Shown in pieces: positions 1 to 64,000 of a stretch of DNA of 64,000 nt (position 1 is its first letter; each line of letters begins with the position of its first letter). The translations under genes were made by a program, and so were the position numbers. This DNA is from a virus (taxonomy: Duplodnaviria; Caudoviricetes): positions 7,066-71,065 of IMG/VR virus record IMGVR_UViG_3300024518_002390; one strand, written 5' to 3'. Below the pieces are notes generated by a model that saw nothing but the letters and a program-made list of their open reading frames with translations, was not told the origin of the DNA and did not search any database.

Positions 1-504
1 AAACTTTACAACATCGCCGCGTTTGAGATTTGCAAAGTGATCCGGGTCCATAGTACCGCTGTATCCGCTGCTCTCAAGCTTGTAGTCAACCACAAACGTA
101 AGCTGGCCTAGCGCAATAGAAAGGCTGGGGATGTTATCAACCAGCGCCTGCCGAAACTTCAAGGTGTCTTGCGTGCCTGCCGTTTCGATTGTGACGTTAT
201 AGCGAGCATCTAATAGCTTTGCGATAAAGCGTATTAGCGTCGGCCAGGCCTGCTCCAACGGCTCTCCCCCAGTTATAGTTACCTTGCGCACTTGCTTACC
301 GACAAGCTTCACAATCTCCAACAGTTGTTCCGGTTCGTAGGCCTCGCCTCCCTTGGCATTCCAACTATATTTGGTGTCGCACCACTTGCACCCTACAGTG
401 CAACCAGCAAAGCGAACGAACACGCTCCAGTGGCCAGGGCCCCATACGTTGGCCTCGCCGTCCACAGTTAAAAACACACTCAACACTCTCAACACTTTTG
501 TCAT
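1..504 (-). CDS. queE: 7-carboxy-7-deazaguanine synthase QueE (radical SAM), 3' end truncated by the window edge; not in the supplied ORF track
   Basis: Manual translation from ATG 504: MTKVLRVLSVFLTVDGEANVWGPGHWSVFVRFAGCTVGCKWCDTKYSW...VTITGGEPL...VTIETAG...FVVDYKLESSG. Shows the CxxxCxxC, DGE, FVRFAGC, GGEP and IET motifs of QueE. Confidence 0.9.
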   Translation of the reverse strand, partial: MTKVLRVLSVFLTVDGEANVWGPGHWSVFVRFAGCTVGCKWCDTKYSWNAKGGEAYEPEQLLEIVKLVGKQVRKVTITGGEPLEQAWPTLIRFIAKLLDARYNVTIETAGTQDTLKFRQALVDNIPSLSIALGQLTFVVDYKLESSGYSGTMDPDHFANLKRGDVVKF

Positions 505-689
505 TTCCTACCCTCGTAAATTAAGTGCCGCCCCGAAGCGAAAGGGACAAGGCCAAATCCGATGTGGCAAGCCTTGCCCCTCTCTATCCAGTGAGGGCGA
601 TCACTTGGAATTTAGTTCGGCAGGCTTCCACAGCCGTCCCCGTCGGGCACAACCTCCACCTGCCTAGGCGCTACTGTTTTCACGCCATA

Positions 690-1841
690 TTACTTCGGCC
701 GGACCTGCCTGGTTTGCTTACCAGTAGCAGTACGACCACTCGTCGTCTTCTTCTTTGCATTGGCTGTAGCCATCACATCGGTAATAGCATACAAGCCTCC
801 TGCGACGAACGCGGCGCGCACTTCCTTATCCTTGTGTTTGCTGAAGTGCGTAACCTGCGAGGCCAACCTAGCAGGGAGTCTGTCCGCTTTCTTGCGTCGC
901 TTATTAACTATACCGAGCAACTTGTTCAAGCGGTTTTGCAAGGCCAGCTTGCGCTTGTCGAACTTCGTCTTCAACGAGGCCTTGCCCAACTGCGCTGCGA
1001 TACGCTTTTGTGCAGTAGCGCCGCGCGTTGCTTCCTTCACCTTCTTGGCCTGCTTCTTCTTGCTGGTCTTTGCTTTCTTGGCGATAGCAAGACCAAGCCC
1101 TATCGACAGTTTACCAGACTTAATAGCCGCGGCCACGTCCGGGTGCGCCGATATAAGCGTCAGCCGATCCTTAACCAGTCGCAGCGATTTGCCTGTTGCC
1201 ACGCTAATAGCACGAGGCGTCCACCCGCCATTCACCAAACGTCGGAAGGCGTCGGCCTCCTCAACAGGTGCGAGCGGCTTGCCGTCGTTGCTTACCAACG
1301 CGAGGTTCAGCATCTCCTCAGTTGACAGCTTGCCGGATTCGATCCGTGCCGGGACCTTAGCAAGTGCAAGTTTGTTGGCAGCGATAAGGCGACGGTGGCC
1401 GTCGATGAGTTCGTAATGCTGGCCGACCTTGCGCACGGTAATCGGTTGCTTGACACCGTTACGTTTAATCGACTTCATCAACGCGGCCATATCTCCCATA
1501 TCTATGCGGGGATTGAAGCCGTCCTGCACGACAATGTTCTTCGGGTTCATCTCATACAGCTTACCCGTGTGCAGAATAGTAGGCCCGACGAGCTTGGCCT
1601 CCACTTTCTTGTTGGCGGCTACCTTGGCGCGAGCCTTTGCGGCTTTACTAGGCGCCTTCTTTGCTGCTACCTTCTTCTTGCTCGCCTTCTTCTTGCTCGC
1701 CTTCTTTGCGCCCTTCTTAAGATTGGCGGCTACCTTGGCCATACCTTCCTCATCATTGCGCGGGCCCTTTTTCGCGACCACTTTTTTCTTGCTGGTTTTC
1801 TTCTTGCTGGTTTTCTTCTTGCTGGTTTTCTTCGTTGTCAT
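690..1841 (-). CDS. parB: ParB/Spo0J-like protein with a Lys/Ala-rich histone-H1-like N-terminal tail
   Basis: FNPR..., GVKQPITVR, LIDGHRRLIAA (ParB N-terminal/CTPase motifs), followed by EEADAFRRL and an HTH. Start moved to ATG 1841 behind SD GGAG. Confidence 0.85.
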   Translation of the reverse strand: MTTKKTSKKKTSKKKTSKKKVVAKKGPRNDEEGMAKVAANLKKGAKKASKKKASKKKVAAKKAPSKAAKARAKVAANKKVEAKLVGPTILHTGKLYEMNPKNIVVQDGFNPRIDMGDMAALMKSIKRNGVKQPITVRKVGQHYELIDGHRRLIAANKLALAKVPARIESGKLSTEEMLNLALVSNDGKPLAPVEEADAFRRLVNGGWTPRAISVATGKSLRLVKDRLTLISAHPDVAAAIKSGKLSIGLGLAIAKKAKTSKKKQAKKVKEATRGATAQKRIAAQLGKASLKTKFDKRKLALQNRLNKLLGIVNKRRKKADRLPARLASQVTHFSKHKDKEVRAAFVAGGLYAITDVMATANAKKKTTSGRTATGKQTRQVRPK

Positions 1842-1875
1842 TTTGTTCTCCAAGTTATGACACCTCACCAAGCAA

Positions 1876-2136
1876 CTATACAGTCGCTTTTTTTGATTCG
1901 GCCTGCCGTGGGACAATCGGATGATGCCCCACCGTGCCGTCTACGTACTTGTCCGCCCCTTCGGGCGGGTCCTTGTCTTCGTAACAACGCACTGCAATAG
2001 AACGCCCTGCAAGTACAGACAGGGCCTCTGAGAAGCGCTTATGTATCCCGCGCCGAGCCATCCTCGGTGCAGGCGCCAAGCCGTTTTCGATCCGTCCCTT
2101 TGCAAACGGCAGATGTAGCAGTTCGCTATGCTCCAC
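1876..2136 (-). CDS. possible small hypothetical protein (86 aa)
   Basis: GTG at 2136 has GGAGG 6 nt upstream and an open frame to 1876. The region is also hairpin-rich, so coding status is uncertain. Confidence 0.35.
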   Translation of the reverse strand: MEHSELLHLPFAKGRIENGLAPAPRMARRGIHKRFSEALSVLAGRSIAVRCYEDKDPPEGADKYVDGTVGHHPIVPRQAESKKATV

Positions 2137-2320
2137 GCATGGCCTCCTCAGGATCCTCAGTATATTCCTGCTCGTCTGCTGGATCCCAATCACAAACAGA
2201 GCAGAGTCCTTTTTCGTGGTGGTTGCAACGTGAACAAACGTAATCGCCGCAGGCCGTGTCGAATAGTGCTGTGCCAGGGCACTGGTCGCGAACACAATCT
2301 TTACTCCCTGTTACAGTCAT
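2126..2320 (-). CDS. small Cys-rich (Zn-finger-like) hypothetical protein
   Basis: Several CxxC-type motifs; start overlaps the upstream stop codon. Confidence 0.6.
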   Translation of the reverse strand: MTVTGSKDCVRDQCPGTALFDTACGDYVCSRCNHHEKGLCSVCDWDPADEQEYTEDPEEAMRGA

Positions 2321-3024
2321 TCTACCGACTCCCAGGCCAGGTGTTGCAGTTCCTTCGGCTCGACAACTATTTCCTGCTCGCCACGTGCATTAATGTAACC
2401 GACAATATATTCCTTCAGCACATCGGCACTAGCAATCACAGCAAGGCCGTCCGAGGGGCGGTGGAGGCGTGTAGCAAACCACTCCGCCTTGTCCCTGTTC
2501 AACGTCCACGAATAGCCGAGGTAATGGCCATGCATTTCAATTTGCTGGGCGCCTCGGTAAACATGCAGCATCTCTGGCATCTTCTTCAATGCCGGCCGGT
2601 CCTCGCAAGGGGTGAACAATGTCCTGCGCTGACGCGGGGTGGTCAACATCTCCCACCACTGCATAGCATTTTGAAATATATTTTCGCTGTCACACCAAAC
2701 CTCGCGCAGCAAAGGCCAGTAATCCCGATCGCTCAGGTTCTCCTGCACTTCCTGGAAAGCCTCTACACGGTAAGGCCTTTCATGCAGGAACACAAACCTG
2801 CTCCATTCATGCGCGGCCAGTGCTTTGTCACACTGTTCCTTTTTCGTGACCAGCATTTTGTTAAGCCGGGTCACCTCGTCAGCATGCTCAAAAAACGGCA
2901 CGGCAAAGACTAGCGGGTGCCGTATCATCGGAAACTCGGCGTCTTCGCGGTACGCCAACAACTCTTTATCTAAGCCGGCCTCGGTGTTGTACTTCGCTGG
3001 TTTCTTTTTCTGTGTCGACATCAT
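2317..3024 (-). CDS. putative ADP-ribosyltransferase-fold protein (R-S-E clade)
   Basis: C-terminal half has VYRG, YSWT and GEQEIVV in the order and spacing of the R / S-x-S(T) / E-x-E catalytic motifs. Confidence 0.6.
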   Translation of the reverse strand: MMSTQKKKPAKYNTEAGLDKELLAYREDAEFPMIRHPLVFAVPFFEHADEVTRLNKMLVTKKEQCDKALAAHEWSRFVFLHERPYRVEAFQEVQENLSDRDYWPLLREVWCDSENIFQNAMQWWEMLTTPRQRRTLFTPCEDRPALKKMPEMLHVYRGAQQIEMHGHYLGYSWTLNRDKAEWFATRLHRPSDGLAVIASADVLKEYIVGYINARGEQEIVVEPKELQHLAWESVE

Positions 3025-3284
3025 GCACCTCCGCAGAAGTAAGTTGCGATTCGTTTTGCCATGGCTGTGCGATCCTCATGCGGTACGTTAGGAAACGTGT
3101 CGTAGGAGCGGTCGGCCGCGTAATCATAAACATTGTCCCGAAAGTCCTCGTCTGGTTCCCTGCTGTATAGCATATCCCCTTGGGAGGCGGCCTCCATCAA
3201 ATCGGGTATGCACCCCTCGATGCTGTTACGAAACTCGGCCTCCAATGTTTCCGTTATAACGTGTACCAATTGTCGTTCCATCAT
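3021..3284 (-). CDS. early hypothetical protein
   Basis: ATG directly behind the repeated TGAGGGCATTACT start motif; acidic 87-aa ORF. Confidence 0.65.
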   Translation of the reverse strand: MMERQLVHVITETLEAEFRNSIEGCIPDLMEAASQGDMLYSREPDEDFRDNVYDYAADRSYDTFPNVPHEDRTAMAKRIATYFCGGA

Positions 3285-3315
3285 AGTAATGCCCTCAGTA
3301 AAAACGATGCTACAA

Positions 3316-3366
3316 AATAAGCACCAGAGAGGCCGCCACAGGGACGGCCTCGAGTTGCTCACTCAA
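3316..3366 (-). repeat. 51-nt intergenic repeat with GC hairpin, copy 1
   Basis: 48/51 identical to 7233-7283; contains the stem GAGGCCG/CGGCCTC. Confidence 0.85.
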
Positions 3367-3716
3367 TGCCCGAGCGTACGGTAAGGTATGCGCCCAAGCG
3401 TATCGGCGTCAACGAACGGCGCCAGTTGCTTGTAAATACGCTGTAACGTACGGAGATGGTACAGTCCGAACGTCCCAGTGCATGCGCCACGGAAGAACTC
3501 CTGTATCTCCGCGGATGTCTGCAGGTAGACCTGCGTTTTGCGCTTGTCGCGTTGCAGTAGTTCCACCAAGTGCAGGCGGCCCGTGTCGTAGGGCTCCTCC
3601 CGTGTGCCGTCAGCTTTGATATGGTCCTCATAGCTGCCGTATTCGCATGCCTCCAACTCCGACTTAACTGCGGCACGGCCGAAGTTAACGACAACCCTAT
3701 CACCTACGTCAATCAT
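3363..3716 (-). CDS. early hypothetical protein
   Basis: 117-aa ORF tightly packed with its neighbours. Confidence 0.65.
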   Translation of the reverse strand: MIDVGDRVVVNFGRAAVKSELEACEYGSYEDHIKADGTREEPYDTGRLHLVELLQRDKRKTQVYLQTSAEIQEFFRGACTGTFGLYHLRTLQRIYKQLAPFVDADTLGRIPYRTLGH

Positions 3717-4207
3717 TATGATCCCTCCTTGCAGTTAAGTGGATCGGCGGATTCTGTTTCCCAGCCGAACATTGAGCCATTGAGCATGGCCATTACCTGC
3801 TCGGTTGTGATGCTTCTCTGCTTGTTAAACCGCTCTACATCAAAGTCGGAGGCCACGCCGGTGTATCCAGCCACCCCCCTATAAAGCAGGATTGCACGGT
3901 GGTATGTAAACTCGTACGCGGCGCAGACACGCGGAAGCCTGTCCCACCGATCTTCTTTTACGTCCCACTCCGCACCGTACTGACCATGCTCCTCTTCGAC
4001 ATACATGCTGCCGAGGATGGCTTTGCGGTGTGCCGGGTCGCGGATATCCTCAGCAACACTCCACACACCGTCCCGCTCATAGATGGCAGTGATCGGCGCT
4101 TCATCTGCCGCTGCCTTCTTTTGCTCGGCCGTGATGTAATAATTGAAGGAGCCCATGCGCCTTCCCCATGCTGCGATGCAAACGTACTCGTGTGGTTTGT
4201 ATTTCAT
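3716..4207 (-). CDS. early hypothetical protein with C-terminal ...AMLNGSMFGW...ADP motif
   Basis: Start at ATG 4207 overlapping the upstream stop; GSMFGW motif recalled from phage/plasmid hypothetical proteins. Confidence 0.7.
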   Translation of the reverse strand: MKYKPHEYVCIAAWGRRMGSFNYYITAEQKKAAADEAPITAIYERDGVWSVAEDIRDPAHRKAILGSMYVEEEHGQYGAEWDVKEDRWDRLPRVCAAYEFTYHRAILLYRGVAGYTGVASDFDVERFNKQRSITTEQVMAMLNGSMFGWETESADPLNCKEGS

Positions 4208-4449
4208 GCTGCCTCCTCGGCCTTCTTGGCCCATGCATCAAACTGCCGAATTGCCGCTTGCTCATCATTCCAAGGTCCTGAATGCCGTAACACGGTATAG
4301 CCCTGTCCAAACTCGTTGTCGATGTGGCCTACCGTGTAGACTTGGAAGTATGCATCAAACGCCTGCCGCTCTCTGCGGAATATAGTTGTAACCAGCCCCA
4401 GCTGGTCGCCAATCTGCCTAGCCCTAATTGTTGTTGGTCCGCTTGCCAT
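4204..4449 (-). CDS. early hypothetical protein
   Basis: ATG 4449 immediately after the upstream stop; 81 aa. Confidence 0.6.
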   Translation of the reverse strand: MASGPTTIRARQIGDQLGLVTTIFRRERQAFDAYFQVYTVGHIDNEFGQGYTVLRHSGPWNDEQAAIRQFDAWAKKAEEAA

Positions 4450-4450
4450 A

Positions 4451-4930
4451 TCAGTATACTCCATCTTCATCAAACCGCACTGCCGAAACAACATGCGAGT
4501 GGCCATCCTCGTAGGCCTCCATTGCGAGGTCCCGACTTTGCGGTCGGATTTCCTCGCGCTCTTCTTCCGTTACTGGGCGCAAGCTAAACGGCCCATCAGC
4601 ATAGCTGTTGATTTCGTCGTATAGCTTGTAATACGCGGCCAACGTGGCCTCGCACTTATGCATGTAACCGCTATATTGTACGCAGTCACAATCCCTGCCC
4701 GACTCGGTAACCCACATTTGGTTGGTGCCCGTAATGCGGCACTCCTCAATGCGAGCGACCTGTTCCCAACGTTCGGCAAGCATACTGTGGATGCCGTCCG
4801 CATTAAACGACGCGAAGCTATTCCTTATCCATAGCTTTACTGTGTCGCCGTTTTTGAAGGCCGCAAATTTCGTGCTAAGAAAATGCGGTACTAGGTCTTC
4901 CACTGTTGCTTTGTCAATTTTCATCGTCAT
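4451..4930 (-). CDS. early hypothetical protein
   Basis: ATG preceded by AGTGAGGGCATTACT; contains RDCDC. Confidence 0.7.
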   Translation of the reverse strand: MTMKIDKATVEDLVPHFLSTKFAAFKNGDTVKLWIRNSFASFNADGIHSMLAERWEQVARIEECRITGTNQMWVTESGRDCDCVQYSGYMHKCEATLAAYYKLYDEINSYADGPFSLRPVTEEEREEIRPQSRDLAMEAYEDGHSHVVSAVRFDEDGVY

Positions 4931-4943
4931 AGTAATGCCCTCA

Positions 4944-5348
4944 CTAAATAATGGCCGACTCGTTAAAGTCGGAATAAACTACAGAACCGCACTGCCGACA
5001 GGCGGCGATGGTCTCGCCGGGGAAACCGCTCTTCTCTACTACGTCGTCAAATGCGCCACACTTGTCACACGAATACCGCACACGACCATATGCCTTGTGC
5101 GCGGCGGCTGGACTACAGCCTGCAAACTCCTCAAACTTTTCGCAAAGCAATTGCCACTCGTTATCCTTATTGGGAAACGCAATGGCTACCGCATACGAAA
5201 ACCTCTCGCCGTTTACATCAACCCAACTGCTAAGGCCGCTGTGTAGTGTTACCTCATCCCCGTTCGATCGTGTCACTTTTATTTCTTCCCAACCGTACGG
5301 GTCGTGCCTCGGGCCCTCAGACCCTGTTTCAATTTCAATGCTTGTCAT
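4944..5348 (-). CDS. early hypothetical protein with C-terminal Zn ribbon
   Basis: CDKC...CRQC; start motif AGTGAGGGCATTACT. Confidence 0.7.
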   Translation of the reverse strand: MTSIEIETGSEGPRHDPYGWEEIKVTRSNGDEVTLHSGLSSWVDVNGERFSYAVAIAFPNKDNEWQLLCEKFEEFAGCSPAAAHKAYGRVRYSCDKCGAFDDVVEKSGFPGETIAACRQCGSVVYSDFNESAII

Positions 5349-5358
5349 AGTAATGCCC

Positions 5359-5661
5359 TCACTTCAAAATTTTGTGATGTTTCAGTATGCCTCGCACACC
5401 GCTTGATTTATCGACCTGTATAACAGGATACCGTTTCACCTGCTGAGGAAAGCGGCGGCCTTCTGCAATAACAACTTCGCTACAATAGGCCCACCACTCA
5501 AAGCCAATGTTCTGTCCGCGGGGTTTATACGCAATACGACGACGGCGGCCTCGTGAAAGCGAGACATTAAACATGCGACCATCTTCCAACGTCACATAAC
5601 GCTGCCAACCTCCCGACACAAAATCATTTGCTTCGCTCTTTTCTCCATATATGATTTTCAT
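5359..5661 (-). CDS. early hypothetical protein
   Basis: 100-aa ORF overlapping the ardC stop. Confidence 0.65.
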   Translation of the reverse strand: MKIIYGEKSEANDFVSGGWQRYVTLEDGRMFNVSLSRGRRRRIAYKPRGQNIGFEWWAYCSEVVIAEGRRFPQQVKRYPVIQVDKSSGVRGILKHHKILK

Positions 5662-6572
5662 GCCACCTCCTTTTCCTGCTTACGTGCCGTCTCCGGCAAC
5701 AGGTGGTTAAGTGCAGCCTCGGAAAGTTTCGCAGCTTTGAAAATATACTGCTCATCTTCCTCAAGCTTTTTAATCCAGCTTTTAATGTAGCTGGCATGTT
5801 GCGGTTGCTCACTGCTCACGCCGCGCTTGTGGCACAGCATTGCCGAGCCTAGCTCTGCAACCAGTTCCTCGAACGCATAGTCCTTGCTGCCGAACGTTCC
5901 TTTCATATCCCGGCCGCACCGATCTTTGTGACCAGTCCAATGCACGGTCTCGTGGTATGCAGTAGCAGCGAAACCCTCCGCCTCCTTAAACGACTCCGGC
6001 TTCGGCAGCTCTACAACATCCTTCGTCAAGCTGTAAAATGCTCGGCCGCCATTGTAGCGTACCTTCACACCCACATCCTTCATAAACGCTTTGGTCTCGC
6101 GGATGATCTTGCTATCCGGCTTGGCCTTAGCTAACTTGGGATCAGGCAGCTCGCGCTTGGGAAGTTTGACACCTTCCGTTTGCGCAATGTTAAACACCGG
6201 CGTTTGGCGCAGGAAGAAAATCTTCACTTTCTTCTCCGGGTCGGTCCGATCCTTAACGATAAGCGGCTTGGCAAATACAACGTAGGAGGCGCGTTGCTTC
6301 TCGCCATCCTCAAGCTTGCGCAAGCGGCCGCCTGCTTTGCGCATTTGGTTAAACGTCAACCACTGCGCGGTCGGGTACTCCTTGTTTGACTGTATCGCCA
6401 ACAGCACAGGAAAGTTCACGCCTGTGTAGTTATGCCCGGTGATACAATTGTGTGGCCACATATCCCCGCCCTCGGGAGTCCAAGGCCGCTGCCAAGGGCT
6501 TGTACCCTTGCGCAGTGCCTCGAGGATTGTGGATGTAACTTCCTTCCGTATTTCTTTGTTAGACTTTTTCAT
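5658..6572 (-). CDS. ardC: ArdC-like antirestriction protein (ssDNA-binding DUF1738 domain plus zincin-like domain)
   Basis: PWQRPW, NxxTGxxYxGxN, WLTFNQ, VFNIAQTEG, HETVHWTGH, YAFEELVAELGS, HASYIKSW. Start at ATG 6572 behind the repeated motif. Confidence 0.88.
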   Translation of the reverse strand: MKKSNKEIRKEVTSTILEALRKGTSPWQRPWTPEGGDMWPHNCITGHNYTGVNFPVLLAIQSNKEYPTAQWLTFNQMRKAGGRLRKLEDGEKQRASYVVFAKPLIVKDRTDPEKKVKIFFLRQTPVFNIAQTEGVKLPKRELPDPKLAKAKPDSKIIRETKAFMKDVGVKVRYNGGRAFYSLTKDVVELPKPESFKEAEGFAATAYHETVHWTGHKDRCGRDMKGTFGSKDYAFEELVAELGSAMLCHKRGVSSEQPQHASYIKSWIKKLEEDEQYIFKAAKLSEAALNHLLPETARKQEKEVA

Positions 6573-6582
6573 AGTAATGCCC

Positions 6583-6939
6583 TCACTTAACAAAGCGGCA
6601 GCCGCTATGGTGCAAACGGCGAGCGCCTATAAATTGTTTGTACGAGTCGGGATATTGGTGCGCCGTGAGGCCGCCACGTTTCCCAACAAGTACAAACCAC
6701 CATTGATCACACAGTGCAGACAGCAACGTATTCGGGCTCGCTACATGCTCAGTCCTTATGCGGACCCAAAACTCACCGCGATACGCTGCCTCAGTTACCT
6801 CAACCTGCGTGATCGATTCCTCACCAATGCCACTGCACCCCTCCGCAATGTAATCGCACAGGCGCTCGATGCTCCTGCGCTGCGAAGGTGAGAGTGGGAT
6901 GAGCTCAAAGTTGAACAGCCAGTTGCTTTCGTTAGCCAC
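6583..6939 (-). CDS. early hypothetical protein
   Basis: 118-aa ORF with VLVGKRGG motif; overlaps its neighbours. Confidence 0.6.
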   Translation of the reverse strand: MANESNWLFNFELIPLSPSQRRSIERLCDYIAEGCSGIGEESITQVEVTEAAYRGEFWVRIRTEHVASPNTLLSALCDQWWFVLVGKRGGLTAHQYPDSYKQFIGARRLHHSGCRFVK

Positions 6940-7189
6940 GTGCCTTCTCCACTGTTACACCGAACGCCTCGTCCTCGGATGTTGCAGTGCGGCCCGAGAA
7001 TACAGTGCAAGACCAGTCGTGCCGTGTTAGAAAGTTGGCCTCCACTGTGAAAGACTTTTCTGCCAGTGCAAGCTCTTCCAATGCAATGGCTAACGTCTGC
7101 ATGGCAATTGCCATGGCCTTCTCTCTGTTCGGCTTGGTTATTTGCCGCTGTATCTGTCCGTGCTTGTAAAACGTTACTTGGGTTTTCAT
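6932..7189 (-). CDS. early hypothetical protein
   Basis: Strong SD (GAGGAG/AAGGA) before the ATG. Confidence 0.65.
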   Translation of the reverse strand: MKTQVTFYKHGQIQRQITKPNREKAMAIAMQTLAIALEELALAEKSFTVEANFLTRHDWSCTVFSGRTATSEDEAFGVTVEKARG

Positions 7190-7232
7190 TTTCCTTCTCC
7201 TCTGTGAGTCGCCCTCACTTTGTAATGCTTGG

Positions 7233-7283
7233 AATAAGCATCAAAGAGGCCGCCGCAGGGACGGCCTCGAGTTGCTCACTCAA
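7233..7283 (-). repeat. 51-nt intergenic repeat with GC hairpin, copy 2
   Basis: 48/51 identical to 3316-3366. Confidence 0.85.
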
Positions 7284-7521
7284 CGTCTACCACTTCGACT
7301 GCCACTGTGCCGAGCGCGATCCCGCCGCTAAGGCCGAGCATGTCTGCGACACTGTTGCCAGTTCCTTCCACCGCTTCTTCCTCAGTCTCATAGAAACTGT
7401 CGCGGAAACCATCGCTGTCGAGTACTTCGATGCTGCCGAGCGGCTGGCCAACCTTCTCACATACTTCGGCCGAGGCGCGCTGCATGCGATACGATACTGT
7501 GATATTGATTTGCTTTGCCAT
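7276..7521 (-). CDS. early hypothetical protein
   Basis: ATG 7521 with GAGGAG SD. Confidence 0.65.
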   Translation of the reverse strand: MAKQINITVSYRMQRASAEVCEKVGQPLGSIEVLDSDGFRDSFYETEEEAVEGTGNSVADMLGLSGGIALGTVAVEVVDVE

Positions 7522-7538
7522 GGTCCTACTCCTCACTG

Positions 7539-7991
7539 TTAGTCGAGTAAATTGTCAATGTTGGTTTGGATGTCTTCGATGGCCGTGCCTAAGTAATTGC
7601 CAGCCTCGCCTCGCTGCATTTCTACGTCGCCCGGGTAATCCTCTTGCACCATTGCAACGACCTGCTCGGCCATCGCGTCTACCGCTTTGTTGTACGTTTC
7701 TTCGTTGTACACAGTCTCGCCGCGTACTTCGGCAAGCGCTTCCTTGTACTTCTCCTGCAAGCTTTCGCTCCAGTCCCTGCCGAGTGTAAAGGAAGGATAC
7801 TGTCCGACTGTGCGATGGCGGCCGTCCTTGCATACATGCATCAAGCGCTCGTAGCAACCGTCGCCGACTGTTGTCATCAAGCGCTCCTTGCCGCCCACTT
7901 CGTAAAAATGATAATCGCGTGCAAAGCGATCCGTGTATTCCAAAGTACGTAGGCCGCCGTCGGCCAAGTAAATAAGTTTATAAGTTTTCAT
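7539..7991 (-). CDS. early hypothetical protein
   Basis: ATG preceded by the variant motif AGTGAGGGCATCAC. Confidence 0.7.
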   Translation of the reverse strand: MKTYKLIYLADGGLRTLEYTDRFARDYHFYEVGGKERLMTTVGDGCYERLMHVCKDGRHRTVGQYPSFTLGRDWSESLQEKYKEALAEVRGETVYNEETYNKAVDAMAEQVVAMVQEDYPGDVEMQRGEAGNYLGTAIEDIQTNIDNLLD

Positions 7992-8019
7992 GTGATGCCC
8001 TCACTTGTGTTGGTTGTGG

Positions 8020-8298
8020 TTAGTACTCTAAGTAGCCGTCGAGCCACTCAGCTTGTGCCGATGTTAAGAAATCAAAAAAGTGGTCGCGCGATGCAGTGTC
8101 CAGGCCGTCGTAAAAGTCGATAGCCTTTTCGGGATCGTGCTGGTCGCACATTGCTGCAAGCTTTTTGTAATCCTGCGCGTCGTCCACATACATATCTTCT
8201 TCTTCGCCGTACGTTTCCTCGTCGGCCGAATAGTCGATAAGCTCTTTTGCTACTAAACGGAATAGCCGTGCTGCTCGTTTGTCATTTCTAATACTCAT
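8020..8298 (-). CDS. acidic early hypothetical protein (first gene after the non-coding stretch)
   Basis: GGAGTACGAC-ATG start; D/E-rich 92 aa. Confidence 0.7.
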   Translation of the reverse strand: MSIRNDKRAARLFRLVAKELIDYSADEETYGEEEDMYVDDAQDYKKLAAMCDQHDPEKAIDFYDGLDTASRDHFFDFLTSAQAEWLDGYLEY

Positions 8299-8326
8299 GT
8301 CGTACTCCAGTTGTGGTTAAAAGTTT

Positions 8327-9100
8327 TGCCTACCTAAAAGCACACTCTCACGAATGCGCTTTTAACTAGGCAGGCCATCGCTTGCGCGACGCGGTTCCAG
8401 TTTACGAATCAACGTTTGGGTGTCGGCCGGACGGCCTGCTCAGTTTTTTGTTGCACTTGCCAAGGGGTGCTAAGTCCTCAGTCGTTCCATGTGCGTTGGG
8501 TGATGTATCCCGGCTCCACTTTATATTGCGTGTCCCGTCCGTGGGAGCGGCTTGCACAAACTACAAACACCGCCGCAATCTTCAAAGTGGAGCGCTTCCA
8601 CTTTTTATTCGTCTCGCACTTCCCTACCGGCGTCGGACTTTTTAACGTCCTACTTTCTAGCGCTGAGATTTCCGCAATTGGAATTCAGCTTGGGATTGGC
8701 AGTAGGCCGGGAGTCGAATCCCTGTATTAAGCCTTGCACCTCTGCATCACCTGCTCCGGGAGTTTGTTGCTTTACGACAGGACGCTGGCCACCTGTGCCA
8801 GTACCCTTCAGTACATCCGTGTACCGCGTGCTTTCACCGATGACGTGTTCGGCCGAGTATCTCTCGTTTAAGAAATGCCGCATCGAAGTGTTGCGGCTTA
8901 CGTCGTGGCCACCAAAAAGCAAGGCCGCAAAAATGGCGAGGCCAATCAAGGTCGCCCGTTTGCGCGTCGTGCTGTTTGTCGTACCTGTGTCCATAACCCG
9001 CAAATGCCGCTATATAAAGTCTGCGGTCAATACCAGATGTAAACTTTCTTCGGTGGGGGGCGGTAAGTTATTGTTGATCAAAGGAATTTAGTTGGGTCGG
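8327..9100 (-). ncRNA. candidate large structured RNA / early control region
   Basis: No convincing gene. Many hairpins, including a 21-bp stem (one mismatch, several G-U pairs) capped by the GNRA loop GUGA (8327-8372), TCGC-GCAA-GCGA (8378-8389) and the perfect stem AAAGTGGA/TCCACTTT (8584-8604). Confidence 0.4.
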
Positions 9101-9221
9101 AAAAGCTGTCAAACCGCTGTCAACGCTCGATTTCAGCGGTTTTGCGCCACTTTTTGGTACGTTTTATAGACCGTTTCTGTTGACAGAAAATGTGTCAAAG
9201 AGGCCTGCGTTGACCAAGCTG

Positions 9222-9761
9222 TCAGGCCGACAGTGTCGAGCGCTTATCTCCCAAAACGACTACGTGAATTAGGCCATGTTTGACATAGCTTGGAAAAGCT
9301 TTGTCAACCAATCCAACAAACTTGTCTGGGTGCTGTAATACGGCCTTCGCTGACACAGGCACCCGACACTCTCTGAGATACTCAACTGTCAATTTGACAT
9401 ACAAATGGAATACCCCTATGGCAAAGTTTCGACCGCGTACTTTGGTGGGGTTCCATTCACACGACAGTTGGTAAAGGAAGGCCGCTACTTTACCAACCAT
9501 TGCAAATTGCTTGGGCTGCATTTTCTTCAAAACCCCCAGCGGAGCAACGCCGATCTTTTCATGGTTGAGCAGTATGTCGGTAAGGCGGTCGTAGAACAGT
9601 CGGCAGTACTCGTCTCCTACGTCGATCTCGGCTTGCTGAGACGCACTGGCCTTAGCGGAGTAATTCCCTTGTCGTATTTCGCAGATGGCTTTTAGCTCTC
9701 GCCATTGTTTGTTATCAAATCCTGCCCCAAGTAAAAAGTTTTTTGTGTCTATAAAATCCAT
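9222..9761 (-). CDS. hypothetical protein (179 aa)
   Basis: Long ORF with plausible start; no recognised family. Confidence 0.7.
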   Translation of the reverse strand: MDFIDTKNFLLGAGFDNKQWRELKAICEIRQGNYSAKASASQQAEIDVGDEYCRLFYDRLTDILLNHEKIGVAPLGVLKKMQPKQFAMVGKVAAFLYQLSCEWNPTKVRGRNFAIGVFHLYVKLTVEYLRECRVPVSAKAVLQHPDKFVGLVDKAFPSYVKHGLIHVVVLGDKRSTLSA

Positions 9762-9796
9762 TGGTAGACCTGGCCTCGCGTAATCTATTTGGTTAA

Positions 9797-9854
9797 GCCT
9801 CCCCCTCTCTACTCTACATAGTAGAGAGAGGGGGAGGCCTTTATAGTAACTATA
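9797..9854. promoter_or_regulatory. paired palindromes (14-bp inverted repeat plus TATAGTAACTATA), possible operator/origin
   Basis: GCCTCCCCCTCTCT at 9797-9810 is exactly complementary to 9825-9838; perfect dyad at 9842-9854. Confidence 0.5.
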
Positions 9855-9864
9855 CGGATTGGAA

Positions 9865-10074
9865 TTAGAAAATTGTGTTGATAGGTTCCCTACCTATCTC
9901 CTTAGCAAAAGCCACAGAGGCATCCAGCTCATACCTTGTTGGATCAGACAGGCCGTTGCCGCCAAGCTTATAGTACGGCAGACCCTTCCTTCTCCAGTTG
10001 TAAATGGTTGTACGTGTGACCCCAAACATCTTGCAGAGGTCCAACGTTGTTAGTTCCGTCTTTGGTTCGGCCAT
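9865..10074 (-). CDS. small winged-HTH DNA-binding protein (Xis/MerR/Nu1-like)
   Basis: LTTLDLCKMFGVTRTTIYNWRRKGLP...RY. Confidence 0.8.
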   Translation of the reverse strand: MAEPKTELTTLDLCKMFGVTRTTIYNWRRKGLPYYKLGGNGLSDPTRYELDASVAFAKEIGREPINTIF

Positions 10075-10114
10075 GTTTAATCTCCGGTTGGCATGGTGTA
10101 CATATTCTAGCTGT

Positions 10115-10140
10115 TAAAAACCCGGCAACGAAGCCGGGTT
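10115..10140 (-). terminator. Rho-independent terminator at the end of the structural/lysis operon
   Basis: AACCCGGC-TTCGTT-GCCGGGTT followed by a T run on the minus strand. Confidence 0.75.
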
Positions 10141-10168
10141 GGTTATTTAACTATACAGCAGGCCTACA

Positions 10169-10627
10169 CTAATCGGAAGCGGCATAGACCCCTGCGGCCC
10201 CGATCGCCACAAGGAGCACGCGGTAGTACCACTTCTCCCGCAAGCGCTCGGAACGCTCCCAGGCCAACTGTTCCTCACGTAGCTTTGTTATCTGTTCCTG
10301 CGCCTTGGCAGCCGCCAGTATTGCTTCTTCCCTGTCGAGCATAACCTCCAGCGCCATTGCATTAGCTTCAGCCACCTCAGTATTACCGATGGCGAGTTCC
10401 TTATGCGCCTCCAATGCATCAATGTCACTAGCCCGCGTGTATCCGACGACATCGCATTGTTCATTGCTCGGATAGCATTCCAGGGGCGGTATGCTAGGAA
10501 GCGAAGACGGGTACGTAGGCTCGGCCTCCACAGCCTTAAAGGTTGCGAAGTCGTACGTTATGGTTGGCGGCGCTGTTTCACAGGCGCTTATTAAACTCGC
10601 GCATACGATCAGCAAGATTAGTCGCAT
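10169..10627 (-). CDS. spanin-like lipoprotein with C-terminal hydrophobic segment
   Basis: Lipobox MRLILLIVCASLISAC; Pro-rich linker; coiled coil; C-terminal VLLVAIGAAGVYAA. Overlaps the upstream spanin-like gene. Confidence 0.65.
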   Translation of the reverse strand: MRLILLIVCASLISACETAPPTITYDFATFKAVEAEPTYPSSLPSIPPLECYPSNEQCDVVGYTRASDIDALEAHKELAIGNTEVAEANAMALEVMLDREEAILAAAKAQEQITKLREEQLAWERSERLREKWYYRVLLVAIGAAGVYAASD

Positions 10628-10877
10628 TGCTTTTCTCCAGTTGTTTGACACGTTCCTCGGCCGCCGCTTTCGATTTCTTTGACTTGTTGAATAGCACTTC
10701 GGCTTTGGCTCCTAACTTGGTGGCTTTTTTGAGATTGGTTTTCTTGCCCTTAGCAAGCTCGCCTATCTCCCTTTCTGTTATTGCCTCCGAGCGTTGTTTG
10801 TGGCGCCTGCTTGCAGACACAAAATGCATACCTACCACAAACACAATAAAGGCACCGATCCATTTCAAATACTTCAT
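10578..10877 (-). CDS. inner-membrane spanin-like protein (Rz-like)
   Basis: N-terminal TM (WIGAFIVFVVGMHFV) plus coiled coil; follows the holin. Confidence 0.6.
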   Translation of the reverse strand: MKYLKWIGAFIVFVVGMHFVSASRRHKQRSEAITEREIGELAKGKKTNLKKATKLGAKAEVLFNKSKKSKAAAEERVKQLEKSNATNLADRMREFNKRL

Positions 10878-11239
10878 TCTGTTCCACTCCATCTAGCCTC
10901 CAGCGCTGGCCACTTCTTATACGTGAAAAAGCTTATGAGCCGGTAAACTGTAGGCGACGTGAATCCAACTGCAAGCGCGGCCCATATTTCGTACTGGTCG
11001 GGTGGCCACAGTATGTATGTGGGAATAAACGCAGACACCAGTGCCAACGCTCTCAGTATTACAACGTGGCCTTGCTTTGGCATGTCTGGGAATAGCACAG
11101 ACATTGGTATCGTGCGCTTGACCCACTGCGTAACTACAAAGCCAAACAAGAGGCCGAGCAAAATTGCCCAACCCTGTACAGGCAGGGCCTCGGCCCATTC
11201 CAAAACGGAGGCCAGCCATTTGCTTATTACTTCAGTCAT
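10874..11239 (-). CDS. putative holin (3-4 TM segments)
   Basis: Multiple hydrophobic helices, basic C-terminus, lysis-cassette position. Confidence 0.65.
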   Translation of the reverse strand: MTEVISKWLASVLEWAEALPVQGWAILLGLLFGFVVTQWVKRTIPMSVLFPDMPKQGHVVILRALALVSAFIPTYILWPPDQYEIWAALAVGFTSPTVYRLISFFTYKKWPALEARWSGTE

Positions 11240-11250
11240 GTTGTTCTCCT

Positions 11251-11601
11251 CTAGTACTCAGGGTCGCCGTTTGTTCGGACGTATGGCGGAGGTTCGTTGC
11301 CAGTACTTTCCTTTACCATCCAGCGCATGAAATGTGACAACTCGCGCACTATATGACGTAGTGCTCTGTTCGACTCAATGTATTGTTGATGGTAGGCCAT
11401 CTCTGTTTCAAAGTGCTCGGCCAGCATCGCATGCGTGTCCTTGCTTCCAAAATCATGCTCGTCGGGATCCAAGTGCATGTCTCGCAATTGCCTGGTCATG
11501 TAAAACATTTTCATCGCCCATATAAACGTGGGCACAAGAACCCCGAGTAAAATTCCTATCACCAAATCTATTGACACTGTTACTTCTCCCATTTCTCGCA
11601 C
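11251..11601 (-). CDS. single-TM lysis-cassette protein (holin/antiholin-like)
   Basis: N-terminal TM LVIGILLGVLVPTFIWA; lies between endolysin and holin. Confidence 0.55.
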   Translation of the reverse strand: MREMGEVTVSIDLVIGILLGVLVPTFIWAMKMFYMTRQLRDMHLDPDEHDFGSKDTHAMLAEHFETEMAYHQQYIESNRALRHIVRELSHFMRWMVKESTGNEPPPYVRTNGDPEY

Positions 11602-11606
11602 TCCAT

Positions 11607-12209
11607 TTAAGAGTAGGCGCGGCGAAGCCAGCCCTTTAGAAACACGGCCAGGTCTTCATATTTCTTCCCGGACGCCCGTCTAACTCCGGCCTTGCGCAGA
11701 GCATTGTTGCGCATAACCAAGGCATAGTAAAAGCCTGCCTGTGTACATCTCAGAGCAGGTATGAGCAGTTTTGGTGTGGCCGTGTTGATAGCTGCAAAAC
11801 TTATCGGGCCGAGGACACCGTCGTCTGTTACCTCTACACCAACAGCACGCAGGGCACGCTGCACAAGCTTATGGGCCTGCTTGCCTCCCATGTTGACGGA
11901 CATATCCAACACCTTAACGGCCACGCCAGCGTTATCAATGTTATCGTATTTGTACGCCTGCCACCAGTTCTTTCGATAAAACCTTTTCGCATCGACCCGC
12001 GTCATTGCTTTAATGTCGTCCCGGTCCACGTCACCATCCTTGTCGATGTCTCCATCAAGAAAACCGTCGCCGTCTGCATCAGCCAGGTCTTTCAAATAGC
12101 GCAGGCTTATGCCGAAGTCGGTTGCACCTCCGGGGTCATGTTTGTTGTCAGTAAAACCCCCTTCATGCTCTAACACATTGGCCACGGCCAACTCAAAGTT
12201 GCTTGCCAT
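11607..12209 (-). CDS. endolysin, glycoside hydrolase family 108 with peptidoglycan-binding domain
   Basis: VLEHEGGFTDNKHDPGGATDFGIS (EGG catalytic motif), D..VNMG, LQRAL..DGVLGP, FLKGWLRR. Confidence 0.9.
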   Translation of the reverse strand: MASNFELAVANVLEHEGGFTDNKHDPGGATDFGISLRYLKDLADADGDGFLDGDIDKDGDVDRDDIKAMTRVDAKRFYRKNWWQAYKYDNIDNAGVAVKVLDMSVNMGGKQAHKLVQRALRAVGVEVTDDGVLGPISFAAINTATPKLLIPALRCTQAGFYYALVMRNNALRKAGVRRASGKKYEDLAVFLKGWLRRAYS

Positions 12210-12583
12210 TATCCTGCTCCTTCTAATAGTTGTCTGCGTTCTTCTTCTTGCAACTTACGTATGAACTGTTGCTTGGACCTTAGCTCGGCCTTCAACAATG
12301 CCAATTCATCTTCATCACTTTCGATTTCGATTTGCAACTTGAGAATGGCAATTTCCTGTTCGAGTAATTGCGACAGTGTATAAGCATTAAAGCCCGCCTG
12401 TGTTTGCTTTGCATCACCGCCCTCGGCCATCATTACTGCATGCACTTCCTCGGCCTCGGCCTCAGTAACGATGTACGGATCAACCTTGTCAGCTATATCA
12501 CTGCCTGACGAGATTACGGCCGCCGCCGTTAAGAATATTGCAGCCAAGCTGCCGAGTGTAATCTTCTGTTTTTTGGTAGGCAT
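12209..12583 (-). CDS. membrane-anchored coiled-coil hypothetical protein
   Basis: N-terminal hydrophobic segment; heptad-rich C-terminus. Confidence 0.6.
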   Translation of the reverse strand: MPTKKQKITLGSLAAIFLTAAAVISSGSDIADKVDPYIVTEAEAEEVHAVMMAEGGDAKQTQAGFNAYTLSQLLEQEIAILKLQIEIESDEDELALLKAELRSKQQFIRKLQEEERRQLLEGAG

Positions 12584-12592
12584 GTCGGCCTC

Positions 12593-12946
12593 CTATCTAC
12601 TGTTAATTGCAAACTGTTTCCACGCAGTACCCAATGGGGTGGCTGCGTCATACAAAGTAAGTCTTGCTATAAGATTTTCTTGTATTGGTAGGCCGGAGTT
12701 ATGCAACTCTAGCTCCAACAAATATATGGAGGGAACACCCTTCACCGTTGTCACAGTGCGGCCCCAAAAAAATACATTGGCATCTACATTGCTGTCGAGT
12801 GCAACTAATACGGCCAGCGTGTCACGGTCGAGTATGTCCATCGTAACTCGGTTAAGTGGCGCAGCATCTATCGGCGTTTTATTCTTGCCAATAGTTAAGG
12901 CCAGTTTGATTGGTTGAAGGACTCCTGTGGTTACTTTTACGGCCAT
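12593..12946 (-). CDS. beta-sandwich (BppU-N/Ig-like) fibre-module protein
   Basis: Alternating beta-strand pattern; lies directly downstream of the large fibre gene. Confidence 0.5.
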   Translation of the reverse strand: MAVKVTTGVLQPIKLALTIGKNKTPIDAAPLNRVTMDILDRDTLAVLVALDSNVDANVFFWGRTVTTVKGVPSIYLLELELHNSGLPIQENLIARLTLYDAATPLGTAWKQFAINSR

Positions 12947-12953
12947 GTCAATC

Positions 12954-15900
12954 TCACCTTATAAGAATAAATTGGTATGTCTCCGACACATCTATCACGT
13001 CGGGGTCGTTGTACCCGGTCAGTTCGTTTCCTGGTACAAATACTTGCGGAGCATTGGCCGTAATAATCATGCTGGCCGTTGCCAACTGTACTACATGACC
13101 CTCCGATGTAACAGCGTTTGGAGATGTCGGGGTAATTGTAAGCGTGCCGCTGGGAAGCGTTACGACTTGATGCTCGGCAGTTACCGCCTGTGGTGCGTTC
13201 GGAGTCAGCGTTATTACGGCCGTGCCTATCTGTGAGGTGTTCGGATTGAATACCTCTACAATCGGCGCGTTCGGCGTTAGGATCAAGCTTGCGCTTGGCA
13301 ATACTGCTATGTTCTTTTCAGTTGTTACGGCCTGTGGTGCGTTGTTAGTAAGAGTTAAGCTTACACTTGGCAGGAATACAGTTTCTCCAGCCGTCGTAAT
13401 TGCCTGTGGTGCGTTCGGTGTAATTGTCAGCGAGGCAGAAGGCAGTGTAGAAATATGTTTCTCTGTTACTACTGCCTGCGGTGCGTTGGCCGTAACAGTT
13501 AAGTTCACACTTGGCAGTGTAGAAATATGTTTCTCTGTTACTACTGCCTGCGGTGCGTTGTTGGTAAGGGTTAGAGCAACGCTTGGTAACAGCGAAACCT
13601 CACCCTCAGTTGTTACAGCTTGCGGTACATTGGCCGTAATGGTTAAGCTTGCGCTAGGCAGTTGAGAAGTATTCGCTGCGGCCTCAGTGGTTACCGCCTG
13701 TGGTGCGTTCGGTGCTAGGGTTAAGCTTGCGCTAGGCAGTTGAGAAATATGTTTCTCTGTTACTACTGCCTGCGGTGCGTTCGGGATCAATGTCAAACTT
13801 ATGCTTGGTAACAGCGACACCTCACCTTGCGTTGTTACGGCCTGTGGTGCGTTGGCCGTAACAACCAAAGAAGCGCTCGGTATCTGCGATATGTGCTTCT
13901 CTGTCGTGATAGCGCTCGGTATCTGCGCTGTCAGCGTAATGTCAGCGCTTGTCAGCGTTGAAATGTGCTTTTCTGTAGCTGTTGCTTGGGGTATGTTCGG
14001 CGTCAGCGACAGGGCCGCTGAGGGCAGGAGCGAAACCTCACCCTCAGTGGTTACAGCTTGTGGTGCATTTGGTGTAAGCGTCAGCGTTGCACTAGGCAAT
14101 GTTGACAGGTGCTTCTCAGTCGTTACCGCCTGTGGTGCATTAGCTGTTACCGTCAACGACGCACTTGGCAGTGTCGAATAATTATTCTCTGTCGCTATCG
14201 CGTCGGGTACATTCGCTGTCACAATCAAGCTGGCCGAGGCAAGCTGGCTAATATGTTTCTCTGTTACTACAACCTGCGGCGCATTGTTTGTCAGTGTTAA
14301 AGTGGCGGTCGCCAATTGCGATGTGTTGTTTTCTCCCGGCGGGGCTCCTGCTGCCGATTCAATTAGTAATGGACGCCGATCTGGCTGGAACACCTGCCAC
14401 GGATCAGCGAACAGATCGCGTAGCAATGCTAAATCGTTAAAGGCGTTATCTCTGAAAAAGTACACGCACAGGATCTCGCCCTCGAACGGATTGCCGCCGA
14501 CCGCATTGGCCCATAGCGTCTGATCGCGGCCTGTGGTTGGCGAATAGCCTGACGTCTCAGTTGCGCTTGGCGTGCCTACACCAGCCGTGCCATCTTCACG
14601 GATCGAACGGCAGTTGACCGCGTAGTTACCCGGCGTCGACTCAAATACGAAGCCGCTGACTAGGTTCCATGCGTCGCTCTGGACTTGGCCAGCGAGGATT
14701 GTCTTGGTCGTTGAGCCGGTGCGAATTCTGGTGCGCACTGTATTGGAACTGTTCGAGCCGACCATCAAGTTATGGTCTTGCTCGCCGCTGCCATCATCGA
14801 AGCAATAGATCCTCGGATCTACACTGCCGATTGCGCCATCGCCTTGTGGCCTGAAGATGGCAATGCACGACATTACATCGCCCAACTCCATACCAAGATC
14901 AGACTCGGCTGCCGGTGTTTTTGCATGTAGATATTCAGTGCCGCTGGTCTGCTCGACACGCACGCTCGATGCCATGCCGCCCATGTACGGCACTTGCTTG
15001 ACGTACATCAGGCTATTCGCGCCAGTGGCTACCTCGCGTACGCGCATCACATACGGCGTATTCAGAATCGGGATCGAACCGAAATCAGTAGTCGCCGCAC
15101 CTGAATCATCACCATGAACCGCTGACCACGCTGGCACGATGGCAGCAACGCAATGCTGGCCGAAGATGTTGCTGCCGTCGAACGGCCTTGGACCGTCGGG
15201 CATGTTACGGCATGGCTGGTAACGAATTGGATAGACGTCAGTCTGTGCAGCAGCGGCGGCGGTGGATTCGATTAGTAATGGAACACGACGCGGTTCAAAT
15301 ATCTGCCACGGATTGTCGTTAAAGGACTGCGCCTCATCATCGGTCAGCTCGCGATCCCATGCACAGCCAAGCAAGCATGGCGACAACGCTGGTTGATTGC
15401 CAACGCTGGTCGGATCACCCATGAATCGTGCAACGTCACCCGATGGGGTAATACTGCTGGCCGAAGTCAGTTGTTCTTTCGCCCCATCGTGCCAAACCGC
15501 ATAATCTTTGTGCTGGCCAAGGGCGGCGCTGTTGGTAAAGCCGACAACGTGGCGGACGCTATCAGTTACAACGCTAAATGCAGTATTGGTGCCTCCATTT
15601 GAAAATTCACAGCGGATTACGCCACTGCTATAGGCGAGGCGTTGCTCGGCACCGCTACCGCCGCTACCAGTTCCCCACAACGTATCGTTGGTCGAGGGAT
15701 TATGTCCGGCAAGCACCAATAACATGCTTGATGGATTTTGTCCGGTAACAACAGCGCCAGAAATACGCATACCGGTGGCAACAACAGAGCCAGAGTTCTT
15801 ATCGGCAAGTCCGTGCGCCGTTGACTCATGGAATGGAACGGCAGCTTGCACGGCCTGCAAGGAGAACTCGTTATTGACCGCATTGAAGCCGAACGCACTG

Positions 15901-17234
15901 GCAGACTCTGCATCCGTTACCCACGGACAATAGGCAACACGCAAGCCGCGCGTCAGCGGGTTCGATGAATCAATGCCAACTGGTCCGGGCGGCTGTTGTG
16001 TCCACGGAATGCGCCGCAACGGATAGGCGTCTGTCTGTGCGCTGCCGCCAGCGTCCTCAGTTGTTACGGCCGAATGTGTGGTAACGGCCAGCGTTAAGGA
16101 GGCGCTTGGAAGTGAGGAAATGTTTTTATCAGTACTGACTGCGGAATGCGTGGTAACGGCCAGGGTTAGCGATGCACTTGGAAGCTGTGATATATTTTTG
16201 TCTGTTGTTATAGCTGAGTGCGTTGTGACCGTTAAGGTTAACGCAATGTTGGGTAGCTCGGATCTATCGTTATCCCCGGACTCAACAATATGCGTGGTAA
16301 CGGCCAGGGTTAGCGACGCAGACGGTAACTCGGCAATATGTTTTTCTGTTGTTATAGCCGAGTGTGTGGTAACGGCCAGCGTCAATGCAGCAGACGGAGG
16401 CTGACTTAAATGGTGCTCGGTTGCCTCTGCGCTTGGGGCATTGTTCGTCAACGTAAGGTTAACACTGACACCCTCCGCAAAGTTGTTATCTGAGGCGACC
16501 GCTGTATGCGTAGTGATCGCAAGCGTCAAGGACACTGAGGGCAAGACAGAGGTATTCGGGTCGAATGTCTCAACCGTATGTGTAGTAACAGCTAGGGTCA
16601 GCGTTGCACTGGCCAGATTTGAGAGGTGTTTCTCTGTAGTTACGGCCGTATGCGTCGTGGTCGTTACGGTCAGAGAAGTAGATGGCAATTCGCTGGTATT
16701 AGGATCAGCGGCTGCCGGAACTGTGGCCGTCGGTGTTACGTCATGCGCAGTCGGAAATGCCGAGCCGCCAGTCAGCAGTTGGAACGTAATTGTTTCGCCG
16801 CCGCTCAATTCTGCCGAACGGAAGTTGATGGCGAAATAAAACTCTCGGTTTACGCCGCCAGTCAAATTAGTTGCGAACAGGGCATCGACTTCATCCAGTT
16901 CCGAACCGATAAATTGTGTCGAATGAGAAGTAAGTCTTTCAGTGTTCGCAGTTGCGCCATCAGTATCGCCGGAGGCGGCCGAGCGTACGTTACTCGAAGT
17001 GGCATTGACATTGTTAAAGCCGCCGCCGTCAACATCATATTGAAGCTGAAAGTCGCCGGTGGCGCTCATGTCGCCGTCGTTGGTGACCTTAACGATCAGG
17101 CAGTAGTCGGAATCCAGTGTGATTTCGTAGCTATTGTCCTCGGTACCAACAAGCGTATACGCCTCATGCGCACCACCAGTGATCGGCGTGCAGAATCGAT
17201 AATGGACAAGGTCAGGATTGGCAGCAGAACTCAT
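12954..17234 (-). CDS. large fibre/adhesin: about 27 repeats of ~24 aa (LPSASLTLT) flanking two LamG/ConA-like lectin domains
   Basis: 9 repeats ending VTTH, two ~270-aa beta-rich domains each closed by (N/D)PWQ(I/V)F.P.R.PLLIES, then 18 repeats containing NAPQAVTTE. Confidence 0.8.
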   Translation of the reverse strand: MSSAANPDLVHYRFCTPITGGAHEAYTLVGTEDNSYEITLDSDYCLIVKVTNDGDMSATGDFQLQYDVDGGGFNNVNATSSNVRSAASGDTDGATANTERLTSHSTQFIGSELDEVDALFATNLTGGVNREFYFAINFRSAELSGGETITFQLLTGGSAFPTAHDVTPTATVPAAADPNTSELPSTSLTVTTTTHTAVTTEKHLSNLASATLTLAVTTHTVETFDPNTSVLPSVSLTLAITTHTAVASDNNFAEGVSVNLTLTNNAPSAEATEHHLSQPPSAALTLAVTTHSAITTEKHIAELPSASLTLAVTTHIVESGDNDRSELPNIALTLTVTTHSAITTDKNISQLPSASLTLAVTTHSAVSTDKNISSLPSASLTLAVTTHSAVTTEDAGGSAQTDAYPLRRIPWTQQPPGPVGIDSSNPLTRGLRVAYCPWVTDAESASAFGFNAVNNEFSLQAVQAAVPFHESTAHGLADKNSGSVVATGMRISGAVVTGQNPSSMLLVLAGHNPSTNDTLWGTGSGGSGAEQRLAYSSGVIRCEFSNGGTNTAFSVVTDSVRHVVGFTNSAALGQHKDYAVWHDGAKEQLTSASSITPSGDVARFMGDPTSVGNQPALSPCLLGCAWDRELTDDEAQSFNDNPWQIFEPRRVPLLIESTAAAAAQTDVYPIRYQPCRNMPDGPRPFDGSNIFGQHCVAAIVPAWSAVHGDDSGAATTDFGSIPILNTPYVMRVREVATGANSLMYVKQVPYMGGMASSVRVEQTSGTEYLHAKTPAAESDLGMELGDVMSCIAIFRPQGDGAIGSVDPRIYCFDDGSGEQDHNLMVGSNSSNTVRTRIRTGSTTKTILAGQVQSDAWNLVSGFVFESTPGNYAVNCRSIREDGTAGVGTPSATETSGYSPTTGRDQTLWANAVGGNPFEGEILCVYFFRDNAFNDLALLRDLFADPWQVFQPDRRPLLIESAAGAPPGENNTSQLATATLTLTNNAPQVVVTEKHISQLASASLIVTANVPDAIATENNYSTLPSASLTVTANAPQAVTTEKHLSTLPSATLTLTPNAPQAVTTEGEVSLLPSAALSLTPNIPQATATEKHISTLTSADITLTAQIPSAITTEKHISQIPSASLVVTANAPQAVTTQGEVSLLPSISLTLIPNAPQAVVTEKHISQLPSASLTLAPNAPQAVTTEAAANTSQLPSASLTITANVPQAVTTEGEVSLLPSVALTLTNNAPQAVVTEKHISTLPSVNLTVTANAPQAVVTEKHISTLPSASLTITPNAPQAITTAGETVFLPSVSLTLTNNAPQAVTTEKNIAVLPSASLILTPNAPIVEVFNPNTSQIGTAVITLTPNAPQAVTAEHQVVTLPSGTLTITPTSPNAVTSEGHVVQLATASMIITANAPQVFVPGNELTGYNDPDVIDVSETYQFILIR
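13441..13560. repeat. exact 48-nt tandem duplication (period 72) inside the fibre gene
   Basis: GGCAGTGTAGAAATATGTTTCTCTGTTACTACTGCCTGCGGTGCGTTG at 13441 and 13513; near-copy at about 13736. Confidence 0.85.
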
Positions 17235-17602
17235 GCGACACCATCCTCGGCAATAGGCCGAGTCGCTGACTTACGCTTGAAGCCTGGGTCGTCCTTAGCG
17301 CGTCGGTAAATCTCGTCATACACTTGACGGCTAATCCACGCACCCTGCAGCACGGCACGGACACCACCGATGCCAATACCTTGCCCAAGATGCTGCAACA
17401 GGTCAGCATATTTATTCGTGCCATGCCAGCCGATCAGATCGGAGAAAATGTAGATGTCCCACTGATGTAGCACAACGCGGCCGACCGCCCCCGGACCCTT
17501 AACGGTATCATCGAAAGCAATAGCCTGAACGTTGTGCGCAGGGGCATCCTCCGGCCTACCTTTAAAGGTAGAACCGTCTCCGTAGTAGACAACAAAATCC
17601 AT
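17231..17602 (-). CDS. fibre-module hypothetical protein
   Basis: 123-aa ORF coupled to the fibre start (ATGA overlap). Confidence 0.7.
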   Translation of the reverse strand: MDFVVYYGDGSTFKGRPEDAPAHNVQAIAFDDTVKGPGAVGRVVLHQWDIYIFSDLIGWHGTNKYADLLQHLGQGIGIGGVRAVLQGAWISRQVYDEIYRRAKDDPGFKRKSATRPIAEDGVA

Positions 17603-17604
17603 GC

Positions 17605-18078
17605 TTATGCCGAATCGTACTTGTGCACTCTTACCCTTGCCTCATTTCCGCTCGCCGCAATGCCTGTACCAGACTTGTTCTCAATAAGGAATGCAAAGAA
17701 CTCTGGCAGGTCGTGAATAACTGCGCCATACTTGTAAGTACGCGCAGTTGTTTCGTTAGCATCACAGGACCAACTAGCAATGGGCTGGGTGTGACGGGAG
17801 TCCAGATTCAGAGTATCGGAATAACTACCTTCCGTACCTGTTAGCTGGCCAGTAAGTTCTGCTGTTAGCCGGCCGCGACCCATCCTGAGGTTTACCACTC
17901 CGTTTACATCGCCTGCTGTTGTTGTGGTGACAAGCGTTAGATAAAACTCTGCCCAAAAACCCTTCACCGTGGAGTTGTCTATCTCCTGGGATTGCCAGAA
18001 CGCATCGTCACCCAACGAATGGAGATTGGTAACTGTAAGAACTGTGGCGGTGCCATAGTTTTGTGTCGCTGTAGCCAT
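17605..18078 (-). CDS. fibre-module virion protein (beta-rich)
   Basis: 157 aa, T/S/G-rich beta pattern. Confidence 0.7.
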   Translation of the reverse strand: MATATQNYGTATVLTVTNLHSLGDDAFWQSQEIDNSTVKGFWAEFYLTLVTTTTAGDVNGVVNLRMGRGRLTAELTGQLTGTEGSYSDTLNLDSRHTQPIASWSCDANETTARTYKYGAVIHDLPEFFAFLIENKSGTGIAASGNEARVRVHKYDSA

Positions 18079-18482
18079 TATCCTAGACTCCTCGCATATG
18101 TAACGTGAATGGCCAATACTACCCCCAGGCCTTCAATAAAGGCCGTGGAGGTTGTAATGGTTCGAGCCGCGTTTAGAGCTGCAACGGTGGTTGGACATAA
18201 ACCTGCACAAGCATCTAAAAAGATGTCTACATCCACGCCGTGAGGATCCAAATCATCCCTTGCCACCAGCGCCAAAATCTTCTGCTGGTCCGCGTCGGTC
18301 AGAGCTGTCCACTCCGCTGCGTTACCGGCGAACGCATCCTTAACCTGCTTGCCTGTCATAGCAGGCAGGTTATAGGACTTGTCCTCGGCCATTAGCTCGG
18401 CTGCGGCGGCGGTGTCGTCCAATCCACCATACAGTGGAACGTCGGAATCGAGAACCGCCTTTATAGCTGCGTAGTTGCTCAT
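18078..18482 (-). CDS. fibre-module hypothetical protein
   Basis: 134-aa Ala-rich ORF, coupled to its neighbours. Confidence 0.7.
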   Translation of the reverse strand: MSNYAAIKAVLDSDVPLYGGLDDTAAAAELMAEDKSYNLPAMTGKQVKDAFAGNAAEWTALTDADQQKILALVARDDLDPHGVDVDIFLDACAGLCPTTVAALNAARTITTSTAFIEGLGVVLAIHVTYARSLG

Positions 18483-18487
18483 AGCTT

Positions 18488-18940
18488 CTAGCCTCCAGAC
18501 AGACGGTAGTACCCATTCGCATTGACTTGTAGCGTCAATGTGTTGGTGTCTGTCGTTGTGACATCGAGCGGAGTATTATCGAGCAGGCCGTATGCGAATA
18601 ATGGATCGACCGGAGACGTCGGTGTATCATCAAAGACCCACCAGTACCTGGCCACAATGCTACCGCCACTTGCAGTAAACACAGGGTCAACCGAATCAAA
18701 TTGCCACGTACCTGCCACCGGCTCAGTAAGCGCCACGCCTGTTAGCGTTTGCCGCGCATAACCATTGCCCGCCAGCTCATTGGTGATGTCGGTTAGGATC
18801 TCGTGCGTGGCTTGCGCTGGTGTATACGTGCTGGTGCTAAGACCACAAAGAAACGTATCGCCGTCCACATCCACGGTACCGTTTTGCAGGTCCCGTTTCC
18901 ACGAATCATATACAACCAGGGTTCCTGTTGTTGTTGCCAT
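18488..18940 (-). CDS. conserved ~150-aa virion protein that typically precedes large repeat fibres
   Basis: DVDGDTF..L...YTP, GNGYAR.TL, FD..D..FTA.GG.I.ARY...DD, PL..Y..D pattern recalled from environmental phages. Confidence 0.7.
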   Translation of the reverse strand: MATTTGTLVVYDSWKRDLQNGTVDVDGDTFLCGLSTSTYTPAQATHEILTDITNELAGNGYARQTLTGVALTEPVAGTWQFDSVDPVFTASGGSIVARYWWVFDDTPTSPVDPLFAYGLLDNTPLDVTTTDTNTLTLQVNANGYYRLSGG

Positions 18941-18953
18941 TTCTACTACTCCT

Positions 18954-19202
18954 TTAAGCGTTGGTTCGAATGTTGTCTAGGTCTACATGCGTAGCACCCT
19001 TCCAACCTGTCATAGCCCATTGCCAAACCTCTGCGGCCTTGTCCCTCATAGACGCAAGCGGCGCCGAAACAATGAGCAAATCCTCTCTCGGCATATCCTG
19101 TATTGCGGCCTTATCCTTGGGCGTGAATAGCACTGCAATATCATCCTTCGTGCTATCAAACTGCAAGGTTTGGCCTGTTCTCGTTTTCACTTTAACTAGC
19201 AT
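18954..19202 (-). CDS. hypothetical protein
   Basis: 82-aa ORF with GAGGAG SD. Confidence 0.65.
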   Translation of the reverse strand: MLVKVKTRTGQTLQFDSTKDDIAVLFTPKDKAAIQDMPREDLLIVSAPLASMRDKAAEVWQWAMTGWKGATHVDLDNIRTNA

Positions 19203-19235
19203 TCTTGTACTCCTCGGTTGGCACCGCTTGAGTCC

Positions 19236-19391
19236 TTATTTCTCGTGAGTCGGAGGCCTATCGGCCTTCTTATCGACAGCGCCGAAGCCGCTACTTTTCT
19301 TTTTGCTACTTCTTTGCCAATAAATAAAACCTGCAATCGCTCCCAAAGCAATCACTAGACTTACCCAATCACCACCTGTCATTTCGTTCAT
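19236..19391 (-). CDS. small single-TM peptide (51 aa; below the ORF-track cutoff)
   Basis: MNEMTGGDWVSLVIALGAIAGFIYWQRSSKKKSS...; GAGGA SD. Confidence 0.55.
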   Translation of the reverse strand: MNEMTGGDWVSLVIALGAIAGFIYWQRSSKKKSSGFGAVDKKADRPPTHEK

Positions 19392-19409
19392 TTTGCTTTC
19401 CTCTTCAGT

Positions 19410-22400
19410 CTACGATGTAACTTGTGCCTGCACAGTTGCAGACGCCGTTGCTAGTAATTCAAATGTCGTTCCATCCCGCCACTTCAAATCACCGGTAAAT
19501 TTCTTTGTTTGGCCGTTCGTTGTTTCTATTAGCAACCAGTCCCTATCAGTACCAGCATCCAACCATGTATTAACAGCGGCCCCGGTGGGTGTGTCTCCAG
19601 TTCCTTCGAACATGACATCATAGTCCCCTGCGGCGCCGGAATTCATCCAAGTGCCTTCAGAGGCCCCATAAGAGGACCCCAACCCTTGGCGCTTATATAC
19701 ATCGCCGTCGCTGTCAACTTTGAGCGCGGCCTCGCCGTCGTCCGGGTCTACTGCAATATCAACAGCAATCGCACCAACGCCTGTAACAGGCTCGGCGGGA
19801 GTAGTACCGCCCAACGCTTTCACAATCGTATAGGTCTGGTCATAGTCCACGCCGCCGTAAGTTGCGCGCATTGTAAATACTTCTAAATTAGTAGTCCAAC
19901 TGCCACCCGAAAGAGAATAAACACCAGCCGGAGTTATCAACATGGTAAGGCCGTTCTGGACTTTAACCGCGTTTATATTATCCGTGTCCGGTGTCAATGT
20001 GAAGCCTGTACCGCTGCCGCTGGAACTGCTTTGAGTTAGCGTGCCGCCTATAGTGAAATACGTTGTTCCTGTAGTGGCCGGCACACTAAACTCAGTAACC
20101 ACGCCGCCGCTAACAGCATCAACGGTAATTACTGTTCCGTCGCTGAGGGTTATCGTATCGAGTGCTGCATAACTAGAACCGCCTACAAACGTTCCTTCTG
20201 TTGTCGGCGAGTTGTCGTAGTTTGTTTCGTCTTGCGAAACTACCAAAGAACCCTGGCCTGCCGAAACTATATGTACCGCAGTAAGCGTGCGGTCCGTTGT
20301 ACCTTCGAACAGCTTATGAGTGCCGCCTGCTTCAGTGAGTGAGTAGTTTGTGCCGTCGCTGTCGGCCGCCACTACATGCGCAGAATTTGTAAGGTAATTG
20401 GAGAAGCCGTTGTCGCCGTCACTGCCGCCTTGCGCAGACGATATCGTTTCTGAAACCACAGTAGTCTGGCCGCCGAATGTATAAGAATATTCTACGGAAA
20501 TTGCATTGGAGGCCGATCCCGTTACAGTAACAGTAACCCTGCCAGTATTTAGGTCTCCGCCACTATGTGCTTGCACAGTAGCGGCAAGCTGGCCGTTCGA
20601 TTCAGTAAGGGTTATGCGGCGGTTGATCCTGGCCACAGCGGCGCCCGACTTAACGAACGTGCATTCCAAATCACTTGTAAGTGTGGCTGGTGTCCATGCT
20701 CCCTGGTTTACTGCTCTAGTCCAGGCCAGGCCGTTTGTTGGCTCGATGTAGCCATACACGGCATCCAGGCCATCCGTTATATCAACAAGCGTTATTGTGT
20801 CGAAGGGAGTTCCGGCCGGGCCGTCTTTTAACTCAACAACAACACTGCCGCTAATATCTCCCGAATCGAAGACACCAGTGTATCCATCCGATCCGGCCGC
20901 ATAGCCATTTGCCACTGTTATTTCAGTGGATCCCTCGTAAAGCTTTATAGTCCCGGCCGCCAGTAACGAATCAACACCAGACAGCACATGCCTAGCTTCA
21001 ATCGTCAACGTGCCTGCGCCATTTTGAATCGACGTACCATCGGTAGGTTTAATGTAATACCACTCTACGAGGCCTGCACTACTTGCGGTACCAGACACTC
21101 CTGCTACATCAGATACAGGATGCCATGTCGAATACAAAGCAGGATCCCGTCGGCCGCGTACCCAATAATATCTAGTAGTCGTGTCGCCTACAAAGTCTAT
21201 CCAAGTGTCACCTTTTACATCGGCCAATTTAATTGCTGTGGAGCGGTCGTTAGTCGACGACTGCCATATTTCAATGTAATCGAACAGCGCCGGCGGCGGA
21301 TTGGTCCAAGCCAGTGCAATGGATCCCTCATGACCAGCAGTAGACAGGGCGCTAGGGGGAGGAATCACAGCCGCCCCCGGAACTAGATCACCCGCAGCGG
21401 TGCGGCTTGTATAACCGCCCTCAGCCGGGTCCGTGTAACGCGACGCAAAGTCCTCGCGGAAAGTAACTTCAAAAGTACCGTCCTCTAGCGGCCGCCACTC
21501 AATACACCTAAATGCTTTGGCCGTCCAGCTAAACTCGTCCAACGTCCAGCTAACTATTAGACCAGGATAGCACTTGGCACCCTGCTCGTTCATAATAATT
21601 GTGGCAATTATTTGATTGTCGAATTGTTCGAGTATGCGGATCGCCACACGCTGGCATTGGTATTCCGAATTGACAAATGCTAGGTCAGCCTGGTAGTCCA
21701 ACTCGCGGCCGTTGTCGCGTGTAACATAGGCGGCGTTTGTTACCGAATAAAACTCTACTGGCACATGCTGCCTGGCCGGGTCGGTAAAGAATCCCTTTAC
21801 TACGTTATAACGTTCGTCTCGGTTGGAGGACCCCTGCACAGTAACATCGCCGGCCAATGCATTTTCATCAAAAGTCAATACAGGGGCAGACCACACACCG
21901 GCAGTCATAACCCACTGGCCGCCAGTATAGACAAGGTTTCCGGCCATGCTTGTTTTTAGATCGACGAGCATTGTTTCGTGCTTGGCCTCCGACAACCAAG
22001 CACCATTGCAGGTGAAGCGTTTTTCCGTTGACGCAGTAGGAATGGCTACCAACACATCGCAGGCTTGGGCGGCCACGATGTTTGCTTCCCAATCTATTTC
22101 GTCGGCCGGATCCACGTTCATATACTGCGTAAGATAGTCGGCTATGCAGCAGGCCGGGTTATCACTCCACTCCCATGTAGTTTCGTCAGTTATGTCGTGT
22201 TGGGCAGTGCCTTCAAATACGACAAAGTTGCGGATGTCTATGTCGGTGGAGATTGTGCCTGAGCCACAAACCAATGCACCAATAGCCATTTCGACTGCCG
22301 TTGTATCCTGTGGAAATTCGGCCGTGCCTCCTACACCAAAAGTAATACTGTATGTCGTCCACGAAGAACCAAACACGGCCTGGTTCACGCCGAAGTAGAA

Positions 22401-23387
22401 GTAGGTACCCTTTGTTAGCCAACCCGTTGCCGTGTCCGTAGCGCCGACGATGTTGTCGCCGGCCGAGTCGAAGAATGCAACACCTGGCAAATTAACTCTG
22501 TCGCCTACCGGCTCCTGTGCCTCAAACTGCACCGTGTAGAGTTTGCTTGTATCGACCGGGATACGCTCCGACCACACGTTCTCATAGCTTGCATCATTGT
22601 CTGTAATCGAAAGAACATTGGCAGCCTCGCTGAATGGAGGTATTGCCGTCACAGTCTGCGTAATGTTGCCGAACCATTTCAGTCTGGTTGTAGAAAAATC
22701 TAAATTGGCAGTATTGAAAGTCGGATCGGCATTCAATGCATACCGCCTACGATCATATATGCGGCGCAGCTTGAGCAAGGCCAGCATTGACTGCGGCGGA
22801 CCGTTCCTCCAAATAGTCTGCGTGTCCTTGTCATACAAGCATTGAAACACTGCATTGAACACGCCGCGCGCCTTGTCGGCCGTGCCCAACGTTCCGTAGT
22901 TATCAGTTAGCAATGTATTCGCGGGCTGATTACCAAATCCCGGATACCAACTAATATGCAAACCGGACACAGCACTGGGCTTGAACTTGACTTGGGATAC
23001 CTCGCCATCTCCTGTTCCAGCCGTTGCATCAGCAGTGGGCGGTGTCCAGTTTATTTGCGCGGCCGTAATAAAAGTGTCGTCTATTCTAAATTCTACAAGG
23101 TCAGCAAAATGGTCTACATACGCTATTTGGTAGTCTAGCCATTCGTTCTCGGAGCCGTGGGTATTGTTATAGATAATTGCGCCGCCAACCAAGGCCTCGC
23201 CATAGCCAAATTTGCGAAACTCTAGCGCACCTCTCGAGGTTGTCTGCGTGCCAGCAAATACATTTTTCAAAGCATTGCGTGCAGTCGCTTTCGCTATCAC
23301 ATAAGAGACCGCCACCTGCACAACAAACCGCACCCAGGCCTTTGCCCAGAGCGCTTTGAAAAATGCTGCCCAACCTGCCTCTGGCAT
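19410..23387 (-). CDS. tail tip / central fibre protein (lambda gpJ-like) with Fn3 domain and inserted carbohydrate-binding-like domain
   Basis: YGEALVGG, IYDRR...TWEWSDNPACCIADYLT, RFTCNG, Fn3-like PPPSALS...LAWTNPP...IEIW...YYWVRG. Confidence 0.85.
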   Translation of the reverse strand: MPEAGWAAFFKALWAKAWVRFVVQVAVSYVIAKATARNALKNVFAGTQTTSRGALEFRKFGYGEALVGGAIIYNNTHGSENEWLDYQIAYVDHFADLVEFRIDDTFITAAQINWTPPTADATAGTGDGEVSQVKFKPSAVSGLHISWYPGFGNQPANTLLTDNYGTLGTADKARGVFNAVFQCLYDKDTQTIWRNGPPQSMLALLKLRRIYDRRRYALNADPTFNTANLDFSTTRLKWFGNITQTVTAIPPFSEAANVLSITDNDASYENVWSERIPVDTSKLYTVQFEAQEPVGDRVNLPGVAFFDSAGDNIVGATDTATGWLTKGTYFYFGVNQAVFGSSWTTYSITFGVGGTAEFPQDTTAVEMAIGALVCGSGTISTDIDIRNFVVFEGTAQHDITDETTWEWSDNPACCIADYLTQYMNVDPADEIDWEANIVAAQACDVLVAIPTASTEKRFTCNGAWLSEAKHETMLVDLKTSMAGNLVYTGGQWVMTAGVWSAPVLTFDENALAGDVTVQGSSNRDERYNVVKGFFTDPARQHVPVEFYSVTNAAYVTRDNGRELDYQADLAFVNSEYQCQRVAIRILEQFDNQIIATIIMNEQGAKCYPGLIVSWTLDEFSWTAKAFRCIEWRPLEDGTFEVTFREDFASRYTDPAEGGYTSRTAAGDLVPGAAVIPPPSALSTAGHEGSIALAWTNPPPALFDYIEIWQSSTNDRSTAIKLADVKGDTWIDFVGDTTTRYYWVRGRRDPALYSTWHPVSDVAGVSGTASSAGLVEWYYIKPTDGTSIQNGAGTLTIEARHVLSGVDSLLAAGTIKLYEGSTEITVANGYAAGSDGYTGVFDSGDISGSVVVELKDGPAGTPFDTITLVDITDGLDAVYGYIEPTNGLAWTRAVNQGAWTPATLTSDLECTFVKSGAAVARINRRITLTESNGQLAATVQAHSGGDLNTGRVTVTVTGSASNAISVEYSYTFGGQTTVVSETISSAQGGSDGDNGFSNYLTNSAHVVAADSDGTNYSLTEAGGTHKLFEGTTDRTLTAVHIVSAGQGSLVVSQDETNYDNSPTTEGTFVGGSSYAALDTITLSDGTVITVDAVSGGVVTEFSVPATTGTTYFTIGGTLTQSSSSGSGTGFTLTPDTDNINAVKVQNGLTMLITPAGVYSLSGGSWTTNLEVFTMRATYGGVDYDQTYTIVKALGGTTPAEPVTGVGAIAVDIAVDPDDGEAALKVDSDGDVYKRQGLGSSYGASEGTWMNSGAAGDYDVMFEGTGDTPTGAAVNTWLDAGTDRDWLLIETTNGQTKKFTGDLKWRDGTTFELLATASATVQAQVTS

Positions 23388-23788
23388 TAGCTAGGCCTCC
23401 ACATATAAATAGCAGCCTCGAGCGGCCAGTCGATAACGCCATTTTTGTTTTTAACTACCATTACTCCGAGAAAGCAAAAGCCAGCGATCCACTCCCCATC
23501 TTCCTGCTTCGCCACTAGCACATCGCCATCCCTCATTTCGGAAGGGTCGGCATCCATAGGCGGTCCCATTACATGCGTAATAGCACCTACCAAGTCGCCG
23601 TGCTTACGTATCTCGCGTATTGCTTCAGCCTTGTTCGCATATATAAACTCAGCCATAAAATCTTTACCGTGAAATACTTCCATCACTTCATTGGCAAATG
23701 CACAACAGTCGGCCTGTCCTTTCCAATCAAAAGGCCGCTCGGCATATGTTTGCAGCAAGTTCCAAGCTTGTTTTTGTTTCTCGTTCAT
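23387..23788 (-). CDS. NlpC/P60-like tail assembly protein
   Basis: PFDW.G..DCCAFA...GDVLV, in the usual position before the tail tip gene. Confidence 0.75.
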   Translation of the reverse strand: MNEKQKQAWNLLQTYAERPFDWKGQADCCAFANEVMEVFHGKDFMAEFIYANKAEAIREIRKHGDLVGAITHVMGPPMDADPSEMRDGDVLVAKQEDGEWIAGFCFLGVMVVKNKNGVIDWPLEAAIYMWRPS

Positions 23789-24396
23789 TTTACTTCATAG
23801 GACGGGGGATTGGGTCCGCCACGATCGCCTTGTCCGGTCACGCCACTAACACCCCATATCAGTTGTACTAATTGCATTTGTTGCACGCGGGAGAACGCCG
23901 TGTCTCCCGAGTAACGTTTCTGCTGTTCCTCGTCTGTGAACTTGGTTCCTGTTTGTTGATTAAGTACGGCCAGATCATGTTGTACCGTAATCCGTATTGA
24001 ATTGTCCGCGCCACGTGTAAGGTTGGCGCTTTCTACTCGGCCTCTGTAAAACACCCAAGGGTCGTCGACGAGCGTGCCGTCGTCGTTACGATAGGCAACG
24101 TACAATGTGACCTTGTCCCCATAGTTGGACGCATTCAATGCTTCAGCAAACAAGCTGGAAGACAGGCCAGACAGTTGCAACACAATAGAGGAAGGCACTA
24201 CTGCTTCTGTTTCTTCAACACTGGATACGCCGCCGAACTCCCCAACACCTAAGTAGTCATTTCCCTCATAGGAAATAGTACCCAGGCCGCTATGCAAATA
24301 GATCGGCGTATCGAATAGCATTTTGGCCATGGCAACAGGGTGGGTATGCCTGCTGTCTATGTGCGTTACATTGCCAGTTGCGAGAGTTCTTGCCAC
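23785..24396 (-). CDS. minor tail (hub-like) protein
   Basis: G..YLGVG..G.VS.VEE, L.LSG, FYRG, R.TDEEQQ.RY.GD pattern. Confidence 0.75.
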   Translation of the reverse strand: MARTLATGNVTHIDSRHTHPVAMAKMLFDTPIYLHSGLGTISYEGNDYLGVGEFGGVSSVEETEAVVPSSIVLQLSGLSSSLFAEALNASNYGDKVTLYVAYRNDDGTLVDDPWVFYRGRVESANLTRGADNSIRITVQHDLAVLNQQTGTKFTDEEQQKRYSGDTAFSRVQQMQLVQLIWGVSGVTGQGDRGGPNPPSYEVK

Positions 24397-24989
24397 TACA
24401 GTGCACTCACTGCGCTGAAACCTATTGAGGATCTAGCAGGCGGCCGGGTGGTTATTGATATAGAGCGAACGTCGAGCGCAAACGAATTGGTAGGTGTGTC
24501 TATTTCCACGGCATCGGTGTGGCTCGGCGCTACAAAAATGCGCGGCGAAACAATTATAGTAGCTGCACCTGCACCATCCGTATTCACATCAGCATCGACT
24601 GAATGTAATAGGCCTGCCACCCCAATCTTATCTCCCTCAAGTAACCAACCTGTTTGGCTAGTGGGTCCGCCGCTGATGATTAAATTTTTGCCTGTTTGTG
24701 CTGCACCATTAACTAACGGCGTGCCACCGCCGGCGCCCGCCCGAGTATACCCAAAATCTCGGATGGTCATGCGATGCTGCGAACCGTTTAGTTTATAGAG
24801 GTAGGCCATTAGTTGTCGGCGGCTGTCCCCATCAATATCTGCCCAGGCCATTTGTATAGCCCAGGCCTCGCCGTCCCGATCAAAAGTACTAATACTATTA
24901 TTCATCGGACTGCGGTATATACCTGTATTGCCCTCAAGTGACCACACCTGAGAAGTAGGCCTAATCTCTGGAAAAGTATACGTGGTCAT
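24396..24989 (-). CDS. distal tail protein (Dit-like)
   Basis: Follows the TMP; FRSP-like YRSP, GEAWAIQM, beta-barrel insertion. Confidence 0.75.
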   Translation of the reverse strand: MTTYTFPEIRPTSQVWSLEGNTGIYRSPMNNSISTFDRDGEAWAIQMAWADIDGDSRRQLMAYLYKLNGSQHRMTIRDFGYTRAGAGGGTPLVNGAAQTGKNLIISGGPTSQTGWLLEGDKIGVAGLLHSVDADVNTDGAGAATIIVSPRIFVAPSHTDAVEIDTPTNSFALDVRSISITTRPPARSSIGFSAVSAL

Positions 24990-27900
24990 TTGCGCAGTAC
25001 TCCCTTATCGCGTAGGGCAATAACATCGGCCAGGGTGCGCTGTCGATTCTCTTCCATCAAGCGTGGGAGGATGGCCTCAATTCTCTCAGCATCGGCGCCG
25101 CGTGCATCAATAACATTCGTTTGTTTGATTGTTACGCCGCCGCCCTGCAACCTTTGTTGGGAGGGGGTCTTAACACTTACCTCCTCACCAGGCGTAGCTC
25201 GAAATGCTACAAGCTGGCTGTCCGTGCCACCTGCCCCGTCGACCATAAAGTCACCACCTGTTGCAAAGCCTGGGAAGGTTGCGGCGGGCCTTGTTCTCTC
25301 CGGTTTACGAATATTCTCTACAGCCTGGAGGCCTGGTGAGGGCGCAACCACAACAGGGACTGGCATTGCAGGAATGCCTAAGGAAGGGCCTAAGGTTTGG
25401 CCGACCATGCGGCTCAGTTCATTAGTAACAGTAGAGTTAAACACTTTGTTGATTGTAGGAATAACCGCCTTGGTAATCCGCTCTTTAATGCTCAACTCAG
25501 AAACCGCTGCCGGCGCCCTAGCAAGGCCGGACTGTTGCTCTACTGTTGTTTGCTTTTCGGCGGCCTTGGTCCGCAGTTCCTCTGTCGCCTTCTGCACGGA
25601 CTGGACTTGTCCGGGAGTCCGAACGCTTACCAACTCCCCTGGCGTAGCATTAAACACGACACGCTGACTATCTGTGCCGCCATTACCTCCCACAGTAAAG
25701 TCCAAGCCGTGCTGGCCGCCGCCTGCAAAAGTGGTGGACCTTGTTGCTGGTGTAACTGACACTTCGCTTATTGTGCCGCCGTCTCCCATGTTTCCGAACC
25801 ATTTCGACAGCGCATTCAACAATTGGGATTTAATGTAGATCTGGATTATATCCTTAATGATGCTCCTAGCTAAGTCTGCAAAGTCGGCCTTGCCGCTGGC
25901 GGCCATGTCTGCAATACCGTCTGCCATGCCGTCAACAACTCGCTTCTGTACATCGCCGAGGTTTTCGTATGCATCCGATGCGTCGTCGGCAGGCGCCGAT
26001 AAATCCGGGCCGAGCGGTAGTTTTTCTGGATCCTCGATACCACCGCTGGCAGCAAAGATTTCAGCGCGCTTTTTGCGCAGTGCTTTGATGGCCTCAATAG
26101 TTGCGTCACGCTCTGCTATTGCACCCTGCACAGCCTCATTGCTGGCAGCACGTTGCACCGCCGCCGTCTCAACCGTTTCGCGTATTAGCGCGTCGGCCGT
26201 TTCCCTAGCAAGCTTGCGCTTCTCCTCGGCCTCATCACGTATAGTAATCAGCACCTTTTCAATAGCATCTATCTCAGCCAGCCTAGCTGTTTCATTTGCT
26301 TTTGCTGCGGCTTCGGCCTTCTCAGTATTAGTAGCCATCTTGCCAATAGCAATACCAATATCTGTCATCTCTCTAGCACGGTCGTCAAAACCCAGCGAGG
26401 CCAATGTGCGTGATACACCAAATATCTTTTGCTGGACAATTCCGATAATGCCATCGATCGCAGTGGCTACCGAAACAATTATATTATCAAACGTGCGGCC
26501 TACTACATTGGCCATGGTTTGAAATACAAGCTGTACAGTAGGAGAAATAAGCTTAAATTTCTCGACGGCCGTGGCCACGAAGATGTCGACTAGACTGAGC
26601 ATTTTAATGGTAAGGTTGCGCACTATCTGCGTGACATCAATTCGCAGCTTGTCAAAAAATGCAATCATCAAAGTTATGCCTAACTTGAGGTTGGCCGGAC
26701 CTCCGACGACAAACTGCTCCCACAAAAACTTAGTCCACTTCACAATGTTATCTATGGCGCTGCCCCAAGCACCCTCAAACACTGCCGCGCCGCCGCCTGC
26801 CAAAGTAACGGCCGACTTTATTTGCATGAACATTAAACGGATGTCGTCCAGCGCTCGATGTATTGTATCTAGCACGGCCGCAGTGCGTTTCTGCAACAGA
26901 GGGTTGCGGGCCATCTCTCGTATGTTTTCCGTGGCCGCCTTAGTAAGGGCGCGCAGGGTGGGCTCAAGTTCCGCGCCTATTGTTAATTCCAAACCCTCAT
27001 AGGCCGACTTCAATGCAAGCGAATCGCCGTGCAGTGTGTCTATACGCCTGGCCTGCTGCTCGTATGCAATATTCGATCCAGTGAGCTGGCCTGTAAGTTT
27101 CCCCAGCGCATCTCGATTCTGGATAAGAGTCTTTGCTGCTGCTAAGTTTCTGCGGCCGAATAGTTTGAGGGCCGCACTGCCCTGGTCCAGCCCTGCGTTG
27201 GCTAGGTTCTCAAGTGCTTGCGAGAGGCCGACCACCTCCGGCTTAAAGGAATCCTTGCCCGACGCGGTAAGCGCGAGTAGAACACCGCGCATCTGCATGC
27301 CGGCCTCGCTACCTTTCAATGCCCTGGTAGACAGTAGCTGAAGCGCTGCGTTTGTTTGCTCGAAGCTTAGGCTGGCCTGCGAAGCAATAATACCAACCAT
27401 CTTCAACGACTCGGCCATCTCACCTACAAGCGCTGCACCTCGCTTCGAGCCGGCTGCCAGTACGTTGATAAACCTGGAGGCCTGGTCCGCACCCTCGCCG
27501 AATTGGTTTAGTGCCGATGCCATAGCGTTTGCGGCAGAGGGGAGGCTCTCACCTGTTGCCTCTGCCAGTGCAATGGCTTCCTCAGTTACGAGTGACAGCG
27601 CATCCACATTCTCAAGCAAATCAGGCTTGGCTGATGCAATGACTTTGAATGCTTCGGCAGCCTGCGTGGCCGACAGAGTTGTCGTCTCGCCGAATTCTTT
27701 GGACTTCCTGCGTAAGAAGTCGAGGTCCTCGCCTACGGCGCCTGTGATAGCACTAAGATCGGCAACGGCCTGCCCAAAGTCTTTAGTGCTTCCTACCAGC
27801 GACTTGGCGGCAAACACTCCGGCCAGTGCTAAGGCAGCTTTGGCAGCGGTTTTGAAGCCGCTACCCATCTTCTTTGAGTCGCGTGCAGAGGACGCGGCCA

Positions 27901-28009
27901 CCTGCTTAGACTTGCGCTTAATAGAATCGAGCGCGGCGCGTACTTTAGACGCACCTATCTTGGCCGTCTGCGAACCGATGCCAATATCAATGTTGCGTTG
28001 TAAATCCAT
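24986..28009 (-). CDS. tail tape measure protein (TP901-like core)
   Basis: 1007 aa, Ala-rich helical, F..A...L.A.TGA...L...A..G.TT..SA..AA core; follows the chaperone genes. Confidence 0.92.
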   Translation of the reverse strand: MDLQRNIDIGIGSQTAKIGASKVRAALDSIKRKSKQVAASSARDSKKMGSGFKTAAKAALALAGVFAAKSLVGSTKDFGQAVADLSAITGAVGEDLDFLRRKSKEFGETTTLSATQAAEAFKVIASAKPDLLENVDALSLVTEEAIALAEATGESLPSAANAMASALNQFGEGADQASRFINVLAAGSKRGAALVGEMAESLKMVGIIASQASLSFEQTNAALQLLSTRALKGSEAGMQMRGVLLALTASGKDSFKPEVVGLSQALENLANAGLDQGSAALKLFGRRNLAAAKTLIQNRDALGKLTGQLTGSNIAYEQQARRIDTLHGDSLALKSAYEGLELTIGAELEPTLRALTKAATENIREMARNPLLQKRTAAVLDTIHRALDDIRLMFMQIKSAVTLAGGGAAVFEGAWGSAIDNIVKWTKFLWEQFVVGGPANLKLGITLMIAFFDKLRIDVTQIVRNLTIKMLSLVDIFVATAVEKFKLISPTVQLVFQTMANVVGRTFDNIIVSVATAIDGIIGIVQQKIFGVSRTLASLGFDDRAREMTDIGIAIGKMATNTEKAEAAAKANETARLAEIDAIEKVLITIRDEAEEKRKLARETADALIRETVETAAVQRAASNEAVQGAIAERDATIEAIKALRKKRAEIFAASGGIEDPEKLPLGPDLSAPADDASDAYENLGDVQKRVVDGMADGIADMAASGKADFADLARSIIKDIIQIYIKSQLLNALSKWFGNMGDGGTISEVSVTPATRSTTFAGGGQHGLDFTVGGNGGTDSQRVVFNATPGELVSVRTPGQVQSVQKATEELRTKAAEKQTTVEQQSGLARAPAAVSELSIKERITKAVIPTINKVFNSTVTNELSRMVGQTLGPSLGIPAMPVPVVVAPSPGLQAVENIRKPERTRPAATFPGFATGGDFMVDGAGGTDSQLVAFRATPGEEVSVKTPSQQRLQGGGVTIKQTNVIDARGADAERIEAILPRLMEENRQRTLADVIALRDKGVLRK

Positions 28010-28365
28010 TATCTACGCCTTTTCCCTTGTAACTTCTTCTTCAGCCTGGCCTTCTTGGTAGCAATGTCTTGCACTACTGACCAAACAGCGTCATCCGAAG
28101 CAAGCATGAATTCCGCAAACGACTCTTTGTTAGGCACCGAAAACAATCTTACATAGGCCTCAATTTCTAAGAGCGTTATGTGCTCGTGATTCCTTGCCCT
28201 CCACAGTTTCCCAAAGGCTGCAAAAGTATCTTGCAAATGTGCATGTATACATGGCCTATTCGCCGCCGGAGTTACACCAGGATTTTCTTCCTCTATTGAT
28301 TCGAAGAAGGCCTGTTGCTTCAAACTCCATCTTGCATGGTATCCGACGACGTCTCGGAGTTTCCC
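28009..28365 (-). CDS. tail assembly chaperone C-terminal extension (gpT-like) read by -1 frameshift
   Basis: The -1 frame after G GGA AAC gives KLRDVVGYHARWSLKQQ...EIEAYVRLF...; no separate start codon or SD. Confidence 0.75.
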   Translation of the reverse strand, partial: GKLRDVVGYHARWSLKQQAFFESIEEENPGVTPAANRPCIHAHLQDTFAAFGKLWRARNHEHITLLEIEAYVRLFSVPNKESFAEFMLASDDAVWSVVQDIATKKARLKKKLQGKRRR

Positions 28366-28757
28366 AAGTCTTCCTCCAGTGCTTCTAGCCTGTAGTTCTC
28401 GAGGTTTTGACTTTCGAGCATTACAACTTCTTTGAAGTCGGCCAACCGAGTGTCGCTTAACAATTCCAAGGCCTTCTCTTTCGAATACTCGACGACCTCG
28501 CCTTCTAACTTGAGGTTCTCCCATCCGAGCAATAACGTCTTGGCCATACACCTTGCTAGTATCTCCTCTGCCTGAGCTGTGGATACACCCTTGCGGCCTG
28601 CCTTGCGTACATAAGGCTCCATTAACCTGGCCTGCATATCCCTAAACTTGGGGTTATTGTACCGCGCTATGGTAAGCACAGTCTCATCTTCCCAAGGCCT
28701 AACCTCCGCTCCGTTTAACTCCCTCTCCGGGTCCACTGCTAAATTGATGAGGTCCAT
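28320..28757 (-). CDS. tail assembly chaperone (gpG-like)
   Basis: Between tube and TMP; E..G..V, IARY.NP.F, LLGWE.L..EG..VEYS.E.A..LL. Confidence 0.85.
   Translation of the reverse strand: MDLINLAVDPERELNGAEVRPWEDETVLTIARYNNPKFRDMQARLMEPYVRKAGRKGVSTAQAEEILARCMAKTLLLGWENLKLEGEVVEYSKEKALELLSDTRLADFKEVVMLESQNLENYRLEALEEDLGNSETSSDTMQDGV
28359..28365 (-). other. -1 programmed ribosomal frameshift heptamer GGGAAAC
   Basis: X XXY YYZ heptamer in the correct phase, in the last codons of the chaperone gene. Confidence 0.75.
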
Positions 28758-28796
28758 GTATCTCTCCTTTAGTTGGCACCTACTGAAAAATTATTA

Positions 28797-29948
28797 TTAG
28801 GCTCTGTCGATCCTGGCCATTATCCCCTGTGTCGCATGCATAATTGCTTCAAACTCGAGGTCGGCCGTAATCTCGTCGTCGTTACCAACACCAGTTACAT
28901 CACCATTCGTGTAGTAAACATTTGGCAGCGAGATCATATAGCCTGCGCCGTTAACATCCTCAATAGCTACGTTAATTGCAGAGGCCGTGTGATTGAGGTA
29001 CTTATTAAACATTACCTCATTTTCAAACAGCACAGACATACTGCCAGTCACATTGAATCGGCCTACACCAATCTCCACCGAATCCACCGAGCCCACGCCG
29101 TCGACGCCGCGCAAGTTATTGGCAAACTCAATATCGAGTTGCTGCACATACACACCAGCGCCAAGTACTGCGCCGCCTTCCAATATCCTGGCCACGTTTG
29201 CACTTGCATTCAATACAGGTGCGGTAGTCGCCGCGCCGTATGCACCCGAACCTGCTGTCGTGGCCGCTATGGATCCGCCCTTGCCCATAAAGGCAAACGA
29301 CCCGGTAACCTTTTGCCTGCTCTGTACGCTTAGAGAGAGGGTATCAACACGACTGCCAGGTACTGCATAGTATTGCGTGATATCACTAAAGAATTTCTCG
29401 AGCGTGAACGACTTTTTGGTTGTGCCGTTTGCCAATGTGGAGTCGGTAATAGTAATTGTGTCTCCAACCGCCTCAGTAATCAGCGTTCCGCCCGTTACGA
29501 CAATTTTTCCTGCGGCAAAGCTAACAACTTCAAACCAACCATTGTTTGTTGGATTGGTAGAAAAACCTGCCACCCTAATCCACTGTCCTGCAACTACAGT
29601 CGGGAAACCGGAGCCGCTATCGTTAAAGGAATTGTCGCCGACGGCAGCGTCAACTGTGGCTGCACTAAACGCCGAGTCAGTTGAAAAATCCTCATTCATC
29701 ATGCCTTCTAAGTAAATATCATGAGCGCCCGCGCTGGCCTCAAAATCAAAGCCTCCGTCTGCACTCTTACCAACCTCAACGATATCGGTGGTTTGCCGAT
29801 CGCTGCGGACCTCTTCCGATCTTTGCGTTTCTTTACGCGCACCGAGATTCTCACTGGTGTATCGGATTGCCTGCAATGCCGAGGCCGGGGTCGTCCCCCA
29901 TGTTACCTCTTCTATGCCGGCTAACTGCACTCTACTACTGTCAGACAT
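28797..29948 (-). CDS. major tail tube protein
   Basis: E.TWG.TP, R.TSE.L, SEE.RSDRQ, G.F.FE, R..VTGS..V.F, F.A. Confidence 0.85.
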   Translation of the reverse strand: MSDSSRVQLAGIEEVTWGTTPASALQAIRYTSENLGARKETQRSEEVRSDRQTTDIVEVGKSADGGFDFEASAGAHDIYLEGMMNEDFSTDSAFSAATVDAAVGDNSFNDSGSGFPTVVAGQWIRVAGFSTNPTNNGWFEVVSFAAGKIVVTGGTLITEAVGDTITITDSTLANGTTKKSFTLEKFFSDITQYYAVPGSRVDTLSLSVQSRQKVTGSFAFMGKGGSIAATTAGSGAYGAATTAPVLNASANVARILEGGAVLGAGVYVQQLDIEFANNLRGVDGVGSVDSVEIGVGRFNVTGSMSVLFENEVMFNKYLNHTASAINVAIEDVNGAGYMISLPNVYYTNGDVTGVGNDDEITADLEFEAIMHATQGIMARIDRA

Positions 29949-29963
29949 TTTGTGTCCTCCTAA

Positions 29964-30374
29964 TCAATACGTTCGTTCGAAATCGTGATCAAAATATACC
30001 TTTGCATTTACTTGCCAAAATCCCTCTCCGTCGTCTCCTAATTCTACCACCTCGGCCGCGTTACAAGTGATATCGCTAAACTGTTGGCCTTCAAATATAT
30101 CCAACACTGCATCAGCTATAACTCGCGCTTGCTGTGTACCTTTCTTAGCTTGCACAAAGCACTGTGCAATAATCACGCCAGGCCTTCGATAGAGTATTTT
30201 GCCTCCTGAATAGCCAGCCTCAAACGACTGCCTGTTCCTTACCGACAACCGTATGTGATCGCCTGTGGGAACTTTCCTGGCCTCGTTCTCATAGCGCACG
30301 TCTACGGACTGGTCAGCCCATAGCGTGTTCATCCGAGTTTCGATGGCCAAGTGTGCTGCCGCATGTGTTGCCAT
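29964..30374 (-). CDS. tail terminator-like protein
   Basis: V.YEN, GVI..Q.F....G...AR.IAD....F.G, W.VN. Confidence 0.75.
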   Translation of the reverse strand: MATHAAAHLAIETRMNTLWADQSVDVRYENEARKVPTGDHIRLSVRNRQSFEAGYSGGKILYRRPGVIIAQCFVQAKKGTQQARVIADAVLDIFEGQQFSDITCNAAEVVELGDDGEGFWQVNAKVYFDHDFERTY

Positions 30375-30790
30375 TACAGTGCGAACCTCGCAAGTTGATG
30401 TAGGTTGTTATCAATCGCTGCGTCTACCCAACCGTTCGGAGCCTGTTTGCTGGTGCCTTCCTCGAGGGAGCCAATGTAGGGTAAGTTGTTGCTAATCCAA
30501 ACAGTACTGAAAGGCGCTACAGTTGCAAGCGCTCCCACTGCCTTACCTGTTTGCGAGGCCTTAATGCTGCCTTCGTTACCACCCCTATCCGTAACCACCC
30601 TGCTCGGGCTGCCGACTGAGATAACCCAGTTATTCATAGCGCGGCCTGTATCCACCGGAGTTCCGGCCACTACATCTGCAAATATATCGAAGGACAGTTT
30701 TTTGACTACTAAGGCCACATCCACATCCATCGCATCTGCAAACCGTTGCAGGCTTACATTAAACTTCTTGCGATTGCGTATCTTAATCAT
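30374..30790 (-). CDS. HK97 gp10-like neck/tail completion protein
   Basis: TPVDTGRAMNNW, WISNNLPYI..LEEG.S.QAP.G.V. Confidence 0.85.
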   Translation of the reverse strand: MIKIRNRKKFNVSLQRFADAMDVDVALVVKKLSFDIFADVVAGTPVDTGRAMNNWVISVGSPSRVVTDRGGNEGSIKASQTGKAVGALATVAPFSTVWISNNLPYIGSLEEGTSKQAPNGWVDAAIDNNLHQLARFAL

Positions 30791-31212
30791 TCGTGGAATA
30801 CCAAAGCGCTGTCGGCACCGCCGCCAACCCTAGTCAATAAAACTTTCCATAGTCCGCCAGCTGGGTCGGCCGCAAATCCTTTAACCAACCAAGTGTCGTC
30901 ATCCTTCACCAGTTTGTCCCCTGTCGTTGGGCTTGTTTGCAAATCCACTGCGGGAATAAGCCCAAGCTGATCTCCGGGTCGAGCCACTTCAGTTAGGCCT
31001 GTCGGCAATTTTTCCATAGCGGTCTGGCCGACCGATAGAATAACTGCACGGACTTGGACCGTACTGGTATCCGAGTCGGAAGTAACATCTCCCGTTGTCG
31101 GATTATAGTCCGGCTCCTGGCCTTCGTGAATGTAGTCGACAGTCCCAGCGAGGTCACCGATCGCGCTGAATGCTGTACCAACCAAGTTTTGAATTGTGCT
31201 TTGCAATCCCAT
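30787..31212 (-). CDS. head closure (stopper)-like protein
   Basis: YNPTTG, GD....A..L...P..GD.L, position after the adaptor. Confidence 0.75.
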   Translation of the reverse strand: MGLQSTIQNLVGTAFSAIGDLAGTVDYIHEGQEPDYNPTTGDVTSDSDTSTVQVRAVILSVGQTAMEKLPTGLTEVARPGDQLGLIPAVDLQTSPTTGDKLVKDDDTWLVKGFAADPAGGLWKVLLTRVGGGADSALVFHE

Positions 31213-31216
31213 GGTA

Positions 31217-31741
31217 TTATGTCCTTACTAACGGCACCGCCGCTACCTGGCCGCCACTGGCAGCCACCGATCGCAATCGTCCTAAATGAGAAATCATTTG
31301 ATAAACCTCGTCAGGCACTGTAGGCACCCTATCAAGTTTATCGAATTCCAACTCAATAACGTCTACCTTCAAACGCTTGAGGCCTTCCGTTCCTGTTTCT
31401 GCTCCTCGGTCGGCCGCTATAAGAAGGCGGGCCTGCTCTGCTACTGCATCCTTCAGTTCGGTGGGTATTTCATTGCTATCAAACAGTTGGCCATCTCGGT
31501 CCAACGCACTATACCGAGGCCAGCGCAAGGCTTGCTCGATTGTGTACTTGTAACCTGTCCAGTCAAAGCTGTAGTCCAGCAAACGGGAAGCCCACACAAG
31601 CGCGGCCTCCTTAGTTGCTGTCGTAGCACCTGTCCAACCCGTGGCAAAAAGCCTCGACTCGTGGTACGAGTCGCCCTCTGCCTCTGTGGCGTAGCTATTA
31701 CTAGCCGCGCCTCCTACTGTTGCATCCAATACCAGAGCCAT
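31217..31741 (-). CDS. head-tail adaptor (DnaT-like adaptor family)
   Basis: ANSY-like SNSYATEAE.D.Y, A...LD, QALRWPR, IP.E.K.A.AE.A, KVDVIE.E. Confidence 0.8.
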   Translation of the reverse strand: MALVLDATVGGAASNSYATEAEGDSYHESRLFATGWTGATTATKEAALVWASRLLDYSFDWTGYKYTIEQALRWPRYSALDRDGQLFDSNEIPTELKDAVAEQARLLIAADRGAETGTEGLKRLKVDVIELEFDKLDRVPTVPDEVYQMISHLGRLRSVAASGGQVAAVPLVRT

Positions 31742-31758
31742 GCCCGCTCCCTATTATC

Positions 31759-32004
31759 CTACTCAGCGTCTGCTGCGTTACGTCCCTCGTTGGCCGCCTG
31801 TCTTGCAAGAACTTCGGCCTGGCCTTCCTCATCGAGGTCATCAAATGTAGGAGCATCGTTGCCTGCGTCACCTTCACACGCAGTCCAAGGCAAAGTGTTA
31901 CCTGCCTCCTCAGCAGCGGCATTCTCGGCCTCAAACTGATCAACGGGAATACTCATAAGGCTGGCTGGATTTGCCAGCCCGTAAACTAAAATTGTGTCTG
32001 CCAT
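31759..32004 (-). CDS. small acidic head-associated hypothetical protein
   Basis: ATG 32004 with GGAG SD. Confidence 0.6.
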   Translation of the reverse strand: MADTILVYGLANPASLMSIPVDQFEAENAAAEEAGNTLPWTACEGDAGNDAPTFDDLDEEGQAEVLARQAANEGRNAADAE

Positions 32005-32030
32005 TTCGTTCTCCTGTGTTGACAATTACG

Positions 32031-32282
32031 TTATTCGTCGTCCGCCGAGGCCTTCTTCTTCGGGGCCTTCTTTTTGGCGCGGGTAGGAAGCTTCTCGGCC
32101 TCAGATTTCGGGCCGTGCAACTTCTTGTCGTAGTCTTCCACATTAACGACACAAGGGCGGCCCTCGGGGAGGCCGTCGCACTGCACAGTTTCAACCGGGT
32201 GATGGCCCCGTAGTACAAGGCCCTTTAATGGCGTTGGCTGGCTAGTGTCGATTTTTTGGTTTGTTGATGTCACTTCTGTCAT
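32031..32282 (-). CDS. small hypothetical protein after the capsid gene
   Basis: 83 aa, basic C-terminal tail; GGAG SD. Confidence 0.6.
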   Translation of the reverse strand: MTEVTSTNQKIDTSQPTPLKGLVLRGHHPVETVQCDGLPEGRPCVVNVEDYDKKLHGPKSEAEKLPTRAKKKAPKKKASADDE

Positions 32283-32376
32283 GCTGCTCTCCTGTTACTT
32301 ACGTAAAAACTGGCCGAGGCCTTCCCAAAGAAAGACCTCGACCAAACTCCTCAGTGGTGCCAACCTAGGAGAAAAC

Positions 32377-33528
32377 CTACCCAAGCAATCTCGTCGCAAG
32401 TTCGCGTCGTACCAAGGCCGCGCCGAACAGCATGTCATAGCTGAACTGCGTTTGCTTGTGCTGACGGGAAATCTCGAGACGCAGAGAGAGACCGCTAACC
32501 GGATCGGTGGCCGATTCAATAATACTGCCAAGACCCTGTGCGCTGTCCTTCAACGGTCGTGATGCAAATGCAAACGCATCACGATGGAAGGCCAAGTTGA
32601 CGACGTGACTAGCAACAACCGTAATCGCTGCACCATCGCCGGGGGCCGCTTGCAATCCGGGTGCGATCGGAATGGTGGCAGGACCTGTCGTGGCGCCGGA
32701 GTCAACGTCGGCCGTAACAACATATGTCTGTGTATCACCTGCAAACGTAATGATGTCACCTTCGAGCAAGATACCTGTCGTATCGTTCGTCCAACCATCC
32801 GTCGGAATAGAAATCGCGCCGATTGCAGGCGTGCCGTTTGTCACTGGCGTGCCGGTTGCAACGCCCTTCGTATGCGTCGGAACTTGCTGGTCCATAAACC
32901 AATCGAACCCGAGCTTGCGGTTGATCTTGCCTTCCACAATACCTTCCGCGCTGCCGCTGAACGACATGTCTTGGAAGGCCCTGTTGTTGAGCGCGTTGGC
33001 CTCAGCGTCTGGGTCAATAACAAAGCGTCTGCTATCGAGCGGAGCAAGTTGGTTATTCAAAACCTTGCGAGCACCGGTAGCGTCCGCAGTGCCAGCACCC
33101 GTCGACAAGAACGGCGTGGTGGCAGCAGTGCCAAATGTTCCGTAAACGCCCTTGTACTTACCAAGGATGAATGCGTTCGCATAGTTCACCAAAGACTTAA
33201 CTGCCTCAGAGGCCTGCATCGGAATAACACCCGACATGGACTCCAAGACTTCTTTGTCTGTGAGGTGGAATGGTGCTTCGCGCCATTGATCGAGCGGTAC
33301 CAATGCTTGCGTTGGGGTTACGTCGACTGAAGCAGGCGGAACCACGTTCGGCGCCACTGCTCGGTCGGCAATTGCAGACGGAATCGGAATCGTTACCGTC
33401 GTGCCCTTTTGTGCTGCTTCTGCTTCGTAGTCCCTGTTTACCAGGCGAGGCATGACAGCATTTTCGCGTAAAGCCATGAGGCCTTGCGCCAGCAGCTTGG
33501 GAGCTACTACTGAAAGATCGTTAGCCAT
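32377..33528 (-). CDS. major capsid protein (P22 coat-like, with insertion domain)
   Basis: LRENAVMPRLVNRDY, GTTVTIP.P, LDQW, GFDWFMDQ, NLAFHRDAFAFA.RPL, D.L.G...R.E; start ATG 33528 with GGAGG. Confidence 0.9.
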   Translation of the reverse strand: MANDLSVVAPKLLAQGLMALRENAVMPRLVNRDYEAEAAQKGTTVTIPIPSAIADRAVAPNVVPPASVDVTPTQALVPLDQWREAPFHLTDKEVLESMSGVIPMQASEAVKSLVNYANAFILGKYKGVYGTFGTAATTPFLSTGAGTADATGARKVLNNQLAPLDSRRFVIDPDAEANALNNRAFQDMSFSGSAEGIVEGKINRKLGFDWFMDQQVPTHTKGVATGTPVTNGTPAIGAISIPTDGWTNDTTGILLEGDIITFAGDTQTYVVTADVDSGATTGPATIPIAPGLQAAPGDGAAITVVASHVVNLAFHRDAFAFASRPLKDSAQGLGSIIESATDPVSGLSLRLEISRQHKQTQFSYDMLFGAALVRRELATRLLG

Positions 33529-33532
33529 TAAA

Positions 33533-33621
33533 AGGCCCTCCATTGATGTTAATTGACTTGGAATACAACGCCATAAGTGCACTGCACAAGCGGCCAAGTC
33601 CTTCCACACCGTGGAGGGCCT
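33533..33621 (-). promoter_or_regulatory. structured 5' leader sequestering the capsid-gene SD
   Basis: Perfect 10-bp AGGCCCTCCA/TGGAGGGCCT (includes GGAGG) enclosing a perfect 7-bp GACTTGG/CCAAGTC and GTGC/GCAC. Confidence 0.55.
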
Positions 33622-33676
33622 CTCTGTTTCACCTCCGAGTTATAGGGCGGTGTTCCTGTAGTGGCAAGAGCTCAAG

Positions 33677-34480
33677 CTAATCAATTAAGACAGCTTTACC
33701 TTCTGCCAAGTCTTGTATGTGCGCCGACTTAGCAGCCTCATCGCTGCGGGAAATGCGGATAATGCCATCCGAACCCTTCTTGCCGCCGGTACCACTGCCG
33801 TCGCCGCCACTACCCGTGTTCTCCATAAACAGATACGGCGCATCCTTCGCTGTGGTGGTAGCCCACTCGGCCATTGTTAGTGGTACAGTAGGATCGGCGC
33901 CATACACAGGATTGTCATTAGCATCGAGCGCCACCAACTCCCCTTTCTCGTCTACTTTCCACGTACCTCGTGCGCGACCGACTATGTCAGCAAGTGCACC
34001 CTGCACAGGTTGGAACCCGGAGGCCGACATAACCTTGCTAACCTCAGCCTCCACAAGTACCCCGGCTAGACGAGACTGGTAAGTGCCTGCCGTTGCTGTA
34101 AGTTCGGTGACTTGCTTTTGTAGGCCTGTAATTTGATTGTCGTAATCTGCCCGAAGCCGTTCTGTGCGTGTGGCCAGCAGTTCCTCAATCTTGCCGGAGT
34201 CGATGAGCTTCTTGTCCTTCAATTCATCGGCCTGCTTTTTGAGGTCGTCGAATTCCTCCTGCTCCTCCTGCGATAGGAATTTCTTTCCCTCCAATTCCTT
34301 TAGCTGTTGGGTCAGCGTAATGTTATTGGAACGGAACTCGGCCAGCCGATCATTTGCTGACGTTACTTCCGAGGTTGGCGACATGCCTTCTACTTGTAAT
34401 ACCCACTTGCCGTCGGCTTCCTTGTAAAAAGCCTCCAGGCCTTTGGGAATCTCTTCTTTCGATGCATACCATGATTTCAT
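33677..34480 (-). CDS. capsid scaffolding protein
   Basis: Y.E.DG..VL.VEG, coiled coil, C-terminal AP.LF....GSGG; directly upstream of the capsid gene. Confidence 0.85.
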   Translation of the reverse strand: MKSWYASKEEIPKGLEAFYKEADGKWVLQVEGMSPTSEVTSANDRLAEFRSNNITLTQQLKELEGKKFLSQEEQEEFDDLKKQADELKDKKLIDSGKIEELLATRTERLRADYDNQITGLQKQVTELTATAGTYQSRLAGVLVEAEVSKVMSASGFQPVQGALADIVGRARGTWKVDEKGELVALDANDNPVYGADPTVPLTMAEWATTTAKDAPYLFMENTGSGGDGSGTGGKKGSDGIIRISRSDEAAKSAHIQDLAEGKAVLID

Positions 34481-34662
34481 TGCTTTTCTCCGTTGGCGCA
34501 CTGCGCCTGTCAATTTGACCGCAACGTGCGGCCGGTTTCAAACACGTTCTTAGAACTTCTTAGAACTCCTGTCAGCCCGCGTCAGTGCTGCGATAGCATG
34601 TCAAACGCTTAACGGGGCTGGATTGTTGTATTAGGACGCTATAGCCCTCGACAGCAGGCGTC

Positions 34663-34926
34663 TCATGCGGTTTGCACCTCGAACCCAGCTATCTGCAACT
34701 GGAGTCGATAAATATATACATTTTCCGCAGTGAACGGAATATGTCGGCCAGCATCTCCAGAGGCCTGCCCTTCCTCCAAGGGCTCCTCCTGCGCGACTGT
34801 CAATACAATACCGTTATCCTGCCAATCCTTCACCAACGCGGCCAGCTTATCGGAGCTAACATCTGTTAATACCATCGATGCATCATCCAACTTACCTACC
34901 ACCATACCCTCTTCACGAATTATCAT
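34663..34926 (-). CDS. small acidic protein coupled to MuF; candidate immunity/partner
   Basis: ATG overlaps the MuF TGA (ATGA); 87 aa. Confidence 0.6.
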   Translation of the reverse strand: MIIREEGMVVGKLDDASMVLTDVSSDKLAALVKDWQDNGIVLTVAQEEPLEEGQASGDAGRHIPFTAENVYIYRLQLQIAGFEVQTA

Positions 34927-37412
34927 AGTGGTGTCAACTCCTTCCAAAGTGGTTCCATATGTCTACTAAAAAGTGTCTGCATAAATTGATGCGTCTTTGG
35001 TTGGATACGAGCCATCAACGCTCGACCGCCATCAAAATTGAAATAATGTGAAAACGATTCTGCAAACCACTCAAGCTCGTTGTTTAAAGAGTAAGAAGAT
35101 TGGCCAAGGCCGTCCAAGTGCCTGTTTATAGAATGCCAATGCCTGGCTTGCTGACCCTCCGACATTATTCCACCTTTTAAACGAAGGCCTAATCTCTTGC
35201 CAACCTCTTTAGAGGCCGCACGATATTCTCCGATCATTGCCTTATAAGCATCATCCAATTCCTTTAACAATGTTTCCGATGTTGCTGATAAGGGTTCTCT
35301 CCACGCCCCGCGTCCTATAATCCTACCCCGATTTCTAAAAAGTGTGTAATCCATGTGATGGCCAAATTCGTGGGTCCATACTTTGGCGGAGCGGCCAATA
35401 CTGTTACTACTCCTCATTCCAAGATGTTGCGAATGAGACCAATACGTTCCGTCTGCTCGAGCAGTATATTTACCTCCCCACGGATCTTTGAGATTGCCAA
35501 GCCTGCTGCCCATATTAAATCCCATGGCCTTACGCCGAGGCTGAGACATCAACTTGGCCAACTCTTTATTAAATCCGTTTTCTCCCATCCTACTTTGAGC
35601 CTTTTTCAAACCCTCTTCCAACTCCCGGGTCAGAGACCCCGTCTTCTTATTGACGAGTACGGTTTTCTTCAGTTGTTCCGTGGTGTTGGCCGTGCTTTGT
35701 TTGAACTGCTTAACGGTTTTGGCGGGGTTGGAAGTAAAGCCCAGTGTCTTGCCATTGCGTGGTGCAAGAAATCGGTTGGATTTAGTACTCCACGGCACAA
35801 CCTTAACACCTCGAGCATTGCTGCCGTACACCTTCCACACGTTGCCCTCAGTATCTTTAAAGATGTCGCCCAGCTTGAGTGTTCGATAGTTGGCGGAATC
35901 TACTAACGGTGCTTTAGGAATACCCGTTGTCGTTGTGGTACCAGGACCTGGCAGGCCTCCACCGCCTGTCCCTCCTCCCGGAGGTCCGTCCGCAAATCTA
36001 AAAGTCTTTGCATTCCTGGCCGTTACAAATTTGCCTGTTCTTGTACTCCACGACGACAGCTTTATAGACTCGGGGGTCTTACCAATCACCTTATACGTTA
36101 CACCATCCATCGAAAACACATCGCCGAGGCCTCGTGTCTTAAGCTGGTCGAACGTTAAAGTCCTTGCTGTAGGCGGCGCTATAAACGCATCCGGCTTGGC
36201 AAGCGGTGCGCGCCTTGTTGCCAGTGTCGGAAGCTTGCGCCCTATTGCGGCCGAGTCGGCGAAACCCATTTCAGCAAGCGACATTGGCCTACCTGTTTGG
36301 TCTAGTGTTTGCGACAGGTTGAGCTTGCCTTGCTTCCACAGTTTTTGCCTGGTAGGGCCTAGCACTTCTAGCTGCACGGACTTCGGCTGCGTCTTCAACC
36401 ACTGCGTATAGCCCATACCTTTAGCTACCTGGCCATTCATGCTTGCCCGTGCTGCTTTCGGTGCGTTGTTGTCCAGCTTGCGTGCTATAGACTTCTGCTG
36501 CCGAGTAGCTGTAGAGGCGCCGCCTTGTGCTTGTAGCTCGGCCCACGATTTGGTGTTCGGCACCAGCGAGGATCGGCAATTAAAATGCCAGGGAGGCGGT
36601 CCCATGTAGTTACCACTACTACCCACCGGCTCAAAGTCCGGCAACGTCCACTCATCAGGCCTTGCTCCACGCGCACGGCAAATGTCGGAAGTGCGTGCAT
36701 CGAGCGTTACCAAAACCATTAACGATTCGATTACATCGGTGTTGGCCATGTACGTTTCCAACCGTATGTCATTTGCAACGCTCTGCACACTCGTACGCAC
36801 AAGTGCCGTGGCCTCCCTTGTACTTGCATTCATAATACCGCCGGAGAATACAGGCACGGATTTGGCCTTACCGGCAATCTCAACCATTTGCCTGGCACCT
36901 GTAGCAGTCCCTCGGACACGGCGCACAAGGTCCCCGGTACTTTCCCCGAGTAAGAACCCCTGGCGCATCTCGTCCGCAAAGCGTCGCCGTAGAGCCGCGG
37001 ACTGTCGGCCCCAATGCTCGGTAGCGGGCGCCCCAAAGATCGGTGCCTGCTTGCCAAGTACTCGAAGCTGGGCAGGAGCAAGGCCACCGGAAACAATGTC
37101 CACGCCAAACAAGCTGTTGAGCTGTTGCGAGGCAAACGCATTCTCGGTAATTGCGAGGTCTCCCATCTCGCCGGCCATAAACCGATTCATGCCGGAATAG
37201 CTGCCTTTTATCATTCCATCAACTTGCTTGAGCAGGCCTTCCACTCGTACCCGGCGAATGGCAGTGAAGTCGTAACTACCTAGCTGCTCAACAAGGTTCT
37301 GCTGTAGCGTTCGCAACTGGCCTAGGATTTGCCGCCGCAACTTCGCGTCATAACGCAATAACGAAATGTTATGCCGTACCAGGCCATCGCTTATTCGATC
37401 GTTAAAAGCCAT
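34923..37412 (-). CDS. MuF (SPP1 gp7-like) minor head protein with C-terminal zincin metallopeptidase-like domain
   Basis: A.ALVRT.V, TLD.RTS.IC.A, PP.HFNCRS, W.K.QP...Q..VLG..R..L; C-terminal THEFGH...EWFAESF. Confidence 0.85.
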   Translation of the reverse strand: MAFNDRISDGLVRHNISLLRYDAKLRRQILGQLRTLQQNLVEQLGSYDFTAIRRVRVEGLLKQVDGMIKGSYSGMNRFMAGEMGDLAITENAFASQQLNSLFGVDIVSGGLAPAQLRVLGKQAPIFGAPATEHWGRQSAALRRRFADEMRQGFLLGESTGDLVRRVRGTATGARQMVEIAGKAKSVPVFSGGIMNASTREATALVRTSVQSVANDIRLETYMANTDVIESLMVLVTLDARTSDICRARGARPDEWTLPDFEPVGSSGNYMGPPPWHFNCRSSLVPNTKSWAELQAQGGASTATRQQKSIARKLDNNAPKAARASMNGQVAKGMGYTQWLKTQPKSVQLEVLGPTRQKLWKQGKLNLSQTLDQTGRPMSLAEMGFADSAAIGRKLPTLATRRAPLAKPDAFIAPPTARTLTFDQLKTRGLGDVFSMDGVTYKVIGKTPESIKLSSWSTRTGKFVTARNAKTFRFADGPPGGGTGGGGLPGPGTTTTTGIPKAPLVDSANYRTLKLGDIFKDTEGNVWKVYGSNARGVKVVPWSTKSNRFLAPRNGKTLGFTSNPAKTVKQFKQSTANTTEQLKKTVLVNKKTGSLTRELEEGLKKAQSRMGENGFNKELAKLMSQPRRKAMGFNMGSRLGNLKDPWGGKYTARADGTYWSHSQHLGMRSSNSIGRSAKVWTHEFGHHMDYTLFRNRGRIIGRGAWREPLSATSETLLKELDDAYKAMIGEYRAASKEVGKRLGLRLKGGIMSEGQQARHWHSINRHLDGLGQSSYSLNNELEWFAESFSHYFNFDGGRALMARIQPKTHQFMQTLFSRHMEPLWKELTPL

Positions 37413-37415
37413 GGC

Positions 37416-38972
37416 CTATTCCTCTTCGTCTTCTTCTTCCTCATCCCCATCGTTGGACTTGTCTTCATCCTCGCCGAATTCGTCCACCTCGTCCAGGCCG
37501 AACTTAGCAGCATCGTCCTCAAGCGCGGCCAGCTCATCATCCTCGGTGTGCTCGTCGGGATACATGCCGCCCTGCTGCATCTTAAAGTAGTAGGCCTTAA
37601 ACGAAATCTTGCCAGCTTGTAAGGCCGCCAGCAATTGTGCCAACATCTCTGGAGGCATGCCGACGCGCACGAACTCGGTGTTGAGCTGAATGGTTATAGT
37701 TCCGAGGCTTCCGTCCCACGTTGTAACAATGGCCAAGGCCTCGTTTATACCCTCGCTCGCACCATTAGCAATGCTGGCCAGTACGCTATGCTCGCCAGCA
37801 CTGCGCAGCTCATGTGTTTCAAACGCCTCGGCCTTCCTTATCTGCTCCTCCAACAAACGTGCACCGAGGATTGCCATCTGCCCTTGCTTCTCCGACATAG
37901 CGTTCTCAAGTGCACTAAGGCCGGAACCAGTAAACTCCAACATACCAACCTTCACTTGCTGTGCATCCACACCAGCAATGACCCAGGCCTGGCTACTGCC
38001 AATTACCAGTTCCTGTTGCTCCGACAAGCCGACAATATAGGGCGTAGGCAATGCAGTAAAGTGGCGGCCGTGTTCCAAGTCGGCGCTTGTACGGTAATGC
38101 GACATATTCACTGAGGCCAGGCCTTCGATTGGCGGCTTCTGCTCCTCCTCATCGCTGTCACCGCTTGTAACAATCACAAAAGGTATGGCATCCATTGCGG
38201 CGCCTCGCAACGTCGGAAACAACTGCTCATCAAGCACAAACTCATCGGCGCGTGCGTTTGTACCGCCGCTGCCTGGAAGGTCTTTTTTCAAGCGCCATAC
38301 TTGTACGCGGTAGATGTTGTTTTGCGCGGGATCGAACAGGATGTTTGGAGCGTCTTTCATATTCTCCAAATCCAGCAGGGCCATTTCCTTCGATACCAGC
38401 TCTAGCACGCGCCACTGCTTCTTGTCCTCAACCACAAAGCGGTCGTCCTCCTTAACCTGGCCGAACTCCTCTTCCAGTACTACGCGGGTCAGTATTTTCT
38501 TGCCATCCGCGTTGATGTCATACTCCCAGTTAATAATCGACTCGGCCGTGTACCCAACTAACCAAGGCGTGGCCGTCTGCGATATAACAGGAGGCAGGTC
38601 AGCAAGGATGCCATACTTATTCATCATCAATACTTCCTGCATAACAACTGAGGCAAAGCCTTCCAGCGATAAGTTGTTTTTGGTCATGTTGCGCAGGAAG
38701 CCTTCCTTCACAGTATCCTTGGCCTCAATTGTTGGGTCCTTGCGCATGACCATTCCAACCAGGCCTTGCATAGTGCGCCGAGTAGCTTCAAAGAACAGCG
38801 CTCGCAGCTTGTATGCTTCGTATTCGGTTTCCTTTTGCTTGTGCAACTTAGGTAGGTAGGCCGTGTCGGCTGCCTTAACAGCATACTCGCCTTCTACTGC
38901 GTCGCGCACCATAGCCCAGCGCGGCTGTAGCTTTTTGTAGATGCGGTGTTGTGCGTTTACGGTGTTCGGCAT
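37416..38972 (-). CDS. portal protein (DUF4055-type)
   Basis: W..VRDA.EG, YLP, Y..Y..RA.F, Y.AE.I.NW, IPFV, SHYR.SAD.E...H, LEF.G.GL, GARL; acidic tail. Confidence 0.9.
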   Translation of the reverse strand: MPNTVNAQHRIYKKLQPRWAMVRDAVEGEYAVKAADTAYLPKLHKQKETEYEAYKLRALFFEATRRTMQGLVGMVMRKDPTIEAKDTVKEGFLRNMTKNNLSLEGFASVVMQEVLMMNKYGILADLPPVISQTATPWLVGYTAESIINWEYDINADGKKILTRVVLEEEFGQVKEDDRFVVEDKKQWRVLELVSKEMALLDLENMKDAPNILFDPAQNNIYRVQVWRLKKDLPGSGGTNARADEFVLDEQLFPTLRGAAMDAIPFVIVTSGDSDEEEQKPPIEGLASVNMSHYRTSADLEHGRHFTALPTPYIVGLSEQQELVIGSSQAWVIAGVDAQQVKVGMLEFTGSGLSALENAMSEKQGQMAILGARLLEEQIRKAEAFETHELRSAGEHSVLASIANGASEGINEALAIVTTWDGSLGTITIQLNTEFVRVGMPPEMLAQLLAALQAGKISFKAYYFKMQQGGMYPDEHTEDDELAALEDDAAKFGLDEVDEFGEDEDKSNDGDEEEEDEEE

Positions 38973-38982
38973 GTCGTACTCC

Positions 38983-40398
38983 TTAGAATCCCGATATGGT
39001 GGTGACGGTAACGGTTGGTTTGGTTACTGGATACAGGTAGGCCGTGGGATAGCCGAGTGCATCGAGCAAGTGTGAAAATTGTTTTTGCTTGAGCCGTAGC
39101 TCGTGTGTATAGGCATGCATATATTTCTGGATCTTCTTGCAGGCCGGGTCTATAGTGAGAGTCGGCCTTCCGCGACTCGGATTAAGCTTGCCATTGACTG
39201 CGTTTTCTCTGTCGCGGATTTTAGGGTTGGCTGATTTACTGATAACTTCGAATTTGGTACGCAACCATGTAAAGTCCGACTGGCCGCCAGGGCTATTTGT
39301 GCTTCTAGCTCGGCCACTAGCGTCTGGGTAAACTGTTCGGATACGGGGCTGCTTATCTCGGTCAAGGAAATTGAGGATTTGACCTTTAACAATTTCCTCG
39401 TTGGTGCCCTCGTTATTCTGCGAAAGAATGTCAACCATGTATTGCGTATCCGCGTTCTCGATTTCAATTTCGGCCACGATATGCATGTGCTTTCCGTTGA
39501 CCCAGAAAACAATGGCGGCCATCGGGTCGACGTTGAAATCCATTCCGACAAGAAGTTCGTGGCCTGGATCTTCGAGCCGAACAACATTGCGTTGTTTACT
39601 AAAGCCATAATAAATTGCTCCTTTACTGAGGTTGACAAAGTCGCCATCAAAGTAGGCCTGCTTCATCCTAGCTGTATAGCCTGATAGCAGTGTGTCCAAG
39701 TACTGCTGTGGTAATGCAAGGTTGGCCGACGTAGGCACATGGATAAGGCCGATGTCGTAGCGGTCCTGATCCTCTCCCTCGCATATGTCGTACCCCCAAT
39801 TCAATTGCTCTGGTGTGCCGAGTAGGCCTATCTCGCGGTGCCGTGCTTTCGGTGCACGCACTCGAGCCAGCATCTGCAAGAACACGGCCTCGTCCTGGAT
39901 GAACGGCTCGTCAATGGTTGCTGTGCCTACGTTCGGACCTTTGAGGCTGTCGGGCTCCTCTCCGGAGCCAATCCATATGCGGCCGGTACGACCTCGGTGT
40001 GTAATGAGGAACTCGTTATCCGATTTGTTGTATCGGTAACGCAGGCCGCTGTCCACAGTCTTCTTACCGTCCAACAATTCGATCATTGTTGGTACCACTG
40101 TGCGCTTCGCAACCTTGTAGGAGGGCGACACCCAAAAATGAGGCTGGCCGTTGTTAAGCAATGCCATAGTGATGGCACGCTTGCTACCTATCAACGTTTT
40201 ACCAGCCCCGTACCCGGCCACCATAGCCTTAATGAAGTTCGGCAAATTCCACCACTTGCGTTGATGGTGAAACATGCCGCCCTTCACAACCGCCCCGTCT
40301 TCCATGATGGGGTCGGAGTCGCGCCAGAACTTACGTACCGAATGCCGAGGCCTGCGTCGTCGGCTTCGGATCGGTACTACATTGGGCTGTGCTGCCAT
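38983..40398 (-). CDS. terL: terminase large subunit
   Basis: Walker A GYGAGKT, Walker B ATIDE, GTPE, nuclease-domain GMDFNVDP, YPDASG, HLLDA. Confidence 0.93.
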   Translation of the reverse strand: MAAQPNVVPIRSRRRRPRHSVRKFWRDSDPIMEDGAVVKGGMFHHQRKWWNLPNFIKAMVAGYGAGKTLIGSKRAITMALLNNGQPHFWVSPSYKVAKRTVVPTMIELLDGKKTVDSGLRYRYNKSDNEFLITHRGRTGRIWIGSGEEPDSLKGPNVGTATIDEPFIQDEAVFLQMLARVRAPKARHREIGLLGTPEQLNWGYDICEGEDQDRYDIGLIHVPTSANLALPQQYLDTLLSGYTARMKQAYFDGDFVNLSKGAIYYGFSKQRNVVRLEDPGHELLVGMDFNVDPMAAIVFWVNGKHMHIVAEIEIENADTQYMVDILSQNNEGTNEEIVKGQILNFLDRDKQPRIRTVYPDASGRARSTNSPGGQSDFTWLRTKFEVISKSANPKIRDRENAVNGKLNPSRGRPTLTIDPACKKIQKYMHAYTHELRLKQKQFSHLLDALGYPTAYLYPVTKPTVTVTTISGF

Positions 40399-41021
40399 TA
40401 CTTACCGCCGTAGCAGGCCGAGGTTATGCGTGCCTTGGACTCAGCGCACTTAATGCGTTCAACACGCCGCTCCTCTTGTAGGAAGGCCAACTCTTCTTTG
40501 AGGCGTTTAATAACAGCCATGTTGGTTACCTCACCAACCATCTTTGTATGGCATTGCTCGATAGCAAGTTCCTTGGCCTCGCCCTTATCCTTAAACGTCT
40601 TGTACAGCGATCGGTTGTGGCACTTCCAATACCAACCAAGCTCGCGTTCGCCTGCTGCAAAGGCATCGTCAGCGGCCTGCTCGAAATCACAAGCATTGGA
40701 ACGCCAAGGGAAGCCGATCATGCCGCTGGCACTATCATTACCAAATGCAAAACCGAACACCCGCAAGCAATTCTCCGAGTTACTGTTCGGCACCATTATA
40801 AGGTCGGCCGGACCAGACTCGTAAGTGCTGTTTACCGACAGCTCATTGCCTTCGTTACTCGCCTCGGCCGCAGCGGTTGCCTCTCCAACTGCACTAGACA
40901 CCGATTCCGCTATTGCATCAGCTTCGGCAGAGGCATTGGCTTCAAGATCCTCGTTCCTATACGTAGCAAGTGCAGGCATGGCCAATGCCAATAAGGTCAG
41001 TGTTATTACTAGCTGTTTCAT
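40398..41021 (-). CDS. exported Cys-containing protein with Sec signal peptide
   Basis: MKQLVITLTLLALAMPALA| then a Ser/Ala-rich linker, ENC...G...G...C domain and coiled coil. Confidence 0.7.
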   Translation of the reverse strand: MKQLVITLTLLALAMPALATYRNEDLEANASAEADAIAESVSSAVGEATAAAEASNEGNELSVNSTYESGPADLIMVPNSNSENCLRVFGFAFGNDSASGMIGFPWRSNACDFEQAADDAFAAGERELGWYWKCHNRSLYKTFKDKGEAKELAIEQCHTKMVGEVTNMAVIKRLKEELAFLQEERRVERIKCAESKARITSACYGGK

Positions 41022-41032
41022 TCCGTTCTCTC

Positions 41033-41341
41033 CTAGGTGAGGGCGACATTGACGTTGGTAACAATACCAGGCGCCGAGTCGTCCGATACAAATGGCTGGT
41101 CTACCGTCATCGAGCGTTGGCCTGCCGTATCAATAACAATCAGCCTGGCAATCCAAGTGCCGTTCTCCAGCTGCGTTATATCCAGCCCCATGGAAGGCGG
41201 TACAACCGTGTCTACGACAACAAAGTTGGCACCCGCATCGGCACTGAGGGATATTTCCACACCAGCTATCTCAGCGGCAGGAAGTGGTAGGCCGCTTTCG
41301 CGGGTGGTAGGTAGATCATAACTAATATGAGCATCTTTCAT
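41033..41341 (-). CDS. Fn3-like single-domain protein with C-terminal A-strand motif
   Basis: AHISYDLP...LENGTWIARLIVIDTAGQRS...DSAPGIVTNVNV. Confidence 0.7.
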   Translation of the reverse strand: MKDAHISYDLPTTRESGLPLPAAEIAGVEISLSADAGANFVVVDTVVPPSMGLDITQLENGTWIARLIVIDTAGQRSMTVDQPFVSDDSAPGIVTNVNVALT

Positions 41342-41439
41342 TGTGCTATCTCCACGTTGGTTACAGGGTTAGGTGGATCGGCCTGACCAAGCAGCTTGCG
41401 CCACCACGCCCGAAACCGATACCAAAATCTTAGGAACAT
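41338..41439 (-). CDS. 33-aa peptide: W/R-rich amphipathic helix plus PPNPVTNVEI motif (below the ORF cutoff)
   Basis: MFLRFWYRFRAWWRKLLGQADPPNPVTNVEIAQ; fills the gap exactly and overlaps both neighbours. Confidence 0.6.
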   Translation of the reverse strand: MFLRFWYRFRAWWRKLLGQADPPNPVTNVEIAQ

Positions 41440-41993
41440 TTAGCGACCACTATGTCGGGTTTTATATCCCCCGACCATATCACATCGGCACGCGGCACTG
41501 CATGGTGTCCGTTTACTGTTTGGTCAGCTATGCAAGGCGTGCCTGCCGGAATAGTACCGACCGGCAGCAACAAAAAGCGATCAGGCTGCTTGATCAGCGT
41601 GTATACCACAAGCTCTTCAACAGTTAGACCGCCGGGGGGATTTGGCCTGGTTGGATCTGCCATTACAGTCTTCACAGCCTCATTCGAATATATCGACTCC
41701 GTGCCGGCAGTATTGTAGGCCGTTGCCACAATGTAATAATCGCCAGCCGCCAAGTTTTCTAGCACATAGCTGGTAACGCTAGGATTGGCCACAGTAACCC
41801 CATTGGGATACTGGCCAGAGGTGTTACCGTAGTAAATCTTATAACCAGCAAGGTCGATCAGTGCGGTACCATCGTCATTGAGCGTTGGCATTGTCCAAGT
41901 CAGTGATATTGCGCCTGCAAATGCTCGGCCTGTAAAAGCACCGAACAATACAAACAACAAACAACAAACCAAAATCTTAATCGTAGTTTTCAT
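41430..41993 (-). CDS. exported fibronectin type III-like protein
   Basis: Signal peptide ...GRAFA|; ISLTW.MP, LAGYKIYYG, L.NL..G.YY...TAYN..G.ES..SN, then PNPPGGLTV and a small Cys-closed domain. Confidence 0.8.
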   Translation of the reverse strand: MKTTIKILVCCLLFVLFGAFTGRAFAGAISLTWTMPTLNDDGTALIDLAGYKIYYGNTSGQYPNGVTVANPSVTSYVLENLAAGDYYIVATAYNTAGTESIYSNEAVKTVMADPTRPNPPGGLTVEELVVYTLIKQPDRFLLLPVGTIPAGTPCIADQTVNGHHAVPRADVIWSGDIKPDIVVAKCS

Positions 41994-42013
41994 GTCGTCG
42001 CTCCTTCCAATGT

Positions 42014-42394
42014 CTAGTCAAAAAATAGCTCGGCCAGGAAGGCCATCACGCTAAGAGTTAATGGCGGGTTCGGCCGAACCTCGATTGCAGGCATTACCAT
42101 CGGCGGCATATCAGCATAATAAAACACCGACCCGTCAGGAAACCGTGCCAGCACCCGTCTGTAATACGTCACCTCGACAGGCCTCGGCACAGTCCCCATG
42201 TCCTCGCAGCTAATCGCTGTACGGTTTAGTGGCACAGGTATTGCAATATCGTAAACACCGACCTCCGTCCCTATGTGAACCTCATACGTGGCATTTGCAA
42301 AGGCCGTAAAGGTCAGCATACAAACTTCGCTGGTATACGTTGGATACTCGGGAGTACTGACACCCAACAATGTAACAGCCAACAAAAGCTTCAT
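42014..42394 (-). CDS. divergent Fn3-like protein with hydrophobic N-terminus
   Basis: YEVHIGTEVGVYD parallels YKIYYGNTSGQY of 41430-41993; C-terminal RPNPPLTLSV. Confidence 0.6.
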   Translation of the reverse strand: MKLLLAVTLLGVSTPEYPTYTSEVCMLTFTAFANATYEVHIGTEVGVYDIAIPVPLNRTAISCEDMGTVPRPVEVTYYRRVLARFPDGSVFYYADMPPMVMPAIEVRPNPPLTLSVMAFLAELFFD

Positions 42395-42774
42395 GTCGTT
42401 ACTTCCTCCATAAATGCTCTACGTACAAGGTCTAAATTCTTCCGGCACTCGGCCGGGTCAATATACCCGTTACTGGCAATGAGCGGTTGTTCCATATCGT
42501 CGGGGCCGCTATAAACACGCCAATACCACAATCGGCTGTATTCGCTTTGGCAGACGACCACTGAGGACTTGACTGGAAGTGTTGCATCCATGCCCTTCAC
42601 ACAACAACGCTCCATCGTTGTTAGTTCGGCACCCCAACCGGAGAAGCAGAATCGGTCGACCTCTCCAGTCAATTCTTTGTAGGCCGCCCGCACTGCACGA
42701 CGTAATGGTACGTCGGCATTGGATGGCAATAGCTCGCCCTCCACCTCTCCTATCTTGCATTCCCATATCCTCAT
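42391..42774 (-). CDS. hypothetical protein with C-terminal YegP/DUF1508-like segment
   Basis: WYWRVY...LIASNGY.....C..NL..V. Confidence 0.55.
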   Translation of the reverse strand: MRIWECKIGEVEGELLPSNADVPLRRAVRAAYKELTGEVDRFCFSGWGAELTTMERCCVKGMDATLPVKSSVVVCQSEYSRLWYWRVYSGPDDMEQPLIASNGYIDPAECRKNLDLVRRAFMEEVTT

Positions 42775-43160
42775 GCCGCTGTATCTCCTGTAGCTGGATT
42801 CCACCACTTAAAGGCGGCCGCGTGTCTACACCTGTAGCAGGTAAGAGTGCCGGACTGATGTAAATGGAAGCGGTTATGTCGGCAGCGTGAACAAACAAAG
42901 TTGTCGAGGTGGTCTACACGGCTTTCGTGCAAGTACGGACGGCGCTTGTCGTCGCCTGCCCTCAACTTCTCTGGCTCGTAGTGCTCAAACACGCTTGGTG
43001 CGCTGCACTGGCCGCAGATAATCTCGCCCTCAGGTAATAGGCGGTGGCCTTGGTCCTTGCATGCCCCACAACCATATACCTGCTTATCGGCATCAGGCGT
43101 AGCCTCTGCACACGGCATAGCTTGGCCATTGCATCTGTTAATATTCGTTACCTTTTCCAT
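42771..43160 (-). CDS. Zn-finger-rich hypothetical protein
   Basis: Four CxxC pairs. Confidence 0.65.
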   Translation of the reverse strand: MEKVTNINRCNGQAMPCAEATPDADKQVYGCGACKDQGHRLLPEGEIICGQCSAPSVFEHYEPEKLRAGDDKRRPYLHESRVDHLDNFVCSRCRHNRFHLHQSGTLTCYRCRHAAAFKWWNPATGDTAA

Positions 43161-43474
43161 ACATGCATCCTCTGTACTGGTTCGCCTGCTTCCACATTCC
43201 GGAATGCGACGATGTAGGTGTACGCCTTATCATTGGTGTCAAAATCACTCGTCATCATTTCCGTCCATTCCCGGCCCCTACCTTTAGTGCGGTAGTCAAT
43301 CGTGAGCTTGCCTTGGAACGCACTAAACCGGAGAAGCAAATCATCGGCCTCGGCATTCTCCGGCTCCACAGCCATTAAGGCAGTGCCTTCCTGTACATCC
43401 TCGATGGAAGGCCTTGCTACGTGCAGAACTGTAAAGATACCTGCACAGTGTTCAATAAAGCTGCGCCTATCCAT
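43148..43474 (-). CDS. hypothetical protein
   Basis: 108-aa ORF; Tat-like MDRRSFI start. Confidence 0.55.
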   Translation of the reverse strand: MDRRSFIEHCAGIFTVLHVARPSIEDVQEGTALMAVEPENAEADDLLLRFSAFQGKLTIDYRTKGRGREWTEMMTSDFDTNDKAYTYIVAFRNVEAGEPVQRMHVWKR

Positions 43475-43848
43475 TATTTAGGCACTATCAACTGCGGCAA
43501 GCCTTCTGCCGTCATTGCTTCCGGCATATCCGTCATCGACTTACCAATAACAGCATGATGCTGGATGGCCAGCATGCGCGCAGTGTTCAACAACGTGTTC
43601 AACGCTATGCGGATGCCTGTCGGTTGATATACCGCGCCATCGGTAAGCTTATTGGAGGCCACGCCAATCTCAGTAGGAAATAGCAACAATACATCGATGT
43701 TGGCAGGGTCGTTGTCTATTTTTTTGGTTATTACCAATACCTCGCCGGAGTCTTCGTCATCGGACTTCATTAAGGCCTCGGCCTCTACCCGATCAAAAAA
43801 CTCCCCAGCATCTGGTACCACTTGCAAACGTATTACAGCGTCACTCAT
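43474..43848 (-). CDS. hypothetical protein
   Basis: GGGAG SD; 124 aa. Confidence 0.65.
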   Translation of the reverse strand: MSDAVIRLQVVPDAGEFFDRVEAEALMKSDDEDSGEVLVITKKIDNDPANIDVLLLFPTEIGVASNKLTDGAVYQPTGIRIALNTLLNTARMLAIQHHAVIGKSMTDMPEAMTAEGLPQLIVPK

Positions 43849-44144
43849 GTCTTACTCCCCTATGTGCTTCCAGCACAGTCCTCTGCATTCCAAAAAGGGT
43901 GGTCGCACTTAGGTTGTCTAGCCCCGATCAAAAAGCCTTCTCTCCGTATGCGACCACCCACGTTTCTCTCCTCTGTAAATACAATGCCCCGTGCCGAAGC
44001 TGGTTGGGGAACTCAGCATCTCTGGCACGAGGACTTTAGCTTTGGCCAGCGCCCTGTCGGCAGGGGCGGCCGAGGCCTATGTGCTTTTTTTAAAAATAGT
44101 CTCTGGCAGGGGTGCGTGTCAAACCACCTTCCCCTCTCCTACCA

Positions 44145-44495
44145 TCATTCCTTCCCCTGCCTCCTACCAAATCCACGCAACCATACCAACAGTCTGCGCC
44201 ATAGCGTTTTACGCGGTAGCGCAGTGTCAAATATCTGCCAGGGATTAGCTGCCAATATACCTACCTCATCATCTGTCAACATACTGTCTGAGGCTATTAC
44301 AAGGTCTGTTCTTCCTGTCAGTACTTGTGCTGCTTCGCACGCCGTTTTTGTGGCTGGCCACAGTGGTACATAAGTTGCAAAGTAATCGAACGGCCAATGC
44401 CTGTGTCTACAACGATCACAGTAATATCTAGGAGCCTTGCCTTTACTGTATGTAGGCTGGATCTTCCCCCGTTCGCAATTCGGACACCTAAACAT
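44145..44495 (-). CDS. Zn-ribbon protein carrying a copy of the fibre LTDDE..NPWQIF motif and a W/R amphipathic tail
   Basis: CPNC...CDRC; LTDDEVGILAANPWQIF; RKTLWRRLLVWLRG. Confidence 0.6.
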   Translation of the reverse strand: MFRCPNCERGKIQPTYSKGKAPRYYCDRCRHRHWPFDYFATYVPLWPATKTACEAAQVLTGRTDLVIASDSMLTDDEVGILAANPWQIFDTALPRKTLWRRLLVWLRGFGRRQGKE

Positions 44496-44601
44496 GACCG
44501 AACCCGGATAAGGCAGACATTACTCCAATGAAAATGTACCAACCTAGCAGGCCGATTCCGATAAGTATTAACACTTGTTTCAGTCGTCTCACCATCTCCA
44601 T
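44488..44601 (-). CDS. 37-aa single-TM peptide
   Basis: MEMVRRLKQVLILIGIGLLGWYIFIGVMSALSGFGHV; GAGGGAG SD. Confidence 0.5.
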   Translation of the reverse strand: MEMVRRLKQVLILIGIGLLGWYIFIGVMSALSGFGHV

Positions 44602-44789
44602 CTCCCTCGTGCTGGTTTCGGTTGTTTCGGTTGTACTTTCGGCGGCCGATAATTACGCAGTGTCGCAGACCTTCCATTTGTTGACAGCGATAGCGAAAGT
44701 GAACCGAAACTTAGACAGTGACAGCCTGCCAGTTTTCGCCTATCTTCCCGGTCGTCCCATTCCTCTGTGCCGCGTTGGATCATTGACAT
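44589..44789 (-). CDS. small hypothetical protein
   Basis: 66-aa ORF filling the gap between coupled genes. Confidence 0.4.
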   Translation of the reverse strand: MSMIQRGTEEWDDREDRRKLAGCHCLSFGSLSLSLSTNGRSATLRNYRPPKVQPKQPKPARGRWRW

Positions 44790-44986
44790 ACCTGTCTACT
44801 GCCGTTCGCGGATACTGCCCAATAGCAATTAGACCCGGCCGACTTACTGTCAGCATTAGCAACAACTGCGCCACCAATTACAATGCCGCCTACCAATGCC
44901 CATGTCTTGCCGGAATCATATACGCCGTTTGTTGTACAGCCTGCCATAGCCAGTATGGCGATTAGGATTGTAATGAGACGTTTCAT
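44780..44986 (-). CDS. small lipoprotein
   Basis: MKRLITILIAILAMAGC lipobox; Gly-zipper-like LVGGIVIGGAVVA; AAGGAG SD. Confidence 0.7.
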   Translation of the reverse strand: MKRLITILIAILAMAGCTTNGVYDSGKTWALVGGIVIGGAVVANADSKSAGSNCYWAVSANGSRQVCQ

Positions 44987-44990
44987 TCGA

Positions 44991-45239
44991 TTACTCCTTT
45001 TTGGTTTTTGATTTACTTTCCTTTCTCTTCTTGCGTGGTTTGGCTTTGGCAGCATGCCGAGCGGCCTTATAATCGGCTACTCCACAGGGCTCCCATCCAT
45101 TGACGTGGTCGTCCGGTCCGCACGTTTGTACTTTGAACCCGGCTGCATCATAAGCTACCAGCTTGCCGCTGCGTTCCACTTGTACTCGGACGACTGTTCC
45201 GTCGGCTGTCTTGTAGTAACTACCGTTCGTCAATTTCAT
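44991..45239 (-). CDS. small hypothetical protein with basic tail
   Basis: GAGGA SD; ends AKAKPRKKRKESKSKTKKE. Confidence 0.65.
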   Translation of the reverse strand: MKLTNGSYYKTADGTVVRVQVERSGKLVAYDAAGFKVQTCGPDDHVNGWEPCGVADYKAARHAAKAKPRKKRKESKSKTKKE

Positions 45240-45298
45240 TTCCTCACTCCTCAATGGGCGGCCATAACTTTACCAGGCCTCAACTTTCACTCAGGGCG

Positions 45299-45328
45299 TT
45301 TATAACACCCGCACTGGTAAACTTACAA
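45299..45328 (-). promoter_or_regulatory. putative sigma70-type promoter
   Basis: TTGTAA-N18-TATAAA with TGn extended -10, intergenic, inside the inverted repeat TTTACCAG/CTGGTAAA. Confidence 0.4.
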
Positions 45329-45344
45329 TCACCCCTCCCAAGTG

Positions 45345-45932
45345 TTACTGCTTATTGCTTGCAGGCATTAGCTCGTGGTAATGATTTTTGAACGAGTCGT
45401 TTGCATAATCGGTAGGCCATACCAGCATGTTGCGCAGGATATATTCGTCCGATAAGAATACACCGCGGGGCATTGTCTTACCTTTACTATGCATGAGGTG
45501 GTAGGCCTCATAGTATGCCGCCCACTCATCTGCTTGCTTGATAAGTGTACCCTCGTGAGGCTCGAAGTCCTTCCCCAATAGCCCTACATGCACTGCCTTT
45601 TGCATGCGTTGCTTGAGCCTCTCGATTGGCGCACGTAAGTCGAGCAGGTTAGACATCGGTGCAATAATGTCACCTATGTAGGCCTCGTGCGCGTCGTGCA
45701 GTAGCGCAGTCAATAACAAAGCATTGTCAGCCCCTGCCGACGTTTGTTTTACCCGGTTCAATACCAGCACACTATGCTGTGCAACGGTATACACGTTCTC
45801 CTTATTCGTTGCTCCACCAAAGCGTGGAATCCTACTGAGGTGCCATGCAATGTCCTCAATACATACGTCAGCAGGGTCCGGCCGACTAAGATCAATTAGT
45901 CGGCCTGTATACGTTTCCATCCTTGTGCTCAC
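45345..45932 (-). CDS. HD-domain 5'-deoxynucleotidase (YfbR/YfdR-like)
   Basis: IEDIAWHLSRIPRFGG, YTVAQHSV, ALLHDAHEAYIGD, IKQAD; GTG start overlapping the upstream TGA. Confidence 0.88.
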   Translation of the reverse strand: MSTRMETYTGRLIDLSRPDPADVCIEDIAWHLSRIPRFGGATNKENVYTVAQHSVLVLNRVKQTSAGADNALLLTALLHDAHEAYIGDIIAPMSNLLDLRAPIERLKQRMQKAVHVGLLGKDFEPHEGTLIKQADEWAAYYEAYHLMHSKGKTMPRGVFLSDEYILRNMLVWPTDYANDSFKNHYHELMPASNKQ

Positions 45933-46546
45933 TTCCCTAACTCCCTGTTGCGTCTGTACTGCATTGTGAAGCCCATGCCAGGTACTGTGCTGCCGGGTTT
46001 CCAGCCGATCCAAAATTCCGAATAGGTTATATTTCCGGCCTTGTTGAGCTCGGGATTTATCCACACTGATCGGTAGCCAGCAAACGCGCCGTTAAACGCC
46101 CAGCGATAGGCTGACAGTATTGAGGCACCTAGCAGGCTATGCGCTTCCATTTCTTGCGTTGCCCAATTGCCGCTGTAGTTGGCCTCCCTATCGTCGAATA
46201 CATACCGCAGATTATTTACCGGGTTACGTACTACATACCACCACCACCGCGGGAAGCGTTTGATGAAACCCCCTTTTGCCAATGCTTGCTCTCCCCACCA
46301 GGCCGGACATCCTTCTTCATCGTTTCCCCACAGCCATAACAGCTTCGGCCAATCATCGAACAACAAAGCAATTGGCACAGTAATAACACCCAGGAATATA
46401 AGGCCTACCGGTAAGAAAGCCTGCCACGCTGCTATGTCGGCAAACGGCCACACCATCAGTAGCGGAAAAGTGTGCAGCAATACAAGCGGAATCCAACTCA
46501 GTATGTACATGGCCTTTCTGGCCCTGCTTAGTTTAACAATCTTCAT
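45929..46546 (-). CDS. Trp-rich membrane protein
   Basis: Two N-terminal TMs; WLWGNDEEG, W..RNP.NN, IGWK motifs seen in phage hypothetical proteins. Confidence 0.7.
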   Translation of the reverse strand: MKIVKLSRARKAMYILSWIPLVLLHTFPLLMVWPFADIAAWQAFLPVGLIFLGVITVPIALLFDDWPKLLWLWGNDEEGCPAWWGEQALAKGGFIKRFPRWWWYVVRNPVNNLRYVFDDREANYSGNWATQEMEAHSLLGASILSAYRWAFNGAFAGYRSVWINPELNKAGNITYSEFWIGWKPGSTVPGMGFTMQYRRNRELGK

Positions 46547-46812
46547 AAATCTACCTCCTCTGCATAGATGTCGAGGCCTTTCTCCTCAACCAACCATATT
46601 GGTATTTTGATCTCTACAACCTCCCTAACTCCCCAACCCAGGCCGTCCTCGAGCCCATCCAACACTTCATCGAGGTTGTCTATCTGCGAGCGGGGGATCC
46701 AAATAGGGTCGTTGACAAGATTGTCTGGATCAACAAAGGCCAAGGCCGCATCGGTACAGGCATCGCCGTTAAGTGTTAGCTCGACCACTGCATGGTCTTT
46801 CTTCTGTGACAT
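46543..46812 (-). CDS. conserved phage hypothetical protein
   Basis: WIPRSQI...IPIWLVEEKGL pattern. Confidence 0.7.
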   Translation of the reverse strand: MSQKKDHAVVELTLNGDACTDAALAFVDPDNLVNDPIWIPRSQIDNLDEVLDGLEDGLGWGVREVVEIKIPIWLVEEKGLDIYAEEVDL

Positions 46813-46969
46813 CTCTTACGTCCTCGTATATCGGCACATCAGGCCAATGCTTTGCCAAGACCTTCTGGCAGTACGGATCAATCTCACAAAAACCCACGGT
46901 TTCCCATCCAACCCACCTGGCGGCAAGAGCAAAGCCTCCGATGCCGCTGAATAAATCAAGGTGCCTCAC
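46769..46969 (-). pseudogene. dcm: truncated DNA (cytosine-5) methyltransferase (motifs I-III only)
   Basis: RHLDLFSGIGGFALA...CEID.....V...HWP...IYEDVRDV, then the frame runs into the next gene and stops; no catalytic GFPCQ or TRD. Confidence 0.75.
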
Positions 46970-47184
46970 TCCCACTCCGAATGTACGGAGTCCTGTCCGG
47001 GCTGGACTGGCGCGTGGCAAGCCATATGGTGTGTTGCGTAGGTTTCCACGCTAATCTCACTGTCAGGTGTCACCATGTAGCATTCCGCTTCACCATGATC
47101 GAGTTCGGCATAAGCTATAAACTTGCCGCAATAATCACACCTGAAATCATTTGCCATGATCCCGCCTATCGAGGACTGGCCCAT
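46966..47184 (-). CDS. small Zn-binding hypothetical protein
   Basis: CDYCGKFI...H..C; GGAG SD. Confidence 0.6.
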   Translation of the reverse strand: MGQSSIGGIMANDFRCDYCGKFIAYAELDHGEAECYMVTPDSEISVETYATHHMACHAPVQPGQDSVHSEWE

Positions 47185-47232
47185 GATTCAGGCAGTACAG
47201 CAAGCCGTTTTTGAACCTCAGCTTCAGCAATA

Positions 47233-48009
47233 TTAGACCTCATTGGCGGCCTCCCAACTGAGGTCTACCAACTCCCCTGCCATCTGCCTCACATACATAT
47301 CGTAGTTAGGCCATGCTTCGGGATCAACATTGTAGGTTGTCGTGTCGTACCCTCGGCCGAGGACTTCCTCAAATGCTACATGCCGCTCAACGCACTTATA
47401 GCAAGAACCACAATGTGCATCGGTCGTACCAAACATGCAATTGGATGTCATTAATGCAGCAAGCGGGCCTACTGCATCTACAAGCAATTTGACACGGTCG
47501 GCCTTGTACCTACTCTCCCCAAAGTCGTTCAACGCGATAAACCGGTAGCCGAGGCCGTACTCGTGCAACAAATATGCGGCCAGGTAACGACTGTCAGCGT
47601 CATGCGCGCCAACGTGGTCCTTAACTAACCAAGTATCCGCACCGATATACTCGCCCATGCCGATGTAATACGAGTCGGCAGGGATTACAAAGTTAGTCAT
47701 CATGAAATCCAGGATGTGCTTATTCCTACGAGGTATTCCTGCACCCTCCAAATCGCCTTCCGAGAAATTCTCTAGGAAGCGGCCATCTGCCAGTATCGGT
47801 TTGTGAAATAACTCCGGGTAACTTGCATCGAAGTAGTCAGTCAGCTTGCCTCGTGCAATGGCCTCCCTTTCCTTGTAGCCCTTGTCGCCAAAGACCAACG
47901 TAACTGGCACCACTTCCCAACCGTTTGCAAGCAGCTGGCCTATCACGCCTGTGCTGTCGATACCGCCGCTCCATGTCGTGTAGACAATTTTGTCGTTAGG
48001 GTTTCCCAT
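47233..48009 (-). CDS. queC: divergent QueC-like PP-loop ATP-pyrophosphatase
   Basis: WSGGIDS PP-loop, IPRRN, K.D.V, T.NC...HCGSCYKCVER..AF Zn site; the canonical YPDC is replaced by AHDA. Confidence 0.7.
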   Translation of the reverse strand: MGNPNDKIVYTTWSGGIDSTGVIGQLLANGWEVVPVTLVFGDKGYKEREAIARGKLTDYFDASYPELFHKPILADGRFLENFSEGDLEGAGIPRRNKHILDFMMTNFVIPADSYYIGMGEYIGADTWLVKDHVGAHDADSRYLAAYLLHEYGLGYRFIALNDFGESRYKADRVKLLVDAVGPLAALMTSNCMFGTTDAHCGSCYKCVERHVAFEEVLGRGYDTTTYNVDPEAWPNYDMYVRQMAGELVDLSWEAANEV

Positions 48010-48020
48010 TTGCTTTTCTC

Positions 48021-48239
48021 CTAAGCTGTTTTGTTGATCCAATCCTGGAGCATGTGGCGTGCCTGGTCCTTGTCGCCGCTAGTGATAAACGACACTCGGC
48101 GATCGGCCACAATCTCCGGGCTATCAAATACCACAATTACAAACTCCATGCCTGGCGGCAATGCTTTCTTCATAGCATCCCGAATCATGTGCATGGGGTT
48201 TGCGACATCCGGTGGCAATCTGTCGCTTACCCTTGTCAC
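48021..48239 (-). CDS. small hypothetical protein
   Basis: 72-aa ORF coupled upstream of queC-like. Confidence 0.6.
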   Translation of the reverse strand: MTRVSDRLPPDVANPMHMIRDAMKKALPPGMEFVIVVFDSPEIVADRRVSFITSGDKDQARHMLQDWINKTA

Positions 48240-48745
48240 TTCAATCTCCGCATAATAACCCAGTCTTCAAACTCGCCAAAGTTCTTATAACTGACAACCG
48301 ATCCACCGCCCATATCAATTATTCTATCGGCCACCGAAACATCGCCGGTACCGAGGCCGGTAACAATTACCTTCGCATTCCTTTTCTCGGCCAACTGCGT
48401 CAGTGCTTTAGAATGCGCACGCTCGACCGCTAAATTCCAGCACGAGGCGTATTCGGGATCGGGCAGACACTTCGGAAATAAAACCTTGTCGTCCACGATT
48501 GTCGGTGTTCCCCAATACACTGCATCAAAACCCTCGGCGGACGTTACAATACGAATACCGTGCACTGCGCATTGTTCTTCCAAGCTGGGGCAATTGTAGG
48601 GTATGTGTATGGATCGGCAGTCGCTCAAACAAGCCAGTATGTCTGCCAGTATTAGTTCCTGGCCGCCAAGGTCTTTTACCGACCCAGCATCGTATCCCAA
48701 TCCCTCATAATACAATTCATTGTTCATCGAGTTTTCTTTGCTCAT
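48236..48745 (-). CDS. hypothetical protein, weak resemblance to a degenerate Rossmann/methyltransferase fold
   Basis: GAGGAGG SD; LGGQELILADILACL...IPY and FDAVYWGTP loosely echo Dam-family GGK/PF and D.VY.DPPY motifs. Confidence 0.55.
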   Translation of the reverse strand: MSKENSMNNELYYEGLGYDAGSVKDLGGQELILADILACLSDCRSIHIPYNCPSLEEQCAVHGIRIVTSAEGFDAVYWGTPTIVDDKVLFPKCLPDPEYASCWNLAVERAHSKALTQLAEKRNAKVIVTGLGTGDVSVADRIIDMGGGSVVSYKNFGEFEDWVIMRRLK

Positions 48746-48908
48746 TTTCTACTGCCTCCTCTAAGTTAGATATTTGCTTTTTGATTTGTGCATACCGAAA
48801 GCGCAAACGCTTCAAAGTAAGCATGGCGGCCGCGTACTCTTTTATCAATTCGTCGTATTGTTGCTCGGCCAAATTTATTTGTTCTATTATTCCCACAGCC
48901 TCACCCAT
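48717..48908 (-). CDS. small coiled-coil protein
   Basis: Heptad pattern; start uncertain. Confidence 0.45.
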   Translation of the reverse strand: MGEAVGIIEQINLAEQQYDELIKEYAAAMLTLKRLRFRYAQIKKQISNLEEAVENEQRKLDEQ

Positions 48909-48962
48909 TAAGAATGAGCGCACGACCATTGCCGTACGCTAATATATACAGTGGATTTGGTG

Positions 48963-49496
48963 CTAGAGGTAGGCCTCGTCTGGTGCTACTGACTCGGTCT
49001 CTACTCTCAGGGACTCGTTGCGGCCCCAACTTGTACGGAATCGACGTTCGAGTATTGTCATATTCCGTACCCACCTTGCTAGAGCTTTCTCGTCTTTTAG
49101 ATCTCGCACTAGCTCCAACTCTAAGGATGCCCTGGCCTTTACTACAGCCAGCATGAACCGCGCTTCTAAATGATCCTCGGGAAACTCGGGGCCTCGGCCG
49201 GAGTGCAGTTCTATTAGATACTTCTCGCCCTTCTCCTTCCAATCGTAATAGGTGTGTTCGGTTATTCCTAAGTAGGCACATACGCTTTCTACCGGCAGGC
49301 CTTCCTCAATGAGTTCTGTAACATCATCAATAAGTTTCTCAGTGAGCTTTGACTTACAAGGTAGGCGTGTCCTAGCCTCACTGTTCTTCCTCGTCCTACG
49401 ACGTTTACGAGGTGCGCTTGCTGTAGCCTTGCGCTTGGCAGCCACCTTCTTTTTCTTTTTGCGGCCGCGCGTTGCTTTGGTCTTCCGTGTTGGCAC
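48963..49496 (-). CDS. terminase small subunit-like HTH protein with polybasic N-terminus
   Basis: KLT..LI......I..G.......AYLGI...TYY.W...G, F..AV.KARA, W......LERRF...WGR. Confidence 0.65.
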   Translation of the reverse strand: MPTRKTKATRGRKKKKKVAAKRKATASAPRKRRRTRKNSEARTRLPCKSKLTEKLIDDVTELIEEGLPVESVCAYLGITEHTYYDWKEKGEKYLIELHSGRGPEFPEDHLEARFMLAVVKARASLELELVRDLKDEKALARWVRNMTILERRFRTSWGRNESLRVETESVAPDEAYL

Positions 49497-49544
49497 GATG
49501 TCAAGTCCTGTTGAGGGGATAGACCGCAGCGCTTTACAATCAAA

Positions 49545-49886
49545 TTACACATGCGACAAGAGCTCTCTGCGCTTGCGTTTACGCATACCCGGCGTGAATT
49601 TGAGGCCTAGGTAATGGCTAAGAGCGCAGCTTATCGCTTTAATTGCAGCGTCGCGGTGCACTGGCCGCCGCTCCTGTCCCACTACCGATTCCAACGCCCT
49701 GTACAGCATATAGGGCTCACCTAAGAACCGCACTTTACCTCGCATTAGCGCGAATTCAGTTTCGTCCTGCACCGCGCTCACAAGCCCGTCCACTCGACTT
49801 ACAAAATACGGGTGGTTACTAACCTCCAGCAATTCTTTGTAGGCCTGTTGGAAACGTTTAGAATGCCTAATCCCTAATTTTGCCAT
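49545..49886 (-). CDS. hypothetical protein
   Basis: 113 aa; basic C-terminus. Confidence 0.6.
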   Translation of the reverse strand: MAKLGIRHSKRFQQAYKELLEVSNHPYFVSRVDGLVSAVQDETEFALMRGKVRFLGEPYMLYRALESVVGQERRPVHRDAAIKAISCALSHYLGLKFTPGMRKRKRRELLSHV

Positions 49887-51709
49887 AGTGTGCTTCCTCC
49901 CGTTTCCTTGCTAACAATGGCTCGGCCTGCGAAGTCTCCGTAGTCTAGCGTATGGTGGTCTACTAACCATATCCGCCGACCTGTTTCCAGCGCACGTTGC
50001 CGCAGTGTTTCTAGCAGGTTGTCGATCCCCTGAGGGCTCAAATGCTGGGTGGGTTCGTCATATACCTCTATTCCGAGTTCTAGCCCTGTGCGCGCTGACA
50101 TAAGTGCTATGAAGCCGATCGAGCCTGCGATCTTGAGACGTTGCTTCTCGCCACCACTCCATGCAGCAAAAGGCACTGGCCTGCTGCTATTAGGACTCTG
50201 CACTGCCACGCTAAATCCACTAATAGCATGGCCTGCTTTGCTGCGTTTATCAATGCTGTAACGTATTCGCCAATCGCTAGTAAAACCTAGGTCGGATAGG
50301 GCCTTGTTTGTTTCGATTTCAAGCTGTACCAATGCCTCCTCAATAAGAAACAGCCGGACGTCTTTGAAACCCTGCACCCAATACAATACATCGGCCTTCT
50401 CCTTTTGCTTAAGACCATGTTGTTTTTCCTTGCGCTTGAGCTTACCAGATAGGCGCTCCTCCTCTGCCTCCCGTTCGCGTATTAACGGGATAAACGGATT
50501 CTTGTCTTTGTATGATGCATCCAACCTGCCTTGCTTCGATTCCAAGGCTGTCACCGCCCTTGCAGCGTCGGTAGAGAAGCTGGCCACGTCGTCCTTAACC
50601 CTCGACAATGCTTTGCTAGTTTGCCGGAGCCTCTTTTTCGCGGCCTGCAACTCGACCGAGTACATATCCTTCGTGGCCTCTAACCTATTGCACTCGGTAG
50701 CCATAAAAGTAAGGGTACCGCGTTGTTCATCGAGCGCTTCATCGAGCGCTTTAATATGCAGCGCCAGCCTATCCTTGCTGATCTTTTGTCCACAATGCCT
50801 GCACAAACCTTTCTTTGTTTTGCTTACTTGCTGTCGGTGTGCATGGTCAGCCGTTATTTGCTTCTTTAACTGGGCCGTGGCCCATACTACCTTCTCCTCC
50901 TCAGCACTGGCCTCAGTCCAGTTCTCAAACGCCAGTGCCTCGGCACCTTTTTCTAGTCTTACTTCGGCACCCAATTCCTTCTTGCGGGCCTTTGCGTTGT
51001 CCAATGCTTTGAGCAATGCCGAGGCCTCCTTATTAGCACCCTTTATCTCCCTTCTAAGTGTCTTCTCCAACGTTGTTTTCTTGCGCCGCCAATCCTTGCG
51101 TTTTGCTTGCAGGTCCTCAATGTCTAGGCCGTCCAGCTTGCCCTCCAACCTGCTAATGTTACGCTCCAAAGTATGCACCTCGTCCTGCACCCCATCGGCC
51201 GCGCTCTTAGCGACTGCACTATAGTTGGTCCAGTTGTCTAGCTTCAACATGGCAGTAAATAAGGCCAGCTTGCGTGCTGGTTGCAGATCAAAAAACATAT
51301 CGCCGCCCTGCGACAGCACAACGGCAGAGGTAAACGTTTGGAAGTTTATACCAAGCGCCTCCTCCAACGCCGACTGTTCAATAACCTCGCCATCTAATGT
51401 AAGCTTATTCGGCCGCCACTTACGTACCACCAAACTACGACCGATCCACAGCTTGCCATAGTAGCCCTTTTCTTCGGACTGCCACGACTTTAAATCCTCG
51501 GCCTTGAGACCATCCGCTGTACGGCCGAATAGTATCCAGCAAAGTGCGGACCACACTGTAGATTTGCCAACACCGTTCGAGCCTAGCGAGGGATCGACTG
51601 CATTGTCTCCACCCTCGAGAAAATACAGGCCGGGTACACTGCCAAAATCGAACTTAGTAGATTCAGCAAATGTGCGGAAGCCGGCGAACTCAATCTTTCG
51701 TAGCTTCAT
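49874..51709 (-). CDS. sbcC: SbcC/Rad50-like ATPase (gp46-like nuclease subunit)
   Basis: Walker A GSNGVGKS, Zn hook CRHC in the coiled coil, signature WSGGEKQR, Walker B VYDEP, VDH; start ATG 51709 (ATGA overlap). Confidence 0.9.
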   Translation of the reverse strand: MKLRKIEFAGFRTFAESTKFDFGSVPGLYFLEGGDNAVDPSLGSNGVGKSTVWSALCWILFGRTADGLKAEDLKSWQSEEKGYYGKLWIGRSLVVRKWRPNKLTLDGEVIEQSALEEALGINFQTFTSAVVLSQGGDMFFDLQPARKLALFTAMLKLDNWTNYSAVAKSAADGVQDEVHTLERNISRLEGKLDGLDIEDLQAKRKDWRRKKTTLEKTLRREIKGANKEASALLKALDNAKARKKELGAEVRLEKGAEALAFENWTEASAEEEKVVWATAQLKKQITADHAHRQQVSKTKKGLCRHCGQKISKDRLALHIKALDEALDEQRGTLTFMATECNRLEATKDMYSVELQAAKKRLRQTSKALSRVKDDVASFSTDAARAVTALESKQGRLDASYKDKNPFIPLIREREAEEERLSGKLKRKEKQHGLKQKEKADVLYWVQGFKDVRLFLIEEALVQLEIETNKALSDLGFTSDWRIRYSIDKRSKAGHAISGFSVAVQSPNSSRPVPFAAWSGGEKQRLKIAGSIGFIALMSARTGLELGIEVYDEPTQHLSPQGIDNLLETLRQRALETGRRIWLVDHHTLDYGDFAGRAIVSKETGGSTLWQN

Positions 51710-52071
51710 TCTGGTATTTCTGTCCACTGCATTGGATAGCCTCGACATTCCTCGGGCGGCCAAGGTGTAGAAATCGACTCGGCCTTCCATTTTCCCAATA
51801 CAGTAAAATAGGCAAGGCCGACAAACCATGTTCTTCCTCGACCTGGTTTCCTATGCCTATACAGCACTGTCCCTTGTTTAGGATCGGGTTGCTCTTCCCT
51901 TATATACTTCCACTTCATAATATAATCCTTGCAATCATCCCACGTCGTCTCCTCTTCCTCGGGCGGGCGGCCGTCTTCCCAATGCCCGATCCTGCACCAA
52001 AAATGTGGATAGGGATCGTCTATCTGGCCACCACTGCTATGATAGAAGAATATACAGTCGAGGCACTTCAT
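51706..52071 (-). CDS. hypothetical protein with DUF551-like C-terminal domain
   Basis: WKYIREEQP...VL...W...QWTEIPE. Confidence 0.6.
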   Translation of the reverse strand: MKCLDCIFFYHSSGGQIDDPYPHFWCRIGHWEDGRPPEEEETTWDDCKDYIMKWKYIREEQPDPKQGTVLYRHRKPGRGRTWFVGLAYFTVLGKWKAESISTPWPPEECRGYPMQWTEIPE

Positions 52072-52454
52072 AAATGCTTGAAATGGCCGTGGCCGCCTTC
52101 GTCAGTAGTATCCCAATCTCGTTTGATGTTTATCTCGGCCTTCTTCAAAGCCTCTGCCATCAAATTGTATCCGGCCTTATGTGCGTGATGCAGCAATAGC
52201 AACAGGCAATCGGCAGCCTCCTCTGGATCATGCGATGGAGGTATGTGCTCAAACACTCCCATATGCTGATTCTCATCAATCACAGGAATATCGCCACCTG
52301 CAAACTCCAAGGCCTCCTCGCGAAAGTGTGAGGCTATAGATTCCAGGTCCGACTTCGGAAACGTTTTGTCTGCCCACTCTCCCCATGCATCCTGGAAGGC
52401 CTTTAACCCCAACACCTTTACTGGAATTTCGATTATCTGTTCTACACTCGCCAT
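52068..52454 (-). CDS. dATP/dGTP pyrophosphohydrolase (DUF550, MazG-like)
   Basis: W.DKTF...H.REE..E...D.EEAAD.L.L......G.......KK..IN..R.W. Confidence 0.75.
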   Translation of the reverse strand: MASVEQIIEIPVKVLGLKAFQDAWGEWADKTFPKSDLESIASHFREEALEFAGGDIPVIDENQHMGVFEHIPPSHDPEEAADCLLLLLHHAHKAGYNLMAEALKKAEINIKRDWDTTDEGGHGHFKHL

Positions 52455-52455
52455 G

Positions 52456-53481
52456 TTATTCCTCCACTAATCTACGACCAGCTTTACGCTTGGCCTTGCT
52501 TATTCCTCGTTGCTTTGCAAACTTGTCAACAACCTTGCCCGGTAATAAAACATCGAAGGCTTCCTGCAATCTGTTCTTCTTGCCACGCAGTGGCAGAGGT
52601 CTCGGCCGAACCACCTGCAAAACAACCAGTTCGAGATGCAAATTCTTGCAGGCCATGTACAGCTTCTTGCGTATTGCTTCCCACTTTTCCTCGTCGGCCT
52701 CCGAAAGTTGGTACCTAATTTTAATTTGGTCGCCTACCAGGGTCCTTTGCTCGATGGCCTTGTCCATAAACTCGCGCACCGAACTGACATCGAGGGTGGT
52801 TCGATTACGTATGTCGGGAAATAGCTCGGCCACCTCCCCCTCCGTTATAGTTAGCGCACGGCCTCTGTAATCGTCGTTGAAGCGTATGCTATACGGCGTG
52901 CCCACGTAACTAACTCGACCGATAGTTTGCGGGCAGTGTATATCACCGCTAATAACCTCGCCGCCAAACTTACGAAAATAGCTGGGGGCTAAACCTTTCT
53001 CCATTTCGTACCCGTTAGAAGTAACACTACCAATTACCGACTCATGCATAAAAACATAGGCGGCCGTTTTCATAGCCTTCTCCACAGTCCGATTCACAGC
53101 CCAATCTGCAAGCGGTTGCCGGGTATGTGGCAAGAACAGACAGGAATAGCCTTCTATCAACCAGCACTGTGGATCCTTAATATAATTGATGTATTCGTAC
53201 TGGCCGAGGAATTCGAAGAACGGCATATCCGGATCAATATAATCGTGGTTGCCTTTAAGGAGAAATATCTCCATACCTTTGCCTGTCAAATCCAACATAC
53301 GTTTGACAATAGCATTGACCAAATTGGCCGAGTGGTGGTCCTTACTATCAGTGAGGTCGCCGAGTATTATGAGGTTCTTGTCGCCGGTCCTCATAAAGTA
53401 CTCGTACACCCACGTAAAGATTTTGAACCGGTAACGGTCGGCCGTCTTGTCGGTAAAATGTAGGTCGCTGATCAACAGCAT
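52456..53481 (-). CDS. sbcD: SbcD/Mre11-like nuclease (gp47-like)
   Basis: SDLH, GDLTD, GNHD, MHE, SGDIH, YVGTP metallophosphoesterase motifs. Confidence 0.9.
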   Translation of the reverse strand: MLLISDLHFTDKTADRYRFKIFTWVYEYFMRTGDKNLIILGDLTDSKDHHSANLVNAIVKRMLDLTGKGMEIFLLKGNHDYIDPDMPFFEFLGQYEYINYIKDPQCWLIEGYSCLFLPHTRQPLADWAVNRTVEKAMKTAAYVFMHESVIGSVTSNGYEMEKGLAPSYFRKFGGEVISGDIHCPQTIGRVSYVGTPYSIRFNDDYRGRALTITEGEVAELFPDIRNRTTLDVSSVREFMDKAIEQRTLVGDQIKIRYQLSEADEEKWEAIRKKLYMACKNLHLELVVLQVVRPRPLPLRGKKNRLQEAFDVLLPGKVVDKFAKQRGISKAKRKAGRRLVEE

Positions 53482-53933
53482 TACGTAACCCTGCCGTCAT
53501 CTTTACGAACGCCCATCGATTCCAACCAATCCCGGCCGAGGAATTCGAACGGTCTGCGCACATACAATACGCGGCCTTCCGGATGTTCAGGGAACAGATA
53601 GGAAACAACCACCATACCATCCATCAACGTCATCTCCTCCCCGGTATCCTCGTAACGTATATTGGGCGCAACAGGAGCCTCACCTGCAAACGACAGGCCA
53701 ACATATCTGTACAGCCGGCGCCGGTGGCGTAATACCATCCACAAGCAGGCCAGGCCATTCATGCCCCATGCAGTTCGGTCCAGTATCCTGTTGCCGATCG
53801 AACGTTCTGCCTCATCAGCCTCCTTAATTCCGCCACGGAATAAGTAGTAGATGATGGTTATTGCAAAAGCGCACAGTACCAGGACCAGTCCCATTCCAAT
53901 TGTTTGTATTGCTGTAAACATCACACCCTCCAC
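53481..53933 (-). CDS. membrane-associated hypothetical protein
   Basis: N-terminal TM segment. Confidence 0.6.
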   Translation of the reverse strand: MEGVMFTAIQTIGMGLVLVLCAFAITIIYYLFRGGIKEADEAERSIGNRILDRTAWGMNGLACLWMVLRHRRRLYRYVGLSFAGEAPVAPNIRYEDTGEEMTLMDGMVVVSYLFPEHPEGRVLYVRRPFEFLGRDWLESMGVRKDDGRVT

Positions 53934-54394
53934 TTCTCTATTTTATATCGGCCAATCAATATAGCCTCTGCCCGTCCCTCATGCTTCACTAAAGGCAGTT
54001 CGGCATCAGGATATAAATTTCGTGCCAGCGCAAGACTGGCCTTCTTATCTTGCTTGAGTAGGCCGTGGTGCCTCTTCCATACTACCGGCGCCACGTATGT
54101 AATCGGAATGCCGAGCGCTTCCAATACGCCCTCAATCGCCCCGAATCCTCGCCCAAACGCGAACATCCCGGCGACACCCTGCCCTGGACGGCTACTGACA
54201 CGCTCTACAACCGCGCAGACGGGCCGATACTCGCGCATCAGCTGTGCTATATGCTCGCTATCTATCATCCAGCGTGAGCGGCCCGTAGAGTCGGTCTCAC
54301 GCAATGGCATTGAGTGCAGTGACAGCAACCGGGCGGCCCGCGTCCCGAGGAACGCTAGGCCACCCGAATTGCCTGGGTCGATACTGACTATCAA
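53921..54394 (-). CDS. RuvC-like Holliday junction resolvase
   Basis: IVSIDPG, VVERV, FAFGRGFG, WK, AEAILI. Confidence 0.85.
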   Translation of the reverse strand: MIVSIDPGNSGGLAFLGTRAARLLSLHSMPLRETDSTGRSRWMIDSEHIAQLMREYRPVCAVVERVSSRPGQGVAGMFAFGRGFGAIEGVLEALGIPITYVAPVVWKRHHGLLKQDKKASLALARNLYPDAELPLVKHEGRAEAILIGRYKIEKWRV

Positions 54395-55413
54395 TACTTG
54401 GTTTCCTTAGGCAGAAACTCTTCTTCGATAGAGACCCACTCCGTGCGAACAGCCGTAGCAAGTTTGGCCATCCATTTTTTGCGATCCCTCGCAGGCAAAG
54501 ATTTAATACGTTTCGCTTCCTGTGAAACTCGGCAGCCCTGCAACAGGCCGACCTTCGGCAGTGCCTTAACATCCTTCAGCCAGTCTAGCGAGGCCAGCAC
54601 GTCGTCAATGCCATAGCCAAATATCAAGCTGAAATCGACCTCCCTAAAAGGTATGCCTACCTTGTTCTTGGTAAGCTTGCAACGTATGACAACTCCATGC
54701 GGCCGCTTAATTCCTCGCACAGTCTTCACCAGCTTCTTAATCTCTGCGAGGTAGACAACTTGAGAAGCATAGAAGTCCAAGGCACGGCCGCCGCTTCGGG
54801 TCCACTTACGCCCAAACAAGGCATTTATCTTATCCCTTACTTGCGAGATTATCATTACCGTTACCTTGGCAGTTTGCAGATTGCGCTTCTCACGCCGAAA
54901 CATCTCCGACATGAGCTTGGCCTTTGCTGCTCCATACGTACCCTTCTCTATATCCCTTTCCTGCTCGGCCTTGTCCGACAGTGCATCCAAACTATCTACA
55001 ATGTACAGGCCTGGCTGTCGCGACTTCCTACAGCGTTCTGCAAAGTCTTTGAGGTCCTTTTGCAGTTCCTCCACCGTGTCATTTTCCTCTTCGAACTCGA
55101 CTCGGCTAATCGGCATGCCTAGTATCTCAGCATAGCCCTTATCAAACGCCGCCTCGGCCTCCTTATACCGGATCTTCCCCTTGGGATTGGCAAGAGCAAA
55201 GTTTGCGCACGCCTCAATAGCCAGCAACGTCTTGCCTGTGCTTTTGTCGCCGACAATGTTGATAATACGGCCTTGCGCATAACCACCGCCCAAAGCGCAG
55301 TCCAACAGCATGCATCCGCTGCTGAAAAACTTGATCCCTTTACTACCAGCAAAATATCTGGTGGCAGTGCGAGATCCGCGCTTAGGCAGTGCAAGGCGAC
55401 GGCGGCCTGACAT
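54391..55413 (-). CDS. recA: RecA/UvsX-like recombinase
   Basis: SSG...LD.ALGGG...GRI..I.G..STGKT.LA, IVDSLDAL, ISQVR.KI, SGG.AL.FYAS. Confidence 0.93.
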   Translation of the reverse strand: MSGRRRLALPKRGSRTATRYFAGSKGIKFFSSGCMLLDCALGGGYAQGRIINIVGDKSTGKTLLAIEACANFALANPKGKIRYKEAEAAFDKGYAEILGMPISRVEFEEENDTVEELQKDLKDFAERCRKSRQPGLYIVDSLDALSDKAEQERDIEKGTYGAAKAKLMSEMFRREKRNLQTAKVTVMIISQVRDKINALFGRKWTRSGGRALDFYASQVVYLAEIKKLVKTVRGIKRPHGVVIRCKLTKNKVGIPFREVDFSLIFGYGIDDVLASLDWLKDVKALPKVGLLQGCRVSQEAKRIKSLPARDRKKWMAKLATAVRTEWVSIEEEFLPKETKY

Positions 55414-56504
55414 TAGCGTCGCCTACGCTTGCGGAGTTTATCCTTCTCCGATTTTTTGGCCTTCCGCTTCTTCGGCTTGCTAAGGCCGAGCTCTTCGCAA
55501 ATCTCACCGCGCAGGTCCTCGATCTCGTCTTCGTCATCCTCATCAACATCATCATCAATATCGAGGTTATTGTCGTCGATGGCGTCCAGCAGCTCTTCGA
55601 ACTCCATTTCCTGCACTTCTTCCCACGTTACGTCGGCCGCGCCTTCCTCATCCTCGGCCTCGTCCTCGTACTTACGACGGCCGCGCTTCGGCTTATCCTT
55701 CTTGCCGCGCTTCGGCTCGTCCTCGTCCTCGTCCTCGTCGTCCCCGTCATAGGCCGATCCGCCTGCATTAAACGCTTTTTCAATCTCCTCATACTCGTAG
55801 AAGAGCAACGTCTCTGGAATCGGCAATTCAACGGCCTGCTGTAACGCCTCGTCATTGTCGAGCGGCGAGGACCTGCGTGCGATAGCAATGCCACCATATT
55901 GGGTCTTAATGCCCTTACCAGTTTTGGTAAACTCGACATCGTATCCGGCCTCCGGATCGTCGATATCAAGGACCTCACCAGTACGCTTGTCCACGGCTAA
56001 CGTTGTTATGTCGGCATCCATAGACCACGGCGCCGACCAAAGCTGCAAGCCTTTTTCTTCCTCGTCCCTGTCGATGATATAAATAGCCACCCGCTTCTTG
56101 CTTTGCAGCTGGTTGGCGTATTCCTTATCATTGTCTTGCAAGGCCTTGGCGCGTTCTTCCTCAATAGGATCGGCCTCACCTGTCATCTTCTGCAAGTCCA
56201 GGAACGACTCCCCATCTGGTCCGATACCATAATGGCACCAAATCTCATGGCCGTAGTGTTCCGCATCTTCCCAAGTAGGCGGCAGTATACGAATGAGGTT
56301 GTCGCCGTCCTTGGGCCGGAATACGTTCACCTCGTCTTTGAACATGCTGCGCCGGTTATAGCCGCTCTGCTCGGCGCGTTTCTTCCACGCCTCGGTACTG
56401 CGCTTCTTGTACTTAAAGCCGCTCCGCCTTTTGCCCGATCGCTTACCACGCCGTGACCCTTTAGTCCGGGTGCGGCCTTTATCTCTTCTGCGTTTCTTTG
56501 CCAT
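55413..56504 (-). CDS. T4 gp32-like single-stranded DNA-binding protein
   Basis: F..K.G.N.IRILPP, H..W.H, IIDR, D.DDP..GYD....KTG.G..T.Y; long acidic C-terminal region. Confidence 0.75.
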   Translation of the reverse strand: MAKKRRRDKGRTRTKGSRRGKRSGKRRSGFKYKKRSTEAWKKRAEQSGYNRRSMFKDEVNVFRPKDGDNLIRILPPTWEDAEHYGHEIWCHYGIGPDGESFLDLQKMTGEADPIEEERAKALQDNDKEYANQLQSKKRVAIYIIDRDEEEKGLQLWSAPWSMDADITTLAVDKRTGEVLDIDDPEAGYDVEFTKTGKGIKTQYGGIAIARRSSPLDNDEALQQAVELPIPETLLFYEYEEIEKAFNAGGSAYDGDDEDEDEDEPKRGKKDKPKRGRRKYEDEAEDEEGAADVTWEEVQEMEFEELLDAIDDNNLDIDDDVDEDDEDEIEDLRGEICEELGLSKPKKRKAKKSEKDKLRKRRRR

Positions 56505-56974
56505 TAGTTACTTCTCCTTTTCTTGCGTTGTACAGTCGCGGCACCATCTACTGTGGCATGACTGTGTTGATAGTTCTCGTGCATGGCCAAACTCACCAAG
56601 CCCTTCAATGAAAAGCTTTTCTGTACCATGGCCTCCTTGAGCGTCTCCCATCGCTTGGCCTGCTTCTCAGCCTGTGCGTGCTTGGAAATAAGCGTCTGCA
56701 CTTTCGGATGCAGGCCTACCTCTTGTTTGATTTGTGTTTCAGTTACCCCTCGTGCGCCGCTTTCCTCCCTTGCAACATCTCGCAATACCGAAGCAATGCT
56801 GGCACGCTCCCTGTCCAACCGCTGCCCTAAGCGTTTAGCTCGACGGTCAGCATCAATGTAGTAATCACAAATGGTGTAGAATGCAGATGGAAACTCGGCC
56901 AACTCGTTATCCAAGTCGTCCTTATTGATTTTAAGCCTGGCCTCGTAATGCTTTAATGGATTATCCATCACCAT
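56504..56974 (-). CDS. UvsY-like recombination mediator
   Basis: L.I..DDLD.EL...P..., TE..I...V..HP, EA..QK...L..L; helical; adjacent to gp32-like and RecA genes. Confidence 0.6.
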   Translation of the reverse strand: MVMDNPLKHYEARLKINKDDLDNELAEFPSAFYTICDYYIDADRRAKRLGQRLDRERASIASVLRDVAREESGARGVTETQIKQEVGLHPKVQTLISKHAQAEKQAKRWETLKEAMVQKSFSLKGLVSLAMHENYQHSHATVDGAATVQRKKRRSN

Positions 56975-57007
56975 CCTCCGACTCGCAAGACACCGTGTAA
57001 AGCTTCT

Positions 57008-58003
57008 TCAAAATAACAACCTCCCGGCCGCCAGCAATAACGGCGCTTTCTTTTGCACTGGATCAAAGGGTTCCGAAAACTCCTCCATCACATTTAGCAA
57101 CCAACCTGCCTTGTCCTTATCCTTTGTACCAAGCAAGGCCTTTGCTGCATAGTTCATTACAACTATACGGATGCCTTCCACATTATCTGCCTCCAACTTT
57201 CCGATCATGTTTTTCACTTTCATAAACGAAACGTTATGGACTATGGCACGCACGATTTCAAACTCGGCCTCGCCTTCCTCATCAACACTGTCCAACACCT
57301 TCATCGCTTCGGCACGGCTCTCGCAATGCAACACACTCTGCAAGTAAACGAGGGCCTGCCTTACACTGCCGTCTGCCTTTCCTGCTATGGCTCGAAGTGC
57401 ATCCCCTCCCAACTTGGTAATCCCATCACCCTCAGCAAAAATAATTTCATCCAGTAGCTGTGCAATCTCTTTGGCCGGAACTGGCTTAAGGTCGAAGGTT
57501 TGGCAGCGTGTTTTGATAGTGCGTGGAACCTTGCCAGCCTCTGTTGTACAAAATGCAATGAACAAATGCTGTGGCGGTTCCTCAATAATCTTCAGCCAAC
57601 TTTGCCAGGCCTGCTTACTAAGCGAATGGCACTCATCAAGTATTAGCAACTTCTCCGGGTTCATGCCGAACCCCGGCGTGGCCGCCATCGACTTTACCTG
57701 CTTCATTGCATCGATGCCACTATGCGTGGCCGCGTCTATTTCGATCACGCCGACTTGGTGGACGCCACACTCAGTAGCGAGGATTCGAGCCAATGTGGTT
57801 TTCCCCACCCCGCTCGGCCCGGTGAATAGGTAGCTGTGCGGGCGAGAGTGCCCTGACAGCAGGTTTTTCAGCGCTTTCACTGTACTTGCTTGCCCTATAA
57901 CCCCATCGAGCGTGACAGGGCGGTGTCGTACGTGCAACGGCTCAAGCAAATGTGCCGATTGTTCGTCAATCATGCGCTTACGTTTCTTTGGTTTGGCCAT
58001 CAC
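57008..58003 (-). CDS. dnaX: clamp loader, DNA polymerase III gamma/tau-like AAA+ ATPase
   Basis: L...HRP.TL..VIGQ, YLFTGPSGVGKTTLARI, EIDAA..SGID, ILDECH.LS..A...LK.IEEPP, I.TRCQ.F, DGSVR.AL. Confidence 0.88.
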   Translation of the reverse strand: MMAKPKKRKRMIDEQSAHLLEPLHVRHRPVTLDGVIGQASTVKALKNLLSGHSRPHSYLFTGPSGVGKTTLARILATECGVHQVGVIEIDAATHSGIDAMKQVKSMAATPGFGMNPEKLLILDECHSLSKQAWQSWLKIIEEPPQHLFIAFCTTEAGKVPRTIKTRCQTFDLKPVPAKEIAQLLDEIIFAEGDGITKLGGDALRAIAGKADGSVRQALVYLQSVLHCESRAEAMKVLDSVDEEGEAEFEIVRAIVHNVSFMKVKNMIGKLEADNVEGIRIVVMNYAAKALLGTKDKDKAGWLLNVMEEFSEPFDPVQKKAPLLLAAGRLLF

Positions 58004-58203
58004 CCCCTCCCAAAGTTTGCATTACCAGGCCTTGTACCTTTGTCGTGCAATTCATGGTCACGCTCGATAGCAGCAGGCAGTTGGCTGGCAAGATGCGTTA
58101 TTGCTTTCTGTATGCATTGCGCATGGCCGCCGTCCTGGGCACTAAATTGCGTGCACCCCGTTCGAGTAAAAGATCCCTGCATGTTAATGGTTACCATTCC
58201 CAT
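58000..58203 (-). CDS. small hypothetical protein
   Basis: ATG 58203 with GAGGAG SD. Confidence 0.55.
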   Translation of the reverse strand: MGMVTINMQGSFTRTGCTQFSAQDGGHAQCIQKAITHLASQLPAAIERDHELHDKGTRPGNANFGRG

Positions 58204-58213
58204 ATTTTTCTCC

Positions 58214-60754
58214 TCAGTGAAAGTTGAAATCTTTGTCGCTGGCATACACCGCCAATTCTTTTTGGTCGTACCAATTAGGACCGCCCTCAACCTCAATCAA
58301 AAGAGGTACATTTATGAAGTCGTGATTAGGCCTGCACATCTCTTTCGCTATTGTCCTAATGCGCTTTTTGTCGTTGCGCATAAGGAAGGTCAAATCATCG
58401 TGCACGTTCAAATTGAATTGGATGCCCTTATCTTGCAACCGCGAACTGGCATCTACAACTATATCGGAGGCCGTGCCCTGTATCGGGTGGTTGATTTGCT
58501 CGTTGTAGCTGCATGGCGCATAACGGCGACGGCCTGTAAGCGTTTCCACGTAACCGTGCCGCTCATACTTGCTAATCAATTCAGCCTGCCATTCGTGTAT
58601 GCCCTCAAACACGCTCCAAAACTCTTCATACAAATAGCTGGCCACGCCGCTGGGCAGATTGAGATTGTTTGCGACGCTGTATTCCTGCGCGCCGAAGAAC
58701 AGTGGGAAGACCCACTTGTTCTTAACCTCCTGCCTAAACTTCTTGGATCCGCCGGCCGACCACTTCTCCGAAATGTTCATCGCTTTGAGACATCCCTTCC
58801 ACTCGTCGTGTATGCGTGTGGCCCACTCCATGTGCACATCGTACTCGTCCCAAAGCATTTGCACGAATGTTGGATCCTGCGAGGCCATGGCAATGCAGCG
58901 TGCTTCTATTTGGCCGTAGTCAAAACTAATCACCCACAGGTTGCCATCCGAATCCTCAATTATTGCGCGTATAACTTTCCACTCGCTCTGCTTGGGCCAG
59001 TTCTGTAAGTTAGGATCCTCGCTGTTGGTCCTGCCTGATGTTGTAAACAGATGCCCGTAGCTTGTATGCAGGCGGCCGTCGGGGTAGGTAAGCTTTGGTA
59101 GCGGATCAACAAACGTGCCTTTGATTGTTTGCAGGGAGCGCATCTCAGTTATGATCGGCGCTACCGGGTACCGCTTCGGACTGAGGCTTTTGAGTACATC
59201 ATCCGTTGTGGTTATGCCGCCGCTTGCCGTCCTACACTCGGGTGGACTCATAATACCGCCAAAAAACTTTACCATGTCAGGGTGGCTGTCCACATTAGGG
59301 TCTCGGCCATACTTCTTTACAAACTTCTTCCACGCCCTAGTCTTCCGCGCCTTATCTAACTCGGCATTTATACGGCGCGTCAGCTTGCGTGACAGGCGTT
59401 TAGCCGTACGTCTGTTCACAGGGACACCTTGCAGCATCGCACCGACTAGCGTCGCTCCTGTGCGTACACGTTCAGCGACAACTGCCAGCAAACGTTCGGC
59501 ACGTACTTTCTTGCGCAATACGAAATACAATTCCAACGTCCATTTAGTATCCAGGCCGTTGTACGGCAATACATCGAGCAGGTCATTATTCCAAATTCGT
59601 TTGCGATCTATACGCGGCGACAAGGCCTTCAAATTAAATCCGAAATAAAGCTGGACAAGCATATCTAGGTTGAGCATTCCTTTGCGGCTGTCCAACACAT
59701 ATCCCTGTGCCATAGTATCTGCCCATTTCGTATTCAGTATTGTGGCCATGCCATAGTCGTGTGCAAACCATTCTTGCTCGAACTTGGTATTGTGACAAAC
59801 TTTGCGGCCGCTGTTTTCAATGAACCACTGTAGCTGCTTTCTACACTGCGCCTCTAGCGACTGCGTCTTCCAAAACCCAGGCCAACCAACCGGAAAGACG
59901 AACGTTCCATCTGCGCGGGTGGTTACACTACAGGTAAGGATGATCGAGTCGACATGATAAGGCCGCAGATTGCGCGTCTCAATATCCACCGAGCATATCG
60001 TCGCCTTAGCCATCTTCTGCAGGCGGCGCTTCATCGTATCAAGCCCTTGTTTGTCGCCGCGCGCTATCCACTCTATCTGTTTATCAAATCCCTCCGTTAT
60101 TACTTTAGGTTTCGGCAGGCCTGCGTATACCTCGCGTTGCAAAACTTTAAGGTCGCGCTCGAATACCTTAAGCTGTTCGCTCTTGTGTCGGCCGCCCCCT
60201 TGGCGTAAAACGCCGGCAGGATGTAGGATAGGATATGCCCAACATACATGACCGTTGATGCTTACCGGCACATAGCGGCCGCGCCACTTTGCTATTCCCT
60301 GTCCACTTCCAGGCATAAGCCAGTTTGTTGGAACAAGGCCTACAAGTATTACCACCTCGGGCTTGTGCTTTGCAATATCCTCACGCTGTTGTAGCCGACA
60401 GCATTCTATCTCCGCTGGAAGCGGGTTCCGATTGTTTGGCGGCCTGCACCTTATCGTATTATTCCAGCGAATGTTTTTGGAGAACCGGCTAGACAAATTA
60501 GAACGCAACAGCTTGCCCGACTTGCCTATAAACTGGCGGCCGCGCTTGTCCTCATTCTCCCCGGGTGCCTCGCCAAGTATATAAATAGAACAGGCTTTAC
60601 CACTGGCTCCGGTCGGTTCCATTTTAGGGTTGACAAGCTTGCGGTCAGTGTTACGTGGGCAGGCCTTGCACCCGTGCGAATGCATTAACTCGGTAGGCAT
60701 ATCCCCCTTGGACTTTTTCTTCTGCTGTATATTGTCGGCGTAGAAAAGACCCAA
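58214..60754 (-). CDS. family A DNA polymerase with N-terminal UDG family-4-like domain and 3'-5' exonuclease
   Basis: C..C, GEAPG..ED..G..F.G.SG.LL, N..RCRPP.NR.P...EI..C, HPA; VDIET, HNTKFE, DTMAQ, YN..D; TSGRTNSEDPNLQN, FDYGQIEAR, N.PIQGTASD, VHDD. Confidence 0.92.
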   Translation of the reverse strand: MGLFYADNIQQKKKSKGDMPTELMHSHGCKACPRNTDRKLVNPKMEPTGASGKACSIYILGEAPGENEDKRGRQFIGKSGKLLRSNLSSRFSKNIRWNNTIRCRPPNNRNPLPAEIECCRLQQREDIAKHKPEVVILVGLVPTNWLMPGSGQGIAKWRGRYVPVSINGHVCWAYPILHPAGVLRQGGGRHKSEQLKVFERDLKVLQREVYAGLPKPKVITEGFDKQIEWIARGDKQGLDTMKRRLQKMAKATICSVDIETRNLRPYHVDSIILTCSVTTRADGTFVFPVGWPGFWKTQSLEAQCRKQLQWFIENSGRKVCHNTKFEQEWFAHDYGMATILNTKWADTMAQGYVLDSRKGMLNLDMLVQLYFGFNLKALSPRIDRKRIWNNDLLDVLPYNGLDTKWTLELYFVLRKKVRAERLLAVVAERVRTGATLVGAMLQGVPVNRRTAKRLSRKLTRRINAELDKARKTRAWKKFVKKYGRDPNVDSHPDMVKFFGGIMSPPECRTASGGITTTDDVLKSLSPKRYPVAPIITEMRSLQTIKGTFVDPLPKLTYPDGRLHTSYGHLFTTSGRTNSEDPNLQNWPKQSEWKVIRAIIEDSDGNLWVISFDYGQIEARCIAMASQDPTFVQMLWDEYDVHMEWATRIHDEWKGCLKAMNISEKWSAGGSKKFRQEVKNKWVFPLFFGAQEYSVANNLNLPSGVASYLYEEFWSVFEGIHEWQAELISKYERHGYVETLTGRRRYAPCSYNEQINHPIQGTASDIVVDASSRLQDKGIQFNLNVHDDLTFLMRNDKKRIRTIAKEMCRPNHDFINVPLLIEVEGGPNWYDQKELAVYASDKDFNFH

Positions 60755-60757
60755 AAC

Positions 60758-61834
60758 TTATTCCTCCTGCGTGGCCAGCAAGTGCATGTAAGTATCGCTC
60801 AAGAAAACGATTACTCGCTTGCCGAAGTACACGGAATCGCACTGGTTGGCGGCCTTGGTTACAAGCTCTGCATCTACTGCAAACGCCTTGGCTGGGAGGC
60901 TCTTCTTAAACACTGCGCTGGACTTTACTTTGCCTAGCGAGGACTTGGCCTCAGCCGTTAGTGTGTTCAATGCCAACTGCACATGCACCTGCTTGTGTAA
61001 ATCGTTCGACAGGATAAGCAACGCACGTTCAAACACATCTAAAAAGTTCTTAGGCATCTTGCGAGCTTTGGCCTTGTAATCCTTTTGCAAATGCTCGGCC
61101 AGCACCTTCTCAAAGTCCAGCGGATCCTTATTGCTTACCAACTTACCGTACATCTTGCAATCGTCGCCGAAGCTCACCACAACAAAATCCTTGGCAACTT
61201 GAATCGCTGCATTATCGAGGCCGTAAGTTTGGGCGCCCTTGAGCAACGCTTGGCAGAACACTGTCGGCAGAATAATGTTGTCGACGCCAGCACTGGTTAA
61301 GGCCATTGTCGTAAACTTGCTGATGGCTTTGTTGTTGGTGCTATACATGCACAGCAATTTGCCTTTGTGGTTTAACGTAACCCCCATCTGCGAAGGCATT
61401 TGGTCGCCTACCGAAGACAGACAAAGCTCAATGCCTCGAAAGAAACGTTCGGCCTGTTTCTTTTTGAATTTGTGCATGCCTAAGCGTTTCAAATTCGGCC
61501 ACTTAAATAGGAAGTCTTCTTCTCCCATATAGGGGAGGCGGCCGCGTACTCCTGTGCGGGCGGCGCCGGCCTTAAAAAACACTGCGTTCTTCGAAAAGCC
61601 AACGTCCACTTCCTTAGTATGCACGCTAGAGAGCAGCCGCAACAATGTATTGGCCTGCAACGCCAACGTAAAATTTGTGGCGCACTTTACTTGTATGCCG
61701 ATGAAGTCGTTGTAGGCCGTAACTGTTTTGCCGTGAAAGCAAAAGTGCGACAGAATCGGAATGAAATCCCTAGCATCTACTGCAAGCTTGGCCACATCCA
61801 GCTTTTCTAATAGCTCTTCTCTGTTGAACTTCAT
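60758..61834 (-). CDS. dnaN: sliding clamp, DNA polymerase III beta-like
   Basis: MKFNREELL..L......PILSH..F, ~358 aa, three-domain alpha/beta periodicity; adjacent to the polymerase and DnaX. Confidence 0.7.
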   Translation of the reverse strand: MKFNREELLEKLDVAKLAVDARDFIPILSHFCFHGKTVTAYNDFIGIQVKCATNFTLALQANTLLRLLSSVHTKEVDVGFSKNAVFFKAGAARTGVRGRLPYMGEEDFLFKWPNLKRLGMHKFKKKQAERFFRGIELCLSSVGDQMPSQMGVTLNHKGKLLCMYSTNNKAISKFTTMALTSAGVDNIILPTVFCQALLKGAQTYGLDNAAIQVAKDFVVVSFGDDCKMYGKLVSNKDPLDFEKVLAEHLQKDYKAKARKMPKNFLDVFERALLILSNDLHKQVHVQLALNTLTAEAKSSLGKVKSSAVFKKSLPAKAFAVDAELVTKAANQCDSVYFGKRVIVFLSDTYMHLLATQEE

Positions 61835-62853
61835 TTCAGTTTTCTCCTTTTGCTCGGCCGTAAAGCATCGAGTATTATGTCAGTTTCTTTGGGGTAAAAG
61901 TGCGAGGCCAGATAGCGAATCGACGTGTCCGGTTTCAGTGCTTTCTGCACCCGTGTAAATTCGCGCTTGATTACCGGCACAGACATGCCGCAACCGGGAT
62001 GGCCTGCAATGTAAATATTCGCACCCTCCTCGTAGTCCCAGCGTTGTCTGTAGTACTCCTTCAACGCCTCCGACATTAGAAAGGTGTGGCCGGCGTTGCA
62101 AACATCGCGGCCGAAGTAACCAACCGTTACATCCTCAAGCGTAAAGTCAAACATCTCTTGTAGATAACGCTCCATATAAGACTTAGCCAGTTCGCTCTGC
62201 TTGGAAATATGCACAGGTGCGTGCCTACTCCTCTCCGTAAAACGCCAGCTAATTGGCTTGCGCAAGAAATCGTAACTACCATCCTTGTGTATGCGTGGAA
62301 ACCTCGCCCAACCGTTCCTCGACAGGCTGGTCCACGTACTACTGTCACAGCTATACCACGGATACCTCTGCATGAGTTGTACCGATGTCATGGCAAAGCC
62401 GTGTACCTTCACACGCGGGTGGCCATGCTTGTCACAAACACGTTTGAAAATCTCGTCACCAAACTCGAGATAGGACTGCACCGAAGTACGCTGGCCGAGA
62501 CCGCCTACCCCAATATAATCGTAGCGCTCGATATACTTGTCCAGCACCGAAAAGGGCTCGCCATGGTGGAACACCGGCATAGGCATAAGGCCGCAAGACT
62601 CGATGTATTCCTGCACCTCCATGGTGGCTTTATGATTGTAAATAATGTCGAGGCCTACATACATCTCAAACTTATTCTTGTTCTTGTGCAAGAAGTCGAT
62701 GTAGCTTTGCATATAGTCCTCGAACTCGGCCGTATGCACATAGTCGTAATTGGCCTTATCCTTGTCGGACTGCATGCCTTTACGACTGGCCGCGAACTTC
62801 ATGTTGTAAAGCGAGTAGGCACCGGAGTCGAGTGCCAGCAATAAGTTTTTCAT
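61831..62853 (-). CDS. dpdA: DpdA-like 7-deazaguanine DNA transglycosylase (TGT fold)
   Basis: LDSGAYS, LDII, PVFH.GE, IGVGGL, KVHGFA, YPWYSCDSSTW; translationally coupled to folE. Confidence 0.78.
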   Translation of the reverse strand: MKNLLLALDSGAYSLYNMKFAASRKGMQSDKDKANYDYVHTAEFEDYMQSYIDFLHKNKNKFEMYVGLDIIYNHKATMEVQEYIESCGLMPMPVFHHGEPFSVLDKYIERYDYIGVGGLGQRTSVQSYLEFGDEIFKRVCDKHGHPRVKVHGFAMTSVQLMQRYPWYSCDSSTWTSLSRNGWARFPRIHKDGSYDFLRKPISWRFTERSRHAPVHISKQSELAKSYMERYLQEMFDFTLEDVTVGYFGRDVCNAGHTFLMSEALKEYYRQRWDYEEGANIYIAGHPGCGMSVPVIKREFTRVQKALKPDTSIRYLASHFYPKETDIILDALRPSKRRKLK

Positions 62854-63416
62854 AGGCGGCCTATCAGTGAGAACAGTTCTTCCTTAACTTGCTGTTCGAG
62901 AAACAGGCCGGTAAGGCTGGACGTTACCATCTCGCTGTTTTGTTTCTGCACACCTCTGCACGACATACAGTGGTGCTTGGCTACTAGGATGCAGGCCGAA
63001 CCACTCGGTTCGAGGTATTCCTCCAATGCTTGGGTTACTTGCTGACCGATGCGCTCCTGTATCTGCAAGCGTCTAGCAAAGCAATCCAGCAACCTGGCCA
63101 GCTTGCTTATACCTATCACTCTATTGCGCGGGAGGTAGGCGACGTGGCCGTAACCGGTAAATGGCAGCATGTGGTGCTCGCACGTTGAGTAGAACTCAAT
63201 GTTACGCAGGACAATAATTTGGTCGTACCCTTCAACCTCTGAAAATGTAGTTATAAGTTCGGCGGGACTGACATCATATCCGCCGTAAATTTGTTGCCAA
63301 GATTTTACTACGCGGAATGGCGTCTCGCGCAGGCCTTCCCTCTGCGTTGTCTCGCCGATTGCAGTAAGCAAACCGCGTACTAGGTTCATCGCATGCGACA
63401 CTGATGTTTCATCCAT
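62850..63416 (-). CDS. folE: GTP cyclohydrolase I
   Basis: REGL.ETP.RV, I.FYSTCEHH.LPF, VAYLP...IG.SKLAR, ARRLQIQER, H.CM..RGV.K. Confidence 0.95.
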   Translation of the reverse strand: MDETSVSHAMNLVRGLLTAIGETTQREGLRETPFRVVKSWQQIYGGYDVSPAELITTFSEVEGYDQIIVLRNIEFYSTCEHHMLPFTGYGHVAYLPRNRVIGISKLARLLDCFARRLQIQERIGQQVTQALEEYLEPSGSACILVAKHHCMSCRGVQKQNSEMVTSSLTGLFLEQQVKEELFSLIGRL

Positions 63417-63427
63417 TTCCTAACTCC

Positions 63428-63460
63428 AAAAAAAATACCCGGAGCCACGAGGACTCCGGG
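63428..63460 (-). terminator. Rho-independent terminator
   Basis: CCCGGAGTCC-TCGT-GGCTCCGGG followed by TATTTTTTTT. Confidence 0.75.
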
Positions 63461-63501
63461 TTGCGGTCTAAGTTGGCACCACTAAACAACAATTGGAAGG
63501 T

Positions 63502-64000
<499 letters not shown>

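Follow-up and report, generated by a model that had tools for sequence, protein, structure and literature searches.

The best explanation that we can offer for the short genes lying upstream of the large terminase gene in this phage genome, and one that we hold to be moderately probable, is that three of them (B, C, and D) form a mobile trio with an accessory, envelope-directed role, in which the products of C and D together make up a single Fn3 domain and the 33-residue product of C anchors that of D.

The window (the 64-kb stretch of DNA that was analyzed) is part of a genome represented by a 71,065-bp single contig, and all of its genes are on the minus strand. PHROG matches were obtained for a large terminase (38983-40398), portal, MuF-like head protein, scaffold, major head protein, tape measure, and J-like fiber, and these identify the genome as that of a siphophage. 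DNA of the genome is present in seawater metagenomes, and in the region around 41 kb the contigs of four seawater runs are identical across 40980-42450, the C/D junction included, allowing us to conclude that the odd gene junctions described below are not assembly errors. Five ORFs precede the terminase gene in the order of transcription A (126 aa), B (187 aa), C (33 aa), D (102 aa), and E (207 aa), and all were confirmed on the minus strand at the coordinates given below. No recognizable small terminase gene was found directly upstream of the large terminase gene (window 38983-42807), a position that is occupied by E and the cassette. Two other features of this part of the genome are a small ORF upstream of the cassette (44780-44977), which lies among small membrane and exported proteins and has a textbook lipoprotein signal (a lipobox ending in Cys) and no PHROG family, and a multi-pass membrane protein of ~200 aa with a Trp-rich C-terminal part and no family match, which is encoded near the cassette both in the window (45929-46546) and in the related locus L004 (4608-5186).

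A preliminary description of this DNA had proposed a module of four genes, A to D, and had noted E as a further exported protein after them. To define the conserved unit we combined three scans: a terminase scan, which yielded two close relatives carrying the module (L002 and L004), a scan of viral contigs using an alignment of D, which yielded ten more loci, and scans of genomes and metagenomes, which yielded another 27; the genome-contig scan contributed one locus only, in a WOR-3 MAG. Among loci with enough flanking sequence, the order B, C, D was found in all 40 (the window and these 39 further loci), with a middle ORF of 26-45 aa between B and D. Gene A (42014-42394, minus strand; 126 aa with a hydrophobic N-terminus) is a lineage-specific ORFan that is missing from all 39 other loci, including the closest relative L002 and L004, and that has no homolog among 5.8 billion proteins. 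Its assignment as an Fn3 subunit could not be sustained, as there is no profile similarity to B or D and an Ig/Fn3-like fold is indicated by a weak Atlas model only (pLDDT 0.62, TM 0.52-0.63). The Pro-rich strand motif at the end of A closely resembles the linker of B (41625-41663), both beginning Arg-Pro-Asn-Pro-Pro; the codons of the two motifs differ at synonymous sites, and in A the motif is followed by a short amphipathic helix. Gene E (40398-41021, minus strand; 207 aa with a signal peptide) lies outside the cassette and is shared with the closest relatives only: by tblastn it has 42% identity in L002, a weak match in L005, and none in L081-L117, and it belongs to no Pfam or PHROG family. 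Its N-terminal half is of low complexity and variable, its C-terminal half (compared with the L002 counterpart at 3700-4473) is conserved, contains Cys, and has a coiled-coil-like end, and its stop codon overlaps the terminase start. As A and E are confined to the window or its nearest relatives, the conserved unit is the trio B-C-D.

Gene D (41033-41341, minus strand; 102 aa) encodes Fn3 strands B to G (residues 1-86; 41084-41341), as delimited in its AF2 model, and a conserved Asp/Pro linker with a strand-A-like tail (residues 87-102; 41036-41083), as delimited by alignment of homologs and structural superposition. The AlphaFold model of D, built with 27 homologs, has a pLDDT of 95 and six confident strands, B to G, without strand A. 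In structural alignments with single Fn3 domains of known structure (Z up to 9.9, with an rmsd of 1.8 Å for 77 residues), the first residue of D fell at residue 14-22 of those domains; strand A is therefore missing in D. No Pfam match was obtained for D, PF00041 included. On its own D is six-stranded from strand B onward, short of the seven-strand Fn3 sandwich, and the full seven-strand domain would exist only for C and D together, judging from the natural fusions described below. All 27 close homologs of D (101-106 aa) begin at strand B and end in the Asp/Pro linker and a strand of alternating hydrophobic residues, and this tail is kept in 106 relatives, with the linker Pro at least 90% conserved. 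An exhaustive profile search with D gave 445 proteins at E < 1e-10; among the best 150 cluster representatives (50% identity), 82 are stand-alone proteins of D size, and 76 of the 82 have the tail. The original observation that D starts at strand B and ends in a strand-A-like motif is thus borne out by the model, by the alignment to solved domains, and by the relatives.

The tail itself resembles the start of another Fn3 domain. In a superposition with a tandem Fn3 pair (3pdd_A, rmsd 2.9 Å, 87 residues), the final 16 residues of D coincide with the linker and next-domain strand A, and the DxTAP-plus-strand element of the tail is also what joins one tandem Ig repeat to the next in giant adhesins. 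D therefore resembles a single repeat excised out of register. The monomer model leaves the tail unpaired, and the domains that had been described as permuted folds are better described as truncated domains with an extra strand. We considered D as an in-cis circular permutant and rejected this, as the unpaired tail leaves the domain from the pole where strand B starts and would in cis be forced to run parallel to strand B.

Gene C (41338-41439, minus strand; 33 aa) was unannotated, and the preliminary description had listed its translation and conservation as points to check. The ORF is open and intact in all 40 loci, and its dN/dS is 0.15 over non-overlapping codons; by these measures C is a real gene under purifying selection. 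Its start overlaps the last codons of B and, in the window, its stop overlaps the start of D (ATGA). Residues 1-19 (41383-41439) are predicted from their charge and hydrophobic moment (0.68, z 2.4) to form a cationic W/R amphipathic helix, and this head is net positive in 28 of 28 peptides, with charges of +1 to +7. A true TM helix takes the place of the amphipathic head in L087, L104, P0089, and P0107, and in L087, L104, and P0107 it is followed by a Lys/Arg cluster. The head of C therefore looks like a membrane-binding anchor, in keeping with the anchoring role first suggested for the peptide. Residues 20-33 (41341-41382) comprise a Pro-rich turn and an Fn3 strand A, assigned by the strand-A consensus that the last dozen residues fit, and in 40/40 loci this strand ends 3-5 residues ahead of the first Met of D, that is, in the turn between strands A and B. 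A role for the Pro-Pro motif in EF-P stalling was considered and rejected, since the motif is missing from several lineages.

Sequence comparison gives good support to the view that C and D correspond to the two parts of a single Fn3 domain, divided at the turn between strands A and B. Ten cluster representatives of 135-148 aa, all predicted metagenome proteins (e.g., P0085, P0089, P0107, and P0145), join head, strand A, and D in a single reading frame, and such natural fusions constitute Rosetta-stone evidence for assigning C and D to the same domain. The family is large, with these 10 fused clusters standing beside the 82 stand-alone ones among the best 150 matches. A Met is kept exactly at the start of D in 10/10 fusions, which hints that the fused genes may still yield D alone. 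Where the two genes are split, the junction takes many forms (overlaps of 4-16 nt in either frame, abutting ends, an in-frame stop, or a short spacer), with a frame relation of -1 in most loci, a +1 overlap in L002, an in-frame stop (0) in L097, and gaps of 8-39 nt in L092-95. This variety excludes a conserved frameshift and indicates that two polypeptides are what is kept. The earlier proposal of complementation in trans is thus upheld as far as C and D are concerned: with natural fusions and a cut placed exactly in the A-B turn, D is probably complemented by the strand of C.

The arrangement of translation signals is also shared among the loci. The start of C lies within 15 nt of the stop of B, and the end of C overlaps or abuts the start of D in most junctions, the short spacers of L092-95 apart. 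A match of at least 4 nt to AGGAGG precedes D in 29 of 32 loci and C in 1 of 32. As C is without a Shine-Dalgarno sequence in 31/32 loci, its translation appears to be coupled to that of B, and D, having a Shine-Dalgarno sequence of its own, would be made independently and probably in excess over C. In the window this sequence is GGAG (41350-41353, minus strand), inside the Val-Glu codons of strand A of C; equivalent sites in L081-L117 (AAGGAG or GGAG) are likewise built from conserved Lys-Glu or Val-Glu codons of that strand, so that these residues are under both protein and translational constraint.

A further connection between the two proteins was found in the sequences of their terminal strands. 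The strand of C is closer to the tail of D from its own genome than to the tails of other genomes (permutation p 2e-4, ten split loci). When shuffling was allowed only within the two main subgroups (Val-type and Leu-type) the exact p was 0.015, and with the ten fusions added p was about 5e-6 for 20 pairs that are not phylogenetically independent. In 15/20 cases the tail of a genome's own D beats that of the nearest relative, and rare motifs, such as TNFIG and NITS, are common to strand A and the D tail of one protein. This co-variation could stem from gene conversion or shared ancestry; in the window, however, the codons of the C strand and D tail differ at synonymous sites, which argues against recent gene conversion. 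The co-variation suggests that the C strand and the D tail fit one site, the open B edge of D, and a groove shared by both strands is what head-to-tail chaining or a swapped dimer would require. We infer both C:D and D:D contacts from these patterns, and the co-variation makes self-polymerization of D plausible. Complex prediction with two copies of D gave scores of 0.37, 0.43, and 0.39 (mark 0.42; controls 0.00), values that speak neither for binding nor against it.

Alternatively, there may be no strand donation, D being an autonomous six-stranded Fn3 domain and the C strand and D tail being copies of a linear motif that is read by a third party (a host or phage protein), with C bound to the membrane. 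Related six-stranded Fn3 domains do occur by themselves in bacterial proteins, flanked by low-complexity linkers or coming straight after a signal peptide, so that the open edge need not be filled, and the normal absence of strand A in this Fn3 subtype makes the case for obligatory complementation of D less compelling. Consistent with this, D models well alone with its tail unpaired, and a common external receptor would likewise account for a motif present in two co-varying copies. We nevertheless consider this unlikely, because the strand is separated from strand B by the length of a hairpin, just as canonical Fn3 domains have it, in the ten fusions and in all 40 split loci, and because a whole-genome scan found no other protein ending in the C/D strand motif.

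Gene B (41430-41993, minus strand; 187 aa) encodes a signal peptide (residues 1-26; 41916-41993) with an AxA site that directly precedes strand B in the alignment, an Fn3 domain without strand A (residues 27-110; 41664-41915) identified by its AF2 strands and Foldseek, a Pro-rich linker (residues 111-123; 41625-41663) modeled at low confidence, and a beta-rich C-terminal domain (residues 124-187; 41433-41624) with two invariant Cys. Against Pfam fn3 (PF00041) B scored E 5.4e-5 and 23.8 bits (gathering cut-off 25) over profile positions 16-78 of 84, and its own profile matches many solved Fn3 domains (titin, E 8e-22). Its AF2 model has a pLDDT of 84, and Foldseek returned Fn3 matches only, with a TM of 0.72 to FN11. 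The domain begins at strand B and has six strands in place of the seven of the A-B-C-C'-E-F-G sandwich. All 12 B homologs have a signal peptide with an AxA site, strand B 1-4 residues later, and an Fn3 domain, variable linker, and 64-aa beta domain in that order, and C154 and C186 are invariant in their alignment; the Sec signal and the start at strand B that had been noted for B were thus both confirmed. Going by these features, B would be a periplasmic, disulfide-bonded protein. The proposed C-terminal donor motif, which stands for D and C, does not stand for B: here the Pro-rich motif is an inter-domain linker (pLDDT ~60) ahead of the 64-aa C-terminal domain, and its Pro-rich part is absent in 5/12 homologs. 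The Fn3 subtype of B is common in bacterial secreted proteins, where too strand B directly follows a signal peptide or another domain, and since such domains normally start at strand B, the open edge of B is not special. The bacterial He_PIG-Fn3 proteins P0036, P0043, and P0061 have Fn3 domains 55-66% identical to that of B, in which strand B lies four residues past the last strand of the preceding domain.

Neither C nor D has a signal peptide, and their N-termini are hydrophilic or amphipathic. By the positive-inside rule alone, the Lys/Arg cluster that follows the TM helix in some variants of C would place the C strand, and with it D, on the cytoplasmic side. Export of C and D by Tat or as hitch-hikers was considered and rejected, the signals of B being of Sec type.

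The mechanism that we propose for the trio is as follows. C would sit at the inner membrane, on its cytoplasmic side, attached by its amphipathic or TM head, and would capture D by adding its strand to the open B edge of D (beta-strand complementation). D, which has a strong ribosome-binding site of its own and so is probably in excess over C, could plug its tail into the same site of another D, and the result would be a short head-to-tail chain of D, or a swapped dimer, hanging from the C anchor. B would be made from the same message, with ribosomes that finish B re-initiating on C, and would be exported to the periplasm, where its Fn3 and disulfide-closed domains may act across the membrane from C and D. 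The fullest version of this scheme, in which D elongates a donor-strand Fn3 chain that needs no chaperone and is nucleated on C at the cytoplasmic inner-membrane face of infected cells, C serves solely as donor and initiator and is synthesized in step with B, and D is both acceptor and donor and is produced in excess from its own Shine-Dalgarno sequence, is one that we put forward tentatively, as a possibility we lean against.

It is also conceivable that the chain runs C-D-B, the tail of D completing the Fn3 domain of B, with the partners meeting either after export of C and D by an unknown route or at lysis. Two donors (C and D) and two acceptors (D and B) would then make a closed set, gene order and translational coupling are strict in 40 loci, and the mature N-terminus of B always lies 1-4 residues before strand B. 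Such a chain seems quite unlikely to us, however, as the compartments of B and D differ, the co-variation ties the tail of D to the strand of C and so to the site on D itself, and B-type Fn3 domains without strand A are common and apparently autonomous.

The original proposal, a single exported and self-polymerizing donor-strand filament, periplasmic or on the surface, made of all four subunits A, B, C, and D, anchored by C and capped by B, draws on the lack of strand A in B and D, the strand-A motifs that end D and C, and the signal peptides of B and E. We find it very unlikely. C and D have no export signal and the TM variants of C put its strand, and D, in the cytoplasm, so that with B in the periplasm neither an exported filament nor a cap formed by B is readily accommodated; moreover, A is an ORFan confined to the window, the motif of B is a partly unconserved internal linker, and Fn3 domains of the B type normally start at strand B in bacterial proteins.

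Finally, although a strand A ending one ORF and a strand B opening the next have the look of a broken tandem array, and the Shine-Dalgarno sequence of D lies inside C as it might in a regulatory uORF, we regard it as extremely improbable that these ORFs are debris of a multi-Fn3 gene (a pseudogene or an assembly error), a programmed frameshift pair, or a uORF with its target, given that 40 loci share the same cut, at D-core identities as low as about 35%, that the frame relation varies (-1, +1, 0) and there is no conserved slip site, that four independent assemblies agree, and that the C peptide is under purifying selection.

In L082 the trio lies beside an unrelated terminase pair, and in the unrelated contigs L085 (5452-6890), L088 (5655-6970), L090 (5339-6810), and L091 (6325-8590) it is directly followed by genes for a GT2 or GT-D glycosyltransferase, an FkbM or other methyltransferase, and a nucleotidyl-transferase. 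These sugar-modifying neighbors hint at a link to modification of the envelope or of glycans. No DNA or protein match to the cassette was found among INPHARED phages, i.e., no cultured phage with the cassette in that collection, and profile searches assigned the cassette to neither a Pfam nor a PHROG family; any matches to these collections for C, D, E, A, and the upstream genes were at chance level. B-C-D thus behaves as a mobile cassette and not as part of one virion design, and since it moves between unrelated phage backbones it is probably an accessory, envelope-directed module, most likely one with a role such as superinfection exclusion or envelope/glycan remodeling. The virion appendage that had been raised as an option is, for the same reason of its occurrence in unrelated backbones, unlikely. 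The trio is not located in the operons for tail and head, it has unrelated terminases and sugar-modifying genes nearby, and B carries a signal peptide; the cassette is probably not part of the virion.

Should these readings hold, the family would represent a naturally split Fn3 domain, split family-wide, with one strand and a membrane anchor combined in a micropeptide about 35 residues long. The coexistence in nature of split and fused C-D forms provides a clean system in which strand complementation might be studied outside pili, and C may be viewed as a compact natural "snap-on" membrane tag, a further reason to annotate very short phage ORFs. That PHROGs, Pfam, and the records of cultured phages do not contain the family, and that it moves between backbones, points to what is probably an unrecognized accessory function at the host envelope. 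If D does form chains, donor-strand polymerization would be extended to the cytoplasm and to viruses, as an intracellular, phage-encoded counterpart of pilus assembly.

Chaperone-usher pili (Fim, Pap) are built of Ig-like subunits without the C-terminal G strand, for which the N-terminal extension of the next subunit is the donor. Donor-strand complementation and exchange in these pili have been reviewed (PMC2500206). The likeness to the cassette is that a subunit without one edge strand would be supplied with it by a short extension of another, that subunits having both groove and donor can chain head to tail, and that initiator-like and elongating parts can be distinguished. However, the cassette misses the first strand (A) and not the last (G), its donor is C-terminal and not N-terminal, neither D nor C has a Sec signal, and their predicted location is cytoplasmic. 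Pili also need a periplasmic chaperone and an outer-membrane usher, and no large usher-like ORF was found beside the trio in 40 loci. Unlike pilins, the Fn3 subtype of the cassette may be stable without the missing strand, and chaining is a candidate property only. Pilus donor-strand exchange may therefore be taken as a comparable mechanism, whose defining features the cassette does not share.

Within phages, the nearest parallel is the baseplate of Lactococcus phage Tuc2009, in which a C-terminal hairpin of BppU completes domain 2 of BppA (PMC4742702). In both cases a short C-terminal extension completes, or in the cassette would complete, a beta-sheet in a small titin-like sandwich that is the product of another gene; for the cassette, the anatomy of the sequences and the natural fusions agree with such an arrangement. 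The BppU/BppA contact is a joint of the virion baseplate in which two strands are donated and there is no membrane anchor, and BppA, unlike D, has no second donor on the acceptor and no family relation to it; the cassette, lying outside the tail and head operons, also differs from a virion adhesion device of this type. We know of no natural fused and split forms of BppU/BppA.

Ig-like and Fn3 domains are appended to phage structural proteins by programmed frameshift, as Fraser et al. reportedly described in 2006 in J Mol Biol. As there, small Ig-type domains lie at the ends of genes in adjacent frames; in the cassette, however, the frame relation of C and D is unconserved, each piece has its own start and is a separate protein, and there is no attachment to capsid or tail genes. 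Lastly, in comparison with the tandem Fn3/Ig arrays of titin, fibronectin, and giant adhesins, D with its tail corresponds to one repeat taken out of register (strands B to G plus the next A). As the D units are separate proteins of 102 aa, unlike the repeats of titin-type arrays, any array of D would be a non-covalent one.
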